64,000 nt of DNA from Candidatus Nanopelagicales bacterium (GTDB lineage: Bacteria > Actinomycetota > Actinomycetes > S36-B12 > GCA-2699445). How positions within the stretch are numbered: position 1 is the first letter of the stretch; every line of letters starts with the position of its first letter. The notes under the pieces were generated by a model. It made no database searches and had not been told where the DNA came from. It saw nothing but the letters and a program-made list of their open reading frames with translations. Shown piece after piece: positions 1 to 64,000 of this stretch. Both the position numbers and the translations under genes were made by a program. Location of the stretch: the NCBI GenBank assembly GCA_046330625.1, contig JAXLSJ010000007.1, positions 50,362 to 114,361 of the forward strand, read 5' to 3'.

Positions 1-123
1 CGCGTTCATGCCGATGGCGATCAGGACGACGACGACCACGACGTAGAGCAGGCCGAGCCCACCCATGGTGGTGATCATCCGCCGGGACAGTCCGCTGTCG
101 TCGGCGTAGCGAGTGCGTGCCAC
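1..123 (-). CDS. membrane protein, N-terminal fragment running off the window start
   Basis: Reverse-strand reading from GTG at 123 (or in-frame ATG at 78) gives VARTRYADDSGLSRRMITTMGGLGLLYVVVVVVLIAIGMNA..., one clear hydrophobic helix, open to the window edge. It lies directly downstream of pspA-pspAA. Confidence 0.35.
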   Translation of the reverse strand, partial: MARTRYADDSGLSRRMITTMGGLGLLYVVVVVVLIAIGMNA

Positions 124-158
124 GAGTCAATGGTGCCGCACGCCCGGCCCCAGCGCGA

Positions 159-431
159 TCAGCCGGGGATCAGGCCGTCGCTCTTGAGCATGGCCCGCAC
201 GTCGTCCGCCGTCGCGTCGGAGGGCGGCAGGATCACGTCGGACTCCAGCAGCTCCTCGTCGGCGAGTTCCTCGCCGTCGGCGCGGACCTTGTCGAGGATG
301 GCCGCCAGCGCCACCGTAAACGCCTCGTCGTCGTCCAGGGCCGCCTCGATGGCGGCGTCGAGCTCGTTGAGTTCGTCGATGGTGGCGTCGTCGAGCCGGT
401 ACTGGCCCTCACCGGAGATGCGCACGATCAT
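159..431 (-). CDS. pspAA: PspA-associated protein PspAA
   Basis: 90 aa, MIVRISGEGQYRLDD...SDGLIPG. Acidic small protein with the N- and C-terminal signatures I recall for actinobacterial PspAA. Sits 10 nt downstream of pspA on the same strand. Confidence 0.75.
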   Translation of the reverse strand: MIVRISGEGQYRLDDATIDELNELDAAIEAALDDDEAFTVALAAILDKVRADGEELADEELLESDVILPPSDATADDVRAMLKSDGLIPG

Positions 432-441
432 GATCGGCTCC

Positions 442-1293
442 TCAGTTCGTGCCGGACGGCGGGGTCGAGCCGGTGGAACCGCCGGCCGGGGGTGCGCTGG
501 TCGACGAGGTCGAGCCTCCGGCTGCCGGCTTCGGAGCGGGAGGCGCTTCCACGGCGGGAGTCGCCGGTGCCTCGACGGCGGCCGGCGCGGATCCGCCGCC
601 GATCTCCGCCTTGAGCGCGGCCAATTGGCTGTCGACGTCGCTCTGCGAAGCCATCGCCTCGAGTTCGCGGGTCAGATTGTCCTTCGTTGTCCCCGTGGGG
701 TCGTCGAGGGCACCCGACGCGAGCAGTTCGTCGATCGCGCCAGCCCGGGCCTGCATGGTCTGGGTCTTCTCCTCGGCCCGCTGGATCGCGAGGCCGACAT
801 CGGACAGTTCCTCGGAGACACCGGAGAAGGCCTCGTTGATCTTGGTCTGCGCCTCGGCGGCCGAGTACTGCGCCTTGATCGTCTCCTTCTTGGTGCGGAA
901 GGAGTCGACCTTCGCCTGCAGCCGCTGCGAGGCGTCGACCATCTTCTCTTCCTGGTCCTGCAACTGGCTCAGCTGCGTCTGCAGGTCGTTGAGCTGCGTG
1001 GTAAGTCCGGACCGACGGGTCAGCGCCTCGCGCGCCAGGTCCTCCCGGCCGCCGGCCAGGGCTGCCTTGGCCTGACCCTCGAGCTTGTCGGCCTGCTGCT
1101 GCAGTCCCTGCATCTGCAGTTCGACCCGCTTGCGACTGGTCGCGACATCCGCGACTCCCCGACGGACCTTCTGCAGCAATTCGAGCTGCTTCTCGTAGGA
1201 GTAATCCAGCGTCTCGCGCGGATCCTCGGCCTTGTCGAGCATCTTGTTCGCCTTGGACTTGAAGACCAGGGTGAATCGCTGCCAGAAGCCCAT
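442..1293 (-). CDS. pspA: PspA/IM30 family membrane-stress protein
   Basis: Internal ATG at 1293 of track ORF 442..1671 gives MGFWQRFTLVFKSKANKMLDKAEDPRETLDYSYEKQLELLQKVRRGVADVATSRKR..., typical PspA/IM30 coiled coil with a Pro/Ala-rich C-terminal tail. The upstream 126 codons of the track ORF are Arg/Gly-rich and were rejected. Confidence 0.88.
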   Translation of the reverse strand: MGFWQRFTLVFKSKANKMLDKAEDPRETLDYSYEKQLELLQKVRRGVADVATSRKRVELQMQGLQQQADKLEGQAKAALAGGREDLAREALTRRSGLTTQLNDLQTQLSQLQDQEEKMVDASQRLQAKVDSFRTKKETIKAQYSAAEAQTKINEAFSGVSEELSDVGLAIQRAEEKTQTMQARAGAIDELLASGALDDPTGTTKDNLTRELEAMASQSDVDSQLAALKAEIGGGSAPAAVEAPATPAVEAPPAPKPAAGGSTSSTSAPPAGGSTGSTPPSGTN

Positions 1294-1404
1294 TGGGGGA
1301 CGCCCCTTCTGAAGGTGAACGGCGGACGCACCCAACGCTAGTGCCCGGCGACCCCCGATGCTGGCCAGTTCCCGGAATGGCGCGGCGGCCCGTATCCTGG
1401 TCGG

Positions 1405-2010
1405 GTGTTCGGTCGACGTTCTTCTACTGCCCCCACCGACGCCGGTCCGGCCGAGACGCCGGAAGAGTCGGTCCCCGCGGCGCAACAGCCGAAGGGGCGG
1501 CCCACTCCCAGCCGCAAGGACGCCGAGGCGCACCGCAAGCAGAACCTGAAGGTCCCGGCCGATCCCAAGGCCGCCCGCAAGGCGATGAAGCAGCGGGAGC
1601 GGGAGGCCCGCATGGAGGCCCGCGCCGGCCTGATGGCCGGCGACGAGCGGTACCTCCCCGCTCGGGACCAAGGCCCAGCCAAGGCGTATGTCCGCAACTA
1701 CATCGACCGCAAGCGGCGCCTGAGCGAGTACTTCATCTTCATCGCGGTCGCCATCCTGCTCGTTGCCTTCGTGCGCAACCCCCAGGTGCAGAACCTCGTG
1801 TCGTTGGTGTGGTTCCTCATCGCCGGCATCGTGCTGCTCGAGGTGGGCTGGGTCCTCTTCCGGTTGAACCGGGACCTCACCGAACGCTGGCCCGACAAGG
1901 CCGAGCGCAAGGGCTGCCTGCTCTACGCGGCGCTGCGGATGCTGCAGATCCGCCGACTGCGCATCCCGCCTCCGAAGGTCAAGCCCGGCGGCGCCCCCGT
2001 CGATCGGTGA
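1405..2010 (+). CDS. DUF3043 family membrane protein
   Basis: GTG start. Basic N-terminal region (KGRPTPSRKDAEAHRKQN...) followed by two TM helices (EYFIFIAVAILLVAF, LVSLVWFLIAGIVLLEVGWVLF). This architecture matches actinobacterial DUF3043 proteins. Confidence 0.75.
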   Translation: MFGRRSSTAPTDAGPAETPEESVPAAQQPKGRPTPSRKDAEAHRKQNLKVPADPKAARKAMKQREREARMEARAGLMAGDERYLPARDQGPAKAYVRNYIDRKRRLSEYFIFIAVAILLVAFVRNPQVQNLVSLVWFLIAGIVLLEVGWVLFRLNRDLTERWPDKAERKGCLLYAALRMLQIRRLRIPPPKVKPGGAPVDR

Positions 2011-2014
2011 TCCG

Positions 2015-2150
2015 CGTCGGCCGTGCTACGGTCGGCCCACCGAACACGTCCGACACTCAGGGGAAGCCGGTGGAACTCCGGCGCTGACCCGCAACCGTGA
2101 TCGACCTCCGGGTCGTCAGTCGGAGCACCTGACGGACGCGAGCGGCTCCA
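2015..2150 (+). promoter_or_regulatory. cobalamin (B12) riboswitch
   Basis: Conserved core AGGGGAAGCCGGTGGAACTCCGGCGCTGACCCGCAACCGTGA at 2058..2100 and a B12-box-like GTCAGTCGGAGCACCTGACGG at 2114..2135. Located in the 5' leader of the 2230 operon. Confidence 0.8.
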
Positions 2151-2229
2151 CCGCCGAGGTCTGCGGGACGGAGCCCCGCCCTTCGCGGGCAGGGCCTCGC
2201 ACCGGGACCCGCTCATCGAAGGGAACCCG

Positions 2230-3285
2230 GTGTCCGTCACCCGCACCGCAGCTCTGTCCGTCGTCCTCGCGGCCACCACGTTCGCCGGGGTCTCCCCCGC
2301 GTCGGCCGCCCCCGATCCCGACCGTGGTCTGTTCGGGATCCAGGACCCCACCTACGACGGCGTCTACCGCCAGGGCCTGGCCATCACCGGGCTCGTCGCC
2401 GCCGACCGTAGGGTCCCCCGCTCCGCGGTGTCCTGGCTTCTGCGCCAGCAGTGTGCAGACGGGTCGTTCGTGTCGTACCGCCCCGACACCACGCTGCCGT
2501 GCCCGGCACCGGACCCCACCAACTACACCGGTCCGGACAGCAACTCCACGGCGATCGGGGCCATGGCGCTGCGCGCCACCGGCGACAAGGCCCATGCCCG
2601 CTCCGCCCTGCGCTACCTGCGGAAGATGCAGAACGACGACGGCGGATTCCCCTACTACCGAGGCGGGTCGAGCGACACCAACAGCACGGGGTTGGCCCTG
2701 GCTGCGCTGAACGGGTCGCGCGCGACCAAGTCGGTTCTGGCGCAGGTCAAGGACGCCACGCGGTACCTGGGTTCCGTGCAGTTCCGGTGCCAGGGGGCGG
2801 CAAGCGACCGCGGGATGATGTCCTACCAGCAGGCGCCGTTGACGGCGAACACGCTGGCGACTGCTCAAGCGGCGCTCGGCATGGTCACCACGCTTCCCAG
2901 TACCCCTCGTCCGACCCGTGTCTCGGGCGTGCGCTGTGTGGGGTCGCTGTCGACCAGGCCCGTGTCACCGGCAGGTGCGGCGTTGGCCGCCCTGCGGCGA
3001 CAACTGGCCGACGGACTGCTGCCCAGCGCGTTCGGGTCCGACGGCGACGCGTCGGCGACCGCCCAGGCGATCATCTCGCTGAAGGCTGCGGGAGTGCGCG
3101 GCCGCGACCTGCGTCCCGCCGTGCGGGCGCTGCGCCGGGTGGCCGCTACATACACGGTGGCCGGGGGTTCGACCGATGCCGGCGCCGTCGGCACATTGAT
3201 CCTGGCGGCGACGGCGACCGGCTCGGACCCGCGTGACTTCGGCGGCGTCGACCTGATCGCGGCCCGTCGGGCCAGCCGTCGATGA
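2230..3285 (+). CDS. secreted prenyltransferase/squalene-oxidase-repeat (terpenoid-cyclase-fold) protein
   Basis: GTG start, signal peptide MSVTRTAALSVVLAATTFAGVSPASA. Repeats of the QxxDGSF / QNDDGGFPY type (LLRQQCADGSFVSY, LRKMQNDDGGFPYYRGG). Confidence 0.7.
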   Translation: MSVTRTAALSVVLAATTFAGVSPASAAPDPDRGLFGIQDPTYDGVYRQGLAITGLVAADRRVPRSAVSWLLRQQCADGSFVSYRPDTTLPCPAPDPTNYTGPDSNSTAIGAMALRATGDKAHARSALRYLRKMQNDDGGFPYYRGGSSDTNSTGLALAALNGSRATKSVLAQVKDATRYLGSVQFRCQGAASDRGMMSYQQAPLTANTLATAQAALGMVTTLPSTPRPTRVSGVRCVGSLSTRPVSPAGAALAALRRQLADGLLPSAFGSDGDASATAQAIISLKAAGVRGRDLRPAVRALRRVAATYTVAGGSTDAGAVGTLILAATATGSDPRDFGGVDLIAARRASRR

Positions 3286-4192
3286 GGAAAGCCGCCGCGG
3301 TCGGGATGGTGGGCGGACTCGTGGCACTGTCGGCCGCGCTGTCCCCCGCCCCTGCCGGCGCCGCCGACTACCGCTACTGGACCTACTGGTCGGGTTCCGC
3401 CGCCGGCTGGTCGTTCTCGTCCCTGGGTCCCGCATCGTCGGTCCCGGCCGACGGGAGCGTCGAGGGCTGGCGCTTCGCCATCAGCCGCGGGGTCCGCGGC
3501 CAGGGCGCCGAACCCCGGATCGCCGCCGCAGCGGCGTTCCGCCAGTTCTGCGGATCGCATCCGGCTCCGAGCGGGGACAAGCGGGTCGCGGTCGTGTTCG
3601 ATTTCGGGTTGACCTCGGAGGCTCCCGAGGGACAGTCGCCGCCGCAGCCGCGCGGCACCTGTGTCGAGGTTCCTGACGACGCGACCGGCGCCGCCATCCT
3701 GTCCCGGGCGGCGACGATCCGCACCGACGACGGTCTGGTCTGCGGCATCGGCGGCTACCCCGCAGGCGAGTGCGCTCCCGCAGTGACCGACGAACCGACC
3801 CCCACCCCGAAGGCGGCGCGGAGCTCGGGTCCGGGGCCCGACGAGTCTCCGGCCCCCCACCGCGCGACCCATGCCCATGAGAGGTCCGGTTCGGGCGGGG
3901 CCGAGCCGACGGACCCGACGGCCGCCACCGGGTCGACCCCTCGGGCGGACACCCCCGACAAGGCCGCACCCGAGAAGGAACCCCCCGGGAAGGACAAACC
4001 GTCGGACCGGGAGGCCCGGCCGACCCCGAGTCCGACGACTCCGGCGCCGGTCGCGAGCCCGGAGCCGACCTTCATCACGGCCGACGCGCAGTTGCCCGCG
4101 GACAGCCCCGGCGGGCCCGGCGTGTGGCCCCTGCTGCTGACCGCAGCGGTCGTGGCCGGTGCCGGCGGGTTCTTCTGGTGGCGCCGCCGCAC

Positions 4193-4196
<4 letters not shown>
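3282..4196 (+). CDS. SCO2322-family-like exported protein with Pro-rich stalk and C-terminal TM anchor
   Basis: ATGA overlap with the upstream gene. Signal peptide, then ADYRYWTYWSGSAAGWSFSSLGPASSVPADGSVEGWRFA, as I recall for SCO2322-family proteins that follow this prenyltransferase-like gene. Pro/Thr-rich region, then LPADSPGG...LLLTAAVVAGAGGFFWWRRRT. Confidence 0.6.
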
Positions 4197-6296
<2,100 letters not shown>

Positions 6297-6309
6297 TGGG
6301 CGCGCCCCG

Positions 6310-6873
6310 GTGATCCACGATCGGGTGTTCCTGACCGGTGGCGCCCGCTCAGGCAAGAGCGCGATGGCCGAGCGCCTGCTCGCCGATGCGGCCGCGGTGA
6401 CCTATGTCGCCACCGGACCGCGACCGGAGACCGCCGACCCGGAATGGGAGCAGCGGATCGCTGCCCATCGGACCCGCCGACCGGATCACTGGACCACCCT
6501 CGAGACCACCGACCTGCCCCCCGTGATCCACGCCGCCAGCCCACAGCACCCGGTACTGGTGGACTGCCTGACCCTGTGGGTGACCGCGCACCTCGATCGT
6601 CTGGACGCGTGGACCACCGACGATCCCACCTCTGCCCAGCAGGGGCTCGACGCCGAGATCGATGCGGTCGTTGCGGCAGTGAGAGCGTGTTCCGGAGGAC
6701 TGGTGGTGGTGAGCAACGAGGTCGGCAGCGGCATAGTCCCCGCGGATGCCGGCACCCGCCGGTTCCGAGACTGGCTGGGCATCGCCAACGCGCGGGTGGC
6801 CGCAGTGTGCGACCGCTCCTACCTAGTGGCCGCCGGCCGGGCGGTACGCCTCGAAGCAGTGGGCACGATCTGA
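6310..6873 (+). CDS. cobU: bifunctional adenosylcobinamide kinase / adenosylcobinamide-phosphate guanylyltransferase
   Basis: GTG start. P-loop [41 protein letters not shown]: typical CobU/CobP. Confidence 0.88.
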
Positions 6874-7919
6874 TGCGCGATGTCGACCAGGACGCCCGAG
6901 TTGCCGCGACCGCCCGGCTGGACCGCCTGACCAAGCCGCCTGGCGCACTGGGCCGACTCGAGGAACTGTCCGTCTGGGCGGCCGGGGTCCAGGGCCGCTG
7001 CCCGCCCTCGCGATTCGCCGCCGTGCACGTGGTCGTCGTGGCCGGCGATCACGGCATCGCCCGGAACGGCACCAGCGCCTATCCCCCTGAGGTGACCGCG
7101 CAGATGGTGGCCAACATCGTCGCAGGGGGCGCCGCAGTCAACGTCCTGGCGCGGGAACAGGGTGCGGACGTCACCGTGATCGACGCGTCGGTGGACTCGG
7201 ACTACGTGGGACTCGCCGTGCCCGAGGAGGTGGCCGCCCGACGGGTCCGTCGCAGCAGCGGCGCCATCGACCGCGAGGACGCGCTGACGCCCGACGAGGC
7301 GCGCGCCGCCCTCGAGCTCGGCGACACCGTCGCGGGCGAACGCGAGGCGGCCGGCGCCGACCTCGTGATCGTCGGCGACATGGGCATCGGCAACACCACC
7401 CCCGCCTCCGCCCTGATCGCGGCCCTGACTGACGGAGACCCTGTTGTGGTCACCGGGCGGGGCACCGGGATCGATGACGCCACCTGGATGCGGAAGGTCA
7501 CTGCTGTCCGCGACGCCCTGTGGCGCACCCGCGACGACCACACCGACGCGGCTCTGGCCCTGCAGCGTCTGGGTGGTGCCGACCTCGCCGTGATGACCGG
7601 CCTGCTGTCCGGATGCGCGCGGCGCGGGATCCCGGTCCTGCTCGACGGCGTCGTGGTCACGGCGGCAGCGTTGGCCGCGGAACGGATCGCACCGGGCTCG
7701 GTCGCGTGGTGGGCGGCGGGTCACCGGTCCGCGGAGCCCGCGCACGCAATCGCCCTGGCCGAACTGGGGCTGGACCCCGTCCTGTCGCTGTCGATGCGGC
7801 TGGGCGAGGGCTCCGGCGCCCTGACCGCGCTACCCGTCCTGCAGGCGGCCGTGGCTCTGCTGGCCGACATGGCCACCTTCGACTCCGCCGGCGTCTCCGG
7901 CGCCGTGGACGTCCCGTGA
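6873..7919 (+). CDS. cobT: nicotinate-nucleotide--dimethylbenzimidazole phosphoribosyltransferase
   Basis: ATG 6873 overlaps the cobU stop (TGATG). [48 protein letters not shown]. Confidence 0.92.
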
Positions 7920-8716
7920 CGTCCTGGACCTTGGCGCTCGGCCTCTTCACCGTGGCCCCGGTTGACACTCCCGCCGACCCACCGCGGTCACAGGTCCGAC
8001 GGGCCATCCTGCTTGCGCCCGTCGTGGGCCTTCTGCTCGGGCTGTGCGGAGCAGCGGTCCTGATCGGTGCTCGCGCCCTGTACTCACAACGGATCTTCGA
8101 CCAGCCGAACGACCCCCTGGCCCTGGCCTTGGCCTCGGTCTTCGCCATCGCCGCGGTGGAGATCGCCACGGGGGGACTGCATCTCGACGGCCTGTCGGAC
8201 TCCGCCGACGGTCTCGCCGCCCGAGGCGGACGGGACCGATCCCTCGACGCCATGCGCGACCCCCGGATCGGCGCGGTCGGAGCTGCGACGCTGATCCTCG
8301 CGCTGCTGGTGTCGGTGCTCGCCCTGGCACTGGCCGTCACCCGTGGGCATGGCACCGAGGCCATCACCACCTCCGTCGTGGCCGGTCGCGTGGCGATCGT
8401 CTGGGGCTGCACCTTGCCCGCCGCGCGGGCAGACGGCCTCGGCGTGTGGGTGAGCGGGGTGGTCGGGCGTCGCGCCGCCCTGCTCGAGACCGTGGCCGCA
8501 CTGGCTGTGCCGGCGGCGCTGTGCCTCTGGGACGACGACAGGTCCCGGTCGGCGACGGCTGTCGTGATGGCAGCCCTACCGCTCGCGCTGGTGGTCACTG
8601 CCGCCGTCCTGCTGCCGCTGTATCGACGGATCGGCGGGATCACCGGCGACCTGTTGGGAGCTGCCTGTGTGATCACCACCACAGCCTGTCTGGCCATCGT
8701 GGCCGCCGCCCCGTGA
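7916..8716 (+). CDS. cobS: adenosylcobinamide-GDP ribazoletransferase (cobalamin synthase)
   Basis: GTG 7916 overlaps the cobT stop (GTGA). Polytopic membrane protein with [11 protein letters not shown]..., [25 protein letters not shown] motifs. Confidence 0.87.
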
Positions 8717-8772
8717 GGCCCGCCCGACGCGGGTGAAGCCGCTTCGACGAGCGGCTATACTCGTCGGAGCCC

Positions 8773-8844
8773 TGGGGTATGGGGTAATTGGCAGCCCGAC
8801 GGTTTCTGGTTCCGTTAGTCTAGGTTCGAGTCCTGGTACCCCAG
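8773..8844 (+). tRNA. tRNA-Gln (anticodon CTG)
   Basis: TGGGGTATGGGGTAATTGGCAGCCC...TTCTGGT anticodon loop...GGTTCGAGTCCTGGTACCCCAG. Cloverleaf folds by hand with one U-U at the base of the anticodon stem. No encoded CCA. Confidence 0.85.
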
Positions 8845-8873
8845 CGACATCCGTGGTCATCGACCACGTGTCT

Positions 8874-8946
8874 GGCCCCGTTGTGTAGTGGCCTAGCACG
8901 CCGCCCTCTCAAGGCGGTAGCGCGGGTTCGAATCCCGTCGGGGCTA
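8874..8946 (+). tRNA. tRNA-Glu (anticodon CTC)
   Basis: GGCCCCGTTGTGTAGTGGCCTAGCACGCCGCC-CTCTCAA-GGCGGTAGCGCGGGTTCGAATCCCGTCGGGGCTA. 7-bp acceptor stem, CCGCC/GGCGG anticodon stem, TTCGAAT T-loop. Confidence 0.88.
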
Positions 8947-8950
8947 CAAA

Positions 8951-8985
8951 GAGTGGCGCGCATCCGTACAGGGTGCGCGCCACTC
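8951..8985. terminator. perfect 12-bp inverted repeat hairpin between tRNA-Glu and the convergent gene
   Basis: GAGTGGCGCGCA-(11 nt)-TGCGCGCCACTC. No U-tract. Placed between two convergent transcription units. Confidence 0.5.
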
Positions 8986-9015
8986 GCATGTTCACTGCGG
9001 GCCAACCCGGTCAAC

Positions 9016-9540
9016 TCAGGTCTCGCCACCGATGTCGACGTTGAACGCCTCCCAGACCAGGTCCGCACCGCGCTCGCGGTGTCGGGCGAACTGGTGGATC
9101 AGAGCCAGACCTCGGGCCCGGACATCGCGTTCGTCGATCGGCGTGTGCTCCATCAGGAACCGCATCAGGTGATCCACGTCCTGCGACAACCGCTGGTGAT
9201 CGCGCTGCAGCGATGCCACCAGTGGGGTCAGATGCGGACGTCCACGCAGGACGTCGGCGTGGAACGAATCCGGTCCCTCGTGGACATAGATGTGCGACTC
9301 CAGCGCACCGGCCAACTCGGCCAACTGTCGGGTGACGTCGGCGAGCCAGTCCCCCGGGTGTTCCGCGGGTCGCCGTAGCGACGCTTCGAGTCCCGCCATC
9401 GCGTCCTGCAGGTGACTGCGGTGGCGCTGCACCTTCCCGATGCGGGTGGTGCGGTCACGGAGGTCGATGACGGTGTCGTCGGGGTCCATGGGCACGGTGG
9501 TGATGGTCGGATCGAGCGAGGAGTTCGCCATGGTGATCAC
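9016..9540 (-). CDS. hypothetical protein, possibly hemerythrin-like four-helix bundle
   Basis: 174 aa, His/Glu/Asp-rich helical segments (ESHIYVHEGPDSFH, RDHQRLSQDVDHL, IHQFARHRERGADLVWEA). The family assignment is only a guess. Confidence 0.4.
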   Translation of the reverse strand: MITMANSSLDPTITTVPMDPDDTVIDLRDRTTRIGKVQRHRSHLQDAMAGLEASLRRPAEHPGDWLADVTRQLAELAGALESHIYVHEGPDSFHADVLRGRPHLTPLVASLQRDHQRLSQDVDHLMRFLMEHTPIDERDVRARGLALIHQFARHRERGADLVWEAFNVDIGGET

Positions 9541-9685
9541 CCCCAGGTGGGTACTTCGACGCTACTCCCCCGGGTCAGCCGGGACCAAGGCGACACATCG
9601 GGTCAAACTCCTGATCGGGATTGACTCCGCAGCGTGAGCGCACCTTCACTGATTGAGCTCCACGCGCCACCCCCTTGGAGGCACT

Positions 9686-11140
9686 ATGAAGAAGACACTC
9701 GCCATCGTCCTGGTGGGAATTCTGATGGCCCTGGTGGCGCCGGGCGCCGCCCGTGCCGCCGATCCGCCGATCGGCACCGCCTGGGCGGGCGTACAAGAGG
9801 GCAGCAGCATGCGCATTCAGTCGATCGCCACCAACGGGGCCGGCACGTGGGTGGCCATGACCGTGTTCCTAGGCCCGGGGACCCCCCAACGGAGCACCAA
9901 CAACGGCGTGACCTGGTCGGAAGCAGCAACCCCGCCACCTGTGGTGGACGGCACCAGCGACTACGCCTTCAACGACGTGGCCTGGTGCAATGACCGGTTC
10001 GTGGCCGTCGGGACGGCAATCGAGAACGACACCGCGCGGGCCGTGACCGCCTGGAGTCTCGACGGCAACACGTGGAGCACCGTTCTGCCCATCGGCAACG
10101 GCAGCACTGTGAATCCCAGCAGTCTCGCCTGCAACGGCAACAACGCGGTGGCCGTCGGTAGCGCCTTCGGGAGTGGCAACTACACAGTGATCACGAGTTC
10201 CGACGCTGGGGGGAGCTGGACGGCGACCACGGACTTCACCGGCTCTTTCGGGTACAGCTGGAGGGGTGTCACGTATCGCTCCGGCATCGGCTTCGTGGCA
10301 GTTCGCAGCGGCACCGGCACCGAGGACGTGATGATTTCCGATGACAACGGCGTGAACTGGACCGCCAATGACAGCGGCGTGAGTGGAAACTGGAGCGCAG
10401 CGGCGAACGACGGCACCACGATTGTGGCGGTGGCGGACGGGGGCACCAACCGCGTCATGACGTCGACGAACGGAGTCGACTGGACGGCTCGGACTGCCGC
10501 CGTCGACCTCTCCTGGAATGACGTCGCTTCTGGCAGCGGGACCTTCGTGGCAGTGGCATTGGACGGCACGTTCGACCAGCAGATCATGACGTCGACGAAC
10601 AGTGGCGCCAGCTGGACATCACGCCCGGCCCCCGCGGAGAACAACTGGGCCGCGGTCGGCTACGGCGCCGGTGGCGGTGGCGTGCCCGCGCGTTTCGTGG
10701 CCGGGGGCCGGGCATTCACCAGCACTCCGGAGGGAGTCAACTACCTGTACACCACACCCACCCCGACGGCACCGCTGGCGCCGGCCGTCGCGGTGGACGT
10801 CCTGAGTTGGACCACGCCCATCTGGGCCGCGACCAGTGGTCTCACCACCTACACCGTCGTGTACAAGAAGACCGCGGACGCCGGCAACCCGTCGGTCCCC
10901 TGGGGGGTGTACGCCCAGCGCACCACGGCATGGCCGGGCGGCGCCCTTCCCCTGAGCGTGAGGCTAAACGCCACTCCCGGCAACTGCGGCCTCACCAACA
11001 CCACGGCGGGGTGGACGAACTGCCCCATGCCCAGAGGCAACCTCCTCCCGGAGACGTCGTACACCTTCCGGGTGTTCGCCCGGTCGGCCACCAACCTCGG
11101 AACCATGTCGAGCCCGGTCACCTACATGGAGGTCGGCTGA
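9686..11140 (+). CDS. secreted BNR/Asp-box repeat beta-propeller protein with C-terminal FN3-like domain (paralog 1)
   Basis: ATG 9686 preceded by GGAGG. Signal peptide MKKTLAIVLVGILMALVAPGAARA. Repeated S-x-D-x-G-x-x-W boxes (STNNGVTWS, SLDGNTWS, SSDAGGSWT, SDDNGVNWT, STNGVDWT, STNSGASWT). Confidence 0.72.
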   Translation: MKKTLAIVLVGILMALVAPGAARAADPPIGTAWAGVQEGSSMRIQSIATNGAGTWVAMTVFLGPGTPQRSTNNGVTWSEAATPPPVVDGTSDYAFNDVAWCNDRFVAVGTAIENDTARAVTAWSLDGNTWSTVLPIGNGSTVNPSSLACNGNNAVAVGSAFGSGNYTVITSSDAGGSWTATTDFTGSFGYSWRGVTYRSGIGFVAVRSGTGTEDVMISDDNGVNWTANDSGVSGNWSAAANDGTTIVAVADGGTNRVMTSTNGVDWTARTAAVDLSWNDVASGSGTFVAVALDGTFDQQIMTSTNSGASWTSRPAPAENNWAAVGYGAGGGGVPARFVAGGRAFTSTPEGVNYLYTTPTPTAPLAPAVAVDVLSWTTPIWAATSGLTTYTVVYKKTADAGNPSVPWGVYAQRTTAWPGGALPLSVRLNATPGNCGLTNTTAGWTNCPMPRGNLLPETSYTFRVFARSATNLGTMSSPVTYMEVG

Positions 11141-11261
11141 CCTGGACCGACGGGCAGCGGGGACCAAGGCGACACATCGGGTCAAACCCCCAAGTGCGTT
11201 TGACTCCGTAGCGTAACCACATTTTCACTGAATGCGTTCAACGCGCGGGCCCGGAGGCACC

Positions 11262-12713
11262 ATGAAGAAGACACTGGCCATCGCCCTGGCGGCCATGCTG
11301 ACGGCAATGGTTGCCCCCGGCACCGCCCAGGCGGCCGATCCGCCGATCGGCACCGCCTGGGCGGGCGTGCAAGAGAGCGGCAACAAACGGATCTTGTCGG
11401 TCGCCACCAACGGGACCGGCACCTGGGTAGCCATCACCCTTGCCGGAGCTCCCGGGACCCCGCAGCGGAGCACCGACAATGGGGTGACCTGGACCACCGC
11501 AGCCACCCCGCCTCCCGTGGTGGAGCCCCAAACGACGGGCAATGCGTTCAACGACGTCGCTTGGTGCAATGACCGTTTCGTGGCCGTGGGGAAGGCATTC
11601 ACGGAAACCAGCGATGTCACCGTGACGGCCTGGAGCACCGACGGCAACACGTGGACCACAGTCCTTCCCACCGGTAACGCCAGCGGCGTGTCGCCCCAGG
11701 ACATCGCCTGCAACGGCAACAACGCCGTCGCCGTCGGCGGCGCCCTCGAGGGTGGCGACTACACGGTGCTCACCAGCTCCAACGCCGGGCTGAGCTGGGC
11801 GGGGCGCACGGACTTCACCGGCTCCCAAGGCTACGACTGGCGGGGAGTCACGTACCGGTCCGGCGTTGGCTTCGTGGCCGTTCGCGGCGGCACCGGCACC
11901 AATGATGTCATGATCTCGACCGACAATGGCGCGAACTGGACCGGCGACGACAGCGCTGTGAACGCAACGTGGAGCACTGTGACGAACGACGGCACCACCA
12001 TCGTCGCCGTCGCCGACGGTAGCCCCACCGACAACCGGGTCATGACCTCCACCGACGGAATCGCGTGGACGGCTCGAACCGCGGCCGCCAACATCTCGTG
12101 GAACGACATCGCGGCTGGTGGCGGGACTTTCGTGGCTGTCGCCTCGGGGGCAAACGCCGACACCCAGATCATGACGTCAACGGACAGTGGCGCCACCTGG
12201 ACATCACGCACAGCGGCAGCCAAGAACAACTGGAACGCGGTCGGATACGGTGGCTCGCCGTCACGGTTCGTAGCAGGGGGCAACACGTTCAACAGCATTC
12301 CCGCGAACGTCAACTACATGTACACCACTCCCACCCCCACGGCGCCGCAGTCCCCGTCCGTCGTGGACGAGACCCTGAGTTGGACCACACCCATCTGGAC
12401 CGCGACCAGCGGCCTCACCACCTACACCGTCGTCTACAAGAAGACAGTCGACGCCGGCAACCCGGCGGTCCCCTGGGGGGTGTACGCCCAGCGCACCACA
12501 GCATGGCCCGGCGGCACCCTTCCGCTGCAGGTTGAGCTCAACGCAACTCCGGGCAGTTGCGGCATCACCAACACCACGGCGGGATGGACGAACTGCCCCA
12601 TGCCCAGAGGCGCCCTGCTCCCGGACACGTCGTACACCTTCCGGGTGTTCGCCCGTTCGGCCACCAACCTCGGCACCATGTCGAGCCCCATCACCTACAC
12701 GATCATCGCCTGA
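11262..12713 (+). CDS. secreted BNR/Asp-box repeat beta-propeller protein with C-terminal FN3-like domain (paralog 2)
   Basis: ATG 11262 preceded by GGAGG. MKKTLAIALAAMLTAMVAPGTAQA. Same Asp-box series (STDNGVTWT, STDGNTWT, SSNAGLSWA, STDNGANWT, STDGIAWT, STDSGATWT). The C-terminal part is nearly identical to paralog 1. Confidence 0.72.
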   Translation: MKKTLAIALAAMLTAMVAPGTAQAADPPIGTAWAGVQESGNKRILSVATNGTGTWVAITLAGAPGTPQRSTDNGVTWTTAATPPPVVEPQTTGNAFNDVAWCNDRFVAVGKAFTETSDVTVTAWSTDGNTWTTVLPTGNASGVSPQDIACNGNNAVAVGGALEGGDYTVLTSSNAGLSWAGRTDFTGSQGYDWRGVTYRSGVGFVAVRGGTGTNDVMISTDNGANWTGDDSAVNATWSTVTNDGTTIVAVADGSPTDNRVMTSTDGIAWTARTAAANISWNDIAAGGGTFVAVASGANADTQIMTSTDSGATWTSRTAAAKNNWNAVGYGGSPSRFVAGGNTFNSIPANVNYMYTTPTPTAPQSPSVVDETLSWTTPIWTATSGLTTYTVVYKKTVDAGNPAVPWGVYAQRTTAWPGGTLPLQVELNATPGSCGITNTTAGWTNCPMPRGALLPDTSYTFRVFARSATNLGTMSSPITYTIIA

Positions 12714-12799
12714 CGGGTCGACGGAGTCCCAGAATCGGTCACTCCATGTCGCCGTGTGAACTACGCTTCAGGCCACGGAGCGGGGGCATGGAGGCATAC

Positions 12800-12940
12800 A
12801 TGGTCGACGCTGGTCATCGGGGCTGGGTGACGCCCCAATTGGTGGCGCTGGGCACGTCCCATCATTCACGCAATGCCTCAGCTCCGGGTGACTCCGTCGA
12901 CAGCACCTACAGCGAGGTCCCACAGGGCTACGTGTCCTGA
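12800..12940 (+). CDS. putative RiPP (lasso-like) precursor peptide, locus 1
   Basis: MVDAGHRGWVTPQLVALGTSHHSRNASAPGDSVDSTYSEVPQGYVS. GGAGG 5 nt upstream of ATG 12800; in-frame alternative starts at 12788 and 12746. Stop lies 8 nt before the AsnB-like gene. WVTPQLVALG fits the YxxPxLxxxG lasso leader pattern (W for Y). Confidence 0.4.
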   Translation: MVDAGHRGWVTPQLVALGTSHHSRNASAPGDSVDSTYSEVPQGYVS

Positions 12941-12948
12941 CATCGACC

Positions 12949-14703
12949 GTGGTGTTCGAATCCGTCACCATTCGCTGGCGCGCCGAGCGTCGCCTCGAGA
13001 TCATCAAGTTCCCTGGCGACAGATCCGACAGCCGACCGACCGACGGCGGCGTGGCCACGGGCGCCATCACGGAAGCCGAAGGCAACGTTGTCGTCGAGCA
13101 CTTATCGCACCATGATCATCCCGACGCAAACCTGCCCGACACCCCTTGGCTGGCGGTTGCGCAACGTGGGCACGGTGTCCTGGCTGCCGCCTGCTCGACG
13201 CTTCTGCCCAGTGGGATCTTCTGGGCCGCGACAGCGCATGGACTGCTGATCGCATCCGACCCCGGCGCGATCGTGACCCGCCTCCCCTCGCCACCCGCAC
13301 TGTCCGACGACTACCTGCGTGACTACCTGCTCAACGACTGCCCACCCGAGGCCACGCCCTATGAGGGGGTCCAACGGATCCCCGCGGGTCACACCGCAGT
13401 CTGGAACGATCCTTTCCGATCGCCGCAGCTCCACCCGTGGGTGGGGCCGGATCACTGGGACACCCCGCACCTCATGGGTCCGACCGCGGTCGAGGAGTAC
13501 CGTCGCGCCTTCGACCGGGCGGTCGCGACCCTCGGAAGCCGGACCTGACCTTTGATCACCCAGGTGTCCGGCGGGCTGGACTCGACCTTCGTGGCGGCAA
13601 CCCTCGCACGACAGACCACGCCCGACCGCCCCGTCATCGGACTGATCCATGTGCCGCTGGCCGAGGCCCAGCTGCAACCTCGGGGCGGCATGGACCCCGA
13701 CGAGTCTCACCTGGCACATACCCTCGCCGCCGCCTACCCGGGTCGGCTGGTGGTGCGGGAGGTGCGTAACGAGGAACTGATCTCACCGCTCGATGCGTCA
13801 GCCGAGATGTCCACCCGGTCGTGGCTCCCGGTCTTCAACCCGGCCAACCAATCCTGGATGACCGCCATGAACCGCATCGCCGCCCACGAAGGCGCCGAGT
13901 TGCTGTTCGCCGGTGGGAACGGAAATGCCGCCTTCAGCCATGACCATCCCTATGCCGCCCGTTACTACCTGTCCCGCGGGCGGTTGCCCACCTTGTTGTC
14001 GTTGGGCACGGTCGATGGTTCGCCGTCGATGTCGAGACTTCGGGGTCGGGTGTTGTCACCCCTACTGCCGCGGACCCCCCAGCCCCCGACCAGCGCCCAT
14101 CTGGGGCTGCCGCCGACTCCGCCACCCCGGCACGAGCACCCCCGAATCCACTACCTGCGCTGGCTCGCCCGCGCGAACAGCGGTTTGATGGCAGCGCAGA
14201 ATCCGGCCGCCACCGAAGGAATCCTCAAGGCCGACCCGTTTCTCGCCCGGGCTGTGTTGGACGTGGCGGCGGCGATCGAACCTGCGGAGTGGCAGCGCGG
14301 CGGTGGTTCCCGGAGTTTCGCGCGGCGCCTCGGCCTCGGCCGGGTTCCCGACGACATCAGGCTCCGGAAGCGACGCGGCGCGCAGGGCTGGGACGCCTGG
14401 TATGTGGTGCGCAACGACCGGGACCGGTACCTGGCCGAGATCGACCTGCTGCGCGACACCCCAGCCCTCGGCGGCTGGGTGGACGATCGGCGGCTCGCTG
14501 CGACCGTTGCGGCCTGGCCGTGGGGGGCAACTCACGGGCCGGGTCCGGGAGAACTCCACACCGTCCATCGTCTGCTGGCTCTGGCGGCGTTCGCCCGCGA
14601 TACGACTCGGCGGCTTGCGACGCTGACTTCCCAGCCCGTGGCGGAGTCGGGGGTGATAGCTTCTCGTCAGGTCGGCTCACTCGCCGGCCGCCGACGGGGG
14701 TGA
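12949..14703 (+). pseudogene. asparagine-synthetase-like / lasso-cyclase-like enzyme interrupted by an in-frame TGA
   Basis: Track ORFs 12949..13548 and 13552..14703 are in the same frame, separated only by TGA 13546..13548 (…ATLGSRT*PLITQVSGGLDSTFVAA…). SGGLDS is the AsnB-type PP-loop. The C-terminal region (DPFLARAVLDVAAAI...RKRRGAQGWD) is AsnB/lasso-cyclase-like. No N-terminal Cys2 glutaminase nucleophile. Confidence 0.65.
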
Positions 14704-14707
14704 TTAC

Positions 14708-15370
14708 GTGCGTCTGCCATTCCTCAAAGTGGCAACGGCGGGCAGGACCCCAGCCAGGTCGCTGATCCTGCTGCCCATGGCAGCCACAATGTGCCTGTCC
14801 ATCGCCGCGTGTGGCGGAACCACACCGGTCGAGGGGACGTCAGCCACCGGCGCCGCATTCGTGGAGGCGCTGTCCACTTCCGTCGACTACGAAGCCAGCG
14901 ACTCCGTCACGGAACTTGTACACCAGGTCGAACCTGAGCAGGCCGTGACCGGCCAGATCATCTCCGTGTCACCGGGCTACGACCACGAGAGCCTGGACCT
15001 CCGCACCGCAGTGATCGCCGTCGACACAGACGACGGCCGCCGTCTCTTCGTCGACATACTCGGCCCTCAGACCCCCGACGGCTTCTCTACCGCCCAGGCG
15101 GCCCTCCCGGTGCGGGCCACCATTCTGGTGCGGGAACCTACCAGGGAAGAACGGGCGGACATGACCCCCGTCACGGGCACGCCAGATCGCCTCGACGGAG
15201 TCGCCTGGGCCCCCCAGAGCATCTTCGTCGACACCACGACCGATGACGGCAAGACCGTGGTCCAGCAACTACCCGACGGGAGCCTTCCCGAGTTGAGCGG
15301 CATCCCCGTCACGGACGTGACCGATGTGGCCGAGGCCGTCAATCGGGAGATCGCCTCTTCCCAGGGGTAG
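14708..15370 (+). CDS. putative lipoprotein
   Basis: GTG start. Lipobox-like MCLSIAAC followed by GGTTPVEG. Acidic soluble domain, no family recognised. Confidence 0.5.
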   Translation: MRLPFLKVATAGRTPARSLILLPMAATMCLSIAACGGTTPVEGTSATGAAFVEALSTSVDYEASDSVTELVHQVEPEQAVTGQIISVSPGYDHESLDLRTAVIAVDTDDGRRLFVDILGPQTPDGFSTAQAALPVRATILVREPTREERADMTPVTGTPDRLDGVAWAPQSIFVDTTTDDGKTVVQQLPDGSLPELSGIPVTDVTDVAEAVNREIASSQG

Positions 15371-15383
15371 CGCGCCGAGGCCT

Positions 15384-16880
15384 TCAGGAGCCTGGAGCCC
15401 GCTCGGCCGCCCGGGCGATCCGCGCCAGCGACGACTCGCGTCCTAGCATCTCGAGGGACTCGAACAACGGCGGCGAGATCCGCCGCCCGGTGACGGCCAG
15501 GCGCACCGGACCGAAGGCCAACTTCGGCTTCAGTCCCAGGCCTTCGACCAGCGCCGCCCGCAGGGCCGCCTCGATCTGCGGCGTCGTCCACTCCGGAACT
15601 GCCGCCAGTGCTTCCGCCGCAGCCGCCAACGTGGCGCCACTGCCTTCGGTGAGGATCTTTCCGGCGTCCACCGGGTCGAGGGTCAACTCGTCATCACTGA
15701 CGAACAGGAACCCGATCATCGGGGCCGCCTGATCGAGCGTGTCCATCCGCTCATGGATCAACGGCATCACCGCGTCGATGGTCGCCTTGTCCTCGGCGCT
15801 CGGCGGATCGGAGACCAGCCCTTCGGCGGCCAGATACGGCACCAGTCGGCGACCGATCTCGTCGGCGGGCAGGAACCGGATCCAGTCGCCGTTGATCGCC
15901 CGGCACTTCTTCAGGTCGAACCGGGCGGGGTTGGGATTCACCCGGGCGATGTCGAAGTGCTCGGCCATCTCGGCCTTGCCGAAGAACTCCCGGTCATCGC
16001 CGATCGACCAGCCCAGCAGGGCCAGATAGTTGGCGAGTCCTTCGGGCAGGTAGCCGGTCTCGCGGTACAGGTTGAGCGACGACTCCGGGTCGCGCTTGGA
16101 CAGCTTCTTGTTGCCCTCGCCCATCACATACGGCAGGTGCCCGAACTGCGGAGTCGGCCGATCGGTGACCCCGACGGCCCGCATCGCGTCGTACAACGCC
16201 AGCTGCCGTGGGGTGGAGGACAGCAGGTCCTCGCCGCGCAGCACGTGGGTGATGTGCATCAGCGCGTCGTCGACCGGGTTCACCAGCGTGTAGAGGGGTT
16301 CACCGTTGCCCCGGACGAGGACGTAGTCGGGCACGTGTTCCGCGCCGACGTGCATCTCGCCGCGCACGAGGTCGGTCCAGGTGAAGTCCGTGCCGGGCAT
16401 GCGGAACCGCAGCGCCGGCTTGCGCCCTTCGGCCTCGAACGCGTCGCGTTGAGCATCGGTGAGGTCGCGGCAGTGACCGTCGTACCCGGGCGTGCGGCCG
16501 GCGGCCAGCGCGGCCTCGCGCCGTTCCGCGAGTTCCTTAGGCGTGCAGTAGCAGGGATAGGCGTAGCCGGCGTCGCGCAGCCGGCGAGCCACATCCTCGT
16601 AGCGTTCGAGCCGCTGCGACTGCCGGTAGGGCGCGTATGGCCCGCCGACCTCGGGGCCCTCGTCCCAGTCCAGCCCGAGCCACCGCATGGCGTCGAGCAG
16701 ATCGGTGTAGGACTGCTCGCTGTCGCGGGCGGAGTCGGTGTCCTCGATCCGGAACACGAACGTCCCGCCTGTGTGGCGGGCGAAGGCCCAGTTGAACAGC
16801 GCGGTGCGGATCATGCCGACATGCGGGTTTCCGGTGGGCGACGGGCAGAACCGCACGCGCACCTCGTCGGTCTGGGTCAC
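15384..16880 (-). CDS. gltX: glutamate--tRNA ligase
   Basis: [30 protein letters not shown] (HIGH-type motif) and KLSKRD (KMSKS-type motif). Confidence 0.95.
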
Positions 16881-17653
16881 GACAGTGCCACCTCGTTGTC
16901 CAGGGAACCGATCCCGTCGATCGTCACCTTCACATGATCGCCGTCGCTCAGGGGCCCGACACCCGCGGGGGTCCCGGTGAGGAGCACGTCCCCGGGCAGC
17001 ATCGTCATCACCGAGGTGACGTGGGCGATGAGCGCCCCGATCCCGTAGATCATGTCGCTGATCGGTGCGCTCTGGCGCACCTCACCGTTGACGGTGCACT
17101 GAACGACCGCGTCGGGCCCGGGGGCGTCGGTCTCGATCCAGGGACCGAGCGGACAGAAGGTGTCGAACCCCTTGGCCCGGGTCCACTGACCGTCGCGGGC
17201 CTGCAGGTCCCGGGCGGTGACATCGTTGGCGCAGGTGTAACCCAGGATGACGTCGGCGGCATCCTCCGCTGCGACGTCCCGGCACAGGCGGCCGAACACG
17301 ACGGCCAGTTCGGCCTCGAAGTCCACCCGCTGCGACTGTTCCGGGAGTCGGATCGTCGCACCCGGACCCACGACCGCGGTGTTGGGTTTGAGGAACATGA
17401 GCGGCTCCGACGGCGTCACGGCGTCGAACTCGGCCACGTGGTCGGCGTAGTTCTTGCCGATCGCGACGATCTTCGACGGGAGCACCGGCGGCAGCATCCG
17501 CAGCCCGGCCAGCGGCACCGAGCCGTCCAGGACCTCGAGGTCCCCGAAGGGATGGCCGCGCAACGGCCGTACCGACTGCGGTTCGGTCAGGCCGTCGCCT
17601 TCGACCACCCCGAAGGCCATCGTGTCGTTCAACGAGAATCGGGCGATGCGCAC
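16877..17653 (-). CDS. fumarylacetoacetate hydrolase (FAH) family protein
   Basis: [16 protein letters not shown]..., [28 protein letters not shown]. Stop overlaps the gltX start. Confidence 0.85.
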
Positions 17654-17680
17654 GGCTCAGGATATCGGTCGCGGACCGGC

Positions 17681-18610
17681 TCAGTCGTCGGTCACCGGCG
17701 CCTCGGCCACCGCCTCGACGCCGCGGCCGGACAACTGCGGCCACTGGGTGAGCAGCACCCCGGCGATGACCACTACCCCGCCCACGAGTTCGTTCCACCG
17801 GAGGTGTTCGTGCAGCAGCACGACGCCGACCGTGGTCGAGACCAGGGGGACCACGTAGGTCACGGTGGCCGCGACCGTGGCGCCCGCCTCACGCAGCACC
17901 TGCCAGAACATGGCCATGGCCACCCCGGTCCCGAGGATGCCGAGGCCGAGCACCGAGATCGCCGCCGTTGCCGACATCGGTCCCGGCGGGTCGCCGGGAT
18001 CCACGATCAGAAGGAGCGACAGCAGCACCGTCCCGCTCAGCAACTGCATCCCGGTCAGTTGGGAACCCACCAGGTTCGACGTTGTGAGAGCCACCCTGGC
18101 GAATGCGGTCCCGAACCCGTAGCAGACGGTGGCGACGATCATCGCCGCCACACCCGCCGGGTCCACCCCCGCCGTCGACAACTGCCACACCCCGATCAGG
18201 ACGACCATTCCGACGAACCCGATCAACAGCCCGCCGACCTGCATCCGGTCCGGTCGTTCCCTCGGGATGAACCACGACACGAACAGGGCGGCGAACAGCG
18301 GCGTCGCGGCGTTCAGCAACCCGGCGAGCACCGACGTGATCCGCGTCTCGGCGAACGCGATGCACGTGAACGGCAGCGCTAGGCCGACCGTGCCGAGCAC
18401 GATGATTCGCCACCACTCCCCCGACGTCGGCCGGGGCCACCGCCCACTGGCCACCAGGAACAGGCAGATCGTGAGCGCCCCCAACGCCATCCGGGCGGCG
18501 GTGACCTGCAGTGGGGTGAGCGCCGTCAGGCCTTGCTTGACGAACGCGAAACTGAACCCCCAGATGGCGGCCAGGATGACGTAGTTGATCAGCCAGGAAC
18601 GACTGACCAC
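17681..18610 (-). CDS. DMT (EamA) family transporter
   Basis: About 10 TM segments in two EamA-like halves; N-terminus INYVILAAIWGFSFAFVKQGL. Confidence 0.8.
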   Translation of the reverse strand: MVSRSWLINYVILAAIWGFSFAFVKQGLTALTPLQVTAARMALGALTICLFLVASGRWPRPTSGEWWRIIVLGTVGLALPFTCIAFAETRITSVLAGLLNAATPLFAALFVSWFIPRERPDRMQVGGLLIGFVGMVVLIGVWQLSTAGVDPAGVAAMIVATVCYGFGTAFARVALTTSNLVGSQLTGMQLLSGTVLLSLLLIVDPGDPPGPMSATAAISVLGLGILGTGVAMAMFWQVLREAGATVAATVTYVVPLVSTTVGVVLLHEHLRWNELVGGVVVIAGVLLTQWPQLSGRGVEAVAEAPVTDD

Positions 18611-20209
18611 TCAGTCGTCCACGTGCAGGAACGAGTAGCGCAGGGCGTCGTCGAGAGCCAGCCACGACGCCTCGATGACGTTCTCGTGCACTCCCACGGT
18701 CTGCCATTCGTCGACACCGTCAGACGTGCTGACCAGCACGCGGGTGACCGCATCGGTGCCCTTGACCCCTTCGAGGATGCGCACCTTGTAGTCGATGAGA
18801 TCGAGTCGCTCCAACTCGGGGTGAGCCCCGAGCAACGCCTGCCGCAGCGCCCGGTCCAGTGCGTTCACCGGACCGTTGCCCTCGGCGGTCGAGATCACCC
18901 GCTCACCCTCGACCACGACCTTGACCGTGGCCTCGCTGACGACGGTCCCATCGGCCTGACGTTCCACAAGGGTGCGCCACGACTCCAACTCGTACACCGT
19001 GGGCGGCAGCGCCCCGGTTTCGCCCCGCACCATGAGTTCGAACGACGCGTCGGCGGCCTCGAAGGACCATCCCTGGGCCTCGAGGTCCTTGACCCGGTTG
19101 GTCACGCGAGCCACGGAGTCGGGGTCGGTCGACAGGTCCAGGCCGAGTTCCCGGCTCTTCATCTCGATGGACGCACGTCCCGCCATCTCGGTCACCAGCA
19201 CCCGCATGTCGTTGCCCACCACAGCCGGGTCGATGTGGTTGTAGAGGTCGGCGGACACCTTCAGCGCACTGGCATGCAGCCCGGCCTTGTGGGCGAACGA
19301 CGAGATGCCGGCGTACGGCTGGTGCGTGTCAGGGGGCAGATTCGCGATCTCGGCGATGGCGTGCGAGACGCGCACAGTCTCGGCCAGCGAGCCGGGGGGC
19401 AGCACCTGCAAACCCATCTTGAGTTCCAGGTTGGCGACCACCGCGAAGATGTCGGCGTTGCCGGTCCGTTCGCCGTAGCCGTTGGCCGTCCCCTGGACGT
19501 GGGTGACGCCGGCCTCGACCGCGGCCAGGGTGTTCGCCACCGCGCACCCGGTGTCGTCCTGGCAGTGGATCCCGAGTCGCACCCCGCTGCGTTCCTTGAC
19601 GTCGGCCACCACCCGCGCGATCCCGCTGGGGAGCATGCCGCCGTTGGTGTCGCACAGGACTCCCACACTGGCGCCGGCCTCGGCAGCGGCGACCAGCAGC
19701 CGCACTCCGTAGTCGGGGTTGTGGTCGTAGCCGTCGAAGAAGTGCTCGCAGTCCACAAAGACGCGGCGACCTTCGCCGACCAGGAACGCCACGGTGTCGG
19801 TGACCATCGAGATGTTCTCGTCCAACGTGGTGCGCAACGCCTGCTCCACGTGGCGGACGTCGGACTTGGCGACCAGCGTGACGACCGGAGCCTCGGACGC
19901 CAGCAGCGCCAGGACCTGTTGGTCCTGCTCGACGGCCCGGCCGGCGTGGCGGGTCGCCCCGAAAGCCACGAGTTGCGCGTTGCGGAGTTTCAGGTCGGAG
20001 CGGGCCTGGGCGAAGAACTCCGTGTCCTTGGGCATCGCGCCGGGCCAGCCGCCCTCGATGAAGCCCACCCCGTAGTCATCGAGCAAGCGCGCGACCGCCA
20101 ACTTGTCGGCCACCGAGTAGGAAATGCCTTCGCGCTGGGCGCCGTCGCGCAACGTCGTGTCGAACACGTGGAACGTGTCGTTGGGCCATTCACCCGGCTG
20201 CGTACTCAT
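18611..20209 (-). CDS. cimA: citramalate synthase (LeuA/CimA family, short form)
   Basis: Internal ATG 20209 gives MSTQPGEWPNDTFHVFDTTLRDGAQREGISYSVADKLAVARLLDDYGVGFIEGGWPGA... About 530 aa with a C-terminal LeuA-dimer-like regulatory domain. Confidence 0.8.
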   Translation of the reverse strand: MSTQPGEWPNDTFHVFDTTLRDGAQREGISYSVADKLAVARLLDDYGVGFIEGGWPGAMPKDTEFFAQARSDLKLRNAQLVAFGATRHAGRAVEQDQQVLALLASEAPVVTLVAKSDVRHVEQALRTTLDENISMVTDTVAFLVGEGRRVFVDCEHFFDGYDHNPDYGVRLLVAAAEAGASVGVLCDTNGGMLPSGIARVVADVKERSGVRLGIHCQDDTGCAVANTLAAVEAGVTHVQGTANGYGERTGNADIFAVVANLELKMGLQVLPPGSLAETVRVSHAIAEIANLPPDTHQPYAGISSFAHKAGLHASALKVSADLYNHIDPAVVGNDMRVLVTEMAGRASIEMKSRELGLDLSTDPDSVARVTNRVKDLEAQGWSFEAADASFELMVRGETGALPPTVYELESWRTLVERQADGTVVSEATVKVVVEGERVISTAEGNGPVNALDRALRQALLGAHPELERLDLIDYKVRILEGVKGTDAVTRVLVSTSDGVDEWQTVGVHENVIEASWLALDDALRYSFLHVDD

Positions 20210-20241
20210 GATCGTCCTTCCCTGACTGCGTCGGTCCAACG

Positions 20242-20272
20242 AAAAACCCCCTCGCCCACGGGCGGAGGGGGT
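20242..20272 (-). terminator. rho-independent terminator / attenuator between the rSAM gene and cimA
   Basis: Minus strand CCCCCTCCGCC-CGTG-GGCGAGGGGG followed by TTTTT. Immediately preceded by a second hairpin GCGCGACAGC-ACCC-GCTGTCGCGC (20275..20298). Confidence 0.6.
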
Positions 20273-20298
20273 TCGCGCGACAGCGGGTGCTGTCGCGC

Positions 20299-20337
20299 CT
20301 AGCCGATAATGACGACGCCGGTCTCGGTGTGTCTCAC
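20299..20337 (-). CDS. candidate Val/Ile-rich leader peptide of cimA (MRHTETGVVIIG)
   Basis: GTG AGA CAC ACC GAG ACC GGC GTC GTC ATT ATC GGC TAG, with the stop directly abutting the two hairpins and U-tract. No obvious SD. Confidence 0.3.
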   Translation of the reverse strand: MRHTETGVVIIG

Positions 20338-20379
20338 CCGATCATGGTGACACCGCGCCGCACGCGGCGCAAACGCCCG

Positions 20380-21573
20380 TCACACCCCCGCCGCCACCAA
20401 CTCCGCGACATCATCCTCACGTCCGAACGACCCGGGCTCGTAGGAGCAGAGCGGATCGTCGGCGAACACGTCGTGACTGTCGCCGAACGCCCGGGGTCGG
20501 GAGCCGCCGCACACGGCCCGGAACTCGCACGACCCGCACCGACTGTGGGGGGCGTCCGGGTCCCGCAGCGACCGGAACAACTCCGAGTCGCGATAGATCG
20601 CGGCGAGCGAGTCGTCACCCACGTTGCCCGCCGACACCGGCAGGAACCCGCTGGGGTAGACGTCGCCGGTGTGGGACACGAACACGAACCCCCGGGCCGC
20701 GCTCACGCGCAACGGCGGTCGGCGCATGTGATCACGCTGTCGGCGCGGGGACAGCAGCGTGAGGCGACGGCTGAGCATCTGGTAATCGGTGCCGAGTCCC
20801 AGCTCGGCCACGGGGTCGAGGCCCTCGCGTTCGCACAGCACCCGCTGGATGCACACCCGGCGGAAGGACGGTGCCTCCGTGGTCTTCAAGGACACGATCT
20901 TGTCCGCGTCGTAGCAGAAGTGCAGGACGTCCTCGGCCTGCTGCGACGTCAGCTGCGCCAGATCGGCGCCCCGGCCTGTGGGAACCAGGAAGAACACCGA
21001 CCACGTCATGGCCCCGAGCCGGTCGACGGTGTTCACGATGTCGGGCAGCTGCTGCAGGTTCGCCGGGGTCACCGTGGTGTTGATCTGGACCTTCAAACCC
21101 AGGTCCCGCGCCGTGCGCCACCCGGCCATCGTGCGGCGGTGGCTGCCGCAGACACCCCGGAAGTCGTCGTGAGTCGCCGGGTCGGACCCGTCCAGGCTGA
21201 GCGATATGGCGTGGCAGCCCGCCTCACGCAGCCGGGTGAGGTTACGCCGGTCGAGGGCCTCGGTGCCCGACGGCGACACCGCCACGGGGAGGCCGATCTC
21301 GGCCCCGTACGCGACGAGCTCGAACAGGTCGGGTCGTTCGAAGGGATCGCCCCCGGTGATCACGAAGAACGGTGGCGGCGAGCCGAAGGCCAGCACCTGG
21401 TCCATGAGTCGCCGAGCCGCTGCACCGTCGAGTTCGGCCGGGTCGCGGTCCGGGACAGCGTGCGCCCGGCAGTGGCGGCACGCCAACTGACAGGCCCGCG
21501 TGGCCTCCCAGATGACGATGAACGGCCGCTGGGTCAGATCCAGATGGCTGCGCCGCAGCGCCCGGGCAGCCAT
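20380..21573 (-). CDS. radical SAM / SPASM domain protein
   Basis: CxxxCxxC cluster in WEATRACQLACRHCRA. C-terminal Cys-rich SPASM-like region (RCGSCEFRAVCGGSRPRAF...DPLCSY). N-terminus resembles AhbD/NirJ/PqqE-like maturases. Confidence 0.85.
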   Translation of the reverse strand: MAARALRRSHLDLTQRPFIVIWEATRACQLACRHCRAHAVPDRDPAELDGAAARRLMDQVLAFGSPPPFFVITGGDPFERPDLFELVAYGAEIGLPVAVSPSGTEALDRRNLTRLREAGCHAISLSLDGSDPATHDDFRGVCGSHRRTMAGWRTARDLGLKVQINTTVTPANLQQLPDIVNTVDRLGAMTWSVFFLVPTGRGADLAQLTSQQAEDVLHFCYDADKIVSLKTTEAPSFRRVCIQRVLCEREGLDPVAELGLGTDYQMLSRRLTLLSPRRQRDHMRRPPLRVSAARGFVFVSHTGDVYPSGFLPVSAGNVGDDSLAAIYRDSELFRSLRDPDAPHSRCGSCEFRAVCGGSRPRAFGDSHDVFADDPLCSYEPGSFGREDDVAELVAAGV

Positions 21574-21576
21574 GGT

Positions 21577-21870
21577 TCAGGCACGCACCAGCCGCAACCG
21601 CCATTCGTCGGGGCCGCGCTGCAGGTACTCCACCGCGAGTGCCCCGTCATAGCGGTCATGGGCCTGGGCGAGCAGGGGTTTCGGATCGTGGGGCGCCACC
21701 AGCACCAGCGCCGAACCGGGGGCGATGCTGTCCAGCGCCCCGAAGACGGCGCCGTGGCGCACGGCATGCGGGATCACCCGAGCATCGAAGACGGGATCGG
21801 CGGGCTCAGCCCCGCAGTTGCAGGAACAGCCGCCATTGGCCGCAGCGGCCAGAGGGAGATCAGGAGTCAT
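21577..21870 (-). CDS. DUF2249 domain protein with Cys-rich N-terminus
   Basis: Internal ATG 21870 gives MTPDLPLAAAANGGCSCNCGAEPADPVFDARVIPHAVRHGAVFGALDSIAPGSALVLVAPHDPKPLLAQ...GPDEWRLRLVRA (DUF2249-like HDPxPL, GPDxW). The 95-codon upstream extension of track ORF 21577..22155 overlaps the AsnB-like gene and was rejected. Confidence 0.7.
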   Translation of the reverse strand: MTPDLPLAAAANGGCSCNCGAEPADPVFDARVIPHAVRHGAVFGALDSIAPGSALVLVAPHDPKPLLAQAHDRYDGALAVEYLQRGPDEWRLRLVRA

Positions 21871-21946
21871 GTTCCCATATTTACACCGGACCAGGCAAAG
21901 AGCAATGTGAATAAATATCTGGAGTCCCGGATCTCGCGCTTGCGCG

Positions 21947-23452
21947 CTAGACCGAACGGGCGGATGTCCAGTAGAGGTCGAGCGGGGCAGCGATGTCGGC
22001 CAACTCGGGGTACATCGTGTGGATGAGGTCGGTGGTGGGAGGCCACTCGGGCAGATGGTGCCGAACCCGATCAGGCTCCGGCGCCTTCGTGACGAACTTC
22101 TGGGTGGGGACCAACTCGGCGAGGAGTTCCTGGAACAGCCACCGCGACTTGCCATCGCGACGGAAGACAGGGGGTGGCAGCGAACATGCCACCTCGATGA
22201 CTCGGCGATCCAGTAACGGGAATCGGTACTCGACCCCGAACTGTCGACCCATCAGCCACCATGCCGCGGTCCGCCGTTCCACATGACCGAGGTGCAGCAG
22301 CCGCGACTGTCGCTGGTGCGGAGGCTCGAGCAACCGGAACGTCCGACGCTTGGACCGGAACGCGGACCTGTTCACATCTCGCCACGCGCGATCCATGGCT
22401 GTCGCAGGTGGCCGAAGAACGCGCCACGCAGACCGGACCGGTCTCGCTCCCGCCCGCGCCAGCACCCGCCACTCGCCCGTCCCTCCCGCAGCCGCTTCCG
22501 CCTTCACCTGTTGCCATGCCTGACGGAACTCGCCCTGGCCCACCATCCACCCGAACGGCGGCGTGCCGCCCGCCGAGGCAGCCTCATCGCCACCCCACCC
22601 GGAGAGGATCGTCGTCACCCCGGCCTCACGCGCCCAGCCGAGGATCACGGTCTCGTACTGGACCATCGTGTGCAGCAGGAAGATCAAGGGATCGAGATGG
22701 GGATCTGACAGGGCCGCCCTCATATCTGCTTTGGTCACGCAGCGCATCCGAACTCCGAGCGCGGCACCGATGCGAATTGACCGGTCATGCTCGTCGGGCG
22801 AACCGTCGGGCGATCTCACGTCTGAAGCGATCCATCCGTAGCCGGCGGCCAAAGCCTGACCCTGGGAACCCAAGAGCCGCTGAGCTGCAGCAGCAACCAT
22901 GGTCGAGTCGAGCCCCCCGCTCAGGTGGGCCGCAACCGGTGCACCACCCGCCGAAGCCAGGGCGTCCGAGACAGCCGCCAACACGGCCGACCTCAGAAGC
23001 GACTTCGCTTGGGCCACCCCCATCGGCCGACGTTTGACCCGCCGACTGTCGAAGTATCGAGAAAGGCGCCGGGTCGTCCCCTCGAGGACCACGATGCTGC
23101 CCGGAGGAACCTGGAACACGCCATTGAATACAGTCCGTGCCGGATCGGCAGGGGCTTGCATGAACAGTCGTGCGGCATAGTCGTGGTCGAGGGTTCCGTC
23201 CCAGCAGGACTCTCGGACAGCACGCAGGTCGGCATCCACCCGGAGGCCACCGGTCGCCGACCATCCGTAGTAGAGCGGGACCACACCCATGGGGTCGCGC
23301 ACGAGGACCGCGCGAACACCGTCGCTCAGATGGGCAGCGAACTCCCCCACCAGCCCGCTGGTCCTGCCGGTCGCCAGAGCCTTCTGCAGGAACTCGACGG
23401 GATCCGCGTCCGACGCGGTCGACAGCCACCCCCAGAAGTCGTGACATCTCAT
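21947..23452 (-). CDS. asparagine-synthetase-like / lasso-cyclase-like enzyme (intact)
   Basis: 501 aa. RDPMGVVPLYY (AsnB N-domain), PP-loop AAHLSGGLDSTMVAAAA, SGWGGDE, C-terminal FPLLDRRVIEVACSLPP. Starts MRCHDF, so it lacks the MCG glutaminase N-terminus. Confidence 0.72.
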   Translation of the reverse strand: MRCHDFWGWLSTASDADPVEFLQKALATGRTSGLVGEFAAHLSDGVRAVLVRDPMGVVPLYYGWSATGGLRVDADLRAVRESCWDGTLDHDYAARLFMQAPADPARTVFNGVFQVPPGSIVVLEGTTRRLSRYFDSRRVKRRPMGVAQAKSLLRSAVLAAVSDALASAGGAPVAAHLSGGLDSTMVAAAAQRLLGSQGQALAAGYGWIASDVRSPDGSPDEHDRSIRIGAALGVRMRCVTKADMRAALSDPHLDPLIFLLHTMVQYETVILGWAREAGVTTILSGWGGDEAASAGGTPPFGWMVGQGEFRQAWQQVKAEAAAGGTGEWRVLARAGARPVRSAWRVLRPPATAMDRAWRDVNRSAFRSKRRTFRLLEPPHQRQSRLLHLGHVERRTAAWWLMGRQFGVEYRFPLLDRRVIEVACSLPPPVFRRDGKSRWLFQELLAELVPTQKFVTKAPEPDRVRHHLPEWPPTTDLIHTMYPELADIAAPLDLYWTSARSV

Positions 23453-23486
23453 CGCAGCGGGAAACAGTCACTCATGATGACCCTGC

Positions 23487-23606
23487 CTAGGAGGACAAAA
23501 TACCGCCGATCGCTTCGGGGTCTAGCGCTTCGCCCCCTTCCGACGACGCACCGGAGCTGAGCGCTACGAGCTCCGGCCGTACCCAGGGCTCCTGCTGGGT
23601 CGACAT
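23487..23606 (-). CDS. putative RiPP (lasso-like) precursor peptide, locus 2
   Basis: Hand-translated 39-aa ORF absent from the track: MSTQQEPWVRPELVALSSGASSEGGEALDPEAIGGILSS, ATG 23606 to TAG 23487. Ends 34 nt upstream of the AsnB-like gene. Shares W-V-x-P-x-L-V-A-L with the locus 1 peptide. Confidence 0.45.
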   Translation of the reverse strand: MSTQQEPWVRPELVALSSGASSEGGEALDPEAIGGILSS

Positions 23607-23666
23607 GGCTGGGAATGTACACGCTGCTGGATCGTAGATGCGGAGATGCGTACGAACGGGCCAGTC

Positions 23667-24770
23667 TCAGGCGACGCGCATCATCCAGTTGTGCGGATCA
23701 GGCGCCACGCCGGTCTGGATGTCGAGCAGCGCACGTCGCAGTTGCTGGGTGACCGGACCGGACCCGCCGTCGGCCACCGTCCACTCCCCGCTGTGTGCCT
23801 TGACGTGACCGACCGGCGTGATCACCGCGGCCGTCCCGCACGCGAACACCTCGGTGATCTCGCCCGACTCGCAGCCCTTGCGCCAGTCCTCGACGCTGAT
23901 CCGGCCTTCCTCGACGTCGTAGCCGAGGTCGGCGCCCAGGGTGAGCAGCGAGTCGCGGGTGATGCCCGGCAGGAGGCTGCCCGTGAGCGACGGGGTCATC
24001 AGGCGGGCGCCCGGACCGCTCCCGTACACGAAGTACAGGTTCATGCCGCCCATCTCCTCGATCCAGCGATGCTCGTTGGCGTCGAGCCACACCACCTGGT
24101 CACAGCCGTGGTCGATGGCCTCGGCCTGCGCCAGCAGCGACGCGGCGTAGTTGCCGGCGCATTTCGCTTCGCCGGTGCCGCCGGGGGCTGCTCGCACGTA
24201 GTCCTCGCTGAGCCACACCGTGACCGGCTGCAGGCCGCCGGTGAAGTACGCCCCGGCCGGCGACGCGATCAGCAGGTACAGGTACTCGTCGCCGGGGCGC
24301 ACCCCGAGGCCGACCTCGGTCGAGAACATGAAGGGTCGCAGGTACAGCGACTTCTCGGGATCGGCAGGCACCCACGGACCGTCCTGCGCCAACAACGCCT
24401 TGATCGAGCCGAGGAAGAGTTCGTCGGGGAGCTCCGCCATGGCCAGGCGCGCCGCCGACCGGCGGAACCGCTCGGCGTTGGCCAGGGGGCGGAACGTGTA
24501 GATCCCCCCGTCGGAGTGCCGGTAGGCCTTGAGGCCTTCGAAGATGCTCTGGCCGTAGTGCAGCGAGTTGGTGGCCGGGTCCAGCTGCAGCGGTCCGTAG
24601 GGCTCGACGGCCGCGTCGTGCCAGCCCTTGTCCTGCATCCAGCGCAGTCGCACCATGTGGTCGGTGAACACGTTGCCGAACCCGGGGTCGGCGAGGATCA
24701 TCTCGCGTTCGTTCGCGGGCAGCGGCGCGGGGTTGGGCCGCAGTGGGAACAGCGGCGGCGTCTCCGTCAT
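23667..24770 (-). CDS. ilvE: branched-chain amino acid aminotransferase
   Basis: FTDHMV...[14 protein letters not shown]..., [15 protein letters not shown], about 367 aa actinobacterial IlvE type. Confidence 0.92.
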
Positions 24771-24840
24771 GGGAACTCCAAAGGGACCAGGTCGCCCTAT
24801 TGTGGCCGATGGTCGTGGCCGGGAGAACCAGCGCGGGCCG

Positions 24841-25302
24841 ATGAGTCATGATGTCGCCATGGACGTGACCCGCGACAGCACCGCGACCCCCGAGGCGGTG
24901 TGGGCGATCCTGACCGACTTGGATCGGTTTGCCGACGCTGCCGACATCGAGGCCATCGAACGACTCGACGACGGCACCGGATTCGACGTCGGGACCCGGT
25001 GGCGCGAGACCCGCCGCATGTTCGGACGTTCGGCGACCGAGGACATGGGGGTCACCGCGATCGAACCCGGTCGCAGTTACAGGGTCGAGGCCGAGAGCCG
25101 GGGCACGCACTACCGCTCGGTCGTGTCGGTGGCCCCCCACGACGGCGGCTCGCGCCTGACGATGTCCTTCCAGGCGTCGGGACAGAACCTGGTCTCGAAG
25201 GTCATGGGAGCCACCCTCGGGCGGCTGTTCACCCCGATGGTGAAGCAAGCCCTGGGCAAGGACCTCGAAGCAGTCGCGCGCTCCGCGGAGCGCAGTTCCT
25301 GA
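24841..25302 (+). CDS. SRPBCC family protein
   Basis: Internal ATG 24841 gives [32 protein letters not shown]... About 150 aa, polyketide-cyclase/START-like N-terminal signature. Confidence 0.65.
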
Positions 25303-25308
25303 CCCGGA

Positions 25309-26349
25309 TCAGAGGCGCCCGGCGATCGCGTCGCCGACCTGCTGGGTGCTGCGCGGTTCGACGCCCCGCTCGGCGAGGTCGGCGGCCACGGCTCGCTCGA
25401 CGGCCGCCGCCGCGCCGTACTCCCCCAGATGGTCGAGCAGCATCGCGGCGCTGAGGATCGCGGCCGTGGGATCGGCGATGCCCTGTCCGGCGATGTCGGG
25501 GGCTGACCCGTGGACCGGCTCGAACATGCTCGGGTTGGTGCGGCTCGGGTCGAGGTTGCCGCTCGCGGCCAGCCCGATGCCGCCGGCGATCGCCGCCCCG
25601 ATGTCGGTGAGGATGTCGCCGAACAGGTTGTCGGTGACCACGACGTCGAAGCGCTCGGGTTGGGTCAGGAAGAACATCGAGGCGGCGTCGACGTGGACGT
25701 AGTCCGTCGCGATGTCGGGGTACTCGGCCGCGACCTGGTCGAAGACCCGCTTCCACATGCCGCCGGCGTGCACCAGCACGTTGGTCTTGTGGACCAGGGT
25801 GACTCTCTTGTCGCGGCGAGCGGCTCGGGTGAACGCGTCGCGGACGATGCGTTCGACACCGTAGGCGGTGTTGATGCTCTCCTCCGTGGCGACCTCGTGC
25901 GGGGTGCCCGCCCGGAGATTGCCGCCCGCTCCCGCGTAGGGGCCCTCGGTTCCTTCGCGGCACACGACGAAGTCGATGTCGTCGGGACCCTTGCCGGCCA
26001 GCGGTGTCTCGACTCCGGGGAAGAGTTTGACCGGTCGCAGGTTCACGTGGTGATCCAGTTCGAACCGGAGCCGGAGCAGCAGCCCGCGCTCCAGCACGCC
26101 GGGCGGCACGGCCGGATCACCCACGGCGCCGAGCAGGATGGCGTCGTGCTGTCGCAGTTCCGCGAGCACCGAGTCGGGCAATGTCTCGCCGGTCGCCAGG
26201 TACCGCTGCGCCCCGAGGTCGTAGGTCGTCGTGGTGAACACGTCCTGGGCGGCGCCGCCGGCGACGTCGAGAACCTTGAGCGCCTCGGTGACCACCTCGC
26301 CTCCAATGCCGTCGCCGGGGATCACTGCCAGGGAGTACGTCGAAGCCAT
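25309..26349 (-). CDS. leuB: 3-isopropylmalate dehydrogenase
   Basis: [14 protein letters not shown]..., [42 protein letters not shown]. Confidence 0.93.
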
Positions 26350-26419
26350 GCGCAGGAGTCTAGGTCGGCAACCGTGGCCCGTGGCGGGGACGGGTCCCCG
26401 CCAGCGGGTCGTCCGGCGC

Positions 26420-26905
26420 TCAGGCCGACGCGCGATCGGACTCGTGGTCCAGCAGCCACCTCTTGACCGGGAGCCCGTAGCCGTACCCGCCCAGTCCCCC
26501 GTTCGCGGCGATCACCCGATGACAGGGGACGAACGGCGCCACGTGATTCGCCCCGCACGCAGAGCCCACCGCGCGGGCGGCCCGGGGCCGTCCGATGATG
26601 TCCGCCATCTCGCCGTACGACACCGGTTCGCCGGGTCGCACCTCGCGCAGCGCGTCCCACACCTGGGTCCGCACCGGGCTCCCGCTCTGCCGCACCACGA
26701 CCCGGTCCAGGGCCGCGTAGTCGCCGTCGAGGTAGTCCTGCCACACCTGCCGCACGTCGGGCAGGTCGCCGGGCACCGGGTCGCTCCCGGTCGGCAGCAT
26801 CGCCACGATCCGGTCCACCGGCGCGAACCCCGCCGCCACCACCGCGCCATCGTCGGCGATCACCACCAGGGGTTCCGGGCCACCCTCGAGTACGTCGATG
26901 ATCAT
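26420..26905 (-). CDS. ogt: methylated-DNA--protein-cysteine methyltransferase
   Basis: Active-site PCHRVI in [24 protein letters not shown]. Confidence 0.88.
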
Positions 26906-28371
26906 GTGTTCTCCTCACTCAGGGCCACCCTCGGGGCCGGTTTCTGATCAACGCTGTGAGCGACCCACACATGGTGAGCCGCATACGATCGCCACGGCGC
27001 CGCCGAGTCCGGGTCGAAGCCGACGAAGCGTCCCCCGGGCGAGACCGCCCGCCGCAGGATCAGGTCCGAGCCCGGCCACACATCGGGGTCCGCCAGACAC
27101 CTCATCCGCACGTCGGCCAAGGTCCAGGGGCCGATCCCGGCCACCTGTCCCAGCCGGTCGACCACCGCGTCACGATCGGCGCCGGCGGACAGGTCCACCT
27201 CGGCCGACGCCACCAACTCCGCCACCTCGACCAGCGCCCGACCCCGCCGTCGTGGGATCCCCAACGCGCCGGCAACCTCGTCGGGATCTCGGGCCGCCAA
27301 CTCCGCGGCCGTGGGGAACCGGTCGCCCCCGGTGGTGAACTCACACAGTCGACCGTTCTGGGTGGCGGCGGCAGCGACACTCACCTGCTGACTCACGATC
27401 GTCGACGTCAGGGTGCGGAACGGATCCAACGCCCCCAGGACCCGCAACCCGGGCACCCGCCGCACCGCCGAGCCCAGTGCCGGATCCCGGGACAGGTCGG
27501 CGTCGATGCGGGCTGGCGCGGCATCGAGGTCGAGCCACCGGCGGACTGCGGCGATCCGCGTCGGGATGGCCCGCACGTCCACGTTCGCGGGCAGTTCCAC
27601 GCGAGCGCGCACCGACCGCTCCTCGAACACCACGTGCACGCGCGTCCCGTCCGGCATGCCGGAACTCACGACACGTTCGGCCACATCGACCCGGTCCACC
27701 CCCGGGACCGTGTGCCGTGACATCCACGCCAGGACCTCCTCGGCCGCGTACGGCGGGCGGAACCGCAAGCGCACATCGACCCCCGTCGTCGCCGCCGAGC
27801 GCCCGTCGTCCGGGACCGCCCGCCGCAACTCCCCCGGGGTGAGCGCGAACTGGCGCCGCATGACGTCGTTGAACTGCCGCACACTGCCGAATCCCGACGC
27901 GAACGCGACGTCGGCGGCCGACATCCCGGTCTGCTCCAACAGCAGCCGGGCGGTCTGCGCCCGCCGGGCGCGCGCCAGCGCCCCGGCCGTGGCGCCCACC
28001 TCGGCGACGAGCGCCCGATTGAGGTGTCGCGGAGTCACGTGCAGCTGCTGCGCCAGGCCCGTCGCCCCGGTCTCGTCGGCGGCCCCCGAGCCGATCAGAC
28101 GCAGCGCTCGGGCCACCAGGTCGCCGCGGTGGTCCCAGGCACGCGACCCGGGAAGGCTGTCCGGCCGACAGCGGCGGCAGGCGCGCAGACCAGCTGCGGA
28201 CGCCGCAGCCGCCGACGGGTAGAACCGCACATTGCGGCGGTGGGGGGTCCGCGCCGGACACACCGGCCGGCAATAGATCCCGGTCGTCACCACCCCGACG
28301 AAGAACCGCCCGTCGAACCGGGCGTCGCGGGCCACGAGCGCCTGGAAACACCTGTCGTCGTCGGGGATCAC
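26902..28371 (-). CDS. Ada-like Zn-finger / AraC HTH regulator fused to an AlkA-type DNA-3-methyladenine glycosylase domain
   Basis: Proposed GTG 28371 gives VIPDDDRCFQALVARDARFDGRFFVGVVTTGIYCRPVCPART...ACRRCRP (Ada Zn site), then an AraC-type HTH (SAADVAFASGFGSVRQFNDVMRR), then an HhH-GPD-like C-terminus. ATGA overlap with ogt. The longer track ORF start (28677) was rejected. Confidence 0.8.
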   Translation of the reverse strand: MIPDDDRCFQALVARDARFDGRFFVGVVTTGIYCRPVCPARTPHRRNVRFYPSAAAASAAGLRACRRCRPDSLPGSRAWDHRGDLVARALRLIGSGAADETGATGLAQQLHVTPRHLNRALVAEVGATAGALARARRAQTARLLLEQTGMSAADVAFASGFGSVRQFNDVMRRQFALTPGELRRAVPDDGRSAATTGVDVRLRFRPPYAAEEVLAWMSRHTVPGVDRVDVAERVVSSGMPDGTRVHVVFEERSVRARVELPANVDVRAIPTRIAAVRRWLDLDAAPARIDADLSRDPALGSAVRRVPGLRVLGALDPFRTLTSTIVSQQVSVAAAATQNGRLCEFTTGGDRFPTAAELAARDPDEVAGALGIPRRRGRALVEVAELVASAEVDLSAGADRDAVVDRLGQVAGIGPWTLADVRMRCLADPDVWPGSDLILRRAVSPGGRFVGFDPDSAAPWRSYAAHHVWVAHSVDQKPAPRVALSEENT

Positions 28372-28483
28372 CCGCCCAGTGTGCGCCGAACCGTCCCGCC
28401 GACCTAGCGGAAAACGGACGTCACGGCCGAGCCTCGGTGTGATCAGCGGTGGACCTCCTCGGCACGCGCTGGTACCTTCGTAG

Positions 28484-30379
<1,896 letters not shown>

Positions 30380-30395
30380 GGCTAGGGTGGGTCGC

Positions 30396-30635
30396 ATGGC
30401 GGAACACTGGCGATTGACCTTCCCCGAGGAGCGCGTCACCCAACCGGTCATCTACCACCTGGTGAAGGACTTCGACGTCGTGCCCAACATCCGGCGCGCG
30501 GCGATCGAGAACCACTTCGGCTGGCTCGTGCTCGAGGTCGAGGGCGAGCCCGACAAGATCCGGGCCGCGGCCGACTATCTGCGCGAGCACGGCATCGAGA
30601 TCGACGCCGCCGAGGGCGACATCGTCGCGGGCTGA
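30396..30635 (+). CDS. NIL domain-containing protein
   Basis: MAEHWRLTFPEERVTQPVIYHLVKDFDVVPNIRRAAIENHFGWLVLEVEGEPDKI: small stand-alone NIL-like ferredoxin-fold protein. Confidence 0.55.
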   Translation: MAEHWRLTFPEERVTQPVIYHLVKDFDVVPNIRRAAIENHFGWLVLEVEGEPDKIRAAADYLREHGIEIDAAEGDIVAG

Positions 30636-30646
30636 GTCTCACCGGC

Positions 30647-31657
30647 TCAGGCCGTCCCGATCTCCCCGCTCACCTCTTCGATGATCCGCAGCGTCGCGAC
30701 ACTGTCGCGCGGATCCACCGGCATCGGGCCACCGTCACGCAGCGCTTGGGTGAGCAGCCGGTAGAACTCGGGGTAGTCCCCCGGCAACGTGGGCACAGGC
30801 TCGATCACTGCCGGATCCCCGGTGGACAGCCGACCCCAGTCGGACTCCGGCTCGGTCCCCCACCCGGGACCCGGAACCTGGCCGGCCCGCAGCGCATCCT
30901 CCTGCGGATCCAGGCCCTGCTTGACGTAGGCGCCGGTGGTTCCCAGGACCCGGAACCGCGGGCCGGGCGCTGCCGCCACCAGACTGACCGACAGGTGCGA
31001 CTCGGCGCCGCCGTCGTGCACGATGCGGACGAAGGCCTCGTCCGGGACCCGGGCGTCGGCGCGCACCGTCTGCACCCCGCCCGATACCGAGACCGCCGGT
31101 CCCAACAGGTGCAGCGCCTGGTCGATCACGTGCGGACCCAGGTCCCACAACACCCCGGCGCCCGGTCCCGGCTCCTCTTTCCAGGACTGCTTCACGACCG
31201 GCCGCCAACGTTCAAACCGCGACTCGAACCGGTGGATCCGGCCCAGGTCGAGCGCCCGCACCGTCAGGTAGTCACCGTCCCAGCGGCGGTTCTGGTGGCA
31301 GGTCAGCGGAGTGCCGGTCCGGTCGGAGAGGTCGACCAGCGCCTGCGCGGCGGCCGACGTCGACGCCAACGGTTTGTCCACCACGGCGGCGATCCCCGAC
31401 TCGAGCAGTCCGGTGGCCACTGCGGCATGGGTGTCGTTGGGGGTCGCCACGACCGCGACATCCACCAACCCCGGCAGTTCGGCAGCATCGGACACCACCT
31501 GGATCCACGGGTAGCGTTCCCGTGCCGCAGCGGCCGTCTCGGGTGACCGGGCGACCACGACCGACAGTTGCGCGCCAGGGGTCGTCGCGATCAGGGGGGC
31601 GTGGAATGTCGACCCCGCCAGGCCGTAGCCGATCACGGCGTATCGGATGTCCGTCAT
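30647..31657 (-). CDS. Gfo/Idh/MocA family oxidoreductase
   Basis: ATG 31657 gives MTDIRYAVIGYGLAGSTFHAPLI (Rossmann N-terminus). VDKPLA motif. Track start 31666 (GTG) is also possible. Confidence 0.8.
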   Translation of the reverse strand: MTDIRYAVIGYGLAGSTFHAPLIATTPGAQLSVVVARSPETAAAARERYPWIQVVSDAAELPGLVDVAVVATPNDTHAAVATGLLESGIAAVVDKPLASTSAAAQALVDLSDRTGTPLTCHQNRRWDGDYLTVRALDLGRIHRFESRFERWRPVVKQSWKEEPGPGAGVLWDLGPHVIDQALHLLGPAVSVSGGVQTVRADARVPDEAFVRIVHDGGAESHLSVSLVAAAPGPRFRVLGTTGAYVKQGLDPQEDALRAGQVPGPGWGTEPESDWGRLSTGDPAVIEPVPTLPGDYPEFYRLLTQALRDGGPMPVDPRDSVATLRIIEEVSGEIGTA

Positions 31658-31724
31658 GAGCACCACCCTGGCGAGCGGGTCGCCCCGTTGCCACCGGGCG
31701 CACCGGGTTCAGCCGACGATGGGC

Positions 31725-32831
31725 TCAGGGAGCAACATCGACGGACAGCGACCCCGACGGAACGCCGTTGACCACGACTTCCACCGTGTGGGTCCCGGGA
31801 TAGACCCTCCGGGTCGACAACTGCGCGAGGGATACCGAGCGGCGTATCGTCCGGGTCGCGTGGGCGCCGATCTCGTGCTCACCCGCGACGAACACCTTCC
31901 GGCGGGGAGCCTTGCCGGGGCGGGGGAAGGCCACGACCAGATCCACCAACACCGGCGCCATCTGTCCGGTCGGATTGTGCAGGGTGGTCTCGATCCGCAG
32001 GGAGTCGCCGATCGACGCCGCAGCCGGGGTCGCCCCCAAGTCGCTGACCATGACCGGCGACGGCCCGTATCCGAGCACGGCGAGGGCCCGGGAATCCCCG
32101 GCTTTCACCAGCGTGCGCAGCCCGTGCCGCACCAAGCTTCGACGTCCCGGATCCTCGGCCAGCCAACGCTCGGCGACGGCCAGGGTGACGTCGGGATGGT
32201 CTTTGGCGATGTCGTTGAGGTTGTTCGCCACGGACCGACGGACGTACTCCGACGGATCGTCCCGCAACGCCTCGAGCAGCGGCAGGATCGGCGCGGGATC
32301 GGCCACGAACTCCGGCAGCCGCGAGGCCCAGGGCAGGCGCGGTCGGGTCCCTTCGGACACCAGGCGACGGACATGTTCGCTGGGGTCGCGGACCCAGTCC
32401 GACAGCCGCGCCAACGTCGGCAGCGGCTGCTCGATGAGGAAGGCGCGGATGCTGAACTCGCACGTGAACACCTGGGTCAGCGCGTGTTGCGCCGCCATCG
32501 ACTCCTCGAAGCACCCCTGCCCGTGCTCGGCCACGTAGATCGTGAGCGGCCACATCATAAAGGCGTCCCACGCAGGCCAGTCCGCGGTGTCGGCGGGCTC
32601 GGGGGTGCTGCGGCGGATGAGGTCGATCGCCGTCGCGGGGTCGGCGGGGAGCACGTCCGCCAGCGCCGATGCCACGGCCTGAGCCCGCTGCGACAGTTCC
32701 AGGTCCGGGAAGTCGGCGGTCGCCGCGGTCACGAACGAGTCGACGTCGAGATCCGGGACCACCGGCGCCAGCCGTGCGGCCAGTCGCCCGACCAGGGCGT
32801 CGTCGAACCGGTCCTTGAGGGGTTCGGCCAC
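31725..32831 (-). CDS. DNA alkylation repair protein (AlkC/AlkD-like HEAT-repeat family)
   Basis: EHVRRLVSEGTRPRLPWASRLPEF...DDPSEYVRRSVANNLNDIAKDHPD. GTG 32831 is preferred because track start 32876 would overlap the end of serA by 38 nt. Confidence 0.68.
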   Translation of the reverse strand: MAEPLKDRFDDALVGRLAARLAPVVPDLDVDSFVTAATADFPDLELSQRAQAVASALADVLPADPATAIDLIRRSTPEPADTADWPAWDAFMMWPLTIYVAEHGQGCFEESMAAQHALTQVFTCEFSIRAFLIEQPLPTLARLSDWVRDPSEHVRRLVSEGTRPRLPWASRLPEFVADPAPILPLLEALRDDPSEYVRRSVANNLNDIAKDHPDVTLAVAERWLAEDPGRRSLVRHGLRTLVKAGDSRALAVLGYGPSPVMVSDLGATPAAASIGDSLRIETTLHNPTGQMAPVLVDLVVAFPRPGKAPRRKVFVAGEHEIGAHATRTIRRSVSLAQLSTRRVYPGTHTVEVVVNGVPSGSLSVDVAP

Positions 32832-32838
32832 CGAGGGA

Positions 32839-34428
32839 CTAGGAGACGAGGTCGACGGCGCGACCGTAGCCCGCACCGATCTGCTCGACGATCGTGTCCA
32901 GCGTCGCGGCCGGCACGGCCGAGTCGACGGTGAGCACGGTCAGCGCGCGGCCGCCGGCGTCCGTGCGGCCGACCTGCATGCCGGCGATGTTGATCCCGGC
33001 GTCGCCGAGGATCTGTCCCAGCTTGCCGACCACCCCGGGACGGTCGACGTAGCCCAGGAACGCCATGTGGTCGGTGATGGCCACTTCGACGTCGTACTCG
33101 TCGATCCGGACCAGCCGGGCCTCGTCCTTGGGCCCCACGACAGTTCCGGCGACACACACCCGGCCACCGTCGACCTGAGTAGTGGTCACCGTGACCACCG
33201 AGCGGTGATCGGCGGTGTCCGGGGTGGAGTCCAGATGCACCTCGATACCGCGGGCCTTGGCCATGACCGGGGCGTTGACGTAAGAGACCGGGTCGTCGAC
33301 CAACTGGCCGAAGACACCCTTGAGGGCGGAGAGCTCAAGGACGCGGACATCCTCGGCCGCCACCTCGCCCTGAACCTCGACGTCGATGCGCTCGATGGCG
33401 CTGCCCGAAAGCTTGCAGGCGATCGCGCCGAGCTTCTCGGCGAGCGGCAGCAGCGGCCGCACCGGCTCGGCCAGGACTCCGCCTTGCACGTTCACAGCGT
33501 CGGGCACCAGTTCGCCACCGAGAGCGAGTCGCACCGAGCGGGCCACCGAGATCCCGGCCTTCTCCTGGGCCTCGTCGGTGCTGGCTCCCAGGTGGGGAGT
33601 GGCGACGACGGTGTCCAGCTGGAACAGCGGGGAGTCGGTGCAGGGTTCCGACGCGTACACGTCGAGCCCCGCCCCCGCGACCCGACCATCGACGAGCGCG
33701 TCGTACAGCGCCTGTTCGTCGACGATGCCGCCGCGCGCGGCGTTGATGATACGCACCTCGGGCTTGACCTTGTGCAGTGCCTCGTCGCCGATGAGGCCGA
33801 GGGTCTCGGGCGTCTTGGGCAGGTGGACGGTGATGAAGTCCGACACCGACAGCAGTTCGTCGAGGTCGACCATGCGGACCCCCAGCTGGGCCGCGCGCGC
33901 CGGCTGCACGTAGGGGTCGTAGGCGACCAACTGGACGCCGAAAGCGCTGAGCCGCTGCGCGACCAGGACGCCGATGCGCCCGAGGCCGACCACGCCGACG
34001 ACCTTGTCGGCGAGTTCGACGCCGCTGTACTTGGAGCGTTTCCACTCCCCCTGGCGCAGTGCCTCGTTGGCGGGCACGACATTGCGGGCAGACGCCAACA
34101 GCAGCGCGACGGCCAGTTCGGCGGCGCTGAGGATGTTCGAGGTGGGCGCGTTGACGACCATGACCCCGGCCTCGGTGGCGGCCTTCACATCGACGTTGTC
34201 GAGGCCGACCCCGGCACGGGCTACGACCTTGAGGTTCTTGGCCGCGGCAATCGCCTCGGCGTCCACCTTCGTGGCAGACCGGACCAGGATCGCGTCGACG
34301 TCGGCGATGGCCGGGATCAGTTCCTCGCGGTTCGCGCCGTCGCAATAGCGGATCTCGAAGTCGGGCCCGAGGGCCTCGACGGTGGCGGGAGAGAGTTCCT
34401 CGGCGATCAGCACAACGGGCTTGGTCAT
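32839..34428 (-). CDS. serA: D-3-phosphoglycerate dehydrogenase
   Basis: 529 aa. GVVGLGRIGVLVAQR NAD site, C-terminal ACT domain (long SerA form). Confidence 0.94.
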   Translation of the reverse strand: MTKPVVLIAEELSPATVEALGPDFEIRYCDGANREELIPAIADVDAILVRSATKVDAEAIAAAKNLKVVARAGVGLDNVDVKAATEAGVMVVNAPTSNILSAAELAVALLLASARNVVPANEALRQGEWKRSKYSGVELADKVVGVVGLGRIGVLVAQRLSAFGVQLVAYDPYVQPARAAQLGVRMVDLDELLSVSDFITVHLPKTPETLGLIGDEALHKVKPEVRIINAARGGIVDEQALYDALVDGRVAGAGLDVYASEPCTDSPLFQLDTVVATPHLGASTDEAQEKAGISVARSVRLALGGELVPDAVNVQGGVLAEPVRPLLPLAEKLGAIACKLSGSAIERIDVEVQGEVAAEDVRVLELSALKGVFGQLVDDPVSYVNAPVMAKARGIEVHLDSTPDTADHRSVVTVTTTQVDGGRVCVAGTVVGPKDEARLVRIDEYDVEVAITDHMAFLGYVDRPGVVGKLGQILGDAGINIAGMQVGRTDAGGRALTVLTVDSAVPAATLDTIVEQIGAGYGRAVDLVS

Positions 34429-34457
34429 GACGGTCCTTCATGTCTGCGGCACACGAA

Positions 34458-34476
34458 ATCCGGCCCAAGGCCGGAT
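34458..34476 (-). terminator. short GC hairpin downstream of the AIM24-like gene
   Basis: ATCCGGCC-CAA-GGCCGGAT, 8-bp stem, about 60 nt after the stop at 34537. Weak T-rich tail on the minus strand. Confidence 0.35.
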
Positions 34477-34536
34477 CGCCACCATTCTACCCCGGTGCTT
34501 GTGAACGCATTCACGAGCGACCGAGGGCCCTATGGC

Positions 34537-35226
34537 TCAGTTGTTCTTGGGAAGTTTCGGCAACAGCCACCCGAGGAACGCCTCGGGAGAACGGGTCTGC
34601 AGGTAGACGGTCCCCGGTCCGGTGAGATCGGCCACGAGTCCCTCGCCGGACAGGAACGTGCTCTTCCAGTTGCCGACCTTTCGGACGTTGTAGGTGATGC
34701 CCTCGGACCACCCGACCACGTGGCCGGAGTCGATGGTGAACGTCTCGCCGGCCTGCAGTTGACGGGAGTCCAGGGCGCCGTAGGCGCTGATGATCAGCTG
34801 ACCGGAGCCAGTGCACTTGAGGATGAACAGTCCTTCGCTGGAGAAGAACGTCTTGGCACCGCCCCAACTGGAGTCGACATCGACGCCGAGCGCCGACGCG
34901 AGGTACGAGCCGGACTGCAGATACACGGTCTGACCGGTCAGGTCCCACACCACGACATCGCCCGGCAGATCCGGTGAGAACGACACCTCGCCACCCTGCG
35001 GTCCCGCGGTGAACGTGTTCATGAAGAACGACTCGCCCCCCAGCACGGAGCGCTTGAGTCCCTTCATGATGCCGCCCTGGGTGCTGGTCTCGATGCTGAC
35101 GTTCTGCATCGACACCATGGCGCCGGCCTCGGCCTTGACGACCTCGCTGGGAGACAGCGTGACCTCGGCCACGGCGAACGACGGGGAGAACTTGACGGTT
35201 GTCTGCATGGTTCCAGTGTGCCCCAT
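34537..35226 (-). CDS. AIM24 / TIGR00266 (DUF124) family protein
   Basis: AEVTLSPSEVVKAEAGAMVSM...SVLGGESFFMNTFTAGPQGGEVSFSP...TGSGQLIISAYGA... Confidence 0.75.
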   Translation of the reverse strand: MGHTGTMQTTVKFSPSFAVAEVTLSPSEVVKAEAGAMVSMQNVSIETSTQGGIMKGLKRSVLGGESFFMNTFTAGPQGGEVSFSPDLPGDVVVWDLTGQTVYLQSGSYLASALGVDVDSSWGGAKTFFSSEGLFILKCTGSGQLIISAYGALDSRQLQAGETFTIDSGHVVGWSEGITYNVRKVGNWKSTFLSGEGLVADLTGPGTVYLQTRSPEAFLGWLLPKLPKNN

Positions 35227-35264
35227 GGAGCAGTTACCTTAGGTAGTCGATCCGGGGAGGATTC

Positions 35265-36647
35265 ATGGAGAAGCGCACGGCAACCCGCACCCTGACCGCC
35301 GCCGCGGTGGTCGTGGGCCTGGGGGCCACGGGACTCGTCGGAACACCCGCGTCGGCAGGTGGGCCCGACACCTGGTCGACCGTCGATGACACCGGGATCG
35401 TGAACACCATCCGGCCGGGGCTGCAGCGCCAGGGCAGTTCGCTGCGCGTGGTCTGGACCCGCTCCGGCACACCACCGACGCTGTGGGCCCGCACCGTCAC
35501 CGCGGCGGGCGCCCTGCAGCCGACCTCCTCGATCATCTCCGCCGCCCAGAAGTGGAGCACCCTGGCCCACGACCCGGTCCCGCTGGGAACCTCGACAGCC
35601 CTGGCCGGCATCCGCGACGTCCCCGGCAAGCGGTGGCTCGGATATGGATTCCTGGCCTCCGCCGGCGGCAGCATCACCGGGACACTCAGCAATTCCGACT
35701 ACGCCTACGAGGGCGACCACGATGCCACGTCCATCGACGGCAAGGTCGTGTTCGCGTGGTCCCACGACGGGGCCGTGAAGATCCACCGCGGCCTCACCAC
35801 GGGCTTCGACCACACCGTCACCAACGGCGGCTGCTGCACCTATTTCCCCGCCATCAAGCGGGGCTCGGCCGCGCACACCGCCTGGATCGCGTGGTGGTCG
35901 AACAGCAACACGCAGACCGAGCGTGGGTGGCAGGTGCGACCGGTGAGCAACCTCGACAAGTTCACCCCCACCTTCGGCACCCGGCGCTCGGCCCCGGGGA
36001 CGCTGACCGGGGGCGACTCCGTGTCGCCCAGCCAGCGCGCGGCGCTCGCCCGCCGCCCGGGCGGCGACGTCTGGCTCGCCTATCCCCTGGGCTACCCGAG
36101 CCCTCGCACGGTGCGGGTCTGGCACGTGGGCACCGGCGATTTCCGTGATGTGCCCACCGGCAGCCCGATCAACCACGTCGGCCTGTCCGCGGATGGTTCG
36201 GGCCGGCTGTGGCTGTCCTACGCCCGCAGCGACGGCCGTGTCGGCGTGGCCCGGTCCCGCCCGGACGTGTCCCGGTTCGGCAGCGCGAACGTGCGTGCGG
36301 TCCCGGGCGGCACTGCCTACAGCACCGCCATCTCGGCACAATCCGGACGCGCCGACGTCGTGGTCAACACCGGCAGCCAGATCCGGCACACCCAGTTCCT
36401 GCCGGCCCTGTCGGCGGTGGCGAAGGTCGGCAAGAAGAAGAAGCACGCCACCAAGTTGAAGGTGACCATCACCGATGCCGGCACGGCACTGTCGGGAGCC
36501 ACGGTCGCGGTCAAGAAGGTGGGCAGCAAGACCACCAACGCCAAGGGAGTGGCCGCGTTCTCGGTACCCATGCCCCGCAAGAAGGTCGCGATCACCGTGA
36601 CCGCGCCGGGCTACGACGGAGCGAAGCTCAAGAAGCGTCTGCGATAG
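35265..36647 (+). CDS. secreted hypothetical protein (beta-rich domain plus C-terminal Ig/CarboxypepD_reg-like domain)
   Basis: GGGGAGG SD. Signal peptide MEKRTATRTLTAAAVVVGLGATGLVGTPASA. Lys-rich C-terminal module KLKVTITDAGTALSGATVAVKKVGSKTTNAKGVAAFSV. Confidence 0.55.
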   Translation: MEKRTATRTLTAAAVVVGLGATGLVGTPASAGGPDTWSTVDDTGIVNTIRPGLQRQGSSLRVVWTRSGTPPTLWARTVTAAGALQPTSSIISAAQKWSTLAHDPVPLGTSTALAGIRDVPGKRWLGYGFLASAGGSITGTLSNSDYAYEGDHDATSIDGKVVFAWSHDGAVKIHRGLTTGFDHTVTNGGCCTYFPAIKRGSAAHTAWIAWWSNSNTQTERGWQVRPVSNLDKFTPTFGTRRSAPGTLTGGDSVSPSQRAALARRPGGDVWLAYPLGYPSPRTVRVWHVGTGDFRDVPTGSPINHVGLSADGSGRLWLSYARSDGRVGVARSRPDVSRFGSANVRAVPGGTAYSTAISAQSGRADVVVNTGSQIRHTQFLPALSAVAKVGKKKKHATKLKVTITDAGTALSGATVAVKKVGSKTTNAKGVAAFSVPMPRKKVAITVTAPGYDGAKLKKRLR

Positions 36648-37410
36648 GTTCCATCACCCAGAAGGCGGCCCCGGCCGGGTCGGTGAGGCCCGCCATCAGC
36701 CCGTACTCCGTCTCGAACGGCGGGATCGGCACCGCACCCCCGGTGTCTGCGGCCGCGGCGACCGCTCGGCTCATGTCGGCCACCATGAACGTGATCAGCC
36801 AGTGCGACGGGACGTCCTCGGCGCCCATCAGGCCGCCGATGCCACCGCGGGGACGGGGATCGTCACCGGCGGCGAACGTCGTGTAATCGTCCGGAGCCAT
36901 CGCGACGGAGTCATAGGTGTAGGAGAAGACCTGGCCGTAGAACTCGCGGGCGATGTCCGGGCCGCTGGACCTGAGGTCCTCCCACACGAGCCCGCCCGGC
37001 TGGTTGGCGGCGCCGCCGGGGAACGTCCCTGCCTGCCAGACCCCGAACACCGCGCCGGTCGGATCCTGCGCCACGAACATGCGACCCAGATCGGACACAT
37101 CCATCGGCGGCGCCAGCACGGTGCCCCCCGCCTCGGCCACGCGCGCAGCGGCCGCGTCGGCGTCGTCGGAGGCGATGTACATGGTCCACGCCGTCCGGGA
37201 ACCCGGCTGCAACGGCCCCATCCCCGCCATGGGCAGGCCGTCGACCATCCCCATGACGTAGCCGCCGTACTCGGCGTTCGGTTCGGTGAAGGTCCACCCC
37301 AGCACCTGGGAGTAGAACGGCTGCACGGAAGCCGGGTCGGCCACCATCAGGTCAGTCCAGCAAGGGACGCCGGCGGGGTAGGGCTCGGTGGGGATCGTCA
37401 TGCGCCCCAT
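36628..37410 (-). CDS. VOC (glyoxalase/bleomycin-resistance fold) family protein
   Basis: Two VOC-like halves (PCWTDLMVADPASVQPFYSQVLGW; WEDLRSSGPDIAREFYGQVF). ATG 37401 is an alternative start. Confidence 0.72.
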   Translation of the reverse strand: MGRMTIPTEPYPAGVPCWTDLMVADPASVQPFYSQVLGWTFTEPNAEYGGYVMGMVDGLPMAGMGPLQPGSRTAWTMYIASDDADAAAARVAEAGGTVLAPPMDVSDLGRMFVAQDPTGAVFGVWQAGTFPGGAANQPGGLVWEDLRSSGPDIAREFYGQVFSYTYDSVAMAPDDYTTFAAGDDPRPRGGIGGLMGAEDVPSHWLITFMVADMSRAVAAAADTGGAVPIPPFETEYGLMAGLTDPAGAAFWVMEPIADAS

Positions 37411-37452
37411 CCCACCCGATCGTCAGGCCGGTGTCCAGACCCCACCACCGGA

Positions 37453-38514
<1,062 letters not shown>

Positions 38515-38557
38515 TCATCACAGGGTAAAGGGCGGACGGAGGTCGGAATCCACAAGG

Positions 38558-39073
38558 TCAGGCGGAGCGCAGCGAGCGGTCCCCGATCCCCTTGGCGCCA
38601 CGGCTCACGGCGACGGCCCCGGACTGCACCAGTTCCTTGATGCCGTAGGGCTCGAGCACCTTGAGCATGGCCTGCAGCTTGCCGGCGCTGCCGGTGGCCT
38701 CGATCGTGACCGCCTCGGGCGCGACGTCGACCACTTTGGCCCGGAACAGCTGCACGGTCTCGAGGATGTGACTGCGGGTGTCGCGGGTGGCGGTGACCTT
38801 AACGAGGATGAGCTCGCGCTGCACGGAACGCTCCTCGTCCAGTTCGATGATCTTGATGACGTTGATCAGCTTGTTCAGCTGCTTGGTCACCTGCTCGCGG
38901 GGCAGGTCCTCGACACTGACCACGATGGTCATGCGCGAGATCCCCGCCTGCTCGGTCGGGCCCACGGCCAGCGACTCGATGTTGAACCCGCGGCGCGAGA
39001 ACAGACCCGCGATGCGGGCCAGCACGCCGGGGACGTCCTCGACGAGGACGGAGAGAGTGTGTCGGTTCGTCAT
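38558..39073 (-). CDS. ilvN: acetolactate synthase small subunit
   Basis: Internal ATG 39073 gives MTNRHTLSVLVEDVPGVLARIAGLFSRRGFNIESLAVGPTE (ACT domain). Confidence 0.93.
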   Translation of the reverse strand: MTNRHTLSVLVEDVPGVLARIAGLFSRRGFNIESLAVGPTEQAGISRMTIVVSVEDLPREQVTKQLNKLINVIKIIELDEERSVQRELILVKVTATRDTRSHILETVQLFRAKVVDVAPEAVTIEATGSAGKLQAMLKVLEPYGIKELVQSGAVAVSRGAKGIGDRSLRSA

Positions 39074-39075
39074 GG

Positions 39076-40818
39076 TCAGACCTCTCGTTCCCACTGCGGG
39101 GCCAGATCGCGGGCATGTTTGATGTCGTCGTTGCTGGCGCCGGCGGCGACCATCGGCCACACCATGGCGTCCTTGTGCACCTGGAAGTCGATGACCACCG
39201 GCCGGTCGGTGATCGACTGCGCCTTCTCGATGACCGCATCGACGTCGTCGGGGTTGTCGCAGCGCAGCCCCACGCAGCCATAAGCCTCGGCCAACTTCAC
39301 GAAGTCGGGGAACTGGTGGGTGTGCAGGTCCGTGTTGGAATACCGCTCGTTGTAGAACAGCGTCTGCCACTGACGCACCATGCCCAGCGCCCCGTTGTTG
39401 ATCAACGCCACCTTGATCGGGATGTCATTGATCGTGCAGGTCGCCAGCTCCTGGTTGGTCATCTGGAAACACCCGTCGCCGTCGACGGCCCAAACCGTTG
39501 CGTCGGGACGCCCGACCTTCGCGCCCATCGCCGCCGGGACCGCGTACCCCATGGTCCCCGCCCCCCCGGAGTTGAGCCAGGTCCGCGGAGAGTCGAACTC
39601 GATGAACTGCGCCGACCACATCTGATGCTGGCCGACTCCGGCGGCGAAGATCGTGTCGGGACCGGACAGCGCCGACAGTCGCTCGATCACGTACTGCGGC
39701 GACAGGGACCCATCATCGGGCTGGTCGTAACCCAGCGGGTAGGTACCGGTCCAGTGATCGATCGTGAGCCACCAGTCCGCATAGTCAGGTTCGTCGCCGG
39801 CGTCCAACCGCGCCTGGATAGCGTCGGCCAGGGCGACGATGATCGCCTTGGCATCGCCCACGATCGGGATGTCGACGGGCTTGTTCTTGCCGATCTCGGC
39901 GGGATCGATGTCGGCATGGATGATCTTCGCCTCGGGCGCGAACGACGCCAACCGCCCCGTCACCCGATCGTCGAACCGGGTGCCGATGGCGATCATCACG
40001 TCGGCCCGCTGCAACGCCCCCACCGCGGCGACTGTCCCGTGCATGCCCGGCATCCCCAGGTTCTGCCGGTGGTCGTCGGGGAACGAACCCAGCGCCATCA
40101 GGGTGGTGACCACGGGGATGTCGGTCAATTCCGCCAGCCGTCGCAGTTCGTCCGCCGCATCGGCCTTGATGACCCCACCGCCCACGTACAGCACCGGACG
40201 CTGCGCCGACATGATCATCGATGCGGCTGCGCGGACCTGCCGGGCGTGCGGGTTGGTGGTCGGCTTGTAACCGGGCAGCTGGACCCGCTCCGGCCACCGG
40301 AACGTCGTCATCGCCTGCAGGGCGTCCTTGCTGATGTCCACCAGGACTGGACCGGGGCGACCGGTCGGGGCGATGTGGAAAGCCTCGGCGATGGCCTGCG
40401 GGATCTCGTCAGGATCGGTGATGAGGTAGTTGTGCTTGGTGACCGGCATCGTGATGCCGCGGATGTCCGCCTCCTGGAAAGCGTCGGTGCCGATGGCCGC
40501 ACTCGGCACCTGACCGGTGATGGCGACGATCGGGACCGAGTCCATGTACGCGTCCGCGATGGCGGTCACCAGGTTGGTCGCCCCCGGCCCGGACGTGGCC
40601 ATACACACCCCGACCTTGCCGGTGGCGGTGGCGTAGCCCTCGGCGGCGTGTCCGGCGCCCTGCTCGTGACGCACCAGGATGTGCCGGATCTGGGTGGAGT
40701 CCATGATCGGGTCGTAGGCCGGCAGGATCGCCCCCCCGGGGATCCCGAACACCACCTCGACACCCGCGTGCTCCAAGGCGCGAACCAGGCTCTGGGATCC
40801 GGTGATCTGCTCTGTCAT
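39076..40818 (-). CDS. ilvB: acetolactate synthase large subunit
   Basis: Internal ATG 40818 gives [37 protein letters not shown]... ThDP motif [17 protein letters not shown]...DGDGCFQM. Confidence 0.94.
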
Positions 40819-40938
40819 CTGTCCTGTCCGTTCGGTCGGGCCCGCATCCGCCTCAGGCCGCCTCCCTCGCGGGGGTCTCCCGCTAGCCGGAGGCGGCCTG
40901 TCGTCCCCGGGACCCGCATGGTGGCGGACCCCGGAAAC

Positions 40939-40973
40939 GAAAAACCCCCCGGCCTGTTGAGGCACCGGAGGGT
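40939..40973 (-). terminator. rho-independent terminator / attenuator in the ilvB leader
   Basis: Minus strand CCCTCCGG-(12 nt)-CCGGGGGG followed by TTTTT. Preceded by hairpin CGCGTCGAC-CACAA-GTCGACGCG, within GCGCGTCGACTTGTGGTCGACGCGC on the plus strand (40975..40999). Confidence 0.55.
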
Positions 40974-40998
40974 TGCGCGTCGACTTGTGGTCGACGCG

Positions 40999-41028
40999 CT
41001 AGGTGATTACGAGGCGTGGGCTTCGCAC
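40999..41028 (-). CDS. candidate leader peptide of ilvBNC (MRSPRLVIT)
   Basis: GTG CGA AGC CCA CGC CTC GTA ATC ACC TAG. The stop abuts hairpin 1. TTGACG-18 nt-AATAGT lies just upstream with 6 nt to the GTG, so the transcript may be leaderless. Confidence 0.35.
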   Translation of the reverse strand: MRSPRLVIT

Positions 41029-41098
41029 GTACCCACTATTGCCCCTGGCGGCGAGTCACGTCAAGTCCATACGGCCCGTTCCGCCGTATCCTCGGACC

Positions 41099-41743
41099 AT
41101 GGGCGTGCGCTGGCTGCGACTGTCGAGTGCCGCCGTGGTCGTCGGGTGGGTGCTGGTGTCGGTCGGCGGCGCGGTGAACCCGGGATTCAAGCAGTACGAG
41201 CAGTACCTGAGCGCCCTGTCGGCCGACGGCACATCGTCCCCCGGATGGGGTCGGGGTGCGCTGATCGTGGTCGGGGTCGGCTTGGCCACCCTGATCCCCG
41301 TCCTGATCCCGTGGTGCCGGATCTGCGCGGGCTGGACGGCCGTGGCAGCGCTCGGCGCGATCGCCGTCGCCCTCGTGCCCATGCCCTGCCCGTCGGGGGA
41401 ACGGTTCTGCGCGACGCCCCCGACCGGGGCGTGGGAGCCGGTGACCCATGCCGCCACGGTGACCGTGTTCACCGTCGCGGTGGCGGCGGCCCTGGTCGCC
41501 GGCGCGTGTCGCCTCCGCGAACTCACGCCGGGCCGACGCCTCACCTGGTCGGCGGTTGCGGCCGGCGCCACGCTGGCCTGCGCGCCGATGCTCCTGTCGC
41601 TGTCGGGGCTCCCCCAGCGACTCGCCCTGCTGGCCGGCCAACTCGCTCTTCTGGCCTTCGCTCACGTGGCGCTGTCGGACCGCGTCAGAGTCGAACGGCG
41701 CGAGGCCGGTGCTGCCGCACGCCGGCTGCCGGTGCGCCTCTGA
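41099..41743 (+). CDS. DUF998-like integral membrane protein
   Basis: Internal ATG 41099. About 6 hydrophobic helices. NPGFKQYEQYLSALSADG resembles DUF998. Confidence 0.55.
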   Translation: MGVRWLRLSSAAVVVGWVLVSVGGAVNPGFKQYEQYLSALSADGTSSPGWGRGALIVVGVGLATLIPVLIPWCRICAGWTAVAALGAIAVALVPMPCPSGERFCATPPTGAWEPVTHAATVTVFTVAVAAALVAGACRLRELTPGRRLTWSAVAAGATLACAPMLLSLSGLPQRLALLAGQLALLAFAHVALSDRVRVERREAGAAARRLPVRL

Positions 41744-41797
41744 GGAAGTTTCGGGGTTCCGCGATGCCCGGGCGCGCCACGCGGCAGGATTCATCTC

Positions 41798-44644
41798 GTG
41801 ACACGCGCCCTGTACCTCATCGCCACGTGGTGCGCGCGGCACGCCAAGCTGGTCCTGGGCCTGTGGATCGTGGCGCTGCTGATGTTCAACATCTTGAACA
41901 ACCGGTTGCCGGCGGCGGGGGTGCAGGAGATCAATCTCGAAGGCACCGACTCCGCGGTCGGCCAGACCTTGCTGTCGCGGGCCTTCACGGGCGCCTCGAC
42001 CGGTGCCCAGCCGGTGGTCATGGGCTGCCAGACCGATCTCGACACCGGCTCCGGGGCGACCATCGTCGCCAACACCCGGGACCAGCTGAAGCAGGTCCCC
42101 GGGGTCCTGTCGGTGACCGGACCAGCCCAGCAGGAGGACCTGCTGTCGGCCGACAAGCAGATCGCGATCCTGCAGGTCCAGGTCGCCGACGCCCAGTTGG
42201 GCGAGAAGAGCACAGCCCAGGACATCCTGACCACCGCCACGGAAGCGGCGCCCGAGTGCGAGGTGGCGGTCGGCGGAACCATGGGACAGCTGCTGTCGAG
42301 CGGCGAGTCCACCGCCAGTGAAGGGCTGGGCCTGCTCGCAGCCGTGATCGTCCTGATGTTCGCGCTGCGGCGGTTCGCCGCCGCGTCCGTGCCGCTGATC
42401 AACGCCATCATGAGCGTCGGCATCGGTTCGGCGATCGTCGGGCTGCTCGGACGTCTGGTGTACATCCCCGACGCAGCTCCCATCCTCGGCACCATGCTGG
42501 GTCTTGGGGTGGGGATCGACTACGCGCTGTTCCTCGTCGTGCGGCACCGCACGATGCTGCGCAAGGGGTTCGAGGTCGAGGACTCCATCGGGCGGACGGC
42601 CGGCACCGCCGGTGCCGGCATGGTCTTCGCAGGCACGACCCTGATCCTGGCCGTCAGCGGTCTGGCCCTGACCCGCATCTCGTTCCTGGCCTGGCTGGGA
42701 TATGCGGCGGCCGTCGTGGTGGCCGTGGCCGTGCTCGCGTCGCTCACCCTCGTCCCTGCCCTCTTCAGCCTGATGAAGTACCGCGTCATGCCGAAGAAGG
42801 ACCGCACCAAACACCACAACGACGACAGCCATCTCGACGAGGGAATGTGGGCGAGGATCGCCGATGCGGTGACCACCAAACCCTGGCGGTTCGCGATCGG
42901 CGCGACCCTGGTGCTCCTGATCATGGCGTTCCCGGTGACCAAGATGGAGTTCGGCCAGATGGACTCGTCGTTCCTCCCGACGACGTCGACCGGGTACCAG
43001 GCCAACCAACTGATCACCGAAGGATTCGGCGCCGGGTACAACGGCCCGCTGGCCGTCGTGGTCCAGATGAACAAACCCGCCAAGGCGCCCAAGGACGTGA
43101 AGCTGGAGTCCGGGACGGATCCCCGCACCGAGGACCCCCGGCTCACCTCGCTCGAGGAAGCACTCAAGGACACGCCGGGCATCCAGAACGTCGGCGACGC
43201 CATCGTGAGCCCGGACGGCGGCGTGGCCGTCATCCAGGTGACCCCCACCACCGGCCCCGGCGACCCCGCGACCCAGGTCCTGGTCACGACTCTGCGCGAA
43301 GAGGTCCTGCCCGCCGCGACGACCGGCGAGTCGATGGACGCGCACGTTGCCGGCATGACCGCGATCATGATGGACCTCTCGGTCCAGATCGGGGCCAGCC
43401 TGCCGATCTTCATCGGCGGTGTCGTGCTGCTGTCGGCGTTCCTGCTGCTGCTGGCCTACCGCTCGCTGGTCATCCCGGTGAAGGCCGCGGTCATGAACCT
43501 GTTGTCCATCTGTGCCGCCTACGGGGTGGTCGTGATGGTCTTCCAGTACGGCTGGGGGGCGGAACTGATCGGGATGGACCGGCTGGTGCCCATCGAGACG
43601 TATGTCCCGATGATCATGTTCGCGGTCCTTTTCGGCCTGTCCATGGACTACGAGGTGTTCCTGCTCACCGCGTTCCAGGAGCACTGGGCCAAGACCGGGG
43701 ACATGGTCGTCTCGGTGCGTCGCGGCCTGGCGGACACCGGAGCGGTGGTCACGTCGGCAGCCGCGATCATGTGCGTGGTGTTCTCGTCGTTCATCTTCCT
43801 GGCCCCCGACGCCATCGCGAAGCTGTTCGGCGTCGGGCTCGCCACGGCCGTGTTCGTCGACGCCTCGATCGTGCGCTGTCTGCTGGTGCCTGCGCTGATG
43901 GTGCTAGCCGCCTCCATCACCTGGTGGCTGCCCAAGTGGCTCGACAAGGCGCTGCCGCACCTGCACATCGAAGGCGACCCCGACTCGCTGGAGTCGATCC
44001 ACACCCCGCCGGCCGACCACACCCCCCACACCGTGGCCGAGGCCACCACTCCCGCCACCGGGGTGCTCCCCGTCGCCTTGGGGGCTGCGGTGGGCTGGAT
44101 CGTCGGGTCCCGGGTGGCACCCGTGGACCAGTCGGTGCCCTACGCCACGATCGCCGTGGCTGTCTCGGCCGTGGTGGGAGGGCTCATCGTGTGGCTGCCC
44201 CGCGGCACGCCGGGTGCAGGATTCCGGCCGGGCACGCGCATCATCGCCTTCCTCGGCGGCGCCATGGGGGTGGCGATCCTGTACGCCCTGATCCGCGCCC
44301 TCATCCCCTACACCAAGCAGAATCCGGGCGTGATGGCTGCCTGGGCACTGCTGGTCATCGTCATCGTGGGGGCCTTCACCAAGCTGCGCCGTTACGGCTT
44401 GCCGTTCATCCTGGGTGGCATCGTGATGGCTGTGACGATCGCGGTGTCAGGAGTCGGGGACACGGGGCTGGGCACGTTGATGCAGTTGGCCATCGTCCCG
44501 GCCTTCATCGCCGGGCTCGTGGCCCTCGCCATCGAGCGGCTGGTGTTCCTCCTCCGTGACGACTCCCCGCCACCGGGGGAACCGCCGGAACCGCCCGAGC
44601 CCGACGACGCCGACTCCCCCCAGCTCACGGGAGTGGGGTCGTGA
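41798..44644 (+). CDS. MMPL (RND superfamily) transporter with an extra C-terminal 6-TM extension
   Basis: GTG start. Two 6-TM bundles with periplasmic domains. The canonical MMPL end WWLPKWLDKALPHL lies near codon 720, followed by about 220 further residues with six hydrophobic helices and a PPPGEPPEPPEPDD tail. Confidence 0.85.
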   Translation: MTRALYLIATWCARHAKLVLGLWIVALLMFNILNNRLPAAGVQEINLEGTDSAVGQTLLSRAFTGASTGAQPVVMGCQTDLDTGSGATIVANTRDQLKQVPGVLSVTGPAQQEDLLSADKQIAILQVQVADAQLGEKSTAQDILTTATEAAPECEVAVGGTMGQLLSSGESTASEGLGLLAAVIVLMFALRRFAAASVPLINAIMSVGIGSAIVGLLGRLVYIPDAAPILGTMLGLGVGIDYALFLVVRHRTMLRKGFEVEDSIGRTAGTAGAGMVFAGTTLILAVSGLALTRISFLAWLGYAAAVVVAVAVLASLTLVPALFSLMKYRVMPKKDRTKHHNDDSHLDEGMWARIADAVTTKPWRFAIGATLVLLIMAFPVTKMEFGQMDSSFLPTTSTGYQANQLITEGFGAGYNGPLAVVVQMNKPAKAPKDVKLESGTDPRTEDPRLTSLEEALKDTPGIQNVGDAIVSPDGGVAVIQVTPTTGPGDPATQVLVTTLREEVLPAATTGESMDAHVAGMTAIMMDLSVQIGASLPIFIGGVVLLSAFLLLLAYRSLVIPVKAAVMNLLSICAAYGVVVMVFQYGWGAELIGMDRLVPIETYVPMIMFAVLFGLSMDYEVFLLTAFQEHWAKTGDMVVSVRRGLADTGAVVTSAAAIMCVVFSSFIFLAPDAIAKLFGVGLATAVFVDASIVRCLLVPALMVLAASITWWLPKWLDKALPHLHIEGDPDSLESIHTPPADHTPHTVAEATTPATGVLPVALGAAVGWIVGSRVAPVDQSVPYATIAVAVSAVVGGLIVWLPRGTPGAGFRPGTRIIAFLGGAMGVAILYALIRALIPYTKQNPGVMAAWALLVIVIVGAFTKLRRYGLPFILGGIVMAVTIAVSGVGDTGLGTLMQLAIVPAFIAGLVALAIERLVFLLRDDSPPPGEPPEPPEPDDADSPQLTGVGS

Positions 44645-47067
44645 ACCGCAGTCCGCTGATCGCCACCGGCGCCGTGGTGCTGACCGTCGCCGGGCTCCCC
44701 GGGGTGGCGGCTGCCGCCGGTCCCGATCAGGTGGCCGCCGATGCCGCACTCCGGAGCGTCCGGTTCCCCCGCGAGGCCCCCATGCTGCGTCAGGACTCCG
44801 ATCTGGTGAACGACGAGATCGTGATCGCCCAGCTGGATCCCCTCGGCCTGCCCATCGACGCCGACCTGATCAGCCGGATCAGCAGTCGTCCCGGCGAGGA
44901 GCGCACGGTCGAGGATCCGACCGCGACCACCAACGTCGTCTACCTCAACCAGCGGGGCCAACCGGTGGTCAACAGTTCGGGCGACGCGATCGAACTGACC
45001 GTGGGGGGGCCCAACCCGTCCACGGTGCTGACCCAGGGCCAGGTGGACAAGCCCCTGTCCGTGGCGCTGCACGCGGAGTACCGCCTCAACGGGGAGGTGG
45101 TCGACCCCGAGGTCATCGTCGGTGCGTCCGGCGACATCTTCGTGACCTACACCGTGACGAACACCGACGTGAAGAAGCAGAAGATCACCTACACCGACGC
45201 CAACGGCAAGGAGTACTCCGAGAAGCAGCCGGTCTTCGCGCCGTTCGTCGGCACCCTCATGGCGACGCTGCCACCCGACATGCAGCTCACCGACAGCCGC
45301 GACGCCGTGGTGAGCACCGACAAGGAGGGCAACACGATCCTGATGTGGAATCTCGTGTTGTACCCCCCGATGGGCAACTACGAGCAGCGGGTCTCCTTCC
45401 GGGCCACCACTACCAACGGGTCCGTTCCCGCCACCGTGCTCAACGTGGTCCCGGTGGACCCCAACACCGACCCGTCGGTCAAGTTCACCACCGACCTGTT
45501 CCAGCAGACCGTCGACGGTAACGAGCAACTGGCGTCCGGACTGGAGCAGCTGAACAACCAGACCTCGCAGTTGGCGCAGGGGGCCGCACAACTCGCCGGG
45601 GGCATCGGTCAACTGGCCGACGGCACCCAGCAGGTGTCGTCGGGCGTGAGCAGTGGCCTGGTGCCCGGCACCCAGCAGCTGGCGCAGGGCGCAGCCCAGT
45701 TGGCCGCGGGCCAGCAGGAACTCGCCACGGCCCTGGGTGGGGCCGCCTCGGGCGCCGACCAGCTGGCCTCGGGCGGTCAGCAACTGGCGACGGGGCTGAC
45801 GAGCCTGTCCGACGGCCTCGATCAGTACTCGCAGAACTTCCCGCAGATCGTCGACGGCACCCAGAAACTGCGTGACGGTGCCGAACTCCTGGCCAAGGTC
45901 GTCGGGTCCCCCACCGACAAACCGTTGCCGACACCGACCCCGTCGCTGCCCCCGGGACCGACGCCCATCCCCACCCCCAGCGGAACCCCGATCTTCCCCA
46001 CCCCGACGCCGTCGCCGACCAGGACCCCGACCCTCATCCAGGCGATGGATGCCGCCACGAAGGGCGCCCAGCAACTGGCTGACCAGACGGTGATCCTCAA
46101 CAACAACCTCTACCGCGCGCTGCAACTGCTCAAGACCCAGAACCAGAAGTCGGCACAGGTGACCGATTCCGCCGACTCGGCAAGCACCCAGGCACAGGCC
46201 GCCTACGACCAGTTGTGTGTCGTGCCCGCCACCCCGGGGTGCTCGGACCTGCAGGCTGCCCTCGACGACCTTGACGACACCATCACGTCATCGCAGAACG
46301 TCACCGACGCCTTGACCCAGATCGTCGGGACCGAGTCGGTCGAGAGTATGCGGGCCTATGGGATCGCCCAAGGTTCGCATGAACTGGTGCAGGCCATGCA
46401 GCTCATCCTGGGCGGCCTGAAACTGGTCGGCGCGGGACTGGACAACGACACCACCAAGAGCATGGTTCCGGCCCTTGACCAACTCGTGTCCGGGCTGGAG
46501 CAGGCGGACAGCGCCGCCGAGCAACTCGCGTCCGGCGCCGGCCAGGCCGCCACGGGCGCCGATCAGCTGTCCACGGGCACGGACCAATTGGCGGGTGGAC
46601 TCGGACAGGCCGCCGGCGGGGCGGACCAGCTGGCCCAAGGCGGCGCCGGTCTGGCGCAGGGGGCGCAGGCGTTGTCCTTCGGCACCGAACAGGTCGCGTC
46701 GGCCCTGACCCAGTTGGCGTCCGGCGCCGACCAGGCCGCATCCGGGGCGAACGAGTTCGCCAGTGGCCTGACCATGTTCCAGACCAAGGGCACCCAGAAG
46801 ATCTACGAGAGCGTGGCCGAGTCGAGCAGCAAGCCGGGTCTGGCGACCGCCTACCTGGAAGCCGCGTCGGCCCGCGCCAAGACCGCACTCCCCTATGGCC
46901 TGCCCGACGGGGCCACCGGCAGCGTTGCCTACGTCATGACCATGGAGGGCGTGTCCCCCTCCGGAGCCTCGATCCCCTGGGAGCTGGGCGGCATCGGCCT
47001 GATCCTGGTCGCTGGCGGCGCGGGTGCGGTGCTCAAGAACCTGGCCAACCAGCGCCGCGCCAAGTAG
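44641..47067 (+). CDS. exported heptad-repeat (xxxLxxG, YhgE/Pip-like) surface protein with C-terminal TM anchor
   Basis: GTGA overlap with the MMPL stop. Signal peptide. Beta-rich N-domain. Two blocks of QLAxGxxQLAxG heptads separated by a Pro/Thr linker (PTPTPSLPPGPTPIPTPSGTPIFPTPTPSPT). C-terminal GGIGLILVAGGAGAVL-KNLANQRRAK. Confidence 0.65.
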   Translation: MNRSPLIATGAVVLTVAGLPGVAAAAGPDQVAADAALRSVRFPREAPMLRQDSDLVNDEIVIAQLDPLGLPIDADLISRISSRPGEERTVEDPTATTNVVYLNQRGQPVVNSSGDAIELTVGGPNPSTVLTQGQVDKPLSVALHAEYRLNGEVVDPEVIVGASGDIFVTYTVTNTDVKKQKITYTDANGKEYSEKQPVFAPFVGTLMATLPPDMQLTDSRDAVVSTDKEGNTILMWNLVLYPPMGNYEQRVSFRATTTNGSVPATVLNVVPVDPNTDPSVKFTTDLFQQTVDGNEQLASGLEQLNNQTSQLAQGAAQLAGGIGQLADGTQQVSSGVSSGLVPGTQQLAQGAAQLAAGQQELATALGGAASGADQLASGGQQLATGLTSLSDGLDQYSQNFPQIVDGTQKLRDGAELLAKVVGSPTDKPLPTPTPSLPPGPTPIPTPSGTPIFPTPTPSPTRTPTLIQAMDAATKGAQQLADQTVILNNNLYRALQLLKTQNQKSAQVTDSADSASTQAQAAYDQLCVVPATPGCSDLQAALDDLDDTITSSQNVTDALTQIVGTESVESMRAYGIAQGSHELVQAMQLILGGLKLVGAGLDNDTTKSMVPALDQLVSGLEQADSAAEQLASGAGQAATGADQLSTGTDQLAGGLGQAAGGADQLAQGGAGLAQGAQALSFGTEQVASALTQLASGADQAASGANEFASGLTMFQTKGTQKIYESVAESSSKPGLATAYLEAASARAKTALPYGLPDGATGSVAYVMTMEGVSPSGASIPWELGGIGLILVAGGAGAVLKNLANQRRAK

Positions 47068-47083
47068 CCCGGATCGGGCCGGG
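47068..47083. terminator. small hairpin between convergent genes
   Basis: CCCGG-ATCGGG-CCGGG in the 18-nt gap between the stops at 47067 and 47086. Confidence 0.25.
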
Positions 47084-47085
47084 AC

Positions 47086-48777
47086 TCAGTCGCAGACGGC
47101 ACCGCGGGAGGCCGAACCCACCAGTCGTGCGTATTTCGCGAGCACTCCGCGGGAGTACCGCGGCGGCAACGGCTCCCAGCCGTCGCGGCGACGCTGCAGT
47201 TCGTCGTCGGGCACGAGCAGCTCGAGGGTGCGGTCGTTCAGGTCGATGGCCACCCGGTCGCCGTCGCGGACCAGGGCGATCGGTCCCCCATCGACGGCTT
47301 CGGGTGCCACATGGCCCACGCACAACCCGGTGGTCCCGCCAGAGAACCGGCCATCGGTGATCAGCAGGACGTCCTTGCCCAGTCCGGCGCCCTTGATCGC
47401 ACCCGTGATCATGAGCATCTCGCGCATGCCGGGGCCACCCTTGGGTCCCTCGTAGCGGATCACCACGACGTCGCCCGCCTGGATCGTGCCGTCCTCGAGT
47501 GCGGCCATCGCGGCCTGTTCGCGCTCGAACACCCGGGCTGTGCCCTCGAAATGCTCGACGGGGACACCGGCGTTCTTCACGACGGCACCCTCGGGACAGA
47601 GTGAGCCCGACAGCACGGTGATCCCGCCGGAGGGGCCCAGCGCGTTCTCGGCCGCGTGCAGGATGACGCCGTCGGGGTCGGGCGGTTCGATGTCGGCCAG
47701 GTTCTCGGCGACGGTGTTCCCGGTGACGGTCAGACAGTCGCCGTTCAGCAGTCCGGCGTCGAGCAATGCCTTCATGACCACGGGCACCCCACCGACGCGG
47801 TCGACGTCGCTCATCACGTAGCGGCCGAAGGGCTTGAGGTCGGCGAGCAACGGGACCCGCGAGCCGATGCGATGGAAGTCCTCCATGTCCAGCGGCACCT
47901 CGGCCTCATGCGCCATGGCCAGCAGGTGCAGCACGGCGTTGGTGGACCCGCCGAAAGCCATGAGCACGGTGATGGCGTTCTCGAACGCCTCGCGGGTCAT
48001 GATCTGCCGCGCGGTGATGCCCTGCTGGAGCAGGTTCACCACGGCCTCGCCGGAACGCCGGGCGTACCCGTCGCGACGGCGATCCGTCGCGGGCGGCGCC
48101 GCCGAGCCGGGCAGGGACATGCCGATCGCCTCGCCGATGCTGGCCATCGTGTTGGCGGTGTACATGCCGCCGCATGCGCCCTCGCCGGGGCAGATCGCCC
48201 GCTCGATGCGGTCGACGTCCTCGCGGGACATCAGACCTCGGGCGCAGGCGCCCACGGCCTCGAAGGCATCGATGATCGTGACGTCGCGCTCGGACCCGTC
48301 CGACAGCGTCACGTGTCCGGGCAGGATCGAGCCGGCGTAGACGAACACACTGGCGACGTCGAGCCGGGCCGCGGCCATCATCATCCCCGGCAGGGACTTG
48401 TCACAGCCGGCGAAGGTCACCATCCCGTCGAGCCGTTCGGCCTCCATGACCGTCTCGACCGAGTCGGCGATGATCTCGCGGCTCACCAGCGAGAAATGCA
48501 TGCCCTCGTGCCCCATGGAGATGCCGTCGGACACCGAGATCGTGGCGAACTCCAAGGGGTAGCCACCGGCCGCGTGGACCCCTTCCTTGGCCGCCTGCGC
48601 GAGGCGCTGCAGCGACAGGTTGCACGGGGTGATCTCGTTCCACGACGAGGCCACCCCGACCTGCGGCTTGGAGAAGTCGGCGTCCCCCATGCCCACCGCC
48701 CGCAGCATGCCGCGGGCAGGTGCCCGCTCCAATCCGTCGGTCACCTGACGACTGCGGGGTTTGATGTCGGGAGTCAT
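47086..48777 (-). CDS. ilvD: dihydroxy-acid dehydratase
   Basis: Internal ATG 48777 gives [30 protein letters not shown]...[12 protein letters not shown]... Confidence 0.94.
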
Positions 48778-48835
48778 GGGTTCAGGGTAGAGGCCGTCGA
48801 TCCCCGGCCTGCCGCCGCGGGCGAGGCCGCGTGAC

Positions 48836-49669
48836 ATGGTGGAGTCGGAATGTGACACTTCACGGGTGTCACGCTCCCGCCGACCAGGACCGGTCCTGGC
48901 CCTCCTGGCCGCACTCCCGCTGCTGCTGACCGCCTGTGCATCGGGGACCGCCCAGGAATCGGCGACGAGGAGCGGGCAGGACGCGCGTGCCGCGGCGACG
49001 CCATCGGCCCCCCGCACCGCGACTGCTTCGCCCGACGAGTCCCCGTCCGCCTCGCCTTCGGTCACGGTCGATCCTGACGCCAAGGTCATCTACCTGACGT
49101 TCGACGACGGCCCGTGGGTGCCCTACACCCAGCAGATCCTCGACGTTCTGGCCAAGTACGACGCCCAGGCGACGTTCTTCATGGTCGGCGAGATGGCGGC
49201 ACAGCACAAAGCCCTGATCCGGAAGGTCCACGACGCCGGGCACGCGATCGGCAACCACACGTGGGATCACTCGAACCTCACGACCCTGTCCGACGCCGAG
49301 ATCCTGAGTCAGATGCAGCGCACCCAGCGGGTTCTCGACTCCACCGCCGCCGGCCCGGTGATGGGTGCCTGCATGCGGCCGCCCTACGGCGCGACGAACG
49401 ATCACATCCGCGCACTGCTGGCAAAGGCCGGCTACCACACCTACCTGTGGGACTTCTGGGCCGAGGACTGGAACCAACCACCGATCCCACAGTTCCTCGA
49501 CTCGCTGGAGACGGCGACGAAGGACGGGTCGAACATCCTGCTGCACGACGGCGGCGGCGACCGGCCGAACACGGTCGAAGCGGTCCGGATCATGCTTCCC
49601 CGCTGGATCAAGAAGGGCTACACCTTCCGTGCCCTGCCGGCGTGCGCCAAGCCCTTCGCGGGCGGATAA
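48836..49669 (+). CDS. polysaccharide deacetylase (NodB) family lipoprotein
   Basis: Lipobox LLLTAC. NodB motifs YLTFDDGP and [10 protein letters not shown]. Confidence 0.82.
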
Positions 49670-49767
49670 GGGTTCCCACGATCGCCCACAGGGACAGAGG
49701 CATCATCACCTCCACATCTTGTTCGGAGCGCATCGGACAGACCGGCTGTCGAGCCGACGCTGGCCGC

Positions 49768-50733
49768 ATGAGAGTCCCTGACCTGTGGGTCCCACCAGCG
49801 ACCCCGTTCACCGCTGGTGACGTCGGCCGGTCTGCCCATGTCTTGGCCCGCGCAGTCGCGGATGGCCGGGTGGTGCGGTTGCGAAATGGCGTGTTCATCG
49901 CTGCCGACGCGATGCCGACCGACCCCACCGATCGGCATCTGCTGCTCGGCCTCGCCCATCAGCGCACCTGCCCTCACCTGGTGGCGAGCCACGGCACCGC
50001 CGCGCTGGCCCACGGATTGCTGGTGCCACGGCGAGTCGACGTGACGGCGGCGCCCCCGCGCTTCATCGCGGCTACCAATGCTGCACGACGGAGCCTCACC
50101 CGACCCCGGGTGGCTGTCCGGCCACTGCCCGTCAGGGATGTGGTCAGCACGAGCGAGGACCTACGCGTCACGTCGGTGGCCCGCTCAGCGGTGGATGTGG
50201 CATCCGAACACGACCTGGCCGGAGCGCTGGTGGTTCTGGACAGCGCCGCCCGGGGCATCGCGCTCCAACTCAGCAGGGGTCGATGGCTGCGGGCGGTGCC
50301 CGACCGGGTGCTGCAGGCGTGCCGTGAGCCGTTGACCGCGGCACTCGACTCAGTGCCGCGGCTCACCCGGAGCAAGGTGCGACTCGCCATCGCGTGGACG
50401 GACCCCCGCCGTGAGTCAGCCACGGAGTCGATGTCGGCCGCAGCATTCATCACCGCAGGCCTACCGCCACCGAACCTGCAGCACCCGCTCAACACCGATG
50501 CCGGCGTCTACTACGGCGACTTCGCGTGGCCGGAGTTCGGAGTCGTCGGGGAGGCGGATGGGTTGACCAAGTACGACAGCGCCGAGGTCGCCCGGGAACG
50601 CCGTCGTCAGCGGGCCATCGAGGACGTCGGGTGGCGGGTCGAGCGGTGGCTCTACGAGGAGGTCGCCACCAGACCCGAGGCTGTGGCTGCCAGGGTGGCG
50701 CAGGCACTGCGGGAACGGGGTTGGCCCGGATGA
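49768..50733 (+). CDS. hypothetical protein (C-terminus resembles DUF559/Vsr-like endonuclease-fold proteins common in actinobacteria)
   Basis: ATG 49768 inside track ORF 49114..50733. C-terminal GDFAWPEFGVVGEADGLTKYDS...RRQRAIEDVGWRVERW. The upstream part of the track ORF overlaps the deacetylase out of frame. Confidence 0.5.
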   Translation: MRVPDLWVPPATPFTAGDVGRSAHVLARAVADGRVVRLRNGVFIAADAMPTDPTDRHLLLGLAHQRTCPHLVASHGTAALAHGLLVPRRVDVTAAPPRFIAATNAARRSLTRPRVAVRPLPVRDVVSTSEDLRVTSVARSAVDVASEHDLAGALVVLDSAARGIALQLSRGRWLRAVPDRVLQACREPLTAALDSVPRLTRSKVRLAIAWTDPRRESATESMSAAAFITAGLPPPNLQHPLNTDAGVYYGDFAWPEFGVVGEADGLTKYDSAEVARERRRQRAIEDVGWRVERWLYEEVATRPEAVAARVAQALRERGWPG

Positions 50734-50967
50734 ACTCGGGAGACGCGCATGAACATGTCGCAATGGAGCCTGGCGGGAGTCGCGTTCGCCGACGCGCACG
50801 AAAGAGTGTCGTTATGGACGCCGGATGGGGCGCTATTACGACATGAATCAACGCACCTCATCAAGGAGGTCCCGCGACGGCCCTGAAAATGGCGTGAATG
50901 TGCGCGCGCAGGCCCGCCACCTCACTGGCTCGTCAGCGGAGCGTCACACAGCGTTTACCCTTGTGGG

Positions 50968-51960
50968 ATGCACGAGGAGTTCGACCTCATCGCCGGCGAC
51001 GGAACCCGCTTGACGGCGTGGCGCAATCGCACGGTGGAGGGTCCCCCGGTCCTGGTCTGCAACGGCATGGGGGTGCCCCCCGAGGCGTGGCCGCGGTTGC
51101 TCAGGGACGACTGCCAGTACTCGGTGGCCGGCTGGAACCACCGGGGAGCCCTCGGCTCCGACCGGCCCGCTGACCCGTCGAAGATCGACATCACCGACCA
51201 CGCCGAGGACGCCGTCGCGCTCATGGATGCGATGGGGTGGGATCAGGCCGTGATCGTCGCCTGGTCGCTGGGGGTCAACGTGGCCTTCGAGCTGGCCGCC
51301 CGCCATCCGGAGCGCGTGGCCGGGCTGCTGTCCGTGGCCGGAGTGCCCGGCGGCACCTTCGACACGCTCTTCGCCCCCCAGCTGGTCCCCCGACCGCTGC
51401 GCCGCCCGATGGGGGTCACCGTGGCCCGGGCCGGTCGCGCCTTCGGCGGCCAGTTGAACGTACTGGCCCGCACGGTTCCCACGGGCCGACCGTTCGCCGA
51501 GTGGCTGCGCCACACCGGATTCATCCTGCCCTTCGCCGACCCCAACGACATCTCCGCGTGGGCGACCTCGATGAAGCAGCAGGACTTCCGCTGGTACTTC
51601 GAACTCGCGCTCGCCCTGTCCCGCCACGACTACGTCGACCCGTCGTTCGTGCGCTGCCCGGTCACGATCGTGTCCGGAGCCATCGACATGCTCACCTCGC
51701 AGGCCGATGTCCTCAAGTACGCCGAGCAGATCCCCCACGCCGAGGTCCACAGCCTGCCGGGCACCCACTGCCTGCCGCTGGAATTCCCCGACAAGATCAT
51801 GGACATGCTGGCCGACCTCTATGCCCGGGCGGAATGGGAGGCCACCCTGGCCGAGGCCCGCGCCGAGGCCGGCATCGGCGACGCCGATGGCGAGTACTAC
51901 GAGGATCTGACTCTCGACGACGAGGTGCTCGACCTGCGGGACCCCGACTTCGTGCGCTGA
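50968..51960 (+). CDS. alpha/beta hydrolase
   Basis: VLVCNGMGVPPEAW and nucleophile elbow VAWSLGV (G/A-x-S-x-G type). Confidence 0.78.
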   Translation: MHEEFDLIAGDGTRLTAWRNRTVEGPPVLVCNGMGVPPEAWPRLLRDDCQYSVAGWNHRGALGSDRPADPSKIDITDHAEDAVALMDAMGWDQAVIVAWSLGVNVAFELAARHPERVAGLLSVAGVPGGTFDTLFAPQLVPRPLRRPMGVTVARAGRAFGGQLNVLARTVPTGRPFAEWLRHTGFILPFADPNDISAWATSMKQQDFRWYFELALALSRHDYVDPSFVRCPVTIVSGAIDMLTSQADVLKYAEQIPHAEVHSLPGTHCLPLEFPDKIMDMLADLYARAEWEATLAEARAEAGIGDADGEYYEDLTLDDEVLDLRDPDFVR

Positions 51961-53405
51961 GCCACGAATCGCACGCCCCGGTCCCGCAGGCGCCCGTAGC
52001 GCATCGTGATCAGATCCAGCGGATAGTTCTGCCGCAACCGCCAGGGCCAGGCGTGCCCCTGCCGGGGCAGGCGGTCCAGCGCCCGGGCGACATAGCCCGA
52101 CTTGAGGTCGATGATCGGCTCCCCCGCGCCGTCGGGCGGGCGCTGCGGGATGACCTCGTCGTAGCCGTGCCGGTCCAGGTAACGCAGGAGGCGGCAGAAG
52201 TAGTCGGCGACCAGGTCGGCTTTCAACGTCCAGGACGCGTTGGTGTAGCCGACGGCGAACACGAGGTTCGGCACCCCGGTCAACATCGCCCCGCGATAGG
52301 TGACCTCGTCGCGCTGATCCACCTGCCGCCCGTCCACGACGATCGTGATCCCGCCGAACGGCAGCAACGTCAGACCGGTGGCGAGCACCACGACGTCGGC
52401 GTCGATGGTGTCCCCCGATGACAGGCGCACCCCGCCGGGGGTGAACGTGTCGATGTTGCCGGTGACGATCTCCGCGCTGCCGTCGGCGATGGCGTGGAAC
52501 AGGTCGCCGTCGGCCGCCAGGCACAGCCGCTGATCCCACGGGTCGTAGCGCGGGGTCAGGTTGGGGTCGAACGGATAGTCGGCCGGGAGGATCTTGGCCT
52601 GCTCGTCGTGGATGAAGCGCCGCATCACCTCGGGGCGGCGGCGACTGAACTGGAACGACAACTGTTGGACCAGCACGTTCTTGGTGCGGATCATCCGGTA
52701 GGCCGCCTTCGCCGGCAACCTCCGTCGCGCCCAGTCGGCGATCGGGTCGGTGGCGGGCAGCGGCAGGATGTGGGTCGGCGACCGCTGGAGCATGGTCACG
52801 CGACCGGCCGTGGCCGCCATCGCCGGGACGATCGTGACTGCCGTGGCCCCCGAACCGACCACGACCACCCGCTTGCCGGCGTAGTCGAGGTCCGCCGGCC
52901 AGTGCTGGGCGTGCACCACCGGACCGGCGAACGACGCCAAGCCCGGCAGATCCGGGGTGTACCCGTTGTCGTAGTCGTAGTACCCGGTGCACCCGTACAC
53001 GAAGTCCGCGGTCATCGTGCTCGTCGGAGCAGACGGATCGTCCGTGTGCTGCAGGGTGAGGGTCCAGCGGCGGTCCTGGCCGGACCAGTCCGCGCGCACG
53101 ACCTTGCGGTGGTAGCGGATCCGGTCGGTCACCCCGTACTCGGCGGCGGTGTCGGCGATGTAGGTCAAGATCGTGTCGCCGTCGGCGATCGCCTTGGGCG
53201 CGGTCCAGGGCCGGAACGCATAGCCCAGGGTGAACATGTCGGAGTCCGACCGGATACCCGGGTATCGGAACAGATCCCACGTGCCGCCCAGGGCATCCCG
53301 GGCCTCGAGCACGACGAACGTCTTGTCCGGCAGTCGCCGGGTCAGGTGACAGGCCGCGCCGACCCCCGACAGCCCCGCGCCGATGATGGCCACGTCCACA
53401 TGCAT
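51897..53405 (-). CDS. flavin-dependent (Baeyer-Villiger type) monooxygenase
   Basis: ATG 53405 gives MHVDVAIIGAGLSGVGAA (FAD GxGxxG). BVMO fingerprint FAGPVVHAQHW. Second Rossmann motif VVVVGSGATAV. Confidence 0.85.
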   Translation of the reverse strand: MHVDVAIIGAGLSGVGAACHLTRRLPDKTFVVLEARDALGGTWDLFRYPGIRSDSDMFTLGYAFRPWTAPKAIADGDTILTYIADTAAEYGVTDRIRYHRKVVRADWSGQDRRWTLTLQHTDDPSAPTSTMTADFVYGCTGYYDYDNGYTPDLPGLASFAGPVVHAQHWPADLDYAGKRVVVVGSGATAVTIVPAMAATAGRVTMLQRSPTHILPLPATDPIADWARRRLPAKAAYRMIRTKNVLVQQLSFQFSRRRPEVMRRFIHDEQAKILPADYPFDPNLTPRYDPWDQRLCLAADGDLFHAIADGSAEIVTGNIDTFTPGGVRLSSGDTIDADVVVLATGLTLLPFGGITIVVDGRQVDQRDEVTYRGAMLTGVPNLVFAVGYTNASWTLKADLVADYFCRLLRYLDRHGYDEVIPQRPPDGAGEPIIDLKSGYVARALDRLPRQGHAWPWRLRQNYPLDLITMRYGRLRDRGVRFVAQRTKSGSRRSSTSSSRVRSS

Positions 53406-53443
53406 GACCCCATCGTGGCCCAGTCCACCACCTGATGCCGGGA

Positions 53444-54436
53444 CTACTCCTGCGAGCCCACCGGCCGGGTCGACGCCCGCTCCACGATGCGCCAGGGAAG
53501 GTCGACGGTCTCGAACTCCCCACCCTCGAGCACCCGTTGCGCAAGGTCCGCGATGGCACGCCCGCAGCCGTCGCCGTCGAGGAACACCGCCGATGCCGGC
53601 GGGTCGAACAGCGGCTCGAGCACACCATTGCCGATCGCCATCACCTGGACGTCGTCGGGACACGAGCGCCCGGTCGAGCGGATGCCGTCGAACACCGCCT
53701 GGACCTCGCCGCCGAGGCAGAAGATGCCGTCGACCCCGGCATCGGCGGCGGCCGCGGCGATGGCGCGGGTACCCTCGGTGTCCCCCGACGGTTCCAGCAC
53801 GATCGGGTCCCAGCCGCCCGCCGAGCACCACCTCCGATAGCCGGACTCGGCAGCGCTGCTGATCGAATCGTGGTCCGACAGCGGCAGCAGCGCCACCTGT
53901 CGAGACCCCCGCCGGCGGAGCAGATCGCATACCTGGCGGGTGATGGCCGCGAAATCGTGGCCCATGGCGGCCGCGGCATGTTCGGTGGGTTGCCCGCGTT
54001 CGACGATCTGCCGGGCCCCGGGGGGCAAGGCGGCCGGCTGGGTGATCGACAGGACCACGAACAGGTCCACCGACAACTGGGACAGCGATTCGACGGACGC
54101 GGCGGTGGTCTGCACCACCCACATGCCGTGGTCGGAGAGATCTCCCATGAGCCGCATGCCCAACGAGAACCAGAAAGCCTGGGCCTTGCGGCTGAGCTCA
54201 CCGAAGGACGGGCCGTCCACGACCACCGCGACCACGTCGGGACGGCGGGCGCCGGACTGGAACGCCCGGGCAACGGGGTCGGGCACATATCCCAGTCGAG
54301 CGGCCGCTGCCCGGATCAATGCGACCGTCTCGGGCCGGACCTTGCCCTCGCCCCGCAGCGCCCGCGACGCCGTCGACGGATGGACGTGAGCCAGCCGGGC
54401 CACGTCGATGATCGTGGGGCGCTTGTCCTGGTTCAT
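53444..54436 (-). CDS. LacI family transcriptional regulator
   Basis: ATG 54436 gives MNQDKRPTIIDVARLAHVHPSTASRALRGEGKVRPETVALIRAAAARLGY (LacI HTH) plus a periplasmic-binding-fold C-domain. Confidence 0.85.
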   Translation of the reverse strand: MNQDKRPTIIDVARLAHVHPSTASRALRGEGKVRPETVALIRAAAARLGYVPDPVARAFQSGARRPDVVAVVVDGPSFGELSRKAQAFWFSLGMRLMGDLSDHGMWVVQTTAASVESLSQLSVDLFVVLSITQPAALPPGARQIVERGQPTEHAAAAMGHDFAAITRQVCDLLRRRGSRQVALLPLSDHDSISSAAESGYRRWCSAGGWDPIVLEPSGDTEGTRAIAAAAADAGVDGIFCLGGEVQAVFDGIRSTGRSCPDDVQVMAIGNGVLEPLFDPPASAVFLDGDGCGRAIADLAQRVLEGGEFETVDLPWRIVERASTRPVGSQE

Positions 54437-54742
54437 GCCGCTTCCGTCGTGGTGCTCCCTGGATTGTGCTCCCTTCCGGAGGGCAACGAGCAACGGCAAA
54501 CGTTTGCCTTTCGGATCCCGTCCCGGGCGTGCCGATGCCAGGGACAGACTGACCGCGTCCGGGACCGCCCGGCAGCACACCTGGGAGGGGCCCATGCGGC
54601 AATCCACCTCCGGAGCCACCGCCCCATCCGTTCTCTGGTCGACCCCTCGACTGACCCTGATGGTGGCAGGCGGCCGCGCCGAGAACGGTGGCAGCAGCCG
54701 CGCCACCGACGGCGGCAGCGCGAGCTACGGGAGTTGACGGCG

Positions 54743-55786
54743 ATGAACGGCAAGATCGTGACCGGAGCCCTGTTCGCGAGCCTCGTGGTCGCCGGCGCAG
54801 CGCACGCAACTGTGACCGGGACATCCGGCGAACCCCAGAAAGACCCGGAGTATCTCAGCGACGCCGCCCGTCGGGCGGCGCCCCCCAAGCAACAGCGGAT
54901 CGCCGCCGCTGTGGTCGCCAGCGGCTCGGTGACCGGCACCGTGACCGCCCAGGGCACCGTAGTCCCAGGTGCTTTCGTGGAGCTGTACACGGCCACCGGC
55001 AACTTCATGAACGACACCGTGACGAATGCCGCCGGCGCCTACTCGATCGGCCCCATCCAGGCCGGCCCGTACAAGGTGCGGGTGACCCCCCCGGCAGGCC
55101 GCACCGACCGTGCCGCCACCTGGGTCGGCGGGCGGGGCCTGCTCAGCGCTCGCCAACTCGACGTCACCGGCGAGCCCGTGACCGCCGACGCGGACATCCC
55201 CGCCGCCGTCTCTGTCCGCGGGCTGGTCCAGCATGCTCCGGGAGCCGGCAGCGCCGTGCGGGTGTGCGGTGAGTCGTACCTGGACTGCCGGCTCGGCGCG
55301 GTCGGGGCCGACGGAGGCTTTCGGATCGTCGGCGCACCGGCAGGGGACGTGTCGATCGCGTTGCTGCCGAAGGGCCACGGCCTACCGCTCGTCTTCCCGA
55401 AGACCCCACCCCGTCCGACGGTCACGCTGGTCGCAGACCGGACCACGCGGATCGAGATCGACGCCGCCAGCCAGGTCGCACCCATCGTGACCTACCGCGC
55501 ACTGCCCGACACCACGCCACCGGTGATCACGTCGGCCCGCCTGACGTGGCCCCGCGGGGTGCGGTTCGTGACCGTGCGAGCCAAGGACGAGGCCACCGGC
55601 GTCAATCGGATGCAACTACGGGTGGGCGGCGTCAACCAGACGACGCGGGCGTTCCAGCTTGCTCCGATCCGCGTTCCCGGGACGGCCACGGTGCGCGTGC
55701 GGGTGCGGGACGGAGCGGGCAATTGGTCGGGCTGGGTCACGGCGACCGGGCAACCGCCCGCAGCAGCGAAGGGGGCGGGGCGATGA
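54743..55786 (+). CDS. secreted carboxypeptidase-regulatory-like (CarboxypepD_reg) domain protein
   Basis: ATG 54743. Signal peptide MNGKIVTGALFASLVVAGAAHA. GTVTAQGTVVPGAFVELYTATGNFMNDTVTNAAGAYSIGPIQAGPYKV. Confidence 0.6.
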   Translation: MNGKIVTGALFASLVVAGAAHATVTGTSGEPQKDPEYLSDAARRAAPPKQQRIAAAVVASGSVTGTVTAQGTVVPGAFVELYTATGNFMNDTVTNAAGAYSIGPIQAGPYKVRVTPPAGRTDRAATWVGGRGLLSARQLDVTGEPVTADADIPAAVSVRGLVQHAPGAGSAVRVCGESYLDCRLGAVGADGGFRIVGAPAGDVSIALLPKGHGLPLVFPKTPPRPTVTLVADRTTRIEIDAASQVAPIVTYRALPDTTPPVITSARLTWPRGVRFVTVRAKDEATGVNRMQLRVGGVNQTTRAFQLAPIRVPGTATVRVRVRDGAGNWSGWVTATGQPPAAAKGAGR

Positions 55787-57626
55787 AGCGTCTGGCGATC
55801 CCGATGTCGGGGTTGGTGGCGGTCGCGACCCTGATGTCGGTTCCGGCGGCACACGCCGACACGCAGTTGTTCCTCGAGGACTTCGAGTCTTGCGGCGCCA
55901 CTGGTGACTACGCCACCCTGACCGGCCTCGAGACCGCAAAGGGCTCGCCGGACCCCACCTACGTGACCCTCGACCTCATCTACCCCGATCCGACCCCGGT
56001 CTTGGCCTGCCCCGACTGGACCGAAGGGGGCCAGGCCTGGTTCGCCACGTACGAGAGCGGAACCGCGTTCCCCAGCCCGACCCGGGCCGCCTGGCTCAAC
56101 GAGGGTTCTGTCGGCGAGGGGGGCCAGGGGTACATCAGCCGGAATGTCAGCGGACTCACTCCCGGGACCACGTACCGACTCAGCGCGATCGCCTGGACGG
56201 ACAACGTCGATGCCCCGACGGCACTCAACTACTCGTTCGGCCCACTGTCCGGATCACTGCCGATGTCCGCAGGGTCGGGACAGCAAAGCCTGGAAGGCAC
56301 CCTGTGCGCGTCCTCGACGACCCTGGACCTGACCCTGAGCGGCTCCAACGACACCGGCGCATCACCAGTGGTGGACAACGTGAAGCTGGAGGACGTCGGC
56401 GCTCCCTGCGTGATCGTGGCGGACCGCACGATGAGCATGGGCGTCGGGGCCGGCGACTCGGTCGACCTGTCCACCACCACCGGCTGGGACGGGAACTCGC
56501 CCCCGAGCCCCCCGAACGCGGTCACCTACAGCATCGTCGGGGGTACGTATAGCGGCCAGGCGTCACTGGTCGGCAGCACCCTGTCCTACACCGCGGACGC
56601 GGCCGACGCCGGGCGGACCGTCGTCATCGACTACCGGGTCTGCCCCACCGGGGTGTCCGCCTCGCCACCGTGCTCGGATGCGAAGGTGTCGGTCACCGTC
56701 TCGAACCTGACCGACCCGACGGCCCGAATCTACGGAAGTCCCGACAGCACCGGACCGGCGATCACGTCGGCTCCGCGCCTGGGCGACGACCCGGATCGGT
56801 ACATGGCGTCCTACACCGGGCTGATCGGGGCCAACGGTGTCGACGTCACGTTCACTCCCCTGTGCGACGATGGCGAGGGAGGCTGGTGGGGAACTCCGGC
56901 CGTGGCCAGCCCCGACTCCATCGATTCCGGCGACTACTCCACGAGCCTTTCCTGCGGCGGGAGCACTCTGGTTCGCTACAAGATAGACGTGACCGTGGAC
57001 CCGTCGTCGTGCCTGGTGACGGGGGGTCTCGCCTCCGGCACCTACCCCGTCACCACCGACCAGCAGTCGAACGCCGACACGGGCACGAATCTGCCGCCGC
57101 CGAACGACGGCGTCGCCGCCTACGTCGCCTCCGCCACATCGGAGTCGGGGTCCAAGGAGTTCTCGCCGGTGCGGTTGGCGGGCGTCTACCTACCGGCCGC
57201 CCGGACCTGCCCTCCGGCGGGCCCGACGGTGCTCTCGTCCAGCACCACGCAGGGGGCAAGTGGCCGATCGACTATGCGCAGACCGCCCCCAGCAACGGCG
57301 GGTCGGCGCTGTTACCCACGGCCGACAGCCTCGGGGTCACGGGTCAGTACCGCGTCCTCGCGAAACCCTTGCCTTTCGTGGGCGGAGCGCCGGGTGGTGG
57401 CTACCGCAGCACCTACGGGCGTTGCCTGGCCACGAACACGGCCACTCCCGGGGAGTGCGACCTCGGCGGGGTCGGGGTCACCACCGGCGGCGTCGACGGC
57501 CACTGGGACCCGGCCGGCTGCGCTGGGCAGACCATCGACGTCCGCAGCCGCCTGATGACGGCCATGGGATACGGCCTCTGGAGTGACGCCACCTCCCACA
57601 GCATGGGCGAGGATCCCTGCACCTGA
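55783..57626 (+). pseudogene. secreted CBM/jelly-roll-like plus Ig-like domain protein, frame broken at a G5 run
   Basis: ATGA overlap with the upstream gene. MKRLAIPMSGLVAVATLMSVPAAHA. A plausible protein runs to about 57251 in frame 1 and from about 57257 in frame 3 (GKWPIDYAQTAPSNGGSALLPTADSLGVTGQYRV...EDPCT, stop 57626). After the switch point each discontinued frame becomes Arg/Pro/Ser-rich nonsense. Confidence 0.55.
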
Positions 57627-57654
57627 GCCGACCCGACAGGCCGATACTGGAGGT

Positions 57655-58617
57655 ATGAGCAGCCCGCGGGTGGCGGTGTTCGGATCGCACCCGATCCTGA
57701 CCATCACGGTGGAGACCCGAGCCACCGGCGACAGCGACGACATCCACGTCCACGCCGGCGGACAGGGGGTGTGGGTGGCGCGCATGGCCGGCGAGATCGG
57801 GGCGGAACCCGTCCTGTGCGGCACCGCCGGCGGCGAGACCGGAGCCGTGGTCGCCGGACTGCTCGCCGACCTGCCCTTCGAGTCCCGGCTGGTACGGGTC
57901 AGCGCCCCCAGCGGGTGCTACGTCATCGACCGGCGCAGCGGGGAACGTCGCCCGTTCGCAACCGCGTGGAGCCTTCCGCTGACCCGGCACGAGTTGGACG
58001 ACCTGTTCTCGACCACCGTGTCCGCCGCCATCGCTGCGGACGTCCTCGTGGTGACCAATCCCCTGCCCGGTGACGCCCTGCCCGGCGAGTTCTACCGCAA
58101 CCTCGTCGCCGACGTGCGCAGCATGGGCACCCCGGTGCTGGTGGACCTGTCCCCGCCGCGCCTGGACGCTGCTCTGCGCGGCGGTCCCGATCTGGTCAAA
58201 CTCAACGACTGGGAACTGGCGCAGTTCGTGACCGGTCCGGTCGACTCCGAACCCGACCGACGCGCCGCGGTCACCCGACTCCACGATCAGGGGGCGCGCA
58301 GCGTCATCGTGACCAGAGGCGGGCTCCCGGCGTACGCGACGGCCGAGGACGGCACGACGTACGAGTTCACCCCGCCCCGGTTCGATCACGGGTCGCCCGA
58401 GGGATGTGGCGACTCGATGATGGGCGGCATGGCCACCGGCTGGGCGCGAGGCCTGCCCTGGCAGGACGTGATCACCCTCGGCATGGCGGCCGGCGCGGCC
58501 AACTTCCTGCGCCATGGCCTGGGCACCGGGGTCCGCGCGATGGTCGAGCAACTCACGCCGCAGATCCGGTGCCGCGTCGTCCCCGACCCCGCGTCGGCCC
58601 CGACGTCAGAAGGGTGA
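57655..58617 (+). CDS. PfkB family carbohydrate kinase (1-phosphofructokinase-like)
   Basis: ATG 57655. GGQGVWVARM and a C-terminal SPEGCGDSMMGG (PfkB DTxGAGD-type site, variant). Confidence 0.7.
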   Translation: MSSPRVAVFGSHPILTITVETRATGDSDDIHVHAGGQGVWVARMAGEIGAEPVLCGTAGGETGAVVAGLLADLPFESRLVRVSAPSGCYVIDRRSGERRPFATAWSLPLTRHELDDLFSTTVSAAIAADVLVVTNPLPGDALPGEFYRNLVADVRSMGTPVLVDLSPPRLDAALRGGPDLVKLNDWELAQFVTGPVDSEPDRRAAVTRLHDQGARSVIVTRGGLPAYATAEDGTTYEFTPPRFDHGSPEGCGDSMMGGMATGWARGLPWQDVITLGMAAGAANFLRHGLGTGVRAMVEQLTPQIRCRVVPDPASAPTSEG

Positions 58618-59328
58618 CGTCAGATCGTCGCCGGCGATGATGCCCGTGGGCGCGGCGCGCACGATCCAGTCCAGGTGATCGGCCAGCAGGGGCACACCCT
58701 CCAGGACCGCGAACCCGTGCGACAGAGTGGCCTCGCGGCCGAGCCGGGGATGGTGGCTGTCACTGGCGAGCACGTGGATCAGCCCCGCCTCGGCGAGCAT
58801 GCGCATCCCCCTGTCGGCCGGTGGATCGCTCATGGTCGCCGCCGTCGCCTGAACCAAGGCACCCTCGCCGACGAGCCGGGCGAGACGTTCGAACAGGTCG
58901 GCCACCAGGTGGCGTTCCGGGTGGGCGATCAGCGATCGGAACCCCCGCTGCCGCAAGGTGACGACCGCGTGGTCCAGCGAGTCGCTCAACGGCCCCGGCC
59001 GGGGTTCGAGCAGGATCCACCGCCCGCCACCGCCCAAGGACACCGCCGCCAACTCCGGGTCCGACAGGTGTTCGACGATGGTCTCGGCGACCTCGCCCCC
59101 CGGGAGCACCCGGGCACGACCACCGGCCTCGCGCACCGCGTCGTTCAGCGCCGCGATGCGGTCGGGCAATTCCTCGATCCGGACATCGTGATCGTGCCGG
59201 ATGTGCGGGGTGGCGCAGATCGTATGGACCCCGTCGCCGTCCGCCTGCGCGACCATCTCGACGCTGTGGCGGATGTCCGAGGGGCCGTCGTCGAGACCGG
59301 GCAGCACGTGGCAGTGCAGGTCGATCAC
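58606..59328 (-). CDS. CpsB/CapC-type PHP-domain protein-tyrosine phosphatase
   Basis: GVIDLHCHVLPGLDDGP from GTG 59328; ATPH; AHPER; ASDSHH metal-binding motifs. Confidence 0.72.
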   Translation of the reverse strand: MIDLHCHVLPGLDDGPSDIRHSVEMVAQADGDGVHTICATPHIRHDHDVRIEELPDRIAALNDAVREAGGRARVLPGGEVAETIVEHLSDPELAAVSLGGGGRWILLEPRPGPLSDSLDHAVVTLRQRGFRSLIAHPERHLVADLFERLARLVGEGALVQATAATMSDPPADRGMRMLAEAGLIHVLASDSHHPRLGREATLSHGFAVLEGVPLLADHLDWIVRAAPTGIIAGDDLTSPF

Positions 59329-59383
59329 CCCCCCAGTGTGCGACAGTTTCGCGCTCGCCGGACCGGGCAATAGAGTGCCGCCT

Positions 59384-60334
59384 ATGCACGTGTCGCCTCG
59401 TCGGTTGGGTTCCTGGGGGTTCGAGGTCGGCTCGATCGGGTTGGGCTGCATGTCCATGACCGGCGTCTACGACGTCGAGCAGCGCCAGGACGAGCGCTCC
59501 GAACAGACCATCCGCCGCGCCCTCGACCTGGGTGTCACCCTGCTCGACACGGCCGACTCCTACGGGCCCTTCACCAACGAACTCCTGGTTGGTCGGGCCA
59601 TCGCCGGTCATACCAACGCCGTCGTGTCCACGAAAGTGGGCCTGGTGGGCCGGTCCGACGGCCAGCAGTTGCGCAATGCCCGGCCCGATCACATCGTGAG
59701 CGCCGCGGACGCGTCGATCCGCCGGCTCCGGACCGATCGACTCGATCTCTACACGTTGCACTCCGCCGATCCCGAGGTCCCCCTGGCGGAGTCGTGGGAC
59801 GCCATGGGCGGCCTCGTGAGCAGCGGCAAGGTCCGCGCCCTCGGGATCATGACCACCCATCCGGCCGTCGTCGCGCATGTGCAGCAGCGCTTCCCCGTCT
59901 CGGCCGTGTTCACGGAGTTCTCCCTGTGGCGCCAGGACTCCCGCGATCTGGTCGACTGGTGCGGTCGGCGAGGCATCACGGTCCTGGCGACCAGCCCGCT
60001 CGGTCGGGGATTCCTCACCGGCACCTTGTCGCCGTCACGCACCTTCGCCTGGACCGACCTCCGATCCCGGCTGCCGCAGTTCTCCAGCCAGTCCCTGGCC
60101 GACAACCGCGAGATCGTCCAGAGGCTCACGTCCGTGGCACGACGCCATCGGGCGTCCGCCGCGCAGGTGGCGCTCGCGTGGGTGCTCGCCCAGGGCGACC
60201 ACATCGTGCCGCTCATGGGGACCAAACGCCCCGATCATCTCGAGGAGAACGCCCGCGCCGCCGAACTGCGCCTGACCGACCTCGACATGCGCCAACTGGC
60301 GGGTGAGGATATCACCGAAGAGCTCCTGGGCTGA
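59384..60334 (+). CDS. aldo/keto reductase
   Basis: ATG 59384. LGLGCMSMTG, LDTADSYGPFTNELLVG, STKVG. Confidence 0.88.
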   Translation: MHVSPRRLGSWGFEVGSIGLGCMSMTGVYDVEQRQDERSEQTIRRALDLGVTLLDTADSYGPFTNELLVGRAIAGHTNAVVSTKVGLVGRSDGQQLRNARPDHIVSAADASIRRLRTDRLDLYTLHSADPEVPLAESWDAMGGLVSSGKVRALGIMTTHPAVVAHVQQRFPVSAVFTEFSLWRQDSRDLVDWCGRRGITVLATSPLGRGFLTGTLSPSRTFAWTDLRSRLPQFSSQSLADNREIVQRLTSVARRHRASAAQVALAWVLAQGDHIVPLMGTKRPDHLEENARAAELRLTDLDMRQLAGEDITEELLG

Positions 60335-60391
60335 CCCGCCGACCTGCCGCAGCGGTTGCGGAACTCCTGCTCGCGCGGTACTTGTACGTCT

Positions 60392-63300
60392 ATGGATGTG
60401 CCCGCGCACGGCCCACCGCCGGGCCGGCGGGCGGGATCGCCCAGCTCTGCCGGCGCTCCGGACCGGAGCCGACTCGCGGCGCTGGACTCCATGCTGGAAC
60501 CGCTGTCGATCATGCGCTCGGTGCGGGACGACGACGGCACGATCATCGACTTCGAGTGGACCTACATCAACCGCGCCGGCGCAGCGGAGATGATGCTGCC
60601 CGTCGAAGGCCTGATCGGAAGTCGACTGCTGGAACGGCTGCCCGAACACCGCAACGGCCTCTTCGACACCTACGTCCGGGTGGTCGAGACCGGAGAGCCC
60701 TTCGAGGTGACGGAACTCGGCTACGACGACACCTGGGAGACCGCCGAGGTGCAGCCGCGGGTGTTCGACATCCGGGCGATCCGGGTCGACGACGGATTCG
60801 CGGTCTCGTGGAACGACGTGACCGAACGGGTGGCCAACCGCGCGGCGCTGGCCCGCAGCGAACAACTGTTCCGCCGCGCCATGCAGGACTCGGCCGTGGG
60901 CATGACCCTGGTCACCCGCGACGGCTCCTTCGTGGACGTCAACCAGGCGATGTGCGACTTCCTCGGCCACGACGCCGACACCCTCATGGCCGGCCATTGG
61001 CAGGAGTTCACCCACCCCGACGACGTAGCCACAGAAGAAACTCACTTGCGCCGCCTGCTCACCGGCGAGATCGACACGTATCGGATCACCAAGCGCTACC
61101 TCCACGCCGACGGCTCGGTGCTGGTGGGCGACCTCAGCGTGAGCGGGATCCGCAATGACGACGGTCAGATCACCGGGTGTGTACGGCAGGTCATCGACAT
61201 GACCGCACAGGCGCGGCTGGTCGAGGGCCTGGCCGCCACGACGCGGGACTTCCAGTTACTGGCCGACAACATCAGCGACGTGGTCGTGATGTACGGACCC
61301 GACGGGTCGGTCCAATGGGCCTCTCCGTCGCTGAAGACCTTCCTGGGCATCGCTGTCGAGAACGTGATCGGCAAGACCACGCCGTTTATCCATCCGGACG
61401 ACCGGGAGCAGTCGTTGAGGTGTTCCGGCGGCGATCCGTGATCCGGGCGCGCCACCTGCGCAACCGCGCCCGTGTGGTGGCGGCCGACAGGTCGACCCCG
61501 TGGGTGGACTCCTCGATCGAACTGGTGTGGGGCGACGACGGAACACTCCAGCACGAGATCGTCCTGATGCGCGATGTCTCCGCGGAGGTCGAGGCGCTGA
61601 ACACCCTGGCGGCCAGCGAGGAGCGGTTCCGCCGCGCTATGCACGACGCGGGGATCGGAATGTGCCTGATCGCCCCCGACGGCACATTCATGGAGGTCAA
61701 CCCCTCCTTGTGCGAGTTCTTCGGCTACGACGCCGAGACCCTGAAGACCAAGACGTGGCAGGAGCTCACCCATCCCGACGACCTAGAGGTCGACCTGGCC
61801 CAGGTCCAGCGCGTGATGAGCGGCGAGATCGACACCTACCGGCTGACTAAGCGGTACCTCGCTGCGGACGGATCGACCCTCGTGGGTGATCTCAGCGTCA
61901 GCACGATCCGCGACCGGGACGGCGCCGTCACCCAGTTCGTCTCGCAGATCGTGGACATCACCGAGCAGACCCGGGTCATGCACCAGTTGGAGCAGTCGGA
62001 GGAACACTTCCGACTGTTGGCGGACCACACCGCCGAGGTCGTGGTCCGCGGCGACACCGACGGCGTCATCGTCTGGATCTCCCACTCCATCACGCAGGCC
62101 AGAGGCTGGCTCCCGGAGGACCTGATCGGCACCCCGTTCCTCGATCTCGTGCACCCGGAAGACGTCGAGTCGGTGCGGGCGATCCTCCCGGGACTGCAGG
62201 AAGGTGTCCCCGGGCGCTTCGAGGTCCGGATCCGGGGCAAGGACGGCAGCTATCGCTGGTTCGCCAACACGGTCAATCCCGTGCTCGACGATTCGGGCCG
62301 AGTCACGGCACGGGTGGCGAATTGGCGTGATATCGACGACGAGGTGGTCGCCCGGGACCTCGCCGCCCGGCGCGAGCTCGAGTTCCGGCAACTGGCGGAG
62401 CATGCCGCCGACATCGTCATCCGCGTGGGTCCGGACAACCTCATCGACTGGGTGTCGCCCTCGGTGTCCGACCTGTTGGGGTGGCGTCCGGCAGAGATGG
62501 TGGGTCGGCGACCGGTGGACTTCCTCGCGCCCGAGGATCTCGAGGGATTCATCCGGGCGGTCCAGGACCTGCAACCCGGGGTCCCCGGCCGCATGATCGG
62601 CCCGGTTGCGGGCCGCCAATGGCGACTTCCACTGGTTCGCCAACACCGCCACGCGCATCACCGACGCCGCGGGCCACGAACTGGGTCGGGTCGTCGGCAT
62701 GCGCAACATCGACGCCGAGGTCGAGGCGATGGCGACACTGACGCAGAGCGAGGCTCGCGCCGAGTCGGCGATGACCTCGGCGCCAGGAGGTATGGCGATG
62801 GTCGACCTGGAGCGCCGGTTCATCCAGGTGAACGACGCCATGGCCACCATGCTCGGCCGCGAGCGGACCTGGTTCGAGGGCCGGGGCATCTGGGAGATCC
62901 TCCCGCCCGAGGACGACATCGCGGACCAGCAGATGCGCAGCCGGCTCCACGCCGGCGACGCCGAGTCGCAGGTCGGCGAACGACGGCTGCTCACGGCCGA
63001 GGGATCGGTGATCTGGGTCCAGCACGCGATCGGTCTGGTCCGCGACGCGCATGGCCGTCCCCGCTCGTACGTGTCCCAGTTCGTGGACATCACCCACACC
63101 AAACGTCGCGCCGAGCAACTGGAGTACCTGGCGAGTCACGACCCGCTCACCAAACTCCCGAATCGACGGGCGCTCGACCGCGAACTGGCCCTGCTCGCCG
63201 AGGCCCCTCGGCGCACCGGACCACTCGCGGCCCTGTTCATCGACCTCGACCAGTTGAAACCCATCAATGACGAGCTCGGGCACGCCATCGGCGACGAGAT

Positions 63301-63646
63301 CCTGGTGATCGTGGCCGAACGGATCCGCTCGGTGTTGCGCACCGACGACATCGTCGCCCGCATCGGTGGTGATGAATTCGTGGCGCTACTGCCGTCGGTG
63401 CGCGATCCCGACGATGCTCGGGCGGTCGCGGAGAAACTCCGCGCCGCCGTGGGGCGGGACCTGCCGGACCCCACCTGGCAACGAGTCACCCTCAGTATCG
63501 GGGTGGCCCTGGATACGGGTGACTCCTCGCCTGAGGATCTCCTCGAGCGCGCCGATCTCGCGCTCTACCGGGCCAAACACACGGGGCGGGACCGCGCAGT
63601 GCTCTACGACGAATCGATGGTCGTCCCCAGCGACGGTGACGCGTGA
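60392..63646 (+). pseudogene. multi-PAS diguanylate cyclase (GGDEF), reading frame broken twice
   Basis: Five or six PAS-like modules (recurring HPDD...TKRYL.ADGS...V.QIVDIT) continue across track ORFs 60356..61441, 61177..63270 and 62606..63646, ending in RIGGDEFVALL. Frame switches near 61403..61410 and 62602..62611. Confidence 0.7.
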
Positions 63647-64000
63647 CGGGACCGGCCGACCGGGAGACCTCGGCACGGATCACGCGGGAAGACTTCGAGA
63701 ACACCCTGGGCGGGCTCCCGCAGGGTGTCGTCGTGCGCGGACCCGACGTCGCGGTCCGGTACGCCAATCCCGCGGCACGGGAGATCCTGGGCATCAGCGC
63801 CGATCACGAGATCGACCCCGCCGAGGTCGCGAGTTGGCGCATCGTCGACGAGTCCGGTGCGCCGGTCGACATGCCCGTCCAACGGGTGGCCGCCGAGGGA
63901 CTCAGCTGGCACGGACTGCTGTTCCGGATCGAACGGCCGGGGCATCCGGCCCTGTGGCTGCAATCCGACGCCCAGCCCTTTGCCTTCTCCGATGGGACGG
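63643..64000 (+). CDS. PAS-domain sensor protein, N-terminal fragment (open to window end)
   Basis: GTGA overlap with the preceding stop. Hand translation VTGPADRETSARITREDFENTLGGLPQGVVVRGPDVAVRYANPAAREILGIS... has no stop up to position 64000. Confidence 0.5.
   Translation, partial: MTGPADRETSARITREDFENTLGGLPQGVVVRGPDVAVRYANPAAREILGISADHEIDPAEVASWRIVDESGAPVDMPVQRVAAEGLSWHGLLFRIERPGHPALWLQSDAQPFAFSDGT

Follow-up and report, generated by a model that had tools for sequence, protein, structure and literature searches.

Peptide gene, enzyme gene and surrounding genes

The 64-kb stretch of DNA analysed here (the window; 69% G+C) holds a short reading frame, (MEAY)MVDAGHRGWVTPQLVALGTSHHSRNASAPGDSVDSTYSEVPQGYVS, which stops at a TGA at 12938-12940 and forms the 3' end of a longer ORF, 12557..12940, in the open-reading-frame listing (Table 1). 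ATG 12788 and ATG 12800 are both in frame, and an earlier note on this DNA was right that each has a good Shine-Dalgarno sequence (SD), with GGAG at 12777-12780 placed 7 nt ahead of the first and GGAGG at 12790-12794 placed 5 nt ahead of the second. The public assembly calls the form starting at 12788 as a gene; ATG 12800 agrees slightly better with the relatives, most of which carry ~7 residues before the Trp. The GTG at 12949 that starts the AsnB-like ORF lies 8 nt past the precursor stop, a spacing also given correctly before, and the best reading of this arrangement is that translation of the enzyme gene would be coupled to that of the peptide gene across the gap. A promoter and terminator scan of 12300-13200 found none, and a search for RNA-seq runs returned no run covering the region. 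Sequence near-identical to the window is present in wastewater and activated-sludge metagenomes.

Given the residue frequencies of its six frames, the window would be expected to hold the motif WVxPxLVAL 3e-4 times, and a six-frame search observed it twice, both times directly upstream of a Pfam Asn_synthase gene; the second match, at 23585 on the minus strand, is in the second precursor-like ORF. We also built a profile, with the window sequence excluded, from nine peptides of L003, L005, L007, L009, L048 and L091, each of which has the B2 peptidase, and of L001 and L090. Among 1135 stop-to-stop six-frame segments of the window, this independent profile ranked ORF 12788..12940 first (E=6.6e-11). 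Pfam and NCBIfam scans of the peptides matched no family.

The two tandem secreted proteins upstream of the peptide gene belong to a recurring arrangement. A secreted protein whose C-terminal domain is of the Gly_rich_2 and/or FN3-like type lies directly upstream of the peptide gene in 8 loci, namely the window (two), L001, L003, L005 (three), L007 (three), L009, L090 and L091, and the order FN3/Gly_rich_2 protein, peptide, enzyme holds down to 45% enzyme identity. To our knowledge, this upstream secreted protein has no counterpart in described lasso clusters. Downstream of the enzyme gene come the gene for a predicted lipoprotein and then gltX; since the lipoprotein has no counterpart in related loci it is left out of the system, of which it is probably not a part.

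Profiles made from the relatives detected no B2 peptidase in the 64-kb window (best E=0.19), PqqD gave no match there at E<0.05 (best 0.56 in another search), and phmmer with the relatives' proteins found no kinase, nucleotidyltransferase, ALTTAQ-repeat or ABC homologues in it. The housekeeping genes cobT/cobS, gltX and leuA separate both this locus and the second WxxPxL locus from the window edges. In both pairs of peptide gene (A) and enzyme gene (C), third-position G+C (GC3) is 0.73-0.81, against 0.89-0.93 in flanking housekeeping genes, and this lower value suggests that both pairs may have been acquired from elsewhere.

Table 1. Features of the window, with positions counted from its first nucleotide
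Feature	Position	Strand	Remarks
Two tandem paralogous secreted proteins, C-terminal FN3-like domain	9653..11140 and 11232..12713	+	72% identical
Precursor peptide gene (A)	12788..12940	+	50 codons from ATG 12788, 46 from ATG 12800
Leader motif W-V-T-P-Q-L-V-A-L	12824..12850	+	Instance of [Y/W]xxPx[L/V/I/A/F/Y]
Predicted leader/core junction S-R-N, W+14 to W+16	12866..12874	+	Family alignment
Predicted isopeptide acceptor Asp, W+25, D-S-T-Y-S motif	12899..12901	+	Family alignment
AsnB-like predicted macrolactam synthetase (C)	12949..14703	+	584 codons, SGGLDS PP-loop, Pfam Asn_synthase
Predicted lipoprotein, 220 aa (lipobox ..IAAC)	14708..15370	+	No family match
Second AsnB-like enzyme, 501 aa	21947..23452	-	Orphan, best relative 32% identical
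Second WxxPxL precursor-like ORF, MSTQQEPWVRPELVALSSGASSEGGEALDPEAIGGILSS	23487..23606	-	39 codons, ends Ser-Ser
Third WxxPxL precursor-like ORF, MRQSTSGATAPSVLWSTPRLTLMVAGGRAENGGSSRATDGGSASYGS	54594..54737	+	Profile E=1.4e-4, called gene in public assembly

Conservation of the peptide family

Loci around relatives were taken from assemblies, species-representative genomes and metagenomes. The earlier note had proposed looking for the motif beside AsnB-like genes of other genomes, and in most loci fetched a small ORF with [W/Y]xxPx[L/M/A] does adjoin the enzyme gene, usually directly upstream and a few bases from the enzyme start, with position and coupling kept in >15 loci. The closest relative, L001, encodes an intact enzyme that is 73% identical and a peptide, MPQDHGSRAWQAPRLFPLAAPGGAMANPTGSKTDSTVSDIPQGRSGYAYTS, which ends 3 nt before the enzyme gene; a close relative with intact enzyme and disrupted peptide ORF, which had been raised as possible counter-evidence, is therefore not what L001 presents. 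The metagenome scan gave no relative above ~47% identity, and L001 thus stays the sole close relative.

Called members of the family fall into about 28 sequence clusters, of which one is represented on 54 contigs, and all peptides that carry a name from their source are called 'hypothetical protein'. A large subgroup (Actinomycetes, Nanopelagicales, Acidimicrobiales MAGs) has the common consensus ..W-x-x-P-x-L-V-x-L-A-x-S-x-D-[SA]-[RK]-N-N-x-S-G-x-G-D-x-D-x-T-Y-S-G-F-P-Y-G-Y-S. Within the family alignment the window peptide diverges, and its core is off this tight consensus at several positions, for example EVPQGYVS vs GFPYGYS. The pattern put forward earlier, a conserved leader with a divergent core, is seen between the first two WxxPxL peptides of the window but not within the peptide's own family, in which the core is strongly conserved.

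The peptide coding sequence is under purifying selection. Between L005 and L007 the peptide genes have nine synonymous and no non-synonymous codon differences. Two copies in L009 are separated by 11 synonymous and six non-synonymous codon differences, the latter six being confined to a 12-residue segment that begins with the Trp and in which the two peptides differ. Judged from these sequence data, ORF 12788..12940 is a real conserved gene and not a chance ORF; the earlier opinion that chance ORFs were unlikely is upheld by the profile match, the expected motif frequency and synonymous-only change.

Leader, core and predicted ring

Discrete lasso recognition (RRE) proteins bind leaders of the form [Y/W]xxPx[L/V/I/A/F/Y], and in paeninodin-like precursors, which WxxP marks, Trp is nearly invariant at the first motif position (PMC13381572). 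YxxPxL spans -17 to -12 in Bradymonadales precursors (PMC10368454). The WVTPQL of the window leader lies 15-17 residues ahead of the predicted core, which would start at W+16 (Asn 12872) or at W+17 (Ala 12875).

Across the family, 24 of 26 peptides have an offset of 25 residues between the Trp and the Asp of the D-x-T motif, and Asn occupies W+16 in 25 of 26. W+14 is Ser or Ala throughout, W+15 is mostly Arg or Lys (R/K/E across members), and W+17 is Asn, Ser, Ala or Asp. The second consensus Asp, at W+23, is replaced by Asn in three members and is thus not a universal acceptor. In lasso precursors, the isopeptide acceptor is an Asp or Glu at core position 7-9; here the near-invariant Asp would be at position 9 with the core counted from W+17 and at position 10 with the core counted from Asn W+16. 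The earlier count of Asp at positions 7 and 10 from Asn W+16 was correct. However, Asp-7 of the window peptide is not conserved in the family, and since Asp W+25 is the only invariant acid, a role of Asp-7 as ring acceptor is unlikely.

Two registers fit the family alignment. In the first, (a), which is that of the earlier note, the core would begin with Asn W+16, Ser/Ala would stand at -2 and a 10-residue ring would close onto the W+25 Asp. We know of no lasso ring as large as this. Metanodin is the first experimental case of Asn as ring residue 1 (PMC12670498). In register (b), to which we give slightly more weight for the window peptide, cleavage after Asn W+16 would leave an Ala1-Asp9 ring of nine residues; Trp would then be at the canonical -17, but position -2 would be variable and charged and position -1 would be a near-invariant Asn.

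The usual Thr at -2 is absent from the window peptide, which would have Ser (core from W+16) or Arg (core from W+17) there, just as the family would have Ser/Ala or R/K/E, respectively. Natural exceptions with Ile, Val or Ala at -2 are on record (PMC10368454), and Thr(-2) is therefore a typical but not an absolute lasso feature. Both window peptides compared in the earlier note do have Ser at W+14 as it stated, and its suggestion that this Ser is the -2 residue is plausible, the position being Ser/Ala across the family. Since neither Lys nor any other internal amine occurs in the window peptide, an amide ring would need a freed N-terminus.

The AsnB-like enzyme

The disrupted gene in this assembly is that of the enzyme, not that of the peptide. 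An in-frame TGA at 13546-13548, on which the earlier note was silent, interrupts the enzyme ORF seven codons before the SGGLDS loop. Of the 31 relatives obtained by a word-indexed search, most are 480-630 aa long; they read through the position of the TGA, where the alignment has a conserved Gly (RTGPL in the closest relative). We compared contigs of four public runs with the enzyme region, and a wastewater-metagenome contig covering 13450-13698 (249 bases) showed a single difference, G for T at 13546, which gives GGA (Gly). An intact enzyme allele therefore exists, and the T at 13546 is a nonsense mutation of this strain or else an error of assembly.

All residues invariant in a 12-member family alignment that includes the window enzyme are present in it, and the same alignment has no conserved N-terminal Cys. 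An exhaustive profile search gave 619 representatives of the enzyme clade at E<=1e-30, with 112 50%-identity clusters at E<=1e-95 among the matches listed; the sole source-given name seen for the enzyme was 'asparagine synthase-related protein'. For the family member P0010, an AlphaFold (AF2) model with a pLDDT of 88.8 has as its best PDB folds, over both domains, carbapenam synthetase, beta-lactam synthetase, TsnB9 and AsnB, and its closest structural matches are ATP-dependent enzymes that close intramolecular lactams. The model thus predicts an AsnB / beta-lactam synthetase fold. An RRE fused to the enzyme was considered and rejected, the AF2 model consisting of two AsnB-type domains and a helical C-terminal extension with no winged-helix domain.

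NCBIfam lasso-cyclase models scored 15-82 bits against a cut-off of 525 (15 bits for one relative), and a PDB sequence search returned no solved lasso cyclase, with weak matches to AsnB, beta-lactam synthetase and TsnB9. Profile comparison by hhalign linked the enzyme clade with 99.6% probability to the clade of the second AsnB-like protein of the window. We infer that the enzyme is a macrolactam synthetase of a divergent clade.

Lasso machinery in related loci

In the relatives, the B2 peptidase matches the NCBIfam model lasso_biosyn_B2 with 64 bits against a cut-off of 33, and also Pfam Transglut_core3. B2 is found in L003-L007, L009, L045, L048, L049, L054, L058 and L091, PqqD in L003, L004, L006, L010, L011, L014, L016 and L091, and kinase-like genes in L002, L003, L005, L007, L008 and L012, while other genes of the relatives' clusters encode an ABC transporter, an HPrK-like/sulfotransferase fusion and NTP_transf_5. 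Orthologous peptides sharing the core motif adjoin B2 and PqqD. L011, L014 and L016 have PqqD with no B2. Neither B1 nor B2 was found within the fetched flanks of L001, L090, L013 and L018, which covered ±10 kb in L090 and about 6 and 4.3 kb in L001; an A-C-only layout with intact C thus recurs in L001 and in the wastewater locus L090.

Two further WxxPxL ORFs in the window

The second peptide ORF (23606..23487) ends 34 nt before the AsnB-like gene 23452..21947 and was found by the independent profile at E=6.7e-4. With the core taken from W+16, it reads GGEALDPE, for which a canonical G1-E8 ring is predicted. Relatives of the second enzyme include cyclases of canonical lasso clusters, and the cyclase of one such cluster, L044 (NTP_transf_5, C, PqqD, Transglut_core3 and ABC, with the precursor MSRAWTTPTLVVLASR...NGPS), belongs to the clade of this second AsnB-like protein. 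The term 'paralogous' used earlier for the two peptide-enzyme pairs is loose: the enzymes are ~19-26% identical and are linked by profile comparison only, as remote homologues. The locus consists of A and C only and is placed between an ilvE-like gene and DUF2249, radical-SAM and leuA genes. We considered the radical-SAM/SPASM gene as a tailoring enzyme and treated it as unrelated, since it scores above the cut-off of TIGR04053 and has DUF2249 and leuA as its flanking genes.

The third ORF, 54594..54737, has GGGAGG 5 nt upstream and a C-terminal Ser, and its peptide resembles those of L013 and L090. The ORF is flanked by a LacI-type regulator gene and a gene encoding a secreted CarboxypepD_reg-domain protein, and no AsnB-like gene adjoins it. 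A C-terminal Ser is common to the three WxxPxL peptides of the window.

Interpretation of the locus

Taking these data together, we consider it highly probable that the ORF encodes a lasso-type precursor (A) coupled to a divergent macrolactam synthetase (C). The peptide is homologous to lasso precursors, as its relatives carry the lasso gene set and it has the C-terminal Ser and the leader motif. The RiPP precursor-enzyme reading of the earlier note is thereby supported, with the corrections given above, by the profile match and by the lasso machinery of the relatives. In such a system, WVTPQL in the leader would be the handle for a PqqD-like recognition protein and the C-terminal 21-22 residues would be the core. 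The AsnB-like enzyme, which lacks the glutaminase Cys, would adenylate Asp W+25 and close the isopeptide ring from it onto the new N-terminus of the core, and the aromatic tail (..STYSEVPQGYVS) may then be the threaded plug. The leader would be removed by a B1/B2 pair encoded outside the 64 kb, or by another protease; that B1/B2 are encoded elsewhere is suggested by the recognition motif kept in the leader, and such a pair may be shared by the several WxxPxL precursors of the genome. The window locus itself is a stripped-down A-C pair, the C gene of which has a nonsense codon as assembled.

An extension of this reading would see the family as a distinct Actinomycetota lasso-like clade in which an Asn1 10-residue ring, bare A-C loci and an FN3/Gly-rich-linked product go together, the bare A-C pairs being served by a shared trans-acting B1/B2 or by a different protease. 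As a joint proposition we find this improbable.

Of the competing explanations, the one that survives best, although we hold it to be unlikely, is that the locus is a decaying remnant of a lasso cluster which has lost B1, B2 and tailoring genes, has a nonsense C and yields no mature product here. The in-frame TGA at 13546 is consistent with this, but the near-identical wastewater contig reads GGA at that position with no other difference in 249 bases, and the window enzyme has kept all residues that are invariant in the 12-member alignment, itself included. Likewise, B1 and B2 are absent from the 64 kb, yet the A-C-only layout with intact C is also that of L001 and L090. The departure of the window core from the family consensus (EVPQGYVS vs GFPYGYS) and the low GC3 of the A-C pairs, which fits foreign DNA, would also suit a remnant; against this, the peptide ORF retains its SDs, the 8-nt coupling, the leader motif and the near-invariant Asn and Asp.

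Decidedly improbable is a peptide-derived but non-classical product, for which the enzyme, working without B2, would amidate or cyclise the uncleaved peptide or would give an unthreaded branched-cyclic product, with a function that may be tied to the upstream secreted FN3/Gly-rich protein. The missing B1 and B2 in the flanks of the window locus, L001, L090, L013 and L018, the loci with PqqD but without B2 (L011, L014 and L016), and the FN3/Gly_rich_2 - peptide - enzyme order that is kept to 45% enzyme identity would all agree with such a product. However, the leader keeps the RRE-binding motif, implying RRE use, orthologous peptides with the same core motif adjoin B2 and PqqD, and with no Lys or internal amine in the peptide an amide ring needs the freed N-terminus. 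There is precedent in linear peptides with the same leader motif (PMC13381572) and in the pseudomycoidin cyclase, which acts without leader and peptidase when it is given the bare core (PMC6993621), a situation that differs from what the window locus encodes. Finally, a chance untranslated ORF in an intergenic or shadow frame, which the short length, the shared frame with a 127-codon shadow ORF and the absence of any Pfam or NCBIfam match might suggest, is refuted by the comparative data (profile E=6.6e-11, 3e-4 expected motifs per window, synonymous-only divergence in relatives, and position and coupling kept in >15 loci).

The best reading of the locus is thus of a known kind, a lasso-type precursor with its predicted cyclase, and its departures from that kind are an unannotated divergent clade, an atypical junction, a stripped-down locus and an interrupted enzyme gene. 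Rule-based mining in which a B2 peptidase and an RRE are required would probably miss A-C-only loci. If a product is made, the paeninodin-like branch (WxxP, C-terminal Ser) would reach freshwater and wastewater Actinomycetota, and the system would be a natural test of how far the -2 Thr and 7-9 ring-size rules bend, of whether a cyclase can use a peptidase encoded elsewhere, and of the role of a conserved secreted partner protein.

Comparison with known systems

In kinase-containing lasso clusters the precursor ends in a conserved Ser, which is phosphorylated (PMC9266682), and the paeninodin/pseudomycoidin type shares with the window peptide both the WxxPx[L/I] leader and the C-terminal Ser (PMC13381572, PMC9266682). 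Its split B1/B2, HPr-kinase-like protein, NTP_transf_5 and ABC exporter are found in the relatives of the window peptide, whereas kinase, B1, B2 and exporter are all absent from the window locus. The hosts of the paeninodin type are Bacillota and those of the window family are Actinomycetota and Chlorobium MAGs. In addition, the predicted cyclase of the window family falls in a separate and very divergent clade, the predicted junction is S/A-R/K-N in place of T-x, and the family core is N-x-S-G-x-G-D-x-D-x-T-Y-S-G-F-P-Y-G-Y-S.

Canonical actinobacterial clusters (fusilassin/fuscanodin, A-C-B1-B2) also have a small A coupled directly upstream of C, and their leader motif spans about -17 to -12; their ring acceptor is Asp, as is predicted for the window peptide. 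They differ from the window locus in having YxxPxL, Thr at -2 and B1/B2 just downstream, where the lipoprotein gene and gltX follow C here, and in the window locus a secreted FN3 protein precedes A. Metanodin has Asn as ring residue 1 (PMC12670498), as would one of the two registers of the window peptide, but it retains Thr at -2 and was found in a metagenomic cluster of Gammaproteobacterial (Steroidobacterales-related) origin, and Asn1 in the window peptide would mean a 10-residue ring.

Linear polyphosphorylated peptides (LPP) of Bacillota have the same [Y/W]xxP leader, to which a discrete RRE binds; the leader motif alone therefore does not prove a lasso product. HPrK-like and NTP-transferase genes neighbour LPP genes as they do in the relatives of the window family; however, LPP clusters have a signal-peptidase-like protease and no macrolactam synthetase, whereas the window peptide gene is coupled to that of an AsnB-like enzyme. 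Beta-lactam and carbapenam synthetases, the best structural matches of the enzyme model, are ATP-dependent amide formers with a dead glutaminase domain, but their substrates are small molecules, no peptide gene is partnered with theirs, and identity to the window-family enzyme is only 13-15%.

Base composition and neighbours of the two peptide-enzyme pairs

Third-position G+C was 0.73-0.81 in both the lasso-type precursor with its AsnB-like gene (12788..15370) and the second peptide-enzyme pair (21947..23606), below the 0.89-0.93 of the flanking housekeeping genes gltX, leuA and ilvE-like, which suggests that both pairs are acquired DNA that entered conserved parts of the chromosome. In the first AsnB-like gene an in-frame TGA (13546..13548) stands at a conserved Gly codon, and the public gene call is a fragment of only 379 aa that starts downstream of it. 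A second wastewater metagenome holds a nearly identical contig with GGA at this codon. Upstream of the precursor lie two tandem genes for secreted proteins. Eight related loci keep a secreted FN3/Gly_rich_2 protein directly 5' of the peptide gene, with as many as 3-4 copies.

The second AsnB-like enzyme (21947..23452, minus strand) is an orphan, its top database relative being 32% identical, and at 501 aa against ~615 aa in relatives it has an N-terminus ~110 residues shorter. No Shine-Dalgarno sequence could be recognised ahead of its peptide gene, which is absent from the called genes of the public collection. Immediately 3' of the enzyme gene are radical SAM/SPASM and DUF2249 genes, whose products we judged to have probably no relation to the second peptide.

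Coordinates of features near the peptide-enzyme pairs, of a third precursor-like ORF and of the precursors of locus L009
Feature	Sequence	Position	Strand	Remarks
Tandem secreted paralogues, C-terminal FN3-like domain	window	9653..11140 and 11232..12713	+	72% identical
Radical SAM/SPASM protein, TIGR04053 family	window	20380..21573	-	458 bits vs cut-off 395
DUF2249 protein	window	about 21577..21800	-	
Third WxxPxL precursor-like ORF	window	54594..54737	+	MRQSTSGATAPSVLWSTPRLTLMVAGGRAENGGSSRATDGGSASYGS; family profile match E=1.4e-4
Two precursor genes	L009	786..896 and 2356..2466		

A third precursor-like ORF and related loci

The third precursor-like ORF, matched by a profile of nine related peptides from other loci, has a Ser at its C-terminal end and a strong SD ahead. 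No AsnB-like gene is found near it; it is flanked by a LacI-type regulator on one side and, on the other, by a secreted CarboxypepD_reg-domain protein that starts ~4 nt past its stop.

Among loci fetched around relatives of the first AsnB-like enzyme, the two L009 precursors have identical cores (ADARNNISGTGDVDATYSGFPYGYS) and different leaders (WTAPTLVRL vs WVRPELVVL), the reverse of the usual pattern of same leader and different cores. A PqqD-like RRE is present in L002/L011, L014 and L016, with no B2 leader peptidase found within 6-8 kb, an architecture midway between full clusters and bare pairs of peptide and enzyme genes; L002 further holds two AsnB-like genes, HPr-kinase-like genes and NTP_transf_5. 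The enzyme clade also occurs in green sulfur bacteria (L004, L006 and L010, from Chlorobium MAGs), where the clusters include B2, PqqD, NTP_transf_5, a sulfotransferase and a glycosyltransferase-like gene, and the precursors combine W-[AGT]-D-P-x-M leaders with Cys-rich cores (e.g. ..NTCGSYSDGSGCSSAA).

Follow-up and report, generated by a model that had tools for sequence, protein, structure and literature searches.

The four co-directional genes that lie between cimA and ilvE in the window (the whole stretch of 64,000 nt analysed here) are very probably two independent units, neighbours by chance: an old operon encoding a DUF2249 protein and a radical SAM (rSAM)/SPASM enzyme, and a cassette that has been inserted beside it, with genes for a lasso-type precursor peptide and its probable AsnB-like cyclase. 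All four ORFs are carried on the minus strand, as a preliminary description of this DNA had placed them, and its assignment of the flanking genes is borne out, one being citramalate synthase cimA (TIGR00977, 606 bits) and the other being called as ilvE. The features considered are:

20242..20305, minus strand: tandem-hairpin terminator (RNA fold)
20380..21573, minus strand: rSAM/SPASM gene, 397 aa (Pfam Radical_SAM and SPASM; TIGR04053)
21577..21870, minus strand: DUF2249 gene, 97 aa (PF10006), DrpA-type
21871..21946, minus strand: intergenic region between the AsnB-like and DUF2249 genes, 76 nt, with the promoter-like element of DUF2249
21947..23452, minus strand: AsnB-like gene, 501 aa (Pfam Asn_synthase, 1.8e-24)
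23487..23606, minus strand: precursor peptide gene, 39-aa ORF, lasso-type
21934..23666, unstranded: inserted segment, present in the window and missing from L002
12788..12940, plus strand: second lasso-type precursor gene, 50 aa
12949..14703, plus strand: second AsnB-like gene (lasso cyclase family), with an in-frame TGA at 13546-13548

That the two units are independent, and that one of them was inserted, is evident from the closest relative genome, L002, in which leuB, ilvE and cimA are 90-93% identical to those of the window at the amino-acid level. The order there is ilvE-DUF2249-rSAM-cimA, with neither the peptide nor the AsnB-like gene, and the ilvE stop is 66 nt from the DUF2249 start. 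Window ilvE (nt 24810-23667) corresponds to nt 8490-9626 of L002, and DUF2249 plus rSAM (nt 21798-20378) to nt 9755-11196. Because L002 has this order without the pair, and with the same promoter-like element, the intervening 1.7 kb of the window (about nt 21934-23666), which contains the precursor gene, the AsnB-like gene and nothing else, is by sequence comparison an inserted two-gene cassette. Its GC3 is 0.77, lower than the 0.89-0.93 of the core genes on either side, and independent metagenome contigs span its junctions; a search of its ends revealed no terminal repeats. The cassette was very probably acquired horizontally, and its place of insertion lies after the ilvE stop and ahead of the DUF2249 promoter. 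DUF2249 or rSAM genes accompany none of the seven loci of the AsnB-like subfamily and its outgroup (0/7).

The gap from the AsnB-like stop codon to the DUF2249 ATG is exactly 76 nt long and has a G+C content of 0.51, relative to 0.69 for the window. It contains a promoter-like element, TTGCTC (nt 21905-21900), a 16-nt spacer and TAAATA (nt 21883-21878), 7 nt from the ATG, and also, upstream, an AT-rich box (TATTTATTCACATTG). The preliminary description had noted this AT-rich, promoter-bearing gap and allowed that it might part two unrelated operons; both points are sustained by L002, in which the element is conserved (TTGACC, 16 nt, TAAATT, 6 nt to the DUF2249 ATG) and directly follows the ilvE stop. 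A strict sigma-70 consensus scan did not report the element in the window. Within the putative operon the DUF2249 stop lies 3 nt ahead of the rSAM start. At its far end, nt 20242-20305 would fold as two hairpins, the second followed by U5 (UUUUU), with a stability (dG -44.9 kcal/mol, z -4.98) that was matched by 0/200 shuffles. Judged by this fold, the DUF2249-rSAM operon ends here in an intrinsic terminator, in agreement with the strong terminator (20242..20272) previously placed at the end of the block. The hairpins were missed by a simple terminator scan because of a bulge in the stem. The same scan found no terminator between the AsnB-like gene and DUF2249, and read-through from the former into the latter may occur. 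Conserved promoter and synteny are the grounds on which this operon structure is proposed.

The DUF2249 protein (Pfam PF10006, 3.4e-23; 81.7 bits against a gathering threshold of 29.5) has a C-x-C motif near its N-terminus. In L002, L004, L006, L007, L008 and L057 an orthologue immediately precedes the rSAM gene, and in three of these loci (L004, L007, L008) narH and narI are present, the DUF2249 gene lying near narGHJI; there are no nar genes within the 64-kb window. DUF2249/DrpA proteins have been linked to nitrate respiration, nar operons and denitrification (PMC6282519, PMC11218638). The rSAM enzyme scores 458 bits against TIGR04053 (cutoff 395), with residues 12-380 covering model positions 2-366 of 366. 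Its CX3CX2C motif is ACQLACRHC, and the SPASM domain is recognised by Pfam at 3.9e-05. The next-best named family is the haem b synthase AhbD (TIGR04545; 300 bits, below the cutoff of 500), and by NCBIfam scores the enzyme falls beside AhbD and NirJ, both of tetrapyrrole biosynthesis, and apart from the peptide maturases; the RiPP-maturing rSAM families all fall below cutoff at no more than 117 bits (MftC 117 against 265, PqqE 94 against 381). Across TIGR04053 loci from 80 genomes, narGHJI and an NMO-like gene keep recurring as neighbours: the rSAM gene is directly downstream of narI in 30/80, has narI within 10 kb in 40/80, and follows the NMO-like gene in 20/80. The literature searched contained no paper mentioning TIGR04053. 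AhbD homologues occur in Gram-positives with the coproporphyrin pathway, and an anaerobic coproheme decarboxylase function has been proposed for them (PMC13564367). The rSAM enzyme of the window most likely acts on a tetrapyrrole, not on a peptide, and would work as an AhbD-like, oxygen-independent coproheme decarboxylase. This first unit (nt 20242-21946) is very probably an ancestral operon of two genes, equipped with a promoter and a terminator of its own, that codes for a DrpA-type DUF2249 protein and a TIGR04053 rSAM/SPASM enzyme; it would serve anaerobic or nitrate-respiratory metabolism.

The other option in the preliminary description was a single non-canonical RiPP pathway, with amide or macrolactam formation by the AsnB-like enzyme and modification of the same peptide by DUF2249/rSAM. 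SPASM rSAM enzymes often mature peptides, and this counts for such a pathway, as do the shared orientation of the four genes and the lack of a terminator ahead of DUF2249. The comparative data contradict it, and make it highly improbable: L002 has DUF2249-rSAM without the pair, so that the ancestral state lacks the cassette; 0/80 TIGR04053 loci carry an AsnB-like gene or precursor-like ORF, just as the seven AsnB-like loci lack the other two genes; DUF2249 has its own conserved promoter; and the rSAM enzyme belongs, by family and by its nar and NMO neighbours, with AhbD and NirJ. Of the preliminary description, then, the genes, the gap, the terminator, the two-operon option and the absence of B1/B2 (see below) stand, and the joint pathway does not.

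The 39-aa precursor, MSTQQEPWVRPELVALSSGASSEGGEALDPEAIGGILSS, has a leader with W8-x-x-P11-x-L13-x-x-L16, then Ser22-Glu23 directly before Gly24-Gly25, and an acceptor, Glu31, that occupies core position 7 or 8 depending on the register. In 7/7 loci of the AsnB-like subfamily an ORF of ~40 aa, on either strand, adjoins the cyclase gene, and the six beyond the window (one of them partial) have the same layout, that of a lasso precursor: W-x-x-P-x-L, Gly-Gly and, 7-8 residues further on, Glu. In every subfamily peptide W+17 is Gly and an Asp/Glu falls within core positions 7-9. The canonical definition of a lasso precursor asks for a Y/W-x-x-P-x-L leader motif (PMC12070363) and for a core that begins with Gly/Ala/Ser/Cys and has Asp/Glu at position 7-9; the leader motif and this core rule hold for all 9 subfamily and outgroup peptides. 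When the first Gly (W+16) is taken as core residue 1, a Ser/Thr precedes the Gly-Gly by two residues in 4/7 subfamily peptides; in the window there is no Thr at leader -2, this position being Ser22 (Gly24 = +1) or Glu23 (Gly25 = +1). A strict motif search gave 5 matches in 1.61 Mb of six-frame translation, all adjoining subfamily genes, and the pairwise score between the window and L001 peptides was reached by 28/20000 shuffles. The layout W..P.L...T-x-G-G....E also adjoins related cyclases in dozens of metagenome loci. The precursor-cyclase pair is real and conserved.

The AsnB-like enzyme is probably a lasso-type macrolactam synthetase. It falls below the curated cutoffs of every Pfam and NCBIfam family scored, including the NCBIfam lasso cyclase model (82 bits, cutoff 525), and is not a glutamine-hydrolysing AsnB (TIGR01536; 108 bits, cutoff 267), the Cys1 region being absent. 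About 50-80 residues are missing from the start of the amidotransferase domain (the first ~70 in the window enzyme; profile position 15 aligns with residue 84 of E. coli AsnB), and there is no Cys nucleophile. The ATP site is kept: the PP-loop (SGGLDS) and the motif SGWGGDE are both unbroken, and are invariant across a subfamily (P0002, P0121-P0124, P0127) whose members are only 30-46% identical. The window enzyme shares 46-47% identity with its closest relative and about 30-35% with the others. The start of its 501-codon ORF agrees with the family N-terminus, M-[RK]-x-[RH]-x-x-W-G-W. An AF2 model (pLDDT 80, pTM 0.83) predicts a two-domain fold of the AsnB/beta-lactam synthetase type, with TsnB9, ASNS, beta-lactam synthetase and CarA as the best-matching folds. 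The nearest relatives outside the subfamily, P0125 (L087) and P0006 (L092), are accompanied by HPr-kinase-like, PqqD and Transglut_core3 genes.

The genes for B1 (a PqqD-like RRE) and B2 (a leader peptidase of the transglutaminase fold, Transglut_core3) are absent in cis. Their absence from the 64 kb, already noted in the preliminary description, was found by three routes: Pfam detected no PqqD and no Transglut_core3 in about 20 candidate ORFs of the window, tblastn with B1/B2 from related canonical clusters gave no match in the window, and B1 and B2 HMMs gave none at E<=10 among the matches listed for its six-frame translation. The iterated HMMs do find B1 in 49/80 and B2 in 45/80 related metagenome loci, and in the 20/20 well-flanked loci of related cyclases B1 and/or B2 lie about 0.2-5 kb away (median about 700 nt). 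In the subfamily loci, three of which are flanked on each side by 3 kb or more, neither HMM found a match even at E<=10, and these loci, in unrelated genomic contexts, have no transporter, kinase or common neighbour gene in cis. What was first described for the window, a lasso-like precursor and cyclase with neither B1 nor B2 in cis, is a property of the whole of this rare enzyme subfamily.

A second pair of AsnB-like and precursor genes, missing from the preliminary description, occurs at nt 12788-14703 on the plus strand. Its 50-aa precursor is MEAYMVDAGHRGWVTPQLVALGTSHHSRNASAPGDSVDSTYSEVPQGYVS, and homologous peptides adjoin orthologous cyclases in L090 and L091. The cyclase gene has an in-frame TGA at nt 13546-13548, six codons before SGGLDS, and full-length homologues (510-580 aa) span this position. 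Since the metagenome contigs do not cover the stop, a sequencing error is possible. The member of this cyclase family in L091 is accompanied by PqqD, Transglut_core3 and ABC transporter genes.

For the cassette of nt 21934-23666 we infer the following chemistry. The leader (W-x-x-P-x-L ... S-E) would be cut off before Gly24 or Gly25, the AsnB-like enzyme would adenylate the side chain of Glu31 with ATP, and the freed N-terminal amine would attack, giving a macrolactam of 7 or 8 residues with an 8-residue tail (AIGGILSS). Threading of the tail is possible, though a threaded lasso is not assured, because the tail of the predicted core has no large aromatic plug residues. The leader may be removed by B1/B2 from elsewhere in the genome or by a B-independent route.

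The former route would make this a split but canonical lasso system, the pair being a satellite of a B1 (RRE) and B2 encoded elsewhere and perhaps shared with the 12.8-14.7 kb pair; we give it somewhat less than an even chance. The leader retains the W-x-x-P-x-L motif read by RREs in canonical lasso systems (PMC12070363). The Ser/Thr found two residues before Gly-Gly in 4/7 subfamily peptides resembles the canonical T(-2), and L091 carries B1, B2 and a transporter in cis with the family of the second cyclase, so that such genes exist in the lineage. Against this, the pair stands alone in every subfamily locus, in unrelated contexts with no common neighbour, and came into the window as a two-gene insertion; related cyclases keep B1/B2 close by in all well-flanked loci, and the 64 kb here hold neither. 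It is possible, if rather unlikely, that the pair is instead self-sufficient, the truncated cyclase reading the leader, which either the cyclase complex or a housekeeping protease would remove, as in a triculamin-like system with an N-terminal leader. The cassette consistently has two genes; its cyclase, lacking the first ~50-80 N-terminal residues, recalls TriC, which is also N-truncated and belongs to triculamin, a system without B genes (bioRxiv 10.64898/2026.07.03.736388); and pseudomycoidin is made efficiently without leader, RRE or peptidase, as that preprint cites. However, the activity of the pair is a prediction from sequence, the truncation is much smaller than that of TriC, the cassette offers no candidate protease or transporter, and if an RRE still recognises the leader, the survival of its RRE-type motif is more readily explained.

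It is improbable that the cassette is what remains of a decaying lasso cluster and has lost its function. Its atypical GC3, the near-orphan status of the enzyme and the in-frame TGA in the other lasso-type cyclase of the window would suit decay, but the 501-codon ORF is intact and starts where the family does, the catalytic motifs are invariant across so divergent a subfamily, the AF2 model is confident, and the peptide motif is conserved over seven loci.

Among known systems, the DrpA of Thermus thermophilus nitrate respiration is, like the DUF2249 protein of the window, a single-domain protein, and is associated with nar operons; its partner is DrpB, whereas that of the window protein is a radical SAM enzyme in a 64-kb stretch without nar genes. 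AhbD and NirJ share with the window rSAM enzyme the radical SAM core and SPASM domain, and AhbD is its best named relative after TIGR04053. Unlike AhbD, the window enzyme lies below the TIGR04545 cutoff, in an uncharacterised family whose partners in Actinomycetota are DUF2249, narGHJI or an NMO-like gene.

The triculamin-type clusters (TriA, TriC, TriD, TriT) resemble the cassette in lacking B1/B2 and in having an N-truncated macrocyclase (PMC12070363; bioRxiv 10.64898/2026.07.03.736388). Triculamin precursors have an N-terminal core with a PGDG motif, a C-terminal follower helix and many basic residues, and are clustered with an acetyltransferase and a transporter (same sources). The window precursor differs in having an N-terminal leader recognition motif and an acidic core, with no Asp/Glu at N-terminal positions 7-9 and no PGDG; TriC is truncated by 150-250 residues and the window cyclase by about 50-80, and the cassette holds only the peptide and cyclase genes, where triculamin has a GNAT acetyltransferase and transporter. 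From the canonical, kinase/sulfotransferase-associated clusters (paeninodin-like: A, C, B1, B2, D) the subfamily loci differ in having no B1 (PqqD RRE), B2 (Transglut_core3), transporter or kinase in cis, in a cyclase N-terminal domain shorter by about 50-80 residues, and, in most members, in having Ser, Ala or Glu where Thr(-2) would be expected. The window nevertheless shares with these clusters the W/Y-x-x-P-x-L leader layout, S/T-x before Gly-Gly, Asp/Glu at core 7-9 and, as putative cyclase, an AsnB-like enzyme with an intact ATP site, and it is in such clusters that its nearest outgroup relatives, P0125 and P0006, are found.

The preliminary description placed four co-directional ORFs between cimA and ilvE, with a 76-nt gap inside the block and a strong terminator at its end, and all of this proved accurate on re-check:

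18611-20239, minus strand: cimA (citramalate synthase; TIGR00977, 606 bits)
20380-21573, minus strand: radical SAM/SPASM gene (rSAM), 397 aa
21577-21870, minus strand: DUF2249 gene, starting at the ATG that matches its orthologues
21947-23452, minus strand: AsnB-like gene, 501 aa
23487-23606, minus strand: precursor ORF, 39 aa
23667-24770, minus strand: ilvE, the other flank of the block

The rSAM start lies 3 nt past the DUF2249 stop, the gap between the AsnB-like and DUF2249 genes has a GC content of 0.51, and two hairpins follow rSAM on its 3' side, with U5 after the second (dG -44.9 kcal/mol, z -4.98 by RNA folding). No RNA family was found by Rfam over 12-27 kb of the window. Among RNA-seq runs, none containing the region was found. 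Two readings of the block had been offered, a single four-gene RiPP pathway or two unrelated operons, and the neighbourhood comparison suggested at that time has now been carried out. When the rSAM protein was scanned against one genome per species, 80 loci were obtained, the nearest of which (L002) belongs to an uncultured Actinomycetes MAG. Compared with the window, its leuB, ilvE and cimA products show 93%, 90% and 92% identity; the genes run leuB-ilvE-DUF2249-rSAM-cimA, and 66 nt separate the ilvE stop from the DUF2249 start. In the DNA alignment, window 24810-23667 corresponds to L002 8490-9626 and window 21798-20378 to L002 9755-11196, while window ~23666-21934 has no counterpart. This 1.7 kb segment contains exactly two genes, the 39-aa ORF and the AsnB-like gene (the cassette), and shows a GC3 of 0.77, compared with 0.89-0.93 for ilvE, cimA and rSAM. 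Neither terminal repeats nor mobile-element signatures were found at the cassette ends. Both junctions are spanned by independent wastewater-metagenome contigs, and a search of four wastewater runs for cassette-less variants found no joint skipping 21934-23666 at about 3-7x depth. Across genomes, an AsnB-like gene or precursor-like ORF occurs at none of the 80 rSAM loci; conversely, the seven loci of the AsnB-like subfamily or outgroup lack both DUF2249 and rSAM. With the cassette missing from L002 and no co-occurrence in either direction, we reject the four-gene pathway; the L002 synteny, the co-occurrence counts and a conserved promoter-like element support the alternative of two operons.

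Two smaller differences were seen in the same comparison. The longest cimA ORF begins at TTG 20239 (20209-20239, minus strand), touching the terminator, and the start of the L002 orthologue corresponds to ATG 20209 (MSTQPGEW / MSTAPAEW), which is more likely to be the cimA start. Between ilvE and leuB there is an opposite-strand SRPBCC (Polyketide_cyc2) ORF (24628-25302, plus strand); this interval cannot be aligned with L002 7720-8490, differs from it in length, and is another small variable spot within an otherwise syntenic region.

The promoter-like element lies just 5' of DUF2249, where the window and L002 share an AT-rich box, TATTTATTCACATTG. The -35-like hexamer is TTGCTC in the window and TTGACC in L002, the spacer is 16 nt, and the -10-like hexamer (TAAATA in the window, TAAATT in L002) is placed 6-7 nt ahead of the ATG. 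Such an arrangement would fit a promoter of DUF2249's own, probably a leaderless one. A scan with the sigma-70 consensus missed the element on account of the final A of the -10 hexamer. Further 5' (21905-21935, minus strand) is the sequence GGGACTCCAG, the L002 equivalent of which is GGTCCCC; each resembles one half of a DosR-type box.

The rSAM protein scores 458 bits against TIGR04053 (cutoff 395), followed by the AhbD haem b synthase family (300 bits, cutoff 500), NirJ2 and NirJ, with far lower scores for the peptide maturases MftC and PqqE. Among the 80 loci, the gene lies immediately 3' of narI (narGHJI operon) in 30, has narI no more than 10 kb away in 40, and is immediately 3' of an NMO-like gene in 20; DUF2249 directly precedes it in six (L002, L004, L006, L007, L008, L057). 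The 64-kb window carries no nar genes. The gene for the DUF2249 protein DrpA of Thermus is downstream of nar and affects nar regulation (PMC6282519), DUF2249 genes are induced in haloarchaeal denitrification (PMC11218638), and AhbD homologues have been suggested as a replacement for the aerobically functioning ChdC (PMC13564367). From the AhbD-like scores, the nar context and the link of DUF2249 to nitrate respiration, we infer that the pair, which includes a member of an uncharacterised family, most likely has an anaerobic, tetrapyrrole-directed role. The recurrent narGHJI association supports TIGR04053 supplying an oxygen-independent step for anaerobic respiration in Actinomycetota, probably coproheme to haem, and the DUF2249 and TIGR04053 pair found here should not be annotated as RiPP machinery. 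The DUF2249 orthologues that adjoin rSAM have in common an N-terminal C-x-C motif ahead of the Pfam domain (CSCNC at window 21820-21840, minus strand; CGC at L002 9720-9745 and at L004 8150-8170), which may be a metal or cluster ligand.

The AsnB-like protein of the cassette is nearly an orphan. A word-indexed search of 5.8 billion clustered proteins gave a single relative that aligns over the whole length, P0002 (32% identity), the remaining matches being ordinary AsnB-like proteins of ~600 aa with ~30% identity. Exhaustive HMMER searching of 1.84 billion representatives recovered a small subfamily (P0121, P0122, P0123, P0124 and P0127; E 1e-125 to 7e-57), members that a second word-indexed search with the subfamily profile did not return. 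A JGI metagenome scan with that profile gave no new members (best 28-32% identity), and its matches were used as a control set of canonical relatives. At every readable subfamily locus, an ORF of ~40 aa adjoins the AsnB-like gene.

Peptides encoded beside the AsnB-like gene at the subfamily loci
Window: MSTQQEPWVRPELVALSSGASSEGGEALDPEAIGGILSS
L082: MTEPDSAPWISPSLVGIRAAEDAAAGLANVPEVSDGLLSS
L085: MVTEPKQSWASPMLTPLATQKDTAGGAEPSPEASAGLLS
L001: MASSEQGTWCAPKITSLIDTTSAEVGPNPGIPEDSSMNGS
L084: MDAKESWTAPRLNHLIESDESAGGPNSETAEDAFFRSTPPS
L086: MATKLWETPGLRPILPIEDSEGGFKPTPKEEKLGNPSG
L083 (partial): ...TPELVRIVDGTQIKSGATRDINEEGLKNPS

On this evidence the peptide and the AsnB-like gene are a real pair. A strict motif pattern matched five times in 1.61 Mb of six-frame translation, each time at a subfamily locus, and no further neighbour genes are common to these loci. 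The peptide ORF is 5' and on the same strand in three of the seven loci and 3' and convergent in four, the latter arrangement ruling out an upstream leader peptide of regulatory function.

Common to the peptides is W-x-x-P-x-[LI]-x-x-[LI], with Gly (usually Gly-Gly) 16-17 residues past the Trp, Glu 7-9 residues into the presumed core and then a tail of 7-10 residues. This is the leader/core layout of lasso peptides, the leader motif of which is Y(-17), P(-14), L(-12), T(-2) (cited in PMC12070363). Dozens of related metagenome loci have cyclase-adjacent precursors of the form W..P.L...T-x-G-G....P-E, and the window segment S-S-E-G-G-E-A-L-D-P-E aligns with D-T-K-G-G-T-S-N-H-P-E of these precursors, so that the leader is probably cut before Gly24, which would give a Gly1-Glu8 ring; a core starting at Gly25 would instead form a Gly1-Glu7 ring. 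Two other layouts were rejected: cleavage after Gly-Gly (double-glycine leader type) would put Pro at residue 1 in two members, and against a triculamin-like N-terminal core, positions 7-9 counted from the N-terminus hold no acidic residue. Outside the subfamily, the nearest relatives also sit in lasso-type clusters: P0125 adjoins two such precursors and an HPr-kinase-like gene, and P0006 is accompanied by a PqqD-ABC fusion, Transglut_core3, a kinase and a sulfotransferase.

SGGLDS and SGWGGDE are invariant in the enzyme and its subfamily. The structure model is confident (pLDDT 80, pTM 0.83) and shows an AsnB fold of two domains, for which TsnB9, ASNS, beta-lactam synthetase and CarA are the closest matches. 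The beginning of the protein corresponds to AsnB residue ~84, so the Cys1 nucleophile region is missing. From what is established for the superfamily that comprises AsnB, beta-lactam synthetase and lasso cyclases, the enzyme is expected to carry out ATP-dependent carboxylate activation followed by intramolecular amide formation. In a canonical lasso cluster (L092, 7697-9473), the N-terminal part of the cyclase (MSAIYGVLHP...) is called as an ORF of its own, 51 aa long, 5' of the 490-aa gene, which suggests a frameshift or miscalled start rather than a true truncation.

Canonical lasso clusters encode a PqqD-like RRE (B1) and a Transglut_core3 leader peptidase (B2) near the cyclase. The preliminary description reported neither in the 64 kb, and this was upheld. 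Pfam detected no PqqD or Transglut_core3 among about 20 candidate ORFs of the window. HMMs for B1 and B2 were seeded with L091 and L092 sequences and iterated over six-frame translations of 80 metagenome loci, the window and 11 further loci; with filters off, no match was listed for the window at E<=10, and the best score at L001 and L082-L086 was ~6 bits. As a positive control, 49 of the 80 metagenome loci were matched by the B1 HMM and 45 by the B2 HMM. Where at least 3 kb was available on both sides, B1 and/or B2 were present in 20 of 20 metagenome loci (median ~700 nt from the cyclase) versus none of three subfamily loci (window, L084, L085; Fisher p ~6e-4). Taken together, the cis absence of B genes is a subfamily trait and not a sampling artefact.

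A second lasso-type pair is present elsewhere in the window:

12788-12940, plus strand: second precursor, 50 aa, …GWVTPQLVALGTS…DSTYSEVPQGYVS, with the motif WVTPQLVAL
12949-14703, plus strand: second AsnB-like cyclase gene, 584 codons

In the window sequence the cyclase gene has, six codons ahead of the SGGLDS PP-loop, an in-frame TGA (13546-13548) at a position outside the metagenome contigs; its family comprises more than 30 clusters, and full-length members span the stop position. No B1/B2 were found near this pair. In the same family, the L091 cyclase is accompanied in cis by B1, B2 and an ABC transporter, and at L089 no B1/B2 were detected within +-7 kb; judging by the latter, B-less arrangements may also exist in the second cyclase family. 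L089 (1-10000) carries two AsnB-like cyclases, two HPr-kinase-like genes (one fused to a sulfotransferase), an NTP_transf_5 gene and a precursor-like ORF. Directly 5' of the second precursor are genes for two paralogous secreted proteins of ~495 aa (9653-11140 and 11232-12713, plus strand) with BNR-like S-x-D-x-G-x-T-W repeats (by eye) and a weak fn3 match. The order BNR-like protein, peptide, cyclase recurs in the syntenic L090 (62% identity), and the L091 precursor is preceded by a related Gly_rich_2 protein.

For the cassette, an isopeptide formed from the N-terminal amine would require prior removal of the leader, and two readings of how this occurs remain. B1 and B2 may be supplied in trans, in keeping with the retained RRE-type leader motif and with the Ser or Thr two residues ahead of Gly-Gly in four of the seven members. 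Processing may instead be independent of B proteins, as the two-gene cassette is invariably isolated, entered the window as a two-gene insertion, and encodes an enzyme with a shortened N-terminal domain, reminiscent of truncated TriC in the triculamin system, which has no B genes. It is conceivable, if somewhat unlikely, that the peptide and the truncated AsnB-like enzyme make up a further B-independent form of lasso(-like) biosynthesis, the second of its kind and not related to that of triculamin. They would then form a mobile module of two genes, and recognition and cyclisation of the leader-bearing precursor would need neither a dedicated RRE nor a leader peptidase. Should the two genes be enough, the pair would be the smallest leader-bearing lasso-type system and would be relevant to the question of what canonical systems need an RRE-peptidase complex for; if not, it would be a clear case of satellite precursor-cyclase pairs borrowing B1/B2 in trans. 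The part worth keeping is the rare, leader-bearing lasso-type precursor-cyclase subfamily without B genes in cis, which is invisible to lasso mining tools because these require B genes.

The authors of the triculamin study found no non-canonical lasso cluster besides triculamin-like ones (PMC12070363). That system is likewise B-less, and the window cyclase, as with the truncated TriC, is N-terminally shortened. Unlike the cassette, triculamin has an N-terminal core, a C-terminal follower and a PGDG motif, and its cluster includes an acetyltransferase and a transporter.

Follow-up and report, generated by a model that had tools for sequence, protein, structure and literature searches.

A conserved precursor-peptide gene paired with a shortened Asn-synthase/lasso-cyclase-like enzyme: a candidate B-independent, lasso-type module

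A small open reading frame between ilvE and an Asn-synthase-like gene

The locus lies in a 64-kb stretch of actinobacterial DNA, hereafter called the window, where the genes of interest are read from the minus strand in the order ilvE (24770..23667), a small open reading frame (ORF), an Asn-synthase-like gene (23452..21947), a DUF2249 gene (21870..21577) and a radical SAM/SPASM gene matching TIGR04053 (21573..20380), followed by genes for citramalate synthase and an EamA transporter. The small ORF (23487..23606, minus strand) spans 39 codons from an ATG at 23606 to a TAG at 23487-23489 and translates as MSTQQEPWVRPELVALSSGASSEGGEALDPEAIGGILSS. It had been put forward in the initial annotation as a precursor-like peptide gene, and on re-reading of the DNA its sequence, start and stop all proved correct, as did the gap of 34 nt separating its end from the ATG of the enzyme gene at 23452. 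The peptide gene is not called in the annotation of this genome.

In DNA of about 69% GC, an open stretch of 39 codons is by itself uninformative; long open frames are common here, and a second frame of the same 214-nt spacer is entirely free of stop codons. The ORF could thus have been nothing other than a chance open frame in GC-rich intergenic DNA. A leave-one-out profile was built only from the peptides found at other loci and searched against the 1,135 six-frame segments of at least 20 aa in the window. The window ORF was returned as the first-ranked of these segments, with an E-value of 1.7e-5 for a profile of seven peptides, 9.3e-7 for one of twelve and 1.2e-4 when the closest relative (L164) was left out. 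This clade profile superseded an earlier one made from control peptides collected by regular expression, which was too noisy (E 0.35 for the window ORF). Furthermore, conservation of frame and motif in relatives, on which the initial annotation had staked its reading, was observed: a homologous small ORF of the same plan stands beside the enzyme gene at all nine relatives' loci with a usable flank, one of which is clipped by a contig end. This presence and the E-value of 1.7e-5 together refute a chance origin, to which we attach a negligible probability.

Base composition gave a further indication. The GC content at third codon positions (GC3) of the peptide ORF (0.775) is nearly equal to that of the enzyme gene (0.767), whereas values of 0.89-0.93 were obtained for the genes around them (ilvE, cimA, leuB, gltX, the EamA gene and the radical SAM gene). 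As the peptide and enzyme genes resemble each other and not their core neighbours in this respect, they look like one imported unit, and it is proposed that they form a small island acquired between ilvE and the DUF2249/radical SAM pair. On the strength of the profile ranking, the homologous ORFs at all nine usable loci and the GC3 match, the 39-codon ORF is a real and conserved gene.

The radical SAM/SPASM protein (20380..21573; TIGR04053) was considered as a maturase and rejected as a part of the module: it is closest to the heme b synthase AhbD, and its gene is translationally coupled to DUF2249 (the stop of which overlaps its start), has the GC3 of the core genome and is absent from the other loci of the clade.

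The peptide family is unannotated. A search of a set of 5.8 billion proteins with the peptide alignment found only two family members as predicted proteins, both unnamed and both belonging to the input family. The NCBIfam and Pfam models, which also miss most of the positive controls, did not match the window peptide even with the threshold relaxed to E 10, and the paeninodin peptide model NF033524 likewise gave none.

With regard to expression, the initial annotation had noted the lack of a Shine-Dalgarno sequence and a -10-like hexamer close to the start codon, and had suggested a leaderless mRNA. Both features were confirmed: no purine-rich Shine-Dalgarno sequence precedes the peptide ATG, and TACATT (23614..23619, minus strand) lies 7 nt upstream of it. 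A TANNNT hexamer was found 6-7 nt upstream of the ATG at three of the seven complete loci, namely the window (TACATT), L164 (TACAGT) and L006 (TAGCCT), the distance being 6 nt in the latter two, while the peptide gene of L001 has a clear GGAGG instead. This recurrence lends moderate support to the suggestion that expression may be leaderless in some members of the clade. A scan for the sigma-70 consensus, which cannot detect promoters of this type, found none, and nothing was found by Rfam and promoter/terminator scans of the region from 21 to 25 kb.

The adjacent enzyme and its relatives

The gene downstream of the peptide (21947..23452, minus strand) encodes an enzyme of 501 aa with an Asn_synthase domain and a partial GATase_7 domain, its N-terminal domain being shortened and devoid of the N-terminal Cys nucleophile. 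The protein begins with MRCHDFWGW, a start that is not conserved in the clade. The PP-loop of the synthetase domain, an ATP-pyrophosphatase motif, reads SGGLDS (residues 178-183; 22904..22921, minus strand). Alignment of eight clade members showed S-G-G-x-D-S (with Leu or Ile as the fourth residue), SGWGGD (LSGWGGDE in the window enzyme) and YR-x-PLLD to be invariant, and the adenylation motifs of the window enzyme are intact.

Classification by curated models placed the enzyme below every cut-off: 82 bits against 525 for the lasso cyclase model NF033535, 60 against 300 for the albusnodin-type model NF033561 and 108 against 267 for the AsnB model TIGR01536. The HMM comparison of lasso cyclase and primary AsnB, by which the initial annotation had intended the enzyme to be judged, therefore assigned it to neither class. 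Its further expectation, that the enzyme would stand on the lasso side and apart from housekeeping AsnB, was borne out by a profile search and a neighbour-joining tree, in which lasso cyclases are the nearest larger family. The features of an AsnB are also wanting, as there is no Cys nucleophile and no full glutaminase domain, and the match to TIGR01536 begins only at profile position 118.

The best word-based match among 5.8 billion proteins, P0002, is only 32% identical to the window enzyme. Lower-ranked matches are proteins of 560-630 aa that score highest with the lasso cyclase model (190-350 bits), and two of them were traced to lasso clusters: P0003 has PqqD, Transglut_core3 and ABC transporter neighbours, and P0009 has HPr kinase, NTP_transf_5 and ABC transporter neighbours. 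When 1.84 billion representatives were searched exhaustively by profile, four proteins of 486-544 aa (P0121, P0122, P0123 and P0124) were added that scored 300-437 bits, where ordinary cyclases plateau near 200 bits. These four, together with P0002, P0127 and the window enzyme, make up a small actinobacterial clade. In the neighbour-joining tree, this clade (with P0127) was monophyletic, P0125 was its sister and both stood beside the canonical cyclases; the sister group of the clade is, by this placement, the paeninodin-type lasso cyclases, and the clade has descended from lasso cyclases.

The position of the PP-loop provides a measure of the shortening. It is found at residue 178 in the window enzyme and at residues 177-214 across the clade, whereas its median position in canonical cyclases (n = 175) is 263, from which it follows that the N-terminal domain is shorter by about 85 residues in the window enzyme and by 49-86 across the clade. 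A sequence search of the PDB detected no lasso cyclase; the closest solved structures by sequence were AsnB, a hydroxyamidotransferase, beta-lactam synthetase and CarA. The Asn_synthase fold and PP-loop are shared with AsnB, beta-lactam synthetase and CarA, and the latter two resemble the window enzyme further in that they are about 500 aa long and catalyse intramolecular amide formation. AsnB, however, differs in having the Cys nucleophile, whereas the window enzyme has lasso cyclases as its nearest relatives and belongs to a clade that is always paired with a peptide gene.

The precursor peptides of the clade

At the relatives' loci, no more than about 300 nt separate the conserved peptide ORFs from the enzyme gene. 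The peptide gene is convergent with the enzyme gene in L164 (enzyme P0121; peptide MTEPDSAPWISPSLVGIRAAEDAAAGLANVPEVSDGLLSS), L001 (P0002; MASSEQGTWCAPKITSLIDTTSAEVGPNPGIPEDSSMNGS, here called as a gene), L166 (P0123; MDAKESWTAPRLNHLIESDESAGGPNSETAEDAFFRSTPPS) and L006 (MATKLWETPGLRPILPIEDSEGGFKPTPKEEKLGNPSG), and lies upstream in L167 (P0124; MVTEPKQSWASPMLTPLATQKDTAGGAEPSPEASAGLLS), L036 (...WTTPTLTALATQLEVAGGGEIFTVENQSYQPRPSP) and L165 (P0122; ...TPELVRIVDGTQIKSGATRDINEEGLKNPS, clipped by the contig end). L004, which encodes a sister-type, P0125-like enzyme, carries five copies of the peptide. The clade sample amounts to about ten loci, several of them on short contigs; a metagenome scan yielded almost exclusively canonical cyclases and a single added clade member, L117, the peptide region of which is lost at the contig end. 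The enzyme closest to that of the window (P0121, 46% identity) is paired with the closest peptide, that of L164. The peptide gene is thus shown, across the loci compared, to be coupled to this enzyme clade.

The peptides share a common plan, in which a leader with W-x-x-P-x-L is followed, 16 residues past the Trp, by a small-residue junction and then by Glu or another acidic residue at core position 8/9. The Trp and Pro are invariant in the alignment of seven peptides (A4), and six of the eight core-clade peptides end in Ser. In the window peptide, the predicted leader comprises residues 1-23 (MSTQQEPWVRPELVALSSGASSE; 23538..23606, minus strand) and would end at the junction SSE/GG, 16 residues past Trp8. 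It contains the recognition motif W8-V-R-P-E-L-V-A-L16 (23559..23585, minus strand), whose W8, P11 and L13 correspond to the (Y/W)-x-x-P-x-L of canonical lasso precursors. The initial assignment of this stretch as a lasso-leader motif with Trp in place of Tyr therefore holds, the same motif being present in paeninodin-type precursors beside lasso cyclases. Control precursors with the Trp-for-Tyr motif include ...WQKPELRSVVPAARTR/GGGGDINDADDIFYDAS and ...WQAPKMIKLNVKDTK/GGFFTAETEGQFDFFFGS (the slash marking the junction), and NF033524 aligns to one control peptide precisely through its WEAPELLVL stretch. Leaders resembling WVRPELVAL were also seen in a second peptide of the window (WVTPQLVAL) and in L169 (WVRPELVVL). 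Among 103 canonical precursors, 79 have the Thr of position -2, which lies 13 or 14 residues past the Trp, and 80 have a C-terminal Ser; their Trp-to-junction spacing is 15/16 residues.

We infer that the core of the window peptide starts at Gly24, so that Glu31 is core Glu8. The resulting 16-residue core (GGEALDPEAIGGILSS; 23490..23537, minus strand) would offer the amine of Gly1 for ring closure, with Glu8 as the putative carboxylate partner, as initially annotated, and this start fits both the fixed spacing of 16 residues from the Trp and the core of the closest homologue (AGLANVPEVSDGLLSS), which is also 16 residues long, has Pro7-Glu8 and ends in G(I/L)LSS like that of the window. Canonical cores likewise begin with a small residue and carry Asp or Glu at positions 7-9. 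Across the clade, the acidic residue occupies core position 8/9, being Glu8 in the window and position 9 in most members. Where the clade departs from canonical precursors is position -2. Thr(-2) is described as the recognition residue for leader cleavage, with known exceptions such as Ile (PMC10368454). The Ser that the initial annotation placed at this position is indeed Ser22, and Ser or Ala is typical of the enzyme's clade, Thr being kept only in L167. Taken by its motif, spacing and core, the window peptide is most readily identified as a lasso-type precursor of the paeninodin kind, and it has the C-terminal Ser of that subfamily but is not accompanied in the window by its HPr kinase and NTP-transferase.

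Two other ORFs of the window bear the motif. A second precursor-like ORF (12788..12940), with the leader WVTPQLVAL, precedes a second Asn-synthase-like gene (12949..14703), the product of which is unrelated to the first enzyme (26% identical over 146 residues). This gene carries an in-frame TGA, derived from GGA, at 13546-13548, a codon that specifies Gly or some other small residue in most of about 30 intact relatives (Gly in the closest, P0265). The family of the second enzyme is accompanied by the same type of peptide, by lasso accessories and by a conserved secreted protein that is duplicated in the window. The third motif-bearing ORF is located at 54594..54737.

The features of enzyme and peptide also bear on the possibility that the enzyme has drifted to other ATP-dependent amide chemistry and forms no N-terminal macrolactam. 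The enzyme might, for example, use ammonia to amidate Glu, Asp or the C-terminal carboxylate, or ligate the peptide to another amine, and the 'leader' would then remain attached or have another role. Such a change would accord with the identity of only about 30% to true cyclases, the slightly higher score against the AsnB model (108 bits) than the lasso model (82), the nature of the closest solved structures (AsnB, hydroxyamidotransferase, beta-lactam synthetase and CarA), the lack of a peptidase to free the N-terminus of the core and the C-terminal Ser conserved in six of eight peptides. We nevertheless regard it as improbable, as the glutaminase nucleophile is absent and the N-terminal domain truncated, the clade nests by cyclases and not amidotransferases, and the features conserved in the peptides (the small-residue junction and an acidic residue 8/9 positions beyond it) are those of lasso substrates.

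Missing partners and a proposed two-gene pathway

In its usual description, lasso peptide biosynthesis depends on a cyclase assisted by a PqqD-like RRE protein (B1) and a transglutaminase-like leader peptidase (B2). Canonical loci served to build custom HMMs for these two proteins as well as for the kinase and the nucleotidyltransferase, and 158 such loci were scored, with matches to B1 (RRE) at 105, B2 at 75, HPr kinase at 112 and NTP transferase at 31. With these models, no B1, B2 or HPr kinase was found in the window or in L001, L006, L036, L117 and L164-L167, and an NTP transferase (NTP_transf_5) was found among them only in L167, about 3 kb from the enzyme gene. A Pfam search of 94 window ORFs of small to medium size that were judged plausible gave no PqqD and no Transglut_core3, and none of B1, B2, a kinase or a transporter for the module was found in the 64 kb. 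The B2 model detected the actinobacterial B2 of L169 at 1e-17, indicating that its sensitivity is adequate. L004 encodes kinases, a sulfotransferase, A-T-TE proteins and an ABC transporter, and neither B1 nor B2. No other gene is constantly linked to the pair, and the neighbours vary: L036 and L167 have a 2OG oxygenase, L006 a GNAT protein, L164 an ABC ATPase and the window DUF2249 and the radical SAM protein.

As B1, B2 and Thr(-2) were each looked for and not found, the window system lies outside the canonical lasso pathway. The lasso reading of the initial annotation thus stands with respect to the precursor/cyclase pair and not with respect to a canonical system, since B1, B2, kinase and transporter are absent from the 64 kb. 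The non-canonical nature of the system, the shortened N-terminal domain of the cyclase and its failure to reach the lasso-cyclase cut-off had not been noted there.

A lack of partners would also be expected of a decaying remnant of a lasso cluster that is no longer productive. The module has none of the accessory genes, its enzyme is shortened and it lacks a Shine-Dalgarno sequence; furthermore, the nonsense mutation in the second module (GGA to TGA, 13546-13548) indicates that such modules do decay in this genome. However, the enzyme and its catalytic motifs are intact in the eight members of the alignment despite identities of only 28-46% to the window enzyme, the peptide ORF is intact beside the enzyme gene at each locus with a usable flank, and enzyme and peptide co-vary. 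Intact motifs, intact peptide ORFs and co-variation point to purifying selection on the pair, and decay is accordingly considered highly improbable.

The main rival is instead that the canonical pathway exists in pieces, with B1 and B2 encoded elsewhere in the genome to bind and cleave the leader; changed chemistry or a dead remnant is less likely. As no leader-binding protein is visible despite the conserved leader, a partner outside the 64 kb is possible. The leader motif is under clear selection, with Trp and Pro invariant, and the near-identical motifs of the second module (WVTPQLVAL) and L169 (WVRPELVVL) would fit a shared reader acting in trans; the second enzyme family keeps B2 in L169, and the view of this genome is limited to 64 kb. 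Against unlinked partners, however, are the roughly ten clade loci that all lack a nearby B1/B2, compared with roughly two thirds of canonical loci that have one. The cleavage determinant Thr(-2) (PMC10368454) is lost in the clade, and the cyclase has a reduced N-terminal domain, a trait it shares with the triculamin system, which is proven to work without B proteins. Unlinked partners are therefore judged to be unlikely, if the most serious of the alternatives.

The reading favoured here, with modest confidence, is that the two genes constitute a B-independent, lasso-type RiPP module making a 16-mer with a Gly1-Glu8 macrolactam. The 39-aa peptide would be translated, possibly from a leaderless mRNA, with a 23-residue leader carrying the paeninodin-type W-x-x-P-x-L motif. 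A protease outside the module, either a housekeeping or an unlinked enzyme, would cut the leader at SSE/GG, and the Asn-synthase-fold enzyme would adenylate the side chain of Glu8 in an ATP-dependent manner and join it to the alpha-amine of Gly1. The product would be a 16-mer in which the first eight residues form the macrolactam ring and the remaining eight (AIGGILSS) the tail. The point at which the leader is cut, the residues that close the ring, the source of the protease and any reading of the leader by the enzyme are all deduced and should be taken as predictions. Points that weigh against this reading are the scores below every curated cut-off, the shift of the Glu from position 8 here to position 9 in most of the clade, the small sample of loci and the decay seen in the second module. 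It is reasonable to expect a macrolactam peptide with a tail that is either threaded, as in a true lasso, or branched-cyclic. As the enzyme falls short of the lasso-cyclase cut-off and the system is non-canonical, the macrolactam is a fair expectation and a threaded lasso a further step; the tail offers only Ile and Leu as candidate plugs for an 8-residue ring, which speaks against threading.

The strong conservation of the leader suggests that something still reads it, and the only co-conserved candidate appears to be the enzyme itself. A tentative proposal, which we hold with some doubt, is that the shortened cyclase reads the W-x-x-P-x-L leader in place of an RRE. Biosynthesis would then be B-independent and still leader-dependent, the leader being removed by a general protease or after cyclisation-competent binding.

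Two precedents make a B-independent route credible. Pseudomycoidin belongs to the paeninodin-type lasso peptides, which are associated with an HPr-kinase homologue (PMC6993621, PMC5067487); the kinase of this family phosphorylates the C-terminal Ser (PMC6993621). Expression of psmCAD without B1/B2 gives an Ala1-Glu9 macrolactam in both E. coli and B. subtilis; psmC and psmA, or even the core gene and psmC, suffice for the ring, and the unmodified peptide is not threaded (PMC6993621). The window system resembles the paeninodin type in its sister enzyme clade, SGWGGD signature and YR-x-PLLD, and in the Trp-for-Tyr leader, equal Trp-to-junction spacing, Gly-rich junction, acidic residue at core position 8/9 and C-terminal Ser of the peptide. 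It differs in that B1, B2, the kinase, nucleotidyltransferase, ABC exporter and Thr(-2) encoded by paeninodin-type clusters are absent or replaced in the clade.

The first reported exception to the need for an RRE and peptidase, published in 2025, is triculamin (PMC12070363), in which the difficulty does not arise since there is no leader to read or cut. Its genes, triA/triC/triT/triD of Streptomyces triculaminicus, supply the precursor together with an acetyltransferase and a macrocyclase truncated at its N-terminus; neither an RRE nor a peptidase takes part, and the precursor is leaderless with a follower (PMC12070363). The window system is likewise actinobacterial, lacks B1/B2 and has a macrocyclase missing part of its N-terminal domain, and precursor and macrocyclase are also the minimal functional unit for triculamin. 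In contrast, the window peptide has a conserved 23-residue leader and no follower, and its core is acidic and hydrophobic where that of triculamin is cationic with a PGDG motif. TriC is short by about 150-250 residues and the window enzyme by about 85, as compared by description, and the window offers no acetyltransferase or transporter for the module. Given the leader, the missing follower and the different core, the system is not of the triculamin type either.

From the comparisons above, the clade is best described as a B-less, shortened-cyclase lineage that derives from paeninodin-type clusters and has kept the leader. What appears to be new is this retention of a canonical leader while the proteins that read and cut it, Thr(-2) and part of the cyclase N-terminal domain are gone. 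The family will escape genome-mining tools that insist on B genes or on Thr(-2), and a cyclase this minimal would offer a compact means of producing macrolactam peptides. Two questions are raised, namely the role of the cyclase N-terminal domain and the ability of a cyclase to use a leader without an RRE. If the enzyme does read the leader, the joint loss of B1/B2 and the N-terminal segment of the cyclase has occurred on at least two occasions, in this clade and in the triculamin system, and such a repeated loss, if true, would tie this segment functionally to the B proteins.

A second precursor-like ORF and an Asn-synthase-like gene with an in-frame TGA

A second precursor-like ORF was located on the forward strand at 12788..12940, where it occupies a 235-nt gap and is preceded by an SD-like GGAG. 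Its product, MEAYMVDAGHRGWVTPQLVALGTSHHSRNASAPGDSVDSTYSEVPQGYVS, ends in Ser, and an Asn-synthase-like gene (12949..14703, forward strand) lies directly 3'. The latter is interrupted by an in-frame TGA at 13546-13548, just 5' of the region encoding the SGGLDS motif. At this position, most of around 30 actinobacterial relatives with an intact reading frame, which are 37-73% identical, carry Gly or another small residue, with Gly in the closest relative (P0265), so that the interruption can be accounted for by a one-base change from GGA to TGA. The gene is either a pseudogene or affected by a sequencing error.

A third ORF combining the leader motif with a C-terminal Ser was found at 54594..54737 (forward strand; product MRQSTSGATAPSVLWSTPRLTLMVAGGRAENGGSSRATDGGSASYGS), in intergenic DNA flanked on one side by the gene of a divergent LacI-type regulator and on the other by that of a secreted CarboxypepD_reg protein. 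This ORF scored E 8e-4 against the profile built from 12 peptides at relatives' loci, but only about 0.5 against the core profile, and has no Asn-synthase-like neighbour.

Peptides and partner genes of the second enzyme family

Precursor-type peptides were also identified at three loci of the second enzyme family, to which the 12949..14703 gene belongs, namely L169 (765..899 and 2335..2469), L171 (1801..1926 and 7849..7965) and L168 (at about 4620). The window and these three loci have a peptide type in common, exemplified by MAPDLQPWVRPELVVLAGSADARNNISGTGDVDATYSGFPYGYS, the leader of which is almost identical to that of the peptide under study, encoded by the 39-codon ORF. Lasso accessories are retained at these loci: L169 encodes Transglut_core3, and L171 encodes HPr kinase, NTP_transf_5 and a sulfotransferase; no PqqD-type B1 protein was detected in L168, L169 or L171.

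Beside the second cluster of the window are two tandem paralogues (9653..11140 and 11232..12713, forward strand), 72% identical and about 495 aa in length, with a signal peptide, a weakly fn3-like C-terminus and no Pfam family. In L168 a homologue with 62% identity lies 5' of the peptide gene; the one at the equivalent place in L169 is about 34% identical, over the C-terminal part. This family may represent a conserved but uncharacterised partner of clusters of the second type.

Accompanying genes at the clade and sister-type loci

Directly 3' of the 501-aa enzyme gene, on the reverse strand, lie a DUF2249 gene and a TIGR04053 radical SAM/SPASM gene (20380..21870), the stop codon of the former overlapping the ATG of the latter (ATGA). 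The closest characterised relative of the radical SAM/SPASM protein is the heme b synthase AhbD. GC3 is island-like for the DUF2249 gene (0.79) but core-like for the radical SAM gene (0.89), and no other clade locus contains the pair.

The sister-type locus L004 (WGLX01000006.1, 4.7-13.4 kb) contains five precursor ORFs, tandem or dispersed, with the pattern ...W-x-x-P-x-[LIVM]-x-x-L...[AE|AQ]|[SG]G..., together with two HPr-kinase homologues (one a sulfotransferase fusion), two A-T-TE proteins and an ABC transporter; neither B1 nor the leader peptidase B2 was found across 13.4 kb. At the clade loci L036 and L167, the peptide gene is immediately preceded by a gene for a 2OG-Fe(II) oxygenase (362..1069 and 4071..4760, respectively), and in L006 a GNAT gene lies 5' of the peptide gene; these are possible lineage-specific tailoring enzymes.
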